Source: a virus. From it: 15,204 bases of DNA. The stretch is taken from the UHGV virus genome UHGV-1767466; one strand, written 5' to 3'. A program made the translations under genes and the position numbers. Below the pieces are notes generated by a model that was not told the DNA's origin, did not search any database, and saw only the letters and a list, made by a program, of their open reading frames with translations. This document shows positions 1 to 15,204 of the stretch, piece by piece (positions within the stretch are counted from its first letter, which is position 1; every line of letters begins with the position of its first letter).

Positions 1-13
1 GGCGGCCTTTTTT
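1..13 (+). terminator. 3' half of a rho-independent terminator cut by the window edge, possibly the tR'-type terminator upstream of the late lysis genes
   Basis: GGCGGCC at 1-7 followed directly by TTTTTT at 8-13. The upstream stem half is outside the window, so pairing cannot be confirmed. Confidence 0.3.
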
Positions 14-100
14 ATGCGCACTTCTGCAAATCAGCGTTATAACCAGCTTCTTTCCCTTTTACTTGTGGCACTTCCGGTAATCGGAGGTGGGAATTATGAA

Positions 101-436
101 ATGCACAACGATCCTCATTCCTGGCCTGATTTACTTGAACTGTTACAGAGCTGGTGGCGTGGAGACACACCGCTGGGTGCAGTGATTATGTCGATCGTTA
201 TGGCTGGCTTGCGCATTGCCTATTTTGGCGGGGGAGGGGGCTGGAAGCGAAAAACGCTCGAGATTTTGCTCTGTGGTGCTCTGACGCTGACTTTTGCATC
301 CGCTCTTGAGTATGTCGGATGGCCCAAATCGCTTTCTGTTGCCATTGGTGGCGGCGTTGGGCTGATCGGTGTCGATGCTATTCGTGGGGCTGCAATGCGA
401 GTAATCGGTAACAAATTTGGTAGCTCGAAGGAGTAA
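101..436 (+). CDS. Holin, lambda S-like family (111 aa)
   Basis: ORF frame 14..436. ATG at 101 sits 9-13 nt after GGAGGTGGG (83-91). The protein has hydrophobic helices and a charged C-terminus (RVIGNKFGSSKE) and resembles lambda S in size and layout. It lies immediately upstream of an R-like endolysin. The ATG at 14 has no RBS and overlaps the terminator T-tract. Confidence 0.75.
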   Translation: MHNDPHSWPDLLELLQSWWRGDTPLGAVIMSIVMAGLRIAYFGGGGGWKRKTLEILLCGALTLTFASALEYVGWPKSLSVAIGGGVGLIGVDAIRGAAMRVIGNKFGSSKE

Positions 437-439
437 TTT

Positions 440-916
440 ATGCAGGTACTAAATCCTCAGCGTAAAGCTTTCCTTGATATGGTGGCCTGGTCAGAAGGAA
501 CGGATAACGGGCGACAACCGACACGTAACCACGGTTATGACGTTATTGTCGGTGGCGAACTATTCGCTGATTACTCCGATCATCCTCGCAAACTTGTCAC
601 GCTAAACCCAAAACTCAAATCAACAGCAGCCGGACGTTACCAGCTTCTTTCCCGTTGGTGGGATGCTTACCGTAAACAGCTTGGTTTGAATGACTTCTCC
701 CCCAAAAGCCAGGACGCTGTGGCATTGCAGCAGATTAAAGAGCGTGGCGCTTTACCGATGATTGATCGCGGTGATATCCGTCAGGCTATCGATCGTTGCA
801 GCAATATCTGGGCGTCGTTACCTGGTGCAGGTTACGGTCAGTATGAACATAAAATCGGTGACCTGATTGCCCGATTTAAAAAAGCTGGTGGGGTAGTAAA
901 TGAAGCTGAGATATAG
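440..916 (+). CDS. R: Endolysin, lambda R-type lytic transglycosylase (158 aa)
   Basis: Translation MQVLNPQRKAFLDMVAWSEGTDNGRQPTRNHGYDVIVGG...SNIWASLPGAGYGQ closely matches my recollection of lambda R across its whole length, including the catalytic Glu context WSEGT. Same length (158 aa). SD GAAGGAG at 427-433. Confidence 0.93.
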   Translation: MQVLNPQRKAFLDMVAWSEGTDNGRQPTRNHGYDVIVGGELFADYSDHPRKLVTLNPKLKSTAAGRYQLLSRWWDAYRKQLGLNDFSPKSQDAVALQQIKERGALPMIDRGDIRQAIDRCSNIWASLPGAGYGQYEHKIGDLIARFKKAGGVVNEAEI

Positions 917-1292
917 GCTGGTTATTGTTGCCTTCGTTGTTACCGTCATTGGTTCCTTCATCTGGTCTGCTGGGCATTACTACAGCAAATATCAGCACGA
1001 AAAGGAGCGTGCTGATGAGGCTGTACGAAATGCTGAATCAGCAACTGCCATTACCCGTAACGTTCTGCAATCACTGCAAATCATCAATACAGTTATAGAG
1101 GCTAACCAGCATGCAAAAGAGCAGATCGCACTGGACGCATCGGGAGCCTCGGCTGATATCCGGGTTGCTGTTGCGAATGATGATTGCACTAATCGCCCTG
1201 TCCCTGCTGGCGCAGTTAAGCGGCTGCAACAATTCGCGAACGGTCTACGTCAAAGTGCCGGTAGTCCCGTTACCGGCCAGCCTGACGGCTGA
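900..1292 (+). CDS. Rz-like i-spanin (inner-membrane spanin subunit, 130 aa)
   Basis: Starts 17 nt before the endolysin stop. N-terminal TM segment (LVIVAFVVTVIGSFIW) followed by a charged, helix-prone periplasmic domain. Canonical position after the endolysin, and a lipoprotein ORF overlaps it in the +1 frame. Confidence 0.7.
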   Translation: MKLRYRLVIVAFVVTVIGSFIWSAGHYYSKYQHEKERADEAVRNAESATAITRNVLQSLQIINTVIEANQHAKEQIALDASGASADIRVAVANDDCTNRPVPAGAVKRLQQFANGLRQSAGSPVTGQPDG

Positions 1293-1434
1293 CACCCCGC
1301 AACCGGAAATCCCTGACAACCTGACGTGGGGCCAGAGCCTAGATTTAAACGTCAGTCTCCTATCAGCGCTTGGGCAGTGCAACCGGGATAAGGCAGATAT
1401 TAGGCAAACTGTAAAGAAACAAGCGGGCCAATAA
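1177..1434 (+). CDS. Rz1-like o-spanin (outer-membrane lipoprotein, about 85 aa precursor)
   Basis: In the +1 frame relative to Rz, from ATGATG at 1177. Signal peptide MMIALIALSLLAQLSGC with lipobox LSGC; mature part is proline-rich (VPVVPLPASLTADTPQPEIP). It extends 142 nt past the Rz stop, giving an overlapped rather than embedded architecture. Confidence 0.7.
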   Translation: MMIALIALSLLAQLSGCNNSRTVYVKVPVVPLPASLTADTPQPEIPDNLTWGQSLDLNVSLLSALGQCNRDKADIRQTVKKQAGQ

Positions 1435-1440
1435 GCCCGC
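1409..1440 (-). terminator. Rho-independent terminator for the minus-strand moron gene
   Basis: GCGGGC (1423-1428) / GCCCGC (1435-1440) stem with a 6-nt loop. On the minus strand it is followed by TTGTTTCTTTACAG (reverse complement of 1409-1422). It lies 22 nt downstream of the minus-strand gene stop at 1462 and overlaps the Rz1 stop codon. Confidence 0.5.
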
Positions 1441-1461
1441 ACTTATGGAGGATTCAAAATG

Positions 1462-2142
1462 TTACAGAACCCACCACCTGATCGAATCTGTGGGTATGGT
1501 TGCAGCCTCGACATTCTGGATCATACCCAACTCGGTGGCCCTTCCCGGATCAATGATGGTTGCAGAAGTGATCAAATTAGCCCAGTCAATTTGCTCATCT
1601 GGGGCTACAGCGAGAGCCTCGATATTCATCACCTGCACAAATCTTTGCAAGTCGTCATCCAGACATGCCGCCCATTCCCTAAGCCTGAGGTGATCTGCTT
1701 GTGGGGCGGCAAATCCCCAATGTAAAGGATGTAATAAAAATCGCGAGAGAGGATTAGCAAACCGCTCAGATCCAGCCATGAAAATAACATTTGCTATAGA
1801 TTCCACGTTACTAAGGTTATGTGTCTTCACCTTTACAGGAAGAGACTTAAGAAAGTTGTATGCGGTAAAACCTGCAACGGTATCTCCACCTTTACTAGAG
1901 ATGTAAATCCTGATCTCAGAGGCTGGTTGGTTAGGGCTTGATATCGCTTTGAGGCAAACATCCATAAGGCTGGATACAGAAGCAACTGTCACATCTGTCA
2001 TGAAGTGTACGGTATGGATCATTTCAGTTTCCCAGAGATATGCCGCAATTGGCATTTTCATAATGCACATAAAGTGAAAAGTTTTCTGCGTAAACCCGGA
2101 TGAAATAATTTCATGAAGTAAGGCATTACAGAAGCCCTTCAT
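1462..2142 (-). CDS. ClpP-fold (S14/S49-like) serine peptidase homolog, moron gene (up to 226 aa; start uncertain, internal ATGs at codons 25/28/30)
   Basis: Translation aligns by eye to E. coli ClpP over the catalytic core. IRIYISSKGGDTVAGFTAY matches IYLYINSPGGVITAGMSIY. A Ser lies 31 residues after the GG (VESIAN vs QAASMG). ERFANPLSRFLLHP matches KRFCLPNSRVMIHQP, with His at the equivalent spot. The gene is the only minus-strand gene in the region, is AT-rich relative to its neighbours, and has its own terminator. Confidence 0.6.
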   Translation of the reverse strand: MKGFCNALLHEIISSGFTQKTFHFMCIMKMPIAAYLWETEMIHTVHFMTDVTVASVSSLMDVCLKAISSPNQPASEIRIYISSKGGDTVAGFTAYNFLKSLPVKVKTHNLSNVESIANVIFMAGSERFANPLSRFLLHPLHWGFAAPQADHLRLREWAACLDDDLQRFVQVMNIEALAVAPDEQIDWANLITSATIIDPGRATELGMIQNVEAATIPTDSIRWWVL

Positions 2143-2476
2143 TGAGGGGCTTCGATAATGAAACCGGAATTTATTCTGGGTAACCAGTTACGGCAGTACA
2201 GCGAAACAACCCAAGCCAGTAAGTGGGGAAATAACACTGGCAGCCACTGAAAGATGAACCTCCTGCCTTATGGCAAAAAAGATTCTTTGTGGTGGCGGAC
2301 TGATGGAAAGACATCGGTTATTGCAGAGGCCATTCAATGAGTGGTCTCGACAATGGCTTATACCCTGCACGGGATAACTTAACTGATATCCCTTTTAACG
2401 GATAAACGGAGCCAATAATGGCAGAGAATGTCGGCATTATGGCAGTTAAATTTGGATAAATCGGAGATTAGTACAT

Positions 2477-2827
2477 ATGCCGCCACGAATCCCGAAAGCC
2501 TGCCGTGCTCGAGGTTGCCGTAATACCACCACAGACCCGTCAGGCTACTGCGAAAGCCACAAAAGCGAAGGCTGGAAGCAGTACAAACCTGGACAGTCCC
2601 GACACCAGCGCGGTTATGGTTCGAAGTGGGATGTTATCCGCGCGTGTGTGCTGAAGCGTGATAAAGGTTTATGTCAGTTATGTCTGCGTGCTGGTGTGGT
2701 GCGTGAGGCGAAAACCGTTGACCACATCATTCCCAAAGCGCATGGCGGCACCGATGCCGACAGTAACCTGCAGAGTCTGTGCTGGCCGTGTCATAAGGCG
2801 AAGACGGCCCGTGAACGGCTGAAGTAA
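2477..2827 (+). CDS. HNH endonuclease (phage packaging-associated, HK97 gp74-like), 116 aa
   Basis: Cys-rich N-terminus (CRARGCRNTTTDPSGYCESH). HNH core DHIIPKAHGGTDADSNLQSLCWPCHKAK with His...Asn...His and a CxxC zinc ligand pair. Sits directly upstream of the terminase genes, as is typical for cos-phage HNH proteins. ATG at 2477, GGAG at 2463-2466. Confidence 0.9.
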   Translation: MPPRIPKACRARGCRNTTTDPSGYCESHKSEGWKQYKPGQSRHQRGYGSKWDVIRACVLKRDKGLCQLCLRAGVVREAKTVDHIIPKAHGGTDADSNLQSLCWPCHKAKTARERLK

Positions 2828-2952
2828 GAACCAGTTCCCATTGCCAGAGGGGAGGGGCGGGTCAAATCCCTGTGACCTGACGTCTTCCGGACTGCCCGCC
2901 CCATCGTTTTTTTATACCCGCGAAAAATGAAATTTAACCAGGAGTGCCGCAT
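2828..2952. other. Candidate cos / packaging-initiation region between HNH and TerS
   Basis: 125-bp non-coding gap exactly where HK97-like phages carry cos. Contains an 8-bp GC inverted repeat GGGGCGGG (2854-2861) / CCCGCCCC (2895-2902) flanking a GACGTC palindrome (2879-2884), followed by a T7 run (2907-2913). The cut site cannot be located from sequence alone. Confidence 0.4.
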
Positions 2953-3447
2953 ATGGCTGGAACGGCGGGGCGTTCCGGGCGTCGCCCCAAGCCAACGGCG
3001 CGCAAGGCGCTGGCCGGAAACCCCGGCAAGCGAGCCCTGAACAAAGATGAACCTGTTTTTACGCCCATCAAAGGTGTTGAGCCACCGGAGTGGTTCGCTG
3101 AAGAAGATCTCCCTCTCGCCACGATCATGTGGCAACTGACAACCAAAGAACTCTGCGGTCAGGGCCTGCTGTGCGTGACTGACCTCGCGGTGCTTGAGCG
3201 GTGGTGCGTGGCCTACGAGTTCTGGCGACGTGCCGTGAAAAATATTGCCAGACAGGGCAACACCATCACCGGTGCAATGGGTGGCATGGTCAAAAATCCG
3301 GAGCTGACCGCCAAGAAAGAACAGGAGTCCGAGATGAGCAGCACGGGGGCAATGCTCGGACTCGACCCCAGCAGCCGCCAGCGTCTGATTGGCCTGGCGG
3401 GGCAGAAGAAAGCCACTAACCCGTTTCTGAAAATCATCGAATCATGA
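2953..3447 (+). CDS. Terminase small subunit (P27-family TerS), 164 aa
   Basis: ATG at 2953 preceded by AGGAG (2940-2944) at 8-nt spacing; the ORF track begins at an in-frame GTG at 2944. Basic N-terminus ([22 protein letters not shown]) typical of TerS. The stop overlaps the TerL start (ATGA at 3444-3447). Confidence 0.85.
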
Positions 3448-5177
3448 GCCGGAAATCTTACCCCAACGTAAATGCTGCCAATCAGTATGCCCGTGATGTC
3501 GTGCGCGGAAAGATTGTGGCCTGCCAGTTTGTGATTCAGGCCTGCCAGCGCCATCTTGATGACCTGATGGCGGAAAAAAGTAAGTCGTTTCGTTACCGCT
3601 TCGACAAGGACCTGGCTGAACGGGCCGCGAAATTTATTCAGCTGTTGCCACACACCAAGGGGGAGTGGGCATTCAAGAGGATGCCCATCACGCTGGAACC
3701 GTGGCAGCTCTTTGTGATCTGCTGTGCGTTTGGCTGGGTCAATAAAGGCTCCCGGCTGCGCCGCTTCAGGGAGGTGTATACCGAAATCCCCCGTAAGAAC
3801 GGCAAATCGGCAATCTCTGCCGGTGTTGCCCTGTATTGTTTTGCCTGTGATAACGAGTTTGGCGCGGAAGTGTATTCCGGTGCCACGACAGAGAAACAGG
3901 CGTGGGAAGTCTTTCGCCCGGCGCGACTGATGTGTAAACGCACACCCATGCTGACGGAAGCGTTCGGGATTGAGGTTAACGCCTCAAACATGAACCGTCC
4001 GGAGGATGGCGCGCGGTTTGAACCGCTGATCGGTAACCCCGGTGATGGTTCATCACCCCACTGTGCCGTGGTGGATGAATATCACGAGCACGCCACCGAT
4101 GCGCTTTATACCACGATGCTTACCGGGATGGGCGCGCGACGTCAGCCACTGATGTGGGCCATCACCACCGCCGGGTACAACATTGAGGGGCCGTGCTACG
4201 ACAAGCGGCGGGAAGTTATCGAGATGCTCAACGGTTCGGTACCCAACGATGAATTGTTCGGGATCATCTATACAGTTGACGAAGGCGATGACTGGACCGA
4301 CCCGCAGGTGCTGGAAAAAGCTAACCCGAATATTGGCGTGTCGGTTTATCGCGAATTTTTGTTAAGTCAGCAGCAGCGTGCGAAAAATAACGCCCGTCTG
4401 GCAAACGTCTTTAAAACAAAACACCTCAATATCTGGGTGTCGGCGCGTTCGGCGTATTTCAACCTGGTGAGCTGGCAGAGCTGCGAGGATAAATCACTGA
4501 CCCTTGAGCAGTTCGAGGGGCAACCGTGCATTCTGGCCTTTGACCTGGCGCGTAAGCTGGATATGAACAGCATGGCGCGACTTTATACCCGCGAGATTGA
4601 CGGTAAAACGCATTACTACAGTGTGGCCCCGCGTTTCTGGGTACCGTATGACACGGTGTACAGCGTCGAGAAAAATGAAGATCGACGGACAGCCGAACGC
4701 TTTCAGAAATGGGTGGAAATGGGCGTTCTGACCGTTACCGATGGTGCAGAGGTGGATTATCGCTACATCCTCGAAGAGGCCAAAGCGGCGAACAAAATCA
4801 GCCCGGTCAGCGAGTCACCCATCGACCCCTTCGGGGCGACCGGGTTGTCACATGACCTTGCTGATGAAGACCTGAATCCCGTCACTATCATTCAGAACTA
4901 CACCAACATGTCCGACCCGATGAAAGAGCTGGAAGCGGCAATTGAATCGGGGCGCTTTCATCATGATGGCAATCCCATCATGACCTGGTGTATCGGCAAT
5001 GTGGTCGGCAAAACCATTCCGGGTAACGATGATGTGGTGAAACCCGTCAAAGAGCAGGCGGAAAACAAAATTGACGGTGCAGTTGCGCTGATTATGGCGG
5101 TTGGCAGAGCCATGCTGTACGAGAAAGAAGACACGCTGTCTGACCACATTGAGTCCTATGGGATCCGCTCGCTTTAA
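3444..5177 (+). CDS. Terminase large subunit (TerL), 577 aa
   Basis: Length and position fit. Walker A-like P-loop ([14 protein letters not shown]), acidic Walker B-like stretch (AVVDEYHEH), and a C-terminal nuclease-type region with conserved Asp residues ([13 protein letters not shown]). Translationally coupled to TerS. Confidence 0.93.
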
Positions 5178-5188
5178 CTGAGGTAATT

Positions 5189-5371
5189 ATGATCATGCTG
5201 ATTCTCGCGCCTCTGGTGGGCGTGCTGGGGGCGCTTTTGCTGGCGTATGGTGCCTGGATGATTTATCCCCCGGCGGGGTTTGTTGTTGCCGGGGCGTTGT
5301 GCCTGTTCTGGTCGTGGCTGGTGGCGCGATATCTCGACCGTACACAGCTGTCTGTTGGTGGAGGTAAATAG
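5189..5371 (+). CDS. Small membrane protein (60 aa, two predicted TM helices), function unknown
   Basis: Exactly fills the gap between TerL and portal. GAGG at 5180-5183, 5 nt before ATG 5189. Its stop TAG (5369-5371) overlaps the portal GTG start by 1 nt. Sequence is almost entirely hydrophobic ([26 protein letters not shown]...[14 protein letters not shown]). Confidence 0.5.
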
Positions 5372-6612
5372 TGTTCTTTTCGGGATTATTTCAACGAAAA
5401 AGTGACGCACCGGTGACCACGCCAGCAGAGCTGGCGGAGGCTATCGGGCTGTCCTACGACACCTATACCGGAAAGCAGATCAGCAGTCAGCGGGCCATGC
5501 GACTGACGGCGGTTTTTTCCTGCGTCAGAGTGCTGGCAGAGTCGGTCGGGATGTTGCCCTGCAATCTGTATCACCTGAACGGCAGCCTGAAGCAGAGAGC
5601 CACCGGCGAACGTCTGCATAAACTGATCTCCACGCATCCCAATGGCTATATGACGCCGCAGGAGTTCTGGGAGCTGGTGGTCACCTGTCTGTGCCTGCGG
5701 GGAAACTTTTACGCCTACAAAGTGAAAGCATTTGGCGAAGTGGCTGAACTGCTGCCCGTCGATCCCGGCTGTGTGGTACCGAAGCTTAACAGTAGCTGGG
5801 AGCCGATCTATCAGGTCACATTCCCGGATGGCTCCACGGATGTACTGAGCCAGGAGGATATCTGGCATGTGCGCACGCTGACGCTGGACGGACTGGTGGG
5901 GCTGAATCCCATCGCCTATGCCCGCGAGGCAATATCGCTGGCAGCTGCGACCGAAGAGCACGGGGCCAGACTGTTCAGCAATGGCGCGGTGACGTCGGGG
6001 GTGTTGCGTACAGAGCAGACGCTGTCAGATCAGGCTTATGAGCGCCTGAAGAAAGATTTTGAGGAGCGTCACACCGGGCTTGGCAATGCTCACCGCCCGA
6101 TGATCCTTGAGATGGGGCTGGACTGGAAGTCGATGGCGCTGAACGCCGAGGACAGCCAGTTCCTGGAAACCCGCAAGTTTCAGCTTGAAGAAATCTGTCG
6201 TCTGTTCCGGGTGCCGTTGCACATGGTGCAGAACACCGATCGCGCCACCTTCAACAATATCGAAGAGCTGGGGCTGGGATTTATCAACTATTCACTGGTG
6301 CCGTATCTGACCCGCATCGAACAGCGGATCAACACCGGACTGGTACGAAAAAGTAAGCAGGGCGTTTATTACGCCAAATTTAACGCCGGGGCGTTACTGC
6401 GCGGGGATATGAAGTCCCGTTTTGAAGCCTACGCCACCGGGATCAACTGGGGAATTTACTCTCCCAATGACTGCCGCGACCTGGAAGATATGAATCCGCG
6501 TCCCGGTGGTGATGTCTATCTCACACCGATGAACATGACCACGAAACCCTCCGATGGCAGTAAAGCCGGTAAGCAGAAGGATAACGCCAATGCAGACGAA
6601 ACAACGTCTTGA
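5371..6612 (+). CDS. Portal protein (HK97-family), 413 aa
   Basis: GTG start at 5371 preceded by GGTGGAGGT (5357-5365). Size and position between terminase and prohead protease fit. Acidic Asp/Glu-rich C-terminal tail typical of portals. Confidence 0.9.
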   Translation: MFFSGLFQRKSDAPVTTPAELAEAIGLSYDTYTGKQISSQRAMRLTAVFSCVRVLAESVGMLPCNLYHLNGSLKQRATGERLHKLISTHPNGYMTPQEFWELVVTCLCLRGNFYAYKVKAFGEVAELLPVDPGCVVPKLNSSWEPIYQVTFPDGSTDVLSQEDIWHVRTLTLDGLVGLNPIAYAREAISLAAATEEHGARLFSNGAVTSGVLRTEQTLSDQAYERLKKDFEERHTGLGNAHRPMILEMGLDWKSMALNAEDSQFLETRKFQLEEICRLFRVPLHMVQNTDRATFNNIEELGLGFINYSLVPYLTRIEQRINTGLVRKSKQGVYYAKFNAGALLRGDMKSRFEAYATGINWGIYSPNDCRDLEDMNPRPGGDVYLTPMNMTTKPSDGSKAGKQKDNANADETTS

Positions 6613-7240
6613 TGTACCGCTGAGTCTGAAATCTGTCAGTGACTCCGGTGAGTTTGAAGGGTATGGCTCCGTCTTTGGTGTAAAGGACAGCCACGATGAT
6701 GTGGTGATGTCCGGGGCATTTGCTGCTTCCCTGCGGGCGTGGAGTGACAGAAAAGCGTTACCTGCGCTGCTCTGGCAGCACCGCATGGATGAACCCATCG
6801 GTGTTTACACCGAAATGAAGGAAGACGATGTCGGGCTTTACGTCAGGGGACGGTTGCTTATTGATGATGATCCCCTCGCAAAACGCGCACATGCACACAT
6901 GAAGGCCGGTTCGTTAACCGGCCTTTCTATTGGGTACGTCCTGAAAGACTGGGAATACGACCGGAGCAAAGAAGCCTTTCTGCTGAAAGAAATCGACCTC
7001 TGGGAAGTCAGCCTGGTGACGTTCCCGTCTAACGACGAGGCGCGGATCAGCGACGTCAAGAACGCACTGGCCCGCGGGGAAATCCCCGAACAGAAAAAAA
7101 TCGAAAGAGTCCTGCGTGATGTCGGACTCTCCCGTACCCAGGCCAAAGCATTCATGGCCGGGGGCTATGGCGCACTGTCCCTGCGCGACGCTGAGGATGT
7201 GGGCTCTGCACTGAATGCACTGAAAAATCTGAACTTCTAA
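6590..7240 (+). CDS. Prohead maturation protease (HK97 gp4-like, S78 family), 216 aa; alternative start 6554 (228 aa)
   Basis: Conserved N-terminal motif EFEGYGSVFGVKDSHDDVV, characteristic of HK97-type prohead proteases, and a C-terminal region typical of this family. ATG 6590 has a weak AAGGA upstream and overlaps the portal end by 23 nt; ATG 6554 has no RBS. Confidence 0.85.
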   Translation: MQTKQRLDVPLSLKSVSDSGEFEGYGSVFGVKDSHDDVVMSGAFAASLRAWSDRKALPALLWQHRMDEPIGVYTEMKEDDVGLYVRGRLLIDDDPLAKRAHAHMKAGSLTGLSIGYVLKDWEYDRSKEAFLLKEIDLWEVSLVTFPSNDEARISDVKNALARGEIPEQKKIERVLRDVGLSRTQAKAFMAGGYGALSLRDAEDVGSALNALKNLNF

Positions 7241-7254
7241 TCAGGAGAAATACG

Positions 7255-8460
7255 ATGGCGGTTGATATTAAAGATGTCGAACAGGTCGCGCAGGAGCTGC
7301 AGCAGAAGTTTGACGACTTCAAAGCAAAGAACGACAAGCGCGTGGATGCGATTGAGCAGGAAAAAGGCAAGCTTGCCGGGCAGGTGGAAACCCTGAACGG
7401 GAAACTCAGCGAGCTGGAAAATCTCAAAAGTGATCTTGAAAAAGAGCTGCTTGAGCTGAAACGTCCGGCTGGTGGAGCGCAAAATAAACTGGCCACCGAG
7501 CATAAAGAGGCGTTTGTGGGCTTCCTGCGTAAAGGCCGTGAAGACGGTCTGCGCGATCTGGAGCGTAAGGCATTGCAGGTGGGTACCGATGAAGACGGTG
7601 GCTACGCCGTGCCGGAAGAATTGGATCGCAACATTCTTAACCTGCTGAAAGATGAAGTGGTGATGCGTCAGGAAGCCACGGTGATCACCGTTGGCGGTTC
7701 CGACTACAAAAAACTGGTGAATCTGGGCGGTACGGCTTCCGGATGGGTGGGAGAAACGGATACGCGATCCCAGACTGCCACCTCCAGACTGGAGCTGATT
7801 GAACCTCTCATGGGGGAAATTTACGGCAACCCGCAGGCTACCCAGAAAATGCTGGACGATGCCTTCTTCAACGTGGAGGCCTGGATCAACAGCGAGCTGG
7901 CAACCGAATTTGCCGAACAGGAAGAAATTGCCTTTACCTCAGGCGATGGCACCAAGAAGCCGAAAGGGTTCCTAGCGTATGAATCCACTGATGAAACCGA
8001 CAAGGTCCGGGCGTTCGGCAAACTTCAGCATATTGTATCCGGCGAAGCGACCGCGGTGACCGCAGACGCCATTATCAAACTGATTTACACGCTGCGTAAG
8101 GCACACCGCACTGGCGCGAAGTTCATGATGAACAACAACAGCCTGTTTGCCATCCGTCTGCTGAAAGACACCGAGGGTAACTATCTGTGGCGTCCGGGGC
8201 TGGAACTGGGGCAGCCGTCCTCTCTGGCGGGTTACGGTATCGCTGAAAACGAACAGATGCCGGATATCGCCGCTGATGCGAAAGCCATTGCATTTGGTAA
8301 CTTCAAACGGGGTTACACCATCGTTGACCGTATCGGCACCCGCATTCTGCGTGACCCGTACACCAATAAACCGTTTGTCGGTTTTTATACCACCAAGCGC
8401 ACCGGCGGGATGCTGGTCGATTCGCAGGCCATCAAACTGCTGAAGATTGCAGCGGCGTAA
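7255..8460 (+). CDS. Major capsid protein, HK97 fold with N-terminal delta (scaffolding) domain, 401 aa
   Basis: AGGAG at 7243-7247. The first ~100 aa are a coiled-coil-like delta domain (KDVEQVAQELQQKFDDFKAKNDKRVDAIEQEKGKLAGQVETLNGKLSELENLKSDLEKELLELKR). Followed by an HK97-type capsid body, directly downstream of the prohead protease. Confidence 0.92.
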   Translation: MAVDIKDVEQVAQELQQKFDDFKAKNDKRVDAIEQEKGKLAGQVETLNGKLSELENLKSDLEKELLELKRPAGGAQNKLATEHKEAFVGFLRKGREDGLRDLERKALQVGTDEDGGYAVPEELDRNILNLLKDEVVMRQEATVITVGGSDYKKLVNLGGTASGWVGETDTRSQTATSRLELIEPLMGEIYGNPQATQKMLDDAFFNVEAWINSELATEFAEQEEIAFTSGDGTKKPKGFLAYESTDETDKVRAFGKLQHIVSGEATAVTADAIIKLIYTLRKAHRTGAKFMMNNNSLFAIRLLKDTEGNYLWRPGLELGQPSSLAGYGIAENEQMPDIAADAKAIAFGNFKRGYTIVDRIGTRILRDPYTNKPFVGFYTTKRTGGMLVDSQAIKLLKIAAA

Positions 8461-8467
8461 TCACTCA

Positions 8468-8487
8468 GGGGCGCGGAACCGCGCCCC
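8468..8487 (+). terminator. GC-rich stem-loop just after the capsid gene (partial terminator or mRNA-stabilising hairpin)
   Basis: GGGGCGCG (8468-8475), loop GAAC, CGCGCCCC (8480-8487): a perfect 8-bp stem 8 nt after the MCP stop. The following sequence CTGTTCTG is only weakly U-rich, so termination is probably partial. Confidence 0.4.
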
Positions 8488-8509
8488 CTGTTCTGACGGG
8501 TGAAGAATC

Positions 8510-8710
8510 ATGATCCTGAAACAAGATCTGAAATGGTCACCGGACGGTATGCGTGTTGAGGTCATTCGGGCCGGTGAGTATGACGACGGGGCGCTTCCTG
8601 CCCGGGTGCAGGAGATTGCACTTCAGGCCGGGTTAGCAGAGCGCGGAACCAGTGCAAAAAGCAGTAAAGCGACAAAAGAGAAAAAAGCCACGACCAGTAA
8701 AGAGGGCTGA
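8510..8710 (+). CDS. Hypothetical small protein with Lys/Ser/Thr-rich C-terminal tail (66 aa)
   Basis: ORF in the gap between capsid and connector genes, same strand. Its stop is 2 nt before the next gene start. Low-complexity tail SAKSSKATKEKKATTSKEG. No family recognised. Confidence 0.4.
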   Translation: MILKQDLKWSPDGMRVEVIRAGEYDDGALPARVQEIALQAGLAERGTSAKSSKATKEKKATTSKEG

Positions 8711-8712
8711 GT

Positions 8713-9036
8713 ATGCTTCTGACAATGGAAGAGATTAAAGCCCAACTCCGGCTGGATGAGGATTTCGATGCTGATGACCGCCATCTGCAACTGCTGGCCT
8801 GTGCGGCGCAAAAGCGGACGGAAACGTATCTGAACCGGAAGCTCTATGCTCCGGATGAAACCATTCCGGACAGCGATCCGGACGGGCTGCACCTGCCGGA
8901 TGATATTCGTCTGGGGATGCTGATGCTTATCAGCCATTTTTACGAAAACCGCTCGTCGGTTACGGAAGTGGAGAAACTCGACATGCCGCAGAGTTTTGGC
9001 TGGCTTGTCGGCCCGTACAGGTACTTTCCGCAATGA
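8713..9036 (+). CDS. Head-tail connector (gp6-like head completion/adaptor), 107 aa
   Basis: Position directly after the capsid block. Motif resembling gp6-like connectors (EEIKAQLRLDEDFDADD ... LISHFYENR). AGAGGG at 8701-8706. Stop overlaps the next start (ATGA at 9033-9036). Confidence 0.7.
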   Translation: MLLTMEEIKAQLRLDEDFDADDRHLQLLACAAQKRTETYLNRKLYAPDETIPDSDPDGLHLPDDIRLGMLMLISHFYENRSSVTEVEKLDMPQSFGWLVGPYRYFPQ

Positions 9037-9443
9037 AAATTCGTCAGGCGCAGACCAGCGCAACCTACATTCTGCCGGACCCCGGTGAACTGAATAAACG
9101 CGTCCTGATCCGCCTGCGGGTGGATATGCCCGCGGATAACTTTGGCGTGGAGCCTCAATACCCGGTTACGTTCCGGACATGGGCGAAGGTTATCCAGACC
9201 AGTGCCACCACCTGGCAGGAAACCGCGCAGACCGGGGACGCCATCACCCATTACATCACCATTCGTTACCGCCGGGGGATCACCGCTGATTATGAGGTGG
9301 TCTGCGGTGACAGTGTGTACCGGGTGAAACGTCAGCGCGATCTGAACGGGGCGCGGCGCTTTCTGCTGCTGGAGTGTACGGAGCTGGGCGAATGTAGGCA
9401 GAGTCACGGAGGCAACAATGACGACTTCCTTTTTGCACGTTGA
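9033..9443 (+). CDS. Head closure / head-tail joining protein (136 aa)
   Basis: Translationally coupled to the connector gene. Size and position fit the head-tail joining family. Assignment is mainly by synteny. Confidence 0.55.
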   Translation: MKIRQAQTSATYILPDPGELNKRVLIRLRVDMPADNFGVEPQYPVTFRTWAKVIQTSATTWQETAQTGDAITHYITIRYRRGITADYEVVCGDSVYRVKRQRDLNGARRFLLLECTELGECRQSHGGNNDDFLFAR

Positions 9444-9924
9444 TTTTCAGCAGCCCGCGGAGATGCGCTTTAACCGCGCCCGTGTCAGGCGGGCGTTTGT
9501 CACGATTGGTCAGCGTCATATGCGTGATGCCCGTCGGCTGGTGATGCGCCGTGCGCGGTCGGCACCGGGTGAAAACCCCGGTTATCAGACCGGACGCCTG
9601 GCTCGTTCGATTGGTTACATGGTGCCGAGAGCCAGTAAAAAGCGAGCCGGTTTTATGACACGCATTGCCCCTAACCAGCGCAACGGGAAGGGGAACCGGA
9701 TGATCTCTGGTGACTTCTATCCGGCGTTTCTGTTTTTTGGTGTCCGGGGAGGAGCAAAACGTCGTCGCAGCCATCATCGTGGTGCATCCGGTGGCAGCGG
9801 CTGGCGACTGGCTCCACGTAATAACTTTATGGTGGAAACTCTTGAAAAGAACCGCAGCTGGACACGCTATTTTCTGGCGCGGGAATTGCGTAAATCACTG
9901 AAGCCGGAGCGACGACACAGATGA
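9418..9924 (+). CDS. HK97 gp10-like neck / tail-component protein (168 aa)
   Basis: Strong SD GGAGG (9408-9412) 5 nt before ATG 9418. Highly basic, Arg-rich protein in the neck-gene position. Stop overlaps the next start (ATGA at 9921-9924). Confidence 0.55.
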   Translation: MTTSFLHVDFQQPAEMRFNRARVRRAFVTIGQRHMRDARRLVMRRARSAPGENPGYQTGRLARSIGYMVPRASKKRAGFMTRIAPNQRNGKGNRMISGDFYPAFLFFGVRGGAKRRRSHHRGASGGSGWRLAPRNNFMVETLEKNRSWTRYFLARELRKSLKPERRHR

Positions 9925-10481
9925 AACTGACGCCTGTTATTGCTGCGCTGCGTGCCCGCTGCCCGTATTTTGAAAACCGGGTGGCAGGCGCGGCACAGTT
10001 CAAAAATCTGCCGGAGGTCGGAAAGCTGAGACTCCCGGCGGCGTATGTGGTACCGGGTGATGACTCTCCGGGAGAAAACAAAAGCCAGACCGACTACTGG
10101 CAGGAGCTGAAAGAGGGCTTCTCCGTGGTTGTCATACTGAGTAACGGGCGTGATGAGCGCGGTCAGTTTGCCTCGTATGATGTGGTGGACGATGTCCGGC
10201 AGATGCTCTTTAAGGCCCTGCTGGGCTGGAACCCGGAAGCGTGCGGTAACCCGATTACCTATGACGGCGGCACGCTGCTGGATCTGAATCGTCATGAGCT
10301 GATTTATCAGTTCGATTTTTCGGTCATCAGCGAGCTGACTGAAGACGATACCCGCCAGCAGGATGATCTGAACAGTCTGGATGAACTGCAAACGCTGGCG
10401 ATTGATGTTGATTATCTCGAGCCCGGTAACGGGCCTGACGGCGATATCGAACATCACACCGAAATAACCCTTCCTTCCTGA
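9921..10481 (+). CDS. Putative tail terminator / tail completion protein with strongly acidic C-terminus (186 aa)
   Basis: Coupled to the upstream neck gene and immediately precedes the sheath block. C-terminal ~50 aa are Asp/Glu-rich (ELTEDDTRQQDDLNSLDELQTLAIDVDYLEPGNGPDGDIEHHTE). Function assigned by position only. Confidence 0.45.
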   Translation: MKLTPVIAALRARCPYFENRVAGAAQFKNLPEVGKLRLPAAYVVPGDDSPGENKSQTDYWQELKEGFSVVVILSNGRDERGQFASYDVVDDVRQMLFKALLGWNPEACGNPITYDGGTLLDLNRHELIYQFDFSVISELTEDDTRQQDDLNSLDELQTLAIDVDYLEPGNGPDGDIEHHTEITLPS

Positions 10482-10489
10482 GGATCCTC

Positions 10490-10660
10490 ATGTTTGTCAA
10501 ACCTGTTAAAGGGCGGTCAGTTCCTGACCCTGCCCGCGGCGACCTTTTGCCCGCCGAAGGGCGAAATGTTGACGAGAACAACTACTGGCTGCGCCGTGAA
10601 GCAGCGGGTGATATCCGGCGCGTGAATAAAAAGGTGAACACCGATGACGATAAGCTTTAA
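10490..10660 (+). CDS. Small conserved-position protein upstream of tail sheath (56 aa), absent from the ORF track because under 60 aa
   Basis: My translation from ATG 10490 is MFVKPVKGRSVPDPARGDLLPAEGRNVDENNYWLRREAAGDIRRVNKKVNTDDDKL, with no internal stop. GAGGA (10478-10482) is 7 nt upstream. Its 3' end overlaps the sheath start by 17 nt. Mu-like and P2-like tail modules often carry a small gene here. Confidence 0.45.
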   Translation: MFVKPVKGRSVPDPARGDLLPAEGRNVDENNYWLRREAAGDIRRVNKKVNTDDDKL

Positions 10661-12140
10661 CACCATTCCGTCGAATACGCTGGTTCCGCTGTTTTATGCG
10701 GAAATGGATAACCAGGCGGCGAATACTGCACAGGACAGCGGAGCATCGCTGCTGATTGGTCATGCCAATAACGGTGCAGAGATTGTTGCCAACAGTCTGG
10801 TACTGATGTCGTCGGCAGACTATGCACGCCAGATTTGTGGTGCGGGAAGTCAGCTGGCGCGTATGGTCGAGGCTTATCGCCAGACCGACCCGTTTGGCGA
10901 GCTGTATGTGATTGCCGTTCCTGAATCCACAGGCGCGGCGGCAACGGTTACGCTGACGGTGACCGGGGCGGCAATCGAAACCGGCACGGTGAATGTCTAT
11001 GTGGGACGTACCCGCGTGCAGGCTCCGGTGACCAACGGCGATAACGTCACGACGATTGCCAGCAATATCAAAGATGCCATCAATGCCGTTCCGGCCCTGC
11101 CGTTTACGGCTTCATCTTCGGCAGGCGTGGTCACACTGACCGCGCGTCATAAGGGGCTTTGCGGGAATGAAATTCCTGTCAGCCTCAATTACTACGGCTT
11201 TGGTGGGGGCGAAGTGCTGCCAGCGGGCGTACAGATTGCCGTGGCGACGGGTACCGCCGGAACGGGTGCTCCGGTTCTCACCGGCGCGGTGGCTGCAATG
11301 GCGGATGAGCCGTTTGATTATATCGGTCTGCCGTTCAACGACACGGCCTCCGTTAACACGCTGGTGACCGAGATGAACGATACCAGCGGTCGCTGGAGCT
11401 ATGCGCGTCAGCTGTATGGTCATGTGTATACGGCAAAGATCGGCACGCTGTCAGAACTGGTGACCGCAGGTGACCAGTTTAACCAGCAGCACATTACCCT
11501 GGCGGGGTACGAAAAAGAGACCCAGACGCCTGCCGACGAACTGGCGGCAAGCCGTACCGCCCGCGCAGCGGTGTTTATTCGCAACGATCCGGCACGTCCC
11601 ACGCAGACCGGTGAGCTGGTGGGTATGCTGCCTGCGCCGAAGGGGAAACGGTTCACGATGACCGAACAACAGACCCTGCTGTCTCATGGCGTGGCAACGG
11701 CGTATGTCGAAAGCGGGGTACTGCGCATTCAGCGTGATGTCACCACGTACAGGAAAAACGCTTACGGGGTTGCGGATAACAGCTACCTAGACAGTGAGAC
11801 TCTGCATACCAGCGCGTATGTACTGCGCAAACTGAAATCTGTCATTACCAGTAAGTACGGGCGTCACAAGCTTGCCAGTGACGGTACCCGCTTTGGTCCC
11901 GGTCAGGCGATTGTCACCCCGGCGGTGATCAAAGGGGAACTGCTGGCAACCTACCGTCAGCTTGAGCGTGCGGGGATCGTGGAAAACTACGAACTGTTTA
12001 AGCAGTACCTGGTTGTGGAGCGTGATGCCAGCGATCCGAACCGCCTGAACACGCTGTTCCCGCCTGACTATGTTAACCAGTTGCGTGTCTTTGCCGTGGT
12101 TAACCAGTTCCGTCTTCAGTATTCAGAGGAGTCTGCATAA
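10644..12140 (+). CDS. Contractile tail sheath protein (Mu gpL-like), 498 aa
   Basis: Size (~500 aa), position immediately upstream of a ~118 aa tube gene, and sheath-like sequence character (MTISFNTIPSNTLVPLFYAEMDN..., Gly/Ala/Thr-rich middle). Coupled to the tube gene (TAATG at 12138-12142). Confidence 0.88.
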   Translation: MTISFNTIPSNTLVPLFYAEMDNQAANTAQDSGASLLIGHANNGAEIVANSLVLMSSADYARQICGAGSQLARMVEAYRQTDPFGELYVIAVPESTGAAATVTLTVTGAAIETGTVNVYVGRTRVQAPVTNGDNVTTIASNIKDAINAVPALPFTASSSAGVVTLTARHKGLCGNEIPVSLNYYGFGGGEVLPAGVQIAVATGTAGTGAPVLTGAVAAMADEPFDYIGLPFNDTASVNTLVTEMNDTSGRWSYARQLYGHVYTAKIGTLSELVTAGDQFNQQHITLAGYEKETQTPADELAASRTARAAVFIRNDPARPTQTGELVGMLPAPKGKRFTMTEQQTLLSHGVATAYVESGVLRIQRDVTTYRKNAYGVADNSYLDSETLHTSAYVLRKLKSVITSKYGRHKLASDGTRFGPGQAIVTPAVIKGELLATYRQLERAGIVENYELFKQYLVVERDASDPNRLNTLFPPDYVNQLRVFAVVNQFRLQYSEESA

Positions 12141-12496
12141 TGGCCCGTATCGGGGGAACCTGTTATTTCAAAATTGACGGTCAGCAGCTATCGCTGACCG
12201 GCGGCATTGAGGTGCCCATGAACAGGACGGTCAATGATGACATCATCGGCCTGGACGGTTCAGTGGACCGCAAGGAAACTCACCGTGCGCCTTATGTCAA
12301 AGGGACCTTCAAGGTGCCGAAGAATTTTCCGGTGAGCAAAATCACCTCGTCTGATGAGATGACAATCACTGCCGAGCTGGCGAACGGTCAGGTCTATGTA
12401 CTGTCGTCTGCCTGGCTGCACGGCGAAGCGAACCATAATGCCGAAGAAGGCACGGTCGATCTTGAGTTCCACGGTGAAGAAGGGGATTACCAGTAA
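12140..12496 (+). CDS. Tail tube protein (Mu gpM-like), 118 aa
   Basis: Small gene directly after the sheath. Its stop overlaps the chaperone start (TAATG at 12494-12498). Size typical of contractile-tail tube proteins. Confidence 0.8.
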   Translation: MARIGGTCYFKIDGQQLSLTGGIEVPMNRTVNDDIIGLDGSVDRKETHRAPYVKGTFKVPKNFPVSKITSSDEMTITAELANGQVYVLSSAWLHGEANHNAEEGTVDLEFHGEEGDYQ

Positions 12497-12765
12497 TGAA
12501 AGAGCTTGAGTTAAAGAAACCGATTACCGCTCATGGCGAGACACTCTCCGTACTGGAGTTTGATGAGCCCACCGGGAAGGATGTCCGCGAGTTGGGGTAT
12601 CCCTACCAGATGAATCAGGATGAGTCAGTCAGACTTCTGGCGCATGTGGTGTCGAAATACATTGTGCGGCTGGCGAAAGTGCCGCAAAGCTCTGTCGACC
12701 AGATGTCTCCGGCAGACCTGAATGCAGCGGCGTGGCTTGTGGCCGGTTTTTTCCTCCAGGCCTGA
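12496..12765 (+). CDS. Tail assembly chaperone (short, in-frame product), 89 aa
   Basis: Located between the tube and tape measure genes. It has a -1 frame ORF overlapping its 3' end that runs up to the tape measure start, the conserved arrangement for tail assembly chaperones. Confidence 0.75.
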   Translation: MKELELKKPITAHGETLSVLEFDEPTGKDVRELGYPYQMNQDESVRLLAHVVSKYIVRLAKVPQSSVDQMSPADLNAAAWLVAGFFLQA

Positions 12766-12914
12766 CGGCTGAATACCTCACTGATCGCTTCTTTGACTGC
12801 GCCTGCTACTGGCGCATTAATCCTTTCGAATTGCTGAATATGCCGATCAGTGAAATTCCCTTGCTGGTCAGTCAGGCAAACAGGATAGAGCAGGAGAAAC
12901 GCACACATGGCTGA
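12496..12914 (+). CDS. Tail assembly chaperone, long product via programmed -1 ribosomal frameshift (join 12496..12753, 12753..12914; about 139 aa)
   Basis: Slippery heptamer T_TTT_TTC at 12747-12753 in the zero frame (codons GGT TTT TTC). After a -1 slip the reading continues FFPPGLTAEYL... to TGA at 12912-12914, overlapping the tape measure ATG at 12907. Confidence 0.55.
12747..12753 (+). promoter_or_regulatory. Putative -1 frameshift slippery site (T TTT TTC)
   Basis: Fits X_XXY_YYZ in the chaperone zero frame, 10 nt upstream of the zero-frame stop. The -1 frame is open from here to 12914. Confidence 0.5.
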
Positions 12915-13308
12915 ATTTGAGCTTAAGGCGTTGATCACCGGTGTCGACAGGCTTTCTCCCGCGCTGTCGAAAATGCAAAAGAAAATCCGGGGATTTAAAC
13001 GCCAGGCGGAAGAAGCGTCACAGGGTGGGCTGGCGCTTGGTGGAGGACTGGCAGCGGGGCTGACGCTTTCCCTGAAATCTTATGCCGATCAGGAAAACGC
13101 CGCTACCGGGCTGAAAGTCGCCATGATGGATGCGAACGGCGAGGTTGGAAAGAGCTTTCAGGACATCAATAAACTGGCTATTGGCCTGGGTAACCAGCTA
13201 CCCGGTACAACGGCTGATTTCCAGAACATGATGCAGATGCTGGTGCGTCAGGGGATCCCGGCAGAAAACATTCTGGGTGGTGTGGGTAAAGCGACAGCTT
13301 ATCTGTAA
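12907..13308 (+). pseudogene. Tape measure protein, N-terminal fragment only (133 codons); gene interrupted by IS66-family insertion
   Basis: Starts where the frameshifted chaperone ends. The N-terminus (MAEFELKALITGVDRLSPALSKMQKKIRGFKRQAEEAS...) is typical of tape measure proteins, which are normally 600-1000 aa. Here the frame ends at TAA 13306-13308, supplied by the first bases of the IS end (GTAAGCG from 13305). Confidence 0.8.
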
Positions 13309-13389
13309 GCGTAAAGCCAATGCCGTCTGTAACACCTGCTCCTTGCAGACTAAATTAGAGCTCCTTCTAAATTAGACGGAGTTCTATTG

Positions 13390-13824
13390 ATGGATAAACC
13401 TACAGACTGGCGCTCCGGAACCCGCCGGATATTTTCTAATGAATTTAAACTTCATATGGTTGAACTGGCTTCGAAACCAAATGCCAATGTTGCACAACTG
13501 GCCCGGGAACATGGCGTTGATAACAACCTGATTTTTAAATGGCTACGCCTCTGGCAAAGAGAAGGACGTATTTCTCGTAGAATGCCTCCAACTATTGTAG
13601 GCCCTACAGTATCACAATCTTTTCCGGCCTCTCCGACTCTGGTTCCAGTGGAACTTATCGACACCCCGCGCTGTGCTACAGATGCTCCTGCTCCGGGGGC
13701 ATTATCAGTTGCTTGTGCAGCTTCCTGCCATGTGGAATTCCATTACGGTAAAATGATGCTGGAAAATCCTTCACCAGAGCTGCTCACGGTGTTGATCCGT
13801 GAGCTGACCGGGAGGGGACGATGA
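13390..13824 (+). CDS. tnpA: IS66-family accessory protein TnpA (orfA, HTH), 144 aa
   Basis: ATG 13390 preceded by GGAG (13378-13381) at 8-nt spacing; the ORF track begins one codon earlier at TTG 13387. N-terminal helix-turn-helix-like region (SNEFKLHMVELASKPNANVAQLAREHGVDNNLIFKWLR). Stop overlaps the tnpB start (ATGA at 13821-13824). Confidence 0.8.
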   Translation: MDKPTDWRSGTRRIFSNEFKLHMVELASKPNANVAQLAREHGVDNNLIFKWLRLWQREGRISRRMPPTIVGPTVSQSFPASPTLVPVELIDTPRCATDAPAPGALSVACAASCHVEFHYGKMMLENPSPELLTVLIRELTGRGR

Positions 13825-14171
13825 TTTCACTCCCATCAGGTACCCGTATCTGGCTCGTTGCCGGCGTTACTGATATGCGTAAATCCTTCAATGGTCTGGG
13901 GGAGCAGATACAGCATGTGCTGGATGATAACCCCTTCTCCGGTCACCTGTTTATCTTCCGTGGCCGACGGGGAGACACGATTAAAATCCTGTGGGCTGAT
14001 GCTGATGGTCTGTGCCTGTTCACCAAACGCCTTGAGGAAGGTCAGTTTATCTGGCCTGCGGTGCGTGACGGTAAGATATCCATTACCCGCTCGCAACTGG
14101 CAATGCTCCTCGATAAGCTGGACTGGCGTCAGCCAAAAACATCCCGCCTTAACGCACTGACAATGTTGTAA
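13821..14171 (+). CDS. tnpB: IS66-family TnpB (orf2), 116 aa
   Basis: Translation MISLPSGTRIWLVAGVTDMRKSFNGLGEQIQHVLDDNPFSGHLFIFRGRRGDTIKILWADADGLCLFTKRLEEGQFIWP matches the conserved IS66 Orf2/TnpB family as I recall it. Size and position fit. Confidence 0.88.
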   Translation: MISLPSGTRIWLVAGVTDMRKSFNGLGEQIQHVLDDNPFSGHLFIFRGRRGDTIKILWADADGLCLFTKRLEEGQFIWPAVRDGKISITRSQLAMLLDKLDWRQPKTSRLNALTML

Positions 14172-14201
14172 AAAACTCCTGACCGCATTATAAAAACGGC
14201 C

Positions 14202-15204
14202 ATGAGTCAGAAATACCTCATTCGCATCGCTGAGCTGGAAAGGCTGCTCTCTGAGCAGGCTGAAGCCCTCCGTCAGAAAGACCAGCAACTGAGTCTGGTT
14301 GAAGAGACGGAGGCCTTCCTGCGCTCTGCACTGGCACGTGCCGAAGAAAAGATCGAAGAAGATGAGCGAGAAATAGAGCATCTGCGGGCTCAGATAGAAA
14401 AACTGCGCCGGATGCTGTTCGGAACCCGTTCTGAAAAACTGCGTCGTGAGGTTGAACAGGCTGAAGCCCTGCTGAAACAACGCGAGCAGGAAAGCGATCG
14501 TTACAGTGGGCGTGAGGATGACCCGCTGGTTCCCCGCCAGTTGCGACAGTCGCGCCATCGTCGTCCGTTACCGGCACATCTCCCCCGTGAAATATACCGC
14601 CTGGAGCCTGAAGAAAGCTGTTGCCCGGAGTGTGGCGGTGAGCTGGATTATCTGGGGGAAGTCAGCGCAGAACAACTGGAACTGGTGAGCAGCGCCCTGA
14701 AAGTGATCCGCACAGAACGGGTAAAAAAAGCCTGTACAAAATGTGACTGCATCGTTGAAGCACCGGCGCCGTCCCGCCCGATAGAGCGTGGTATCGCGGG
14801 CCCCGGATTACTTGCCCGCGTGTTAACGGGAAAATACTGCGAACACCTGCCACTGTATCGTCAGAGTGAAATCTTTGCCCGACAGGGTGTCGAACTGAGC
14901 CGTGCATTACTCTCCAACTGGGTTGACGCGTGCTGCCAGTTAATGACGCCGCTGAATGATGCCCTGTACCGTTATGTGATGAATACCCGCAAGCTTCACA
15001 CTGACGACACACCGGTAAAGGTACTGGCACCGGGCCTGAAAAAGACGAAAACAGGGCGCATCTGGACGTATGTCCGGGATGATCGCAATGCGGGTTCGTC
15101 ATCTCCTCCGGCGGTCTGGTTCGCGTACTCATCGAACCGGCAGGGGAAACACCCGGAGCAACACCTCCGCCCCTTCCGGGGTATCCTGCAGGCGGATGCG
15201 TTCA
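14202..15204 (+). CDS. tnpC: IS66-family transposase TnpC, 5' partial (334 codons; 3' end beyond window)
   Basis: Open frame from ATG 14202 to the window end with no stop (own translation; not in the ORF track because it is open-ended). N-terminal leucine-zipper-like coiled coil (LERLLSEQAEALRQKDQQLSLVEETEAFLR), CxxC...CxxC zinc-finger motif (CCPECGGEL...CTKCDC), then a DDE-type core (LHTDDTPVKVL) as in IS66 transposases. Confidence 0.85.
   Translation, partial: MSQKYLIRIAELERLLSEQAEALRQKDQQLSLVEETEAFLRSALARAEEKIEEDEREIEHLRAQIEKLRRMLFGTRSEKLRREVEQAEALLKQREQESDRYSGREDDPLVPRQLRQSRHRRPLPAHLPREIYRLEPEESCCPECGGELDYLGEVSAEQLELVSSALKVIRTERVKKACTKCDCIVEAPAPSRPIERGIAGPGLLARVLTGKYCEHLPLYRQSEIFARQGVELSRALLSNWVDACCQLMTPLNDALYRYVMNTRKLHTDDTPVKVLAPGLKKTKTGRIWTYVRDDRNAGSSSPPAVWFAYSSNRQGKHPEQHLRPFRGILQADAF

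Follow-up and report, generated by a model that had tools for sequence, protein, structure and literature searches.

Escherichia coli and Klebsiella are textbook single-ClpP organisms, and Clp-dependent proteolysis controls RpoS, SOS factors, antitoxins and the replication proteins of lambdoid phages. In other bacteria the proteolytic core can be mixed, with ClpP1 of Listeria and mycobacterial ClpP1P2 as examples of accessory ClpP subunits. On the phage side, lambda carries its bor gene after Rz/Rz1.

The closest described protein to the one considered here is ClpP1 of Pseudomonas plecoglossicida (PpClpP1; PDB 9UXT, solved by cryo-EM; PLoS Pathog 2026, PMC12900304), a homotetradecamer with a 42.7 Å pore and low peptidase activity, in which the catalytic serine and histidine are essential and the third triad residue is dispensable. 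Alone, it degrades neither casein nor GFP-ssrA and does not bind ClpX; with canonical ClpP it forms a stable heterotetradecamer that is more active, the gain in ClpX-dependent degradation being described as slight (PMC12900304). Phages are not mentioned in that paper. A further precedent is Pseudomonas aeruginosa ClpP2, an accessory ClpP ring that modulates ClpXP (PMC13056064).

The gene and its limits

The stretch of DNA analyzed here (the window: 15,204 nucleotides of the virus genome UHGV-1767466) carries a single reverse-strand gene between its lysis cassette and its HNH and terminase genes, flanked directly by Rz1 and HNH (Table 1) and 3.3 kb upstream of the portal gene. A first, sequence-only reading had placed it in the slot that bor occupies in lambda, and this placement stands. 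The prophage is of SfI/SfII/SfV type; it looks defective, because an IS66-family element lies inside the tape-measure gene, and selection on this particular copy of the gene is therefore uncertain.

The longest mechanical reading frame of the gene (1462..2142, reverse strand) would encode 226 amino acids. Homologues, however, are 178-187 aa long and begin at MIHTVHF, the DNA homology of diverged copies to the window ends exactly at 2022-2024, and a Shine-Dalgarno sequence precedes the equivalent of the ATG at 2022 in divergent family members; for these reasons the gene is taken as 1462-2022 (186 aa), the ATG at 2022 being most likely its start rather than 2142, and the longer ORF was dropped. 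The extension of the mechanical ORF, 2023-2142, is non-conserved, and the untranslated stretch upstream of the revised start is 2023-2476 (454 bp).

The base composition of the unit differs from that of its neighbors and its AT bias is mild: GC is 46.2% in the gene, 39.1% in the block 2023-2160, 55.3% downstream and 55% in the rest of the window. The earlier description of the gene as AT-rich is thus right in direction and too strong in degree (46% vs 55% GC). Where dS can be estimated, dN/dS is 0.08-0.17 (dS is saturated in the other comparisons); judged by these ratios, the gene is under purifying selection. A pseudogene or chance ORF is ruled out by the ratios together with the invariance of the catalytic residues.

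Table 1. Coordinates of the cargo gene, its associated elements and neighboring genes in the window.
Feature	Coordinates	Strand	Remarks
Holin	14-436		
Endolysin ORF	440-916		window copy without Pfam match; sister-prophage homologue annotated glycoside hydrolase family 24
Rz	900-1292		
Rz1/LysC	1111-1434		
Variable segment relative to empty slot of AST240	1383..2475	.	blastn: window 141-1382 and 2476-3500 collinear
Rho-independent terminator of cargo gene	1413..1440	-	stem 1423-1440, U-tract 1413-1422
Truncated ClpP paralogue CDS	1462..2022	-	186 aa, MIHTVHF...RWWVL; predicted catalytic Ser75 and His98; Ala at canonical Asp position
Upstream block co-inherited with gene	2023..2160	-	138 bp, 39% GC; 97-99% identity in Klebsiella and E. 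coli W21 prophages
Perfect palindrome	2100..2114	.	ATGAAATaATTTCAT; putative operator
37-bp palindrome	2124..2160	.	at junction where two homology blocks overlap
HK97-type conserved spacer upstream of HNH	2161..2476	.	homology 2115-2427
HNH	2477-2827		
TerS	2944-3447		
TerL	3444-5177		
Portal	5371-6612		
S78 (HK97-type) prohead protease	6554-7240		
Capsid	7255-8460		

Terminator and upstream region

On the minus strand, the terminator stem (1440..1423) is followed by TTGTTTCTTT; the structure folds at -15.1 kcal/mol (z=-3.6), and the Rz1 stop codon (TAA, 1432-1434) sits within its loop, so that the gene does have its own rho-independent terminator overlapping the Rz1 stop, as had been read from the sequence. 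Late transcription on the plus strand would not be expected to halt at this hairpin, because the T-tract is absent on that strand. The segment is a cargo unit, or moron, made up of one gene with a terminator of its own and inserted against the direction of the late operon.

Less of the upstream region belongs to the gene than had been supposed. The gap at 2143-2476, initially presumed to carry the gene's promoter, consists mostly of an HK97-type spacer (2115-2427, 92% identical to HK97 38655-38966), which occurs in about 2,900 E. coli genomes and so has no specific tie to the cargo gene; no plus-strand ORF longer than 35 aa was found in it. Within the upstream stretch only 2023-2160 travels with the gene, and this block likely represents its 5' UTR and promoter/operator region. 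A search of 1200-2700 for a sigma-70 consensus promoter found none, and a relaxed scan likewise gave no convincing site; a weak candidate is a conserved CATTAT 37 nt before the ATG, with a -35 match of just 3/6. The shorter palindrome (2100-2114), possibly an operator, is kept in the locus L124, and a similar one lies upstream of 79%-identical genes in L106 and L132. The longer one (2124-2160) folds at -18 to -21 kcal/mol (z -4 to -6) and shows compensatory changes in L124. No Rfam family was found over the whole window at the gathering threshold.

A truncated ClpP paralogue

The product belongs to a small family of ClpP paralogues, the PpClpP1 type, that are truncated at the N terminus. A profile of this family matches 9UXT with E=1.4e-54 over residues 1-182, and many solved ClpPs at E ~1e-11; the AF2 model of the window protein (pLDDT 91.8) is matched to 9UXT by Foldseek with a TM of 0.90, an rmsd of 1.6 Å and 33% identity, as against a TM of about 0.75 and 18-19% identity for canonical ClpPs. 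In a neighbor-joining tree it groups with the PpClpP1-type family, far from E. coli ClpP.

The HMM search proposed at the outset matched Pfam CLP_protease (PF00574; E=7e-12, 46 bits against a cut-off of 20.2), the alignment covering only residues 71-150 of the 226-aa ORF. This was the only Pfam family at E<=1: peptidase S49 (SppA / lambda C type), which was also sought, gave no match at that level. Ser75 (VESIA) and His98 (LLHPL) align with Ser97 and His122 of E. coli ClpP (mature numbering), and neither residue varies among 29 homologues, in agreement with the ClpP catalytic core recognized earlier. The position of E. coli Asp171 is Ala in the window protein, and A/S/T/P/V in all 38 family members examined.

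What the protein lacks is equally characteristic. Its residue 1 aligns with approximately precursor residue 39-42 (about mature 25-28) of E. coli ClpP, and it is without the propeptide, the N-terminal gating (axial) loops and helix A, that is, the gate and unfoldase contact. Of the residues that form the hydrophobic ADEP/IGF docking pocket in E. coli ClpP-ADEP structures, 3/12 are retained (the changes include I90 to His, L114 to Asn, Y60 to Arg and F82 to Ser), and at 7 of these sites most family members have a polar residue; in the window protein, polar residues fill most of this docking site for ClpX and ClpA. The protein has no extra sensor domain.

Distribution among prophages and chromosomes

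Comparison of related prophages, the check suggested for the idea of variable cargo in the bor slot, does show varying contents. E. coli AST240 has a sister prophage, 97% identical, that shares the head genes and lacks the cargo gene: its slot is empty, and Rz1 and HNH are 26 bp apart; in another related prophage (ST540) the slot is filled by iss, the bor counterpart. Across Klebsiella and E. coli, the cargo gene adjoins Rz1 in combination with four distinct packaging modules, and members of its family occur as lone genes at six or more unrelated prophage positions or hot spots, all of which upholds the reading of the gene as cargo.

The prophage-borne ClpP subunit was found in 174 of 5,426 complete E. 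coli genomes and on at least 131 IMG/VR contigs. In 42 of 80 IMG/VR loci the gene comes directly after a gene for an Mnt-like ribbon-helix-helix (RHH) repressor, divergent from arc/ant, and the two overlap by stop and start codon (TAATG); in this mnt-linked clade, of roughly 57% identity and the only one to have the Mnt-like gene, the ClpP-like gene would be translationally coupled to the lysogeny gene mnt. There is no obligatory partner gene: a 182-aa co-oriented neighbor seen in E. coli M11957, with no Pfam match, occurs in only 7 of the 80 viral loci, and the Mnt-like gene in the one clade. The relatives in Pseudomonas and Massilia are chromosomal, in stress-gene or ordinary neighborhoods.

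Possible roles

Of the roles initially envisaged for the cargo, manipulation of host proteolysis is favored by membership in the PpClpP1 family: because the Pseudomonas relative teams up with a normal ClpP, the phage may be able to retune protein degradation in its host. The explanation that on balance seems probable is a lysogen-expressed accessory ClpP ring, working with or beside the host's single ClpP. By analogy with PpClpP1, the protein would assemble into heptameric rings; in a lysogen, one phage ring would stack on a ring made of the single host ClpP, and host ClpX/ClpA would feed the resulting hybrid 7+7 core through the host ring, changing how much the Clp system can degrade or which products it yields. 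The gene would be expressed from the prophage, antisense to late transcription as bor is, and both its terminator and the Mnt-linked arrangement of its relatives point indirectly to lysogenic expression. The purifying selection, the lack of an extra sensor domain and the precedent of P. aeruginosa ClpP2 (PMC13056064) are counted in favor of the accessory ring. Counted against it are that the hetero-oligomer is known for a 33%-identical Pseudomonas protein and its co-evolved partner, not for E. coli or Klebsiella ClpP, that the biology of the chromosomal Pseudomonas and Massilia relatives may not transfer to the phage clade, that there is no recognizable sigma-70 promoter, that selection on this copy is uncertain in a prophage that looks defective, and that the hot spots of the phage clade are typical of anti-phage genes and fit defense at least as well.

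Could the protein act on its own? As an autonomous anti-phage or superinfection-exclusion effector, an open-pore 14-mer could dispense with host ClpP and unfoldase, degrading unfolded or disordered proteins of an incoming phage (ejection or early proteins) or triggering abortive infection. The family occupies classical slots for lysogen-expressed exclusion and defense genes (the bor/iss slot, the Q-holin slot beside an nSTAND ATPase, next to N in the PL operon, and downstream of mnt in the place of P22's orf59a/sieA), TIR and PDC-S20 genes lie in neighboring slots of sister prophages, and the wide pore of PpClpP1 would admit unfolded chains without an ATPase (PMC12900304). This role is nevertheless judged unlikely: PpClpP1 alone has low peptidase activity and spares both casein and GFP-ssrA (PMC12900304), the window protein carries neither a sensor nor a regulatory domain, its chromosomal relatives in Pseudomonas and Massilia are conserved at sites outside defense islands, and a literature search for a moron or defense role of phage or prophage ClpP found nothing relevant, nor any paper on the phage-borne clade. 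In keeping with the first reading, which did not recognize the gene as part of a described defense system, PADLOC-DB v2 gave 0 families at E<=1 for the window protein, and neither the 182-aa M11957 neighbor nor the Mnt-like protein had a PADLOC match. The loss of the docking pocket and N-terminal loops, and the failure of PpClpP1 to bind ClpX (PMC12900304), would also suit a dominant-negative decoy, in which the phage ring takes the place of host ClpP rings, or caps them, and cannot dock ClpX/ClpA, so that host ClpXP/ClpAP capacity falls and particular substrates (phage or host regulators) are stabilized; a 7+7 hybrid would, moreover, have only one unfoldase-competent face. This seems distinctly improbable, since an invariant Ser/His pair and purifying selection argue for catalysis rather than mere capping, and the Pseudomonas hybrid is more active, not less (PMC12900304).

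That the protein is an auxiliary or vestigial member of the ClpP-related head-maturation proteases is scarcely credible. The window protein does match PHROG 94 ('head maturation protease', E=1e-22) and NCBIfam NF045542 (E=2e-12), and one phage record annotates a homologue in this way, but the NF045542 score is 47.5 bits against a cut-off of 120, and among viral proteins the best matches in structure share just 11-24% identity, against a TM of 0.90 to the cellular paralogue. The gene lies on the opposite strand outside the portal-capsid block, its position differs between phages, the phage already has an S78 prohead protease at the portal-capsid position (Table 1), and the AST240 prophage has the same head genes without it. 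For practical purposes a role as prohead protease is thereby refuted, as the sequence-only reading had anticipated.

A bolder extension of the accessory-ring explanation, rather doubtful at present, is that a plug-in ClpP ring is being spread by temperate phages of Enterobacterales; in lysogens it would dock on host ClpP and re-program ClpXP/ClpAP, shifting the stability of specific regulators or of superinfecting-phage proteins. If true, half of the host proteolytic core would be exchanged, as a form of lysogenic conversion or of immunity, with the largest clade wired directly to the Mnt/Ant anti-repressor switch. Since prophages carry a mobile second ClpP subunit in a fraction of E. coli genomes, Clp-dependent proteolysis could differ between lysogens and non-lysogens. 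Conceivable pay-offs for phage or host include stress fitness, lysogen stability or lysogeny control, and phage exclusion through turnover of incoming-phage proteins; the function of the phage clade would show whether 'accessory ClpP' should count as a new kind of prophage cargo or as a new kind of defense.

Comparison with known systems

Among phage proteins, the ClpP-related prohead proteases (NF045542, PHROG 94) share with the window protein a ClpP/crotonase fold, a Ser-His site and a phage origin, but their genes are needed for head formation and lie on the coding strand in the portal-capsid interval, whereas the cargo gene is antisense, and the window protein is structurally nearer to the cellular paralogue than to them. 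Lambda bor and E. coli iss resemble the cargo gene in slot, reverse orientation and single-gene form; Bor and Iss, however, are outer-membrane lipoproteins for serum resistance, unrelated to proteases. P22 has orf59a and sieA downstream of mnt, where the largest phage-borne clade has its ClpP-like gene, but their proteins are unrelated to it, and the window copy is without the mnt link.

Among accessory subunits, P. aeruginosa ClpP2 is like the proposed phage ring in having no ClpX docking of its own, forming a 7+7 hybrid and tuning ClpXP (PMC13056064), but it belongs to a different sequence clade (7M1L is matched by the family profile at just E ~3e-10), and subunits of its type are chromosomal rather than mobile cargo. 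PpClpP1 is closer, sharing sequence family, fold, N-terminal truncation, length (183 vs 186 aa) and a Ser-His site with a non-acidic third residue, which is Pro in PpClpP1 and Ala in the window protein; the two are 33% identical, and a C-terminal WWV motif is conserved in the window protein's clade, unlike in PpClpP1. PpClpP1 is encoded on the chromosome beside KGG and DUF6555 genes, whereas the window clade is borne by temperate phages of Enterobacterales; and where the partner of PpClpP1 is a co-evolved paralogue, that of the window protein would be a foreign host ClpP.

Limits of the gene and its upstream DNA

The sequence-only reading had placed a single reverse-strand gene between the lysis cassette and the HNH/terminase genes, and a mechanical ORF of 226 aa (1462..2142) does lie there, flanked by the lysis cassette and the packaging-head module. 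Its proposed start at 2142, however, needs correction to the ATG at 2022. Among 90 homologous protein clusters, full-length members are mostly 178-187 aa with the N-terminus MxHTxHF; the alignable DNA of 72-73%-identical copies ends exactly at 2022-2024; and a clear Shine-Dalgarno sequence precedes the ATG at 2022 in diverged members. Judged from these comparisons, the gene is therefore the shorter frame of 186 aa; conservation of the 40 extra codons is limited to near-identical DNA. It is under purifying selection (dN/dS against diverged copies 0.08-0.17 where dS could be estimated, dS being saturated in the other comparisons). Its GC content (46.2%) is below that downstream (55.3%), so that "AT-rich" holds as to direction, but the degree of bias needed correction.

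The gene has its own terminator at the Rz1 stop, as had been proposed: a minus-strand seven-pair stem followed by TTGTTTCTTT (-15.1 kcal/mol, z=-3.6), with the Rz1 stop codon (1432-1434) inside the loop. No T-tract accompanies this hairpin on the plus strand.

Of the upstream DNA, including the AT-rich gap presumed to hold the promoter, only one part belongs to the gene. Positions 1101-2160 match prophages of Klebsiella and E. coli W21 at 97-99% identity, and 2115-2427 are 92% identical to HK97 38655-38966, the spacer ahead of the HK97 HNH gene, found in ~2,900 of 5,426 complete E. coli genomes, the majority of these carriers lacking the ClpP-like gene. Because the former block ends at 2160 and the latter is this widespread spacer, the cargo unit takes in only 2023-2160 of this DNA, a stretch co-inherited with the gene (39.1% GC). 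The HK97/HK022/mEp-type spacer, kept at 92-96% in those genomes and in many phages, showed no plus-strand ORF >35 aa and no Rfam match; a terminator-like hairpin lies within it on the minus strand. The overlap of the two blocks coincides exactly with a 37-bp palindrome that folds very stably on each strand (-18 to -21 kcal/mol); an 89%-identical relative (L124) carries compensatory changes in it. Possible explanations are a mosaic boundary/recombination joint and a protein-binding site.

A scan of 2023-2160 found no consensus promoter. The ATG is preceded, at a distance of 78-92 nt, by a perfect palindrome, ATGAAATaATTTCAT, a candidate operator. Two relatives (L106, L132) have a similar CATGA...TCATG palindrome ahead of their 79%-identical genes, in upstream DNA that is unrelated in all other respects.

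Features of the window and of compared prophages
Feature	Sequence	Position	Remark
Holin	window	14-436	140 aa
Endolysin ORF	window	440-916	no Pfam match; sister-prophage homologue annotated glycoside hydrolase family 24
Rz	window	900-1292	
Rz1/LysC	window	1111-1434	
Terminator stem	window	1440..1423	minus strand
ClpP-like gene	window	1462-2022	reverse; predicted limits
Candidate operator	window	2100-2114	ATGAAATaATTTCAT
37-bp palindrome	window	2124-2160	
Terminator-like hairpin	window	2280..2259	minus strand
HNH	window	2477-2827	
TerS	window	2944-3447	
TerL	window	3444-5177	
Portal	window	5371-6612	
S78 prohead protease	window	6554-7240	
Capsid	window	7255-8460	
PhageMin_Tail ORF	window	12907-13308	133 aa only
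HTH_Tnp_1 orfA	window	13387-13824	IS66-family element
TnpB_IS66	window	13821-14171	IS66-family element
TIR-domain protein	AST240 (L197)	5405-6220	Q-holin slot, reverse
KAP NTPase	M11957 (L002)	3011-4342	Q-holin slot, reverse; PADLOC PDC-S20, E=1e-175
182-aa gene	M11957 (L002)	6640-7188	minus strand
nSTAND ATPase	L022 prophage	5722-7113	Q-holin slot, reverse; adjoins ClpP-like gene

A cargo gene in a variable slot

Across related prophages the bor position is empty, holds iss, or holds the ClpP-like gene with or without a second gene. The E. coli AST240 prophage aligns to 91% of the window at 97% identity, and its Rz1 and HNH genes are only 26 bp apart, making 1383-2475 the variable segment; ST540 carries iss (a bor homologue) in reverse orientation, and M11957 a 78%-identical ClpP-like gene plus a 182-aa gene. 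All the near-identical copies in Klebsiella and E. coli W21 are convergent with Rz1, and their far side is occupied by one of several modules (Terminase_2 TerS, DUF2280 TerS, PhageMetallopep or lambda-type terminase). The empty slot, iss and varied neighbours bear out its description as cargo.

The 182-aa gene is co-oriented, 82 bp upstream of the ClpP-like gene in M11957, and occurs in seven IMG/VR contigs; its product has no Pfam or PADLOC match. The gene could represent an additional moron or encode a partner.

Family members also stand alone in further prophage positions. In 42 of 80 IMG/VR loci they come straight after a gene for an Mnt-like ribbon-helix-helix (RHH) repressor of 82 aa, pointing away from arc/ant, with stop and start overlapping as TAATG; P22-like prophages have this arrangement, and lambdoid phages have it as an insertion between tail genes L and K. 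Others occupy a P2-like tail cluster, the interval from Q/nSTAND to the holin gene, an antisense site adjoining N (Proteus prophages), or a prophage terminus with a tail-fibre assembly gene as neighbour. The Q-holin slot of related prophages carries reverse-oriented candidate defence genes.

The structural genes are 96-98% identical to those of the Shigella serotype-converting phages SfI, SfII and SfIV, which supports the earlier "SfV-like" label. The Pfam Phage_holin_3_1 match begins at residue 31 of the holin ORF; translation may in fact begin farther downstream, or a dual-start holin/antiholin pair may be located there. An IS66-family element breaks the tape-measure gene (region 12907-14171, continuing to the end of the window), SfI/SfII homology ending at 13304; the prophage is probably defective.

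Fold, family and active site

Pfam returned CLP_protease only, with no S49 family, and all NCBIfam ClpP and head-maturation models scored far below cut-offs. An AlphaFold2 model built from 29 homologues (pLDDT 91.8) has as its top PDB match 9UXT, the N-terminally truncated paralogue PpClpP1 of Pseudomonas plecoglossicida (TM 0.90, rmsd 1.6 A, 33% identity), against TM ~0.75 for canonical ClpPs; the family profile reaches E=1.4e-54 with 9UXT, against ~1e-11 with other solved ClpPs. Relative to E. coli ClpP, the propeptide, axial loops and helix A are missing, the protein starting at about precursor residue 39-42. Ser75 and His98 align with Ser97 and His122, as expected from the ClpP core first recognized; the Asp171 position is Ala (A/S/T/P/V across the family). 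Only three of the 12 residues that we take, from E. coli ClpP-ADEP structures, to line the IGF/ADEP pocket are kept. Alignment and predicted structure thus show the fold, the family, the catalytic Ser-His pair, and loss of gate and docking pocket.

The family is small, with 114 representatives at E<=1e-30 in 1.84 billion proteins (50% clustering). A neighbour-joining tree gives four clades: phage-borne in Enterobacterales; chromosomal in Massilia/Telluria (~70 species representatives); chromosomal in Pseudomonas/Azotobacter, including PpClpP1; and metagenomic. KGG stress-protein and DUF6555 genes flank the Pseudomonas homologues, hinting at a stress or stationary-phase role. The KGG-repeat and DUF6555 flanks were seen in putida-group and fluorescens-group genomes alike (L199-L203, around 5001-5552).

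Possible modes of action

PpClpP1 forms homotetradecamers whose axial pore measures 42.7 A; its peptidase activity is low and depends on Ser and His, the third residue being dispensable. It does not bind ClpX; with canonical ClpP it forms a stable heterotetradecamer in which peptidase activity is raised and ClpX-dependent degradation slightly increased (PMC12900304). By analogy, the phage protein would assemble into open-pored rings and form a hybrid core with host ClpP, a model we rank first and consider slightly better than an even bet. Expression in lysogens would be expected because the gene is antisense to the late operon, like bor, and mnt-coupled in the largest clade.

An autonomous exclusion or defence peptidase is a distinctly weaker contender; PADLOC gave no match for the protein, in keeping with the earlier reading, which did not recognize it as part of a described defence system. 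Still less probable is a dominant-negative cap. That it serves as a head protease is very improbable, as had been argued: the phage has its own S78 protease in the proper place between portal and capsid, head-maturation models are sub-threshold, and predicted viral structures are more remote (11-24% identity).

Relation to known systems

Overall the sequence-only observation stands and the evidence supports its interpretation, with corrections on three points (start codon, character of the gap, extent of AT bias). The gene, for which the hybrid core is our preferred reading, is a well-defined lead that lends itself to testing; it is not a system of a new kind. Its product clearly belongs to a family described in 2026, in a paper that does not mention phages (PMC12900304); a second paper (PNAS 2026, PMC13056064) shows P. 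aeruginosa ClpP2, a different accessory subunit, to modulate the assembly of ClpXP. We found no description in the literature of an enterobacterial prophage-borne ClpP paralogue or a ClpP-type defence gene; the phage-borne, hot-spot-hopping form in single-ClpP hosts is, as far as we found, undescribed. In placement it resembles lambda bor, likewise antisense to the late operon, whose homologue iss fills this very slot in ST540.

Follow-up and report, generated by a model that had tools for sequence, protein, structure and literature searches.

A Two-Helix Membrane Protein Gene Joined to the Portal Gene of HK97-Type Phages: Family Spread and a Candidate Role in Head Assembly

Introduction

The T4 pair gp40/gp20 is, to our knowledge, the only characterized example in which a membrane protein acts together with a portal protein. 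The gp20 dodecamer that initiates the T4 prohead sits on the inner membrane, and a small viral chaperone, gp40, is required for its assembly (PMC9958956). The T4 portal initiator also cross-links to YidC (PMC9958956). In phage HK97, no small ORF was found between the large terminase (TerL) and portal genes, and the stop codon of TerL and the start codon of the portal gene overlap.

The window analyzed here, i.e., the whole 15,204-nt stretch of UHGV virus genome UHGV-1767466, has a small ORF at this junction. The DNA of the region showed 96-98% identity to Shigella phages SfI, SfII, and SfIV, Salmonella phage ST64B, and several E. coli phages, and 85% identity to phiP27. The small gene shared 92-98% identity with genes annotated as "membrane protein" in SfI, SfII, ST64B, and phiP27, and it was present in all close relatives retrieved. 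The gene is already catalogued but functionally blank, and it is not novel in itself. The new and interesting part is the pattern of the family, i.e., its pan-phylum spread, near-invariant overlap with the portal gene, modular inheritance, and turn motif.

Results

Gene Neighborhood of the Window

The window is the late region of a phage. The predicted genes and the signals around the small ORF are listed in Table 1. Adaptor and head-closure genes were observed downstream of the major capsid protein gene, and an ORF of sheath size at 10644-12140 points to a Mu-like contractile tail.

Table 1. Genes and sequence signals of the window.
Feature	Position	Strand	Remarks
Holin/antiholin	14-436		phrog_126
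Endolysin	440-916		
Rz	900-1292		
Rz1	1111-1434		
ClpP-like ORF	1462-2142	-	
HNH endonuclease	2477-2827		
TerS	2944-3447		
TerL, large terminase	3444-5177	+	Pfam; upstream neighbor of the small ORF here, exchangeable
Shine-Dalgarno GAGG of small ORF	5180-5183	+	5 nt to ATG, read from sequence
Small ORF	5189-5371	+	ATG 5189, TAG 5369-5371, 60 codons; two-helix membrane hairpin, PHROG 502 family
Turn motif W-M-I-Y-P-P-A-G-F	5255-5281	+	Codons 23-31; family-defining, conserved columns
Shine-Dalgarno GGAGG of portal	5360-5364	+	Embedded in small-ORF codons Gly58-Gly59
Stop/start overlap TAGTG	5369-5373	+	Small-ORF TAG 5369-5371, portal GTG 5371-5373
Portal	5371-6612	+	Pfam Phage_portal PF04860, E=6e-108; constant downstream partner of hairpin family
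S78 prohead protease	6554-7240		
Major capsid protein	7255-8460		

The lysis genes bear on one possible reading of the small ORF, i.e., a holin, pinholin, or antiholin encoded apart from the other lysis genes. The size and the two hydrophobic helices of the product are like those of class II holins, and there are two candidate starts, M1 and M3. However, M1 and M3 are not separated by a charged residue, which a dual-start antiholin would need, and the window already has a complete lysis cassette at 14-1434, i.e., holin/antiholin (phrog_126), endolysin, Rz, and Rz1. No holin-family match was found in Pfam or PHROGs, and in all 201 loci described below the family is linked with the portal gene rather than with an endolysin gene. 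This reading is very improbable.

Features of the Small ORF

The original prediction described a real gene for a two-helix membrane protein between TerL and portal, and its ORF, ribosome-binding site, and coordinates were all found as described. The GAGG of the small ORF follows 3 nt after the TerL stop TAA (5175-5177). The predicted coupling to the portal gene by a one-base overlap was also borne out, i.e., position 5371 serves both as the last G of the small-ORF TAG and as the G that opens the portal GTG.

In hydropathy analysis, the product showed 46 consecutive hydrophobic residues, with hydrophobic segments at residues 2-24 and 31-46 and a GRAVY of 1.26. AlphaFold2 predicted a helix at residues 2-25 and another at 27-57, interrupted at Pro27, with a mean pLDDT of 85.7, although this output does not show packing of the two helices. 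The protein is laid out as helix 1 (approximately 2-24), the turn W23-x-I-Y-P-P-A-G-F31, helix 2 (approximately 31-46), and a variable C-tail (47-60). The small ORF was confirmed as a genuine gene coding a two-helix membrane-type protein.

The GC3 of the small ORF was 0.67, compared with 0.65 for TerL and 0.68 for the portal. No promoter-like site was found upstream of the small ORF, and no terminator was found between it and the portal gene. A terminator-like hairpin was located at 5207-5234 inside the ORF, but the number of such sites is within chance expectation. The gene had been suspected to be an old resident rather than recent cargo, and this view is upheld by its neighbor-like GC3, by its lack of an own promoter or terminator, and by conservation of the family across phyla. 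A typical moron was rejected as an identity, because the gene has no own promoter or terminator, matches its neighbors in GC3, and is present in all close relatives retrieved. The best explanation of the small ORF is a translated late gene of a temperate phage of the SfI/ST64B/phiP27 type.

Annotation Status of Relatives

The small protein was assigned to phrog_502, "membrane protein", in PHROGs (E=3.2e-27, residues 1-55). It scored 76 bits against an HMM built from 154 family sequences, and gp3 of phiKO2 scored 75 bits. The PHROGs category of phrog_502 is "moron, auxiliary metabolic gene and host takeover". The hairpin ORF has no annotation in SfIV, SfV, and PY54, and some pipelines named the small gene "head-tail joining protein W" (ON470603, ON470584, PQ793804).

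In domain and family searches, the small protein had no Pfam match at E<=0.01, nor did eight distant members. NCBIfam gave no family for the small protein, and its sole match was a chance permease (E=0.18). Four hairpin-family members matched 0 families of PADLOC, and no solved relative of the family was found in the PDB by sequence profile search or Foldseek. No paper describing the hairpin family was found in the literature search, which yielded generic text on holins or families without relation to this one, and the small-protein sequence was absent from the supplements of the Salmonella small-protein census. Sberro family 350024 was considered as a match and rejected, as it is a different 33-aa protein.

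Family Size and Distribution

A single-sequence search with the small protein gave 182 homologues with identities as low as 60%, from Escherichia, Salmonella, Citrobacter, Klebsiella, Enterobacter, Yersinia, Hafnia, and Buttiauxella. The profile search extended the family to 1,271 clusters at 90% identity and at least 1,472 representatives at 50% identity. The best-scoring 150 of the family representatives were all 47-122 aa in length, and no hairpin-portal fusion was found among the best-scoring members. By scanning with a peptide-motif pattern, 42 loci were found in GTDB representative genomes and 573 confirmed stretches in IMG/VR; a second pattern, made from divergent members, gave at least 559 confirmed stretches. 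A tblastn search of the phage collection with the consensus hairpin gave no match, probably because of low-complexity masking.

Phages carrying the hairpin family occur in Proteobacteria, Actinobacteria, and Firmicutes. The hosts include Serratia, Edwardsiella, Burkholderiaceae, Massilia, Reyranella, Shinella, Rhizobium, and Bradyrhizobium, and further Sphingopyxis, Rhodopila, Micromonospora, Ruminococcaceae, and Oscillospiraceae. The host orders of portal-linked loci include Enterobacterales, Burkholderiales, and Rhizobiales. Divergent members with another turn, G-V-[YH]-L-Q-F-G-x-x-P-A-L-I, were found in SfV and Ralstonia YO163_4. Further divergent members in which the turn also differs are gp12 of Mycobacterium phage Bobby, annotated as "membrane protein", and those of Vibrio phages K315 and Va_91-7-154_p41.

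Conservation and Predicted Topology

The conserved core of the family, G-A-W-x-I-Y-x-P-A-G-F, lies at the helix turn and is under purifying selection. The window protein carries the family motif G-A-W-x-[IV]-Y-x-P-A-G-[FY] with Gly at -10, -7, 0, +9, and +14, and its Gly residues that match the pattern include G11, G14, G21, G30, and G35. With the window G21 numbered as position 0 and frequencies taken from 150 representatives, Gly was found at positions -10 (.85), -7 (.89), 0 (1.0), +9 (.95), and +14 (.99). The other columns were R at -14 (.44), D at -13 (.70), Y at -1 (.69), A at +1 (.76), W at +2 (.87), Y at +5 (.83), P at +7 (.91), A at +8 (.87), F or Y at +10 (.87), I at +11 (.82), and R at +26 (.58).

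In the same 150 representatives, the N-tail and C-tail had on average 2.0 and 1.3 K+R, respectively, against 0.13 for the loop. Basic residues in both tails and their near-absence from the loop would, by the positive-inside rule, put the two termini in the cytoplasm and the Y-x-P-A-G turn on the outer face. As the hydrophobic arms have no more than 16-17 residues each, a re-entrant hairpin is predicted as the alternative topology. Four representatives are tandem duplications with four helices, which hints that hairpins may pack against each other.

The small ORF was compared with five diverged enterobacterial copies. The dN/dS of codons 1-46 was 0.09-0.27 at a dS of 0.7-2.0, i.e., synonymous sites of the hairpin core are near saturation while the amino acids are kept. 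The dN/dS of the C-tail codons 47-60 was 0.5-2.6. The low dN/dS of the core together with freely varying synonymous sites means that the hairpin peptide is conserved, and not a nucleotide spacer. The case in which only the spacer is conserved, named in the original prediction as one that would speak against the gene, is therefore not what is found in the relatives. Despite the free evolution of the C-tail, the C-terminal Gly-Gly is invariant in enterobacterial members, because the Gly58-Gly59 codons form the portal ribosome-binding site.

These values bear on the reading in which the gene is a device for translational coupling, i.e., the small ORF feeds ribosomes to the weak portal GTG at a fixed low rate and its peptide matters little. 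Strong conservation of the core amino acids across phyla, with freely varying synonymous sites, is contrary to it. An ORF serving merely as a spacer would not retain G-A-W-x-I-Y-x-P-A-G-F, the Gly-rich hairpin, or the basic residues on either side, and tandemly duplicated members with four helices exist. The reading has its own support in the family-wide stop/start overlap, in the portal ribosome-binding site lying within the last codons of the small ORF, in the GTG start of the window portal, and in the C-tail that is otherwise unconstrained. The portal start of HK97 overlaps the TerL stop instead, which suggests that coupling itself is under selection. On the whole, a mere coupling device is improbable.

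Linkage to the Portal Gene

The original prediction called for homologues at the same junction, and these were searched with the peptide motif alone, with no use of genomic context, in both locus scans (42 genome and 160 viral loci, 202 in total). The hairpin ORF was directly upstream of an HK97-type portal gene in 201 of the 202 loci, and these portals were 24-99% identical to that of the window. The exceptional locus (L010) is a copy with a 1-nt deletion. One locus (L035) had no portal match, but the S78 prohead protease was located 1.1 kb downstream; its portal gene is probably fragmented.

In prokaryotic termination-reinitiation, overlaps of the UGAUG type usually result in coupled translation with roughly proportional synthesis. 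Such overlaps are typically seen between genes whose products share a complex or pathway. Among 112 distinct hairpin-portal junction sequences, 93 had the 1-nt overlap (TGATG, TAATG, or TAGTG), five an ATGA overlap, and two a 23-nt overlap; gaps of 2-15 nt were found in eight and gaps of more than 100 nt in four. The distance from the hairpin ORF to TerL ranged from -6 to 2,183 nt across loci, and TerL types were shuffled relative to portal types.

Mosaic breakpoints were found at approximately 5116-5160, inside the 3' end of TerL, which indicates that the hairpin travels with the portal. The TerL of SfV is 97.7% identical to that of the window, and DNA similarity ends at window position 5116. 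The SfV portal is only 28% identical to the window portal, and it is preceded by an own unannotated, divergent hairpin ORF of 53 aa at 2289-2450, which scored 26-29 bits against the family HMM. In locus L190 and its relatives, TerL DNA is approximately 70% identical up to position ~5130, and identity is then 94-100% through the hairpin and portal. Phages phi467 and 606R7 match the window DNA only from 5159 onward. In Serratia prophages, the identities to the window were 38% for TerL, 73% for the portal, and 64-67% for the hairpin.

The original prediction had implied co-translation with packaging genes. This must be narrowed, as the gene is coupled to the portal and TerL is exchanged independently. 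Identity matrices of 106 non-redundant loci gave a partial Spearman correlation of 0.43 for hairpin-portal and 0.36 for hairpin-TerL, both with p ~0.003. The co-evolution matrix favors the portal over TerL only slightly. Because this test discriminates weakly, the claim of portal linkage is based on position, coupling, and breakpoints. With their constant order, joint inheritance across breakpoints, and stop/start overlap, the hairpin and portal genes form one genetic module.

The amphipathic N-terminal M-x-G-L-F-G-x-L of the portal was considered as a docking partner of the hairpin. It was rejected as specific, since it also occurs in portals of phages that lack the hairpin gene.

Frequency at TerL-Portal Junctions

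A tblastn search with the window portal gave 2,059 isolated-phage records, and 18 phages spread evenly over these portal-matching records were taken as the junction sample. A two-helix ORF abutting the portal gene was found in four of the 18. Seven had no annotated gene between TerL and portal (overlap or gap of 2-220 nt), and in the other seven the junction was filled by different genes, among them Phd/Doc, MazF, RNA-binding proteins, and hypothetical genes. No other insert recurs at the junction as often as the hairpin, which, as a rough estimate from a small sample, is present in approximately one fifth of sampled HK97-type head modules. For a 14-base pattern of portal DNA, no portal block was conserved enough.

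The TerL-portal junction was originally taken as normally direct. This is correct for HK97 itself but not in general, given the hairpin ORFs and other inserts of the sample and the unannotated hairpin of SfV. Absence from HK97 and from 14 of the 18 sampled phages means that the hairpin is dispensable for HK97-type assembly in general.

The inserts also matter for the reading of the gene as a host-directed membrane effector, i.e., a factor for superinfection exclusion, for modulation of the membrane or lysis timing, or a mild toxin, that merely occupies a permissive junction and rides the late transcript. The TerL-portal junction is a known insertion spot where toxin-antitoxin and RNA-binding protein genes are found in other phages, and many related phages have no hairpin gene. 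All conserved residues of the hairpin are intramembrane or at the turn, as would be expected for a protein whose target is the membrane or one of its universal components, and the PHROGs category is in line with such a function. However, a hitch-hiker would not keep the 1-nt portal overlap in 93 of 112 junctions across three phyla, nor would it always remain on the portal side of breakpoints. The gene has no own promoter or terminator and no compositional deviation, and expression restricted to the late phase is a poor fit to exclusion in lysogens. We regard this effector function as rather unlikely. The exclusion or toxin-like factor offered in the original prediction also found no support, as neither a PADLOC match nor similarity to T4 Imm was found and the gene lies inside the late operon.

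Discussion

The coupling and co-inheritance with the portal, together with the precedent of T4 gp20/gp40, are the grounds for proposing the hairpin as a portal accessory. We tentatively favor a portal-linked inner-membrane assembly factor, i.e., a tether, nucleator, or chaperone, at somewhat below an even chance. The near-constant place before the portal gene with overlapping codons suggests a role with the portal in head assembly. Of the options named in the original prediction, the membrane anchor would fit best.

In the proposed mechanism, the 60-aa helical hairpin would insert into the host inner membrane such that its termini are cytoplasmic and the W-x-I-Y-x-P-A-G-F turn reaches the opposite face. 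Ribosomes ending the hairpin ORF would re-initiate on the portal, so that synthesis of the two proteins would probably be joint, linked, and low. At the membrane, the hairpin would then serve the portal as an accessory without covalent attachment. Its task may be to chaperone the portal, or to tether or nucleate either the portal dodecamer or prohead initiation. A more specific form of this proposal, i.e., an ancient accessory of HK97-type head assembly in which a Gly-rich hairpin, co-produced with the portal by termination-reinitiation, would form an inner-membrane oligomer that possibly matches the 12-fold symmetry of the portal and would tether or nucleate the portal dodecamer there, is possible but unlikely.

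Several observations are against a role with the portal. The conserved residues are in the membrane helices and turn, and the cytoplasmic C-tail is variable. Because of this variability (dN/dS 0.5-2.6), there is no obvious conserved cytoplasmic surface for binding a soluble portal. In addition, many related phages manage without the hairpin gene, hairpin identity follows that of the portal only slightly more closely than that of TerL, and neither a hairpin-portal fusion among the best-scoring members nor homology to T4 gp40 was found.

Co-inheritance with the head/portal module is also what would be seen for a virion-internal or ejection protein, i.e., one that is packaged with the portal or head and helps DNA to cross the inner membrane of the recipient. 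The module is inherited whatever the tail is, i.e., Mu-like contractile in the window and siphovirus in phiKO2 and PY54, and hydrophobic hairpins could form a channel. However, an almost wholly hydrophobic hairpin of 60 aa would be hard to keep soluble in the capsid, and it is absent from HK97 and most relatives. No virion proteomics evidence was found, and no similarity to solved virion components was detected. Such a protein is quite improbable.

The hairpin-portal pattern is an observation and not a demonstrated new mechanism. The existence of a small membrane protein that has no Pfam model and is joined at the operon level to the portal gene across three bacterial phyla is nevertheless meaningful for phage assembly. 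Nucleation of a single portal vertex and a membrane start of assembly outside T4 are the questions on which the hairpin family bears. If the hairpin is indeed an ancient accessory that forms an oligomer and nucleates the portal at the membrane, as in the more specific form of the proposal, then prohead initiation at the membrane, a mode seen only in T4 gp40/gp20, would be widespread in temperate phages of Gram-negative and Gram-positive bacteria. The family gives a simple genetic handle in the tractable phages SfI, SfII, ST64B, phiKO2, and PY54. In annotation, overlooking the hairpin ORF leads to wrong portal start calls, as in SfV.

Comparison with Known Systems

The closest known proteins are the PHROG 502 members, i.e., Sb3 of ST64B, the "putative integral membrane protein" of phiP27 and SfII, and Gp3 of phiKO2. 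They have the size, hairpin, and turn motif in common with the small protein, as well as the TerL-portal position and the stop/start overlap. Nothing essential is different, and none of them has an assigned function.

Lambda gpW is a soluble head-completion protein, and its small gene between A (TerL) and B (portal) has the same map position as the hairpin gene. A gpW identity was rejected, as no Pfam match was found and the small protein is almost wholly hydrophobic. The label "head-tail joining protein W" was given by pipelines because of this shared map position, and it looks like an error.

Class II holins and pinholins, e.g., phage 21 S, are small and late-expressed with two transmembrane helices, as is the hairpin. 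The hairpin is unlike them in having no family match, in lying outside the lysis cassette, and in being linked to the portal. T4 Imm and other inner-membrane exclusion proteins are also small with two hydrophobic helices. Unlike T4 Imm, the hairpin gene is inside a late structural operon without an own promoter and its product shows no similarity; a relationship to Imm was rejected at an hhalign probability of 0.2%.

Homology to T4 gp40, the head vertex assembly chaperone, was likewise rejected, with an hhalign probability of 0.1% between the family profile and gp40. T4 gp40 is a protein of 114 aa whose gene lies far away from gene 20, unlike the portal-adjacent hairpin, and the T4 portal belongs to a different lineage from that of the window. 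By analogy, however, it is reasonable to consider gp40, a small phage-encoded, membrane-associated protein serving a membrane-bound portal initiator, as a possible functional model for the hairpin.

Variants of the hairpin gene

The turn motif of the hairpin protein, Y-P-P-A-G, is encoded by tat ccc ccg gcg ggg, with its C5 and G4 runs, at window 5264-5275. Several database copies showed a frameshift at or downstream of these runs, i.e., the L010 copy from Shigella flexneri CP182557, which has a deletion of 1 nt, and the family representatives P0194, P0255, P0275, and P0293. In some variants, reading continues beyond the usual stop. Such copies could be homopolymer sequencing errors or true pseudogenes. 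Tandem pairs of hairpin units, 102-122 aa with four helices, were found in P0187, P0237, P0272, and P0307. Because these two-unit members exist, it is suggested that the hairpins pack side by side. A terminator-like stem also lies within the small ORF; nine terminator-like sites were observed in the region against 6.2 ± 2.5 in shuffles, which is within expectation.

Features located in the window and in phage SfV
Feature	Sequence	Position	Strand	Match
226-aa ORF, between lysis cassette and HNH/terminase genes	Window	1462-2142	-	phrog_94, E=1e-22
Terminator-like 12-pair GC-rich stem followed by TTTTG, within small ORF	Window	5207-5234	+	
66-aa ORF, between major capsid gene and Ad1 adaptor gene	Window	8510-8710	+	phrog_1020, E=1e-44
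Hairpin ORF, 53 aa, MKSLIADVIGLAGFGLLTCGVYLQFGMAPALILSGALLLVGALAMARRGTRAA, no annotation	SfV NC_003444.1 (L204)	2289-2450		

Portal start

The TerL stop of phage SfV overlaps the start of its hairpin ORF as ATGA. The SfV portal start is annotated at 2392, which is probably wrong. An alternative start, GTG 2440, has the ribosome-binding site AAGGGGGA, and the portal read from it begins with VLLDALFRSK, similar to the N-terminus of the window portal. A short hydrophobic N-terminal motif (window 5371-5400) is common to the PF04860 portals, as seen at the portal starts of the compared loci L001-L223. Its variants include MFFSGLF, MAGLFGSL, MRGLFGAL, MGIFSGLF, and MGWFDFI, usually followed by basic residues, and it was present both with and without a hairpin gene upstream.

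Other ORFs and record labels

The 226-aa ORF matched PHROGs of head-maturation and ClpP-like protease. It may be a cargo gene, because an S78 prohead protease is already encoded at 6554-7240. The PHROG matched by the 66-aa ORF is classed as 'unknown function'. Three records with 95-98% identity to this enterobacterial phage, i.e., OR844959.1 ('Enterococcus phage Efm 3-10'), L001 (Edwardsiella hoshinae NBRC 105699 contig), and L003 (Bacillota MAG contig), are probably wrongly labelled or contaminated.

Terminase-portal junction

By sequence comparison, the 3' end of TerL (window 5116-5160) looks like a recombination hotspot. Similarity between SfV and the window stops at 5116, that of L190-type phages rises from about 70% to more than 94% at about 5130, and in phages phi467 and 606R7 the match does not begin until 5159. 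Other phages carry other inserts between TerL and portal, i.e., Phd/Doc and MazF toxin-antitoxin genes or, in actinophages, 'RNA-binding protein' genes. Such phages were Streptococcus phage Javan57 (L208), Campylobacter phage CJIE4-1 (L214), and Gordonia and Arthrobacter phages (L222 and L223). The TerL-portal junction seems to serve as an insertion site in general.

Follow-up and report, generated by a model that had tools for sequence, protein, structure and literature searches.

The tape measure protein starts and sizes the tail tube and is required for tail assembly, as established for lambda gpH, T4 gp29 and P2 gpT. Elements of the IS66 family are said to be defined by imperfect terminal inverted repeats starting GTAAGCG, a description attributed to ISfinder, Han et al. 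2001 and Gourbeyre et al. 2010. An 8-bp target-site duplication is reported for IS66, as cited in PMC6778807. The prophage analysed here shares 97-98% nucleotide identity and the same gene order with the serotype-converting Shigella flexneri phages SfV, SfI and SfII and with the E. coli phage vB_EcoM-689R6, the identity spanning the connector, sheath, tube and chaperone genes plus 398 nt at the start of the tape measure gene. This match places it in the SfV group, with an HK97-like head, a Mu-like contractile tail and E. coli or Shigella as host, and identity to E. coli prophages of the same group reached up to 99.4%. The matches to SfI, SfII, SfV and vB_EcoM-689R6 ended exactly at position 13304 (query 4305) of the window, the whole 15,204-nt stretch of virus genome UHGV-1767466 that was analysed. 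We consider it very likely that codon 133 of the tape measure gene in this SfV/SfI/SfII-type prophage was hit by transposition of ISEc47, a 2541-bp IS66-family element, leaving a stub and a presumed tail defect.

Upstream genes on the window encode a holin, lysozyme, HNH endonuclease, terminase, portal, protease, capsid and connector, followed by a tail terminator, sheath, tube and tail assembly chaperone ahead of the tape measure gene. These genes are the same length as in the intact relative, a prophage of E. coli 30EVA1 (L001), and the remainder of the visible morphogenesis module is intact. DNA-circularisation and baseplate genes lie 3′ of the tape measure gene both in L001 and in L002, a sister contig of the window. 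The chaperone gene (12496-12765, plus strand; PF10109, E 2e-16) is overlapped by an ORF in the -1 frame (12732-12914, plus strand) that also overlaps the start of the tape measure gene, and a slippery T_TTT_TTC lies at the 3′ end of the chaperone gene (12747-12753). The arrangement looks like a programmed -1 frameshift that would yield a long chaperone form; the record of the relative annotates the short form only. The chaperone with its -1 extension (12496..12914) places the gene that follows as the tape measure gene. Elsewhere on the window, a 226-aa ORF with a Clp-protease domain (1462-2142, minus strand; PF00574, E 7e-12) separates the lysis genes from the HNH/terminase genes. E. coli 30EVA1 carries an unrelated DUF6236 gene in the same slot, and the two different genes at one position indicate a variable cargo slot.

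The truncated tape measure gene (12907..13308, plus strand) has an ATG start, 133 codons and a TAA stop made of IS bases 2-4. Codon 133 is split by the junction as CT/G, its third base being IS base 1, and still encodes Leu as in the intact gene (CTT). Aligned with the intact gene of E. coli 30EVA1, the window was identical up to 13304 except for one substitution and then broke off, the intact gene reading on as TGCAGTACAACTG. The same breakpoint, 13304, was found in the comparisons with the intact tape measure genes of SfV, SfI and SfII. The 2.7 kb upstream of the junction was present at 95-99.4% identity in approximately 900 complete E. coli genomes, whose annotations call the gene a tape measure gene. 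The last 8 bp before the junction, GCTTATCT (13297..13304, unstranded), form the left copy of a target-site duplication and occur as a single copy in the intact gene (L001:14699-14706). TIGR01760, whose cut-off is 28.8 bits, gave the 133-aa product 46.2 bits (positions 2-82 of a 349-position model) and the intact 610-aa homologue 174.5 bits (model positions 2-348, aa 46-405). The homologue also matched PF10145 at 95.5 bits (aa 88-296), and the IS cut therefore falls within the conserved domain.

Beyond the junction lies the IS66-family element ISEc47 (13305..15204, plus strand), of which the window holds the first 1900 of 2541 bp, the 3′ part lying beyond the window end. Copies carrying the annotation 'IS66-like element ISEc47 family transposase' on chromosomes and plasmids of E. 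coli agreed with this stretch at 100% identity. The blastn match begins at 13304 owing to one base of chance flank match, giving 1900-1901 bp. The full length of 2541 bp was measured in L002 (10399-12939) and at other loci. The left terminal inverted repeat (GTAAGCGTAAAGCC..., 13305..13331, plus strand) pairs perfectly with the right end over its first 8 bp and imperfectly thereafter, with approximately 16 of 27 positions pairing when counted by eye; in L002 an inverted pair, I24, was detected at 10399-10409 and 12929-12939. The IS66 terminus is thus present on both sides, as GTAAGCG at 13305 on the left and as ...GACGCTTAC on the right in L002.

Three genes follow in the order tnpA, tnpB, tnpC. 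The first, tnpA (13390-13824, plus strand), encodes a 144-aa helix-turn-helix accessory protein with a match to PF01527 (E 2e-10; 41 bits against a threshold of 24) and was also called in L002. It scored below the cut-off on two NCBIfam models for IS66 TnpA (66.8 against 74 and 61.9 against 150 bits), and its position and size fit IS66. The start of tnpB (13821-14171, plus strand) overlaps the stop of tnpA as ATGA (13821-13824), and its 116-aa product is the IS66 Orf2 accessory protein (PF05717, E 3e-36; NF033819, 119 bits against a cut-off of 50). The DDE transposase gene tnpC (14202..15204, plus strand) is 537 codons long, of which the window covers the initial 334 without reaching a stop, and these 334 aa matched PF13007, PF13005 and PF03050, corresponding to the leucine zipper, zinc finger and DDE domains. 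Full-length TnpC in L002 matched NF033517 at 450 bits against a cut-off of 180. The full-length ISEc47 copy that transposed was probably active. Antisense ORFs had no match to any NCBIfam family, and the one at 13836-14558 (240 aa), which was considered as a gene, was taken as spurious. The leader ahead of tnpA (13340-13377) carries CTCCTT followed by CTAAATTAGA twice, 17 nt apart, which may be a regulatory or binding repeat. The preliminary description had read the locus as a tape measure ORF cut after about 133 codons at a TAA created by an IS66-type end, with tnpA, tnpB and tnpC behind it, and this was borne out: GTAAGCG (13305-13311) and the TAA within it (13306-13308) are read directly, the ORF encodes 133 aa where the intact gene has approximately 610 codons, and tnpB and tnpC are confirmed by Pfam and NCBIfam matches, with tnpA matching PF01527. 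The junction and the IS pattern are not a chance arrangement.

A look-up by the exact 133-aa product returned ten contigs, and the complete insertion was found by no other route. It lies in L002, a 4.9-Mb contig of GCA_009867545.1. Over 12.3 kb this contig agrees with the window at 99.68% identity; the junction is the same, and the shared part of the IS shows no difference. The window itself stops within tnpC, and the right end and the duplication were seen only in this sister contig. There the element ends ...GTTGACGCTTAC and is followed by GCTTATCT and then TGCGGTACAACTG, such that GCTTATCT flanks the IS on both sides (10391-10398 and 12940-12947). From the second copy, the tape measure frame can be read on for 481 codons until the natural stop, and beyond it lie DNA-circularisation, baseplate and tail-fibre genes, the baseplate genes being intact. 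No second tape measure gene was found in the tail module of L002. The preliminary description had predicted a right inverted repeat ending ...TTAC, a right-hand copy of the 8 bp and resumption of the tape measure frame, all of which were found in L002, and had named an intact tape measure gene elsewhere in the prophage as evidence to the contrary, of which the L002 tail module held none.

L002 differs from the window by 37 substitutions and two gaps, with 32 mismatched positions falling in a single 500-bp bin (9500-10000). Two ENA metagenome contigs with the same left junction, L003 and L004, likewise show 32 mismatches in this bin, whereas the IS-free L001 shows only four, and the bin is a recombination patch among prophages with the same IS insertion. 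The window ends at 15204 on the same base as L003. This shared end suggests that the window is probably a whole assembly contig broken inside the repeated IS, with the element not truly truncated at 15204. Six of the ten look-up contigs (L006-L011) end 1-3 nt past the target site, at positions corresponding to window 13305-13307, with the intact reading CTT, CTTG or CTTGC. They were rejected as insertions, the sequence past the site being that of the intact gene, and were retrieved because a gene cut at the contig end at that point yields the same 133 aa. These contigs may break where they do because co-resident prophage copies commonly differ by a SNP at 13275/13278.

Two other accounts of the locus were weighed against a simple insertion into the tape measure gene. 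The 133-aa ORF could be a separate small gene that ends by chance at the IS, and taken alone the fragment does fall below threshold on Pfam (PF10145, positions 1-43 of 201; 21 bits against 33.2). This shortfall arises because the IS cuts the domain after 43 of its 201 positions, and the fragment passes the curated model TIGR01760. It also aligns with residues 1-133 of 610-aa tape measure proteins, differing from the 30EVA1 protein by a single substitution, it directly follows a chaperone with a -1 frame extension, and the remainder of the protein lies beyond the IS in L002. Homology, TIGR01760 and this remainder refute an independent gene, to which we give practically no credence, and uphold the earlier reading of the ORF as a truncated tape measure. 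Alternatively, two IS66 copies could have mediated a deletion or inversion that produced the junction, with the rest of the tape measure and tail genes missing or elsewhere. The window ends within the IS and its right side lies beyond it, IS66 copies in Agrobacterium are documented to recombine with each other, so that the 8-mers on the two flanks no longer match (PMC6778807), and several of the sampled ISEc47 copies carry different 8-mers on their two sides. A simple insertion would be expected to give a right junction of ...CGCTTAC / GCTTATCT / TGC(A/G)GTACAACTG. Against a rearrangement, the 8 bp are duplicated without mismatch in L002, which has the same left junction and the same IS as well as collinear tail genes, and L003 and L004 share the left junction; we regard a rearrangement as very improbable. 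The structure of L002 demonstrates simple transposition with an 8-bp duplication, a stop supplied by the IS terminus and a gene split into a 133-aa stub and a presumably promoter-less remainder. IS66 transposase cut GCTTATCT with an 8-bp stagger, and these 8 bp were duplicated on repair. The conserved terminus GTAAGCG sets a TAA directly after codon 133, such that the normal start gives only an N-terminal stub of 133 aa, with the approximately 480 remaining codons 2.5 kb of IS away. The identity of the IS to copies elsewhere, together with the otherwise intact module, points to a recent event.

A further alternative concerns the site rather than the event, namely that IS66-family elements prefer GCTTATCT, which lies in codons 131-133 of the tape measure gene in SfV-type prophages, as a target, and that the gene is disrupted recurrently rather than by a one-off accident. 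A Logan contig (SRR26349127; L005:10370-10426, corresponding to window 13275-13332) carries a different IS66-family element at the same tape measure nucleotide. Its prophage is 97.3% identical to the window, with eight differences within 300 nt of the junction, and the joined IS end is the tnpC-proximal one, GTAAGCGTGCAGTGAGAACCGTATTGAC, in the opposite orientation to ISEc47 here. A different element in the opposite orientation in a diverged prophage makes the L005 insertion an independent event, and the coincidence of two IS66 members, opposite orientations and diverged prophages at one nucleotide hints at target preference. Half of the eight flanks gathered for the L005 element read NNTTAWCT. 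Two of 129 other distinct ISEc47 target duplications, drawn from metagenome and viral contigs, were within one mismatch of GCTTATCT, against approximately 0.2 expected by hand calculation from the target-matrix frequencies, and when a reconstructed prophage stretch was scored with the empirical target matrix, the site came 89th among 20,284 positions. The matrix is weak, however, at approximately 1.3 bits per half-site. The look-up by the exact 133-aa product that returned L005 could return same-site events only. None of 975 segment copies in 902 complete E. coli genomes had an IS66 end at the site, all 975 matches of the 78-nt junction query reaching only 13304, and the junction patterns were absent from genome and metagenome collections. 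A strong ISEc47 target consensus was sought and rejected, the 129 duplications yielding only a weak A/T-rich core that does not establish a hot spot. We consider recurrent targeting doubtful overall: given a look-up limited to same-site events and the absence from 975 copies, a true IS66 hot spot at GCTTATCT is possible but unproven. If true, IS66 would have an undescribed sequence- or structure-directed target choice that repeatedly disables SfV-type prophages, and in either case the second insertion at the same site offers a small lead for studies of IS66 target choice.

The insertion allele is rare. The junction was absent from all 5,426 complete RefSeq E. coli genomes searched. Exact junction patterns of 40 nt and 24 nt had no match in species-representative genomes, and the 24-nt pattern had none in JGI metagenome contigs. 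A literature search on ISEc47 and GCA_009867545.1 returned nothing useful.

Tail tubes depend on the tape measure protein for both their initiation and their length, and the prophage on its own would therefore be expected to give tail-less particles, that is, heads without functional tails. Prophages of the SfV type are present in up to 3-4 copies per genome among complete E. coli genomes, and with more than one copy often present the tail defect could be complemented; a co-resident related prophage may supply the tape measure protein in trans. A probable tail defect, as the preliminary description had proposed, is a reasonable conclusion, to which complementation in trans adds a caveat absent from that description. 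Complementation of defective O157 prophages by co-resident prophages is described in PMC2669165. Downstream of the IS, an internal ATG (Met151) starts a 461-aa ORF from which a C-terminal tape measure fragment may be expressed. Consensus scans of the IS in L002 gave no convincing promoter for this fragment. Promoter- and terminator-like sites in the L002 IS were no more numerous than in shuffled sequence, and the scans are therefore uninformative on its expression. For annotation, the label of this prophage should state that its tape measure gene is split by an IS and that it probably cannot produce tails of its own; the ORFs of 133 aa and 461 aa on either side of the IS are parts of a single gene.

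Set beside the named element, the insertion has the same tnpA-tnpB-tnpC order, the same GTAAGCG termini and 100% identity over 1900 bp, and the 2541-bp length and 8-bp duplication, both seen in L002, also agree; location alone differs. An IS hit on a prophage morphogenesis gene is a well-known, ordinary route to a defective prophage, and the present case illustrates how one recent hit can render an otherwise complete SfV-like prophage defective. The defective prophages of E. coli O157 Sakai, as described in PMC2669165, likewise carry an IS in a particle-formation gene of a prophage that is otherwise largely intact. In Sakai Sp4 the IS lies, according to the same source, in the terminase small subunit gene, and the IS, the prophage type and the gene all differ from those found here. 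SfV, SfI, SfII and vB_EcoM-689R6 are viable phages whose tape measure gene is unbroken, whereas in the prophage described here that gene is split by the IS.
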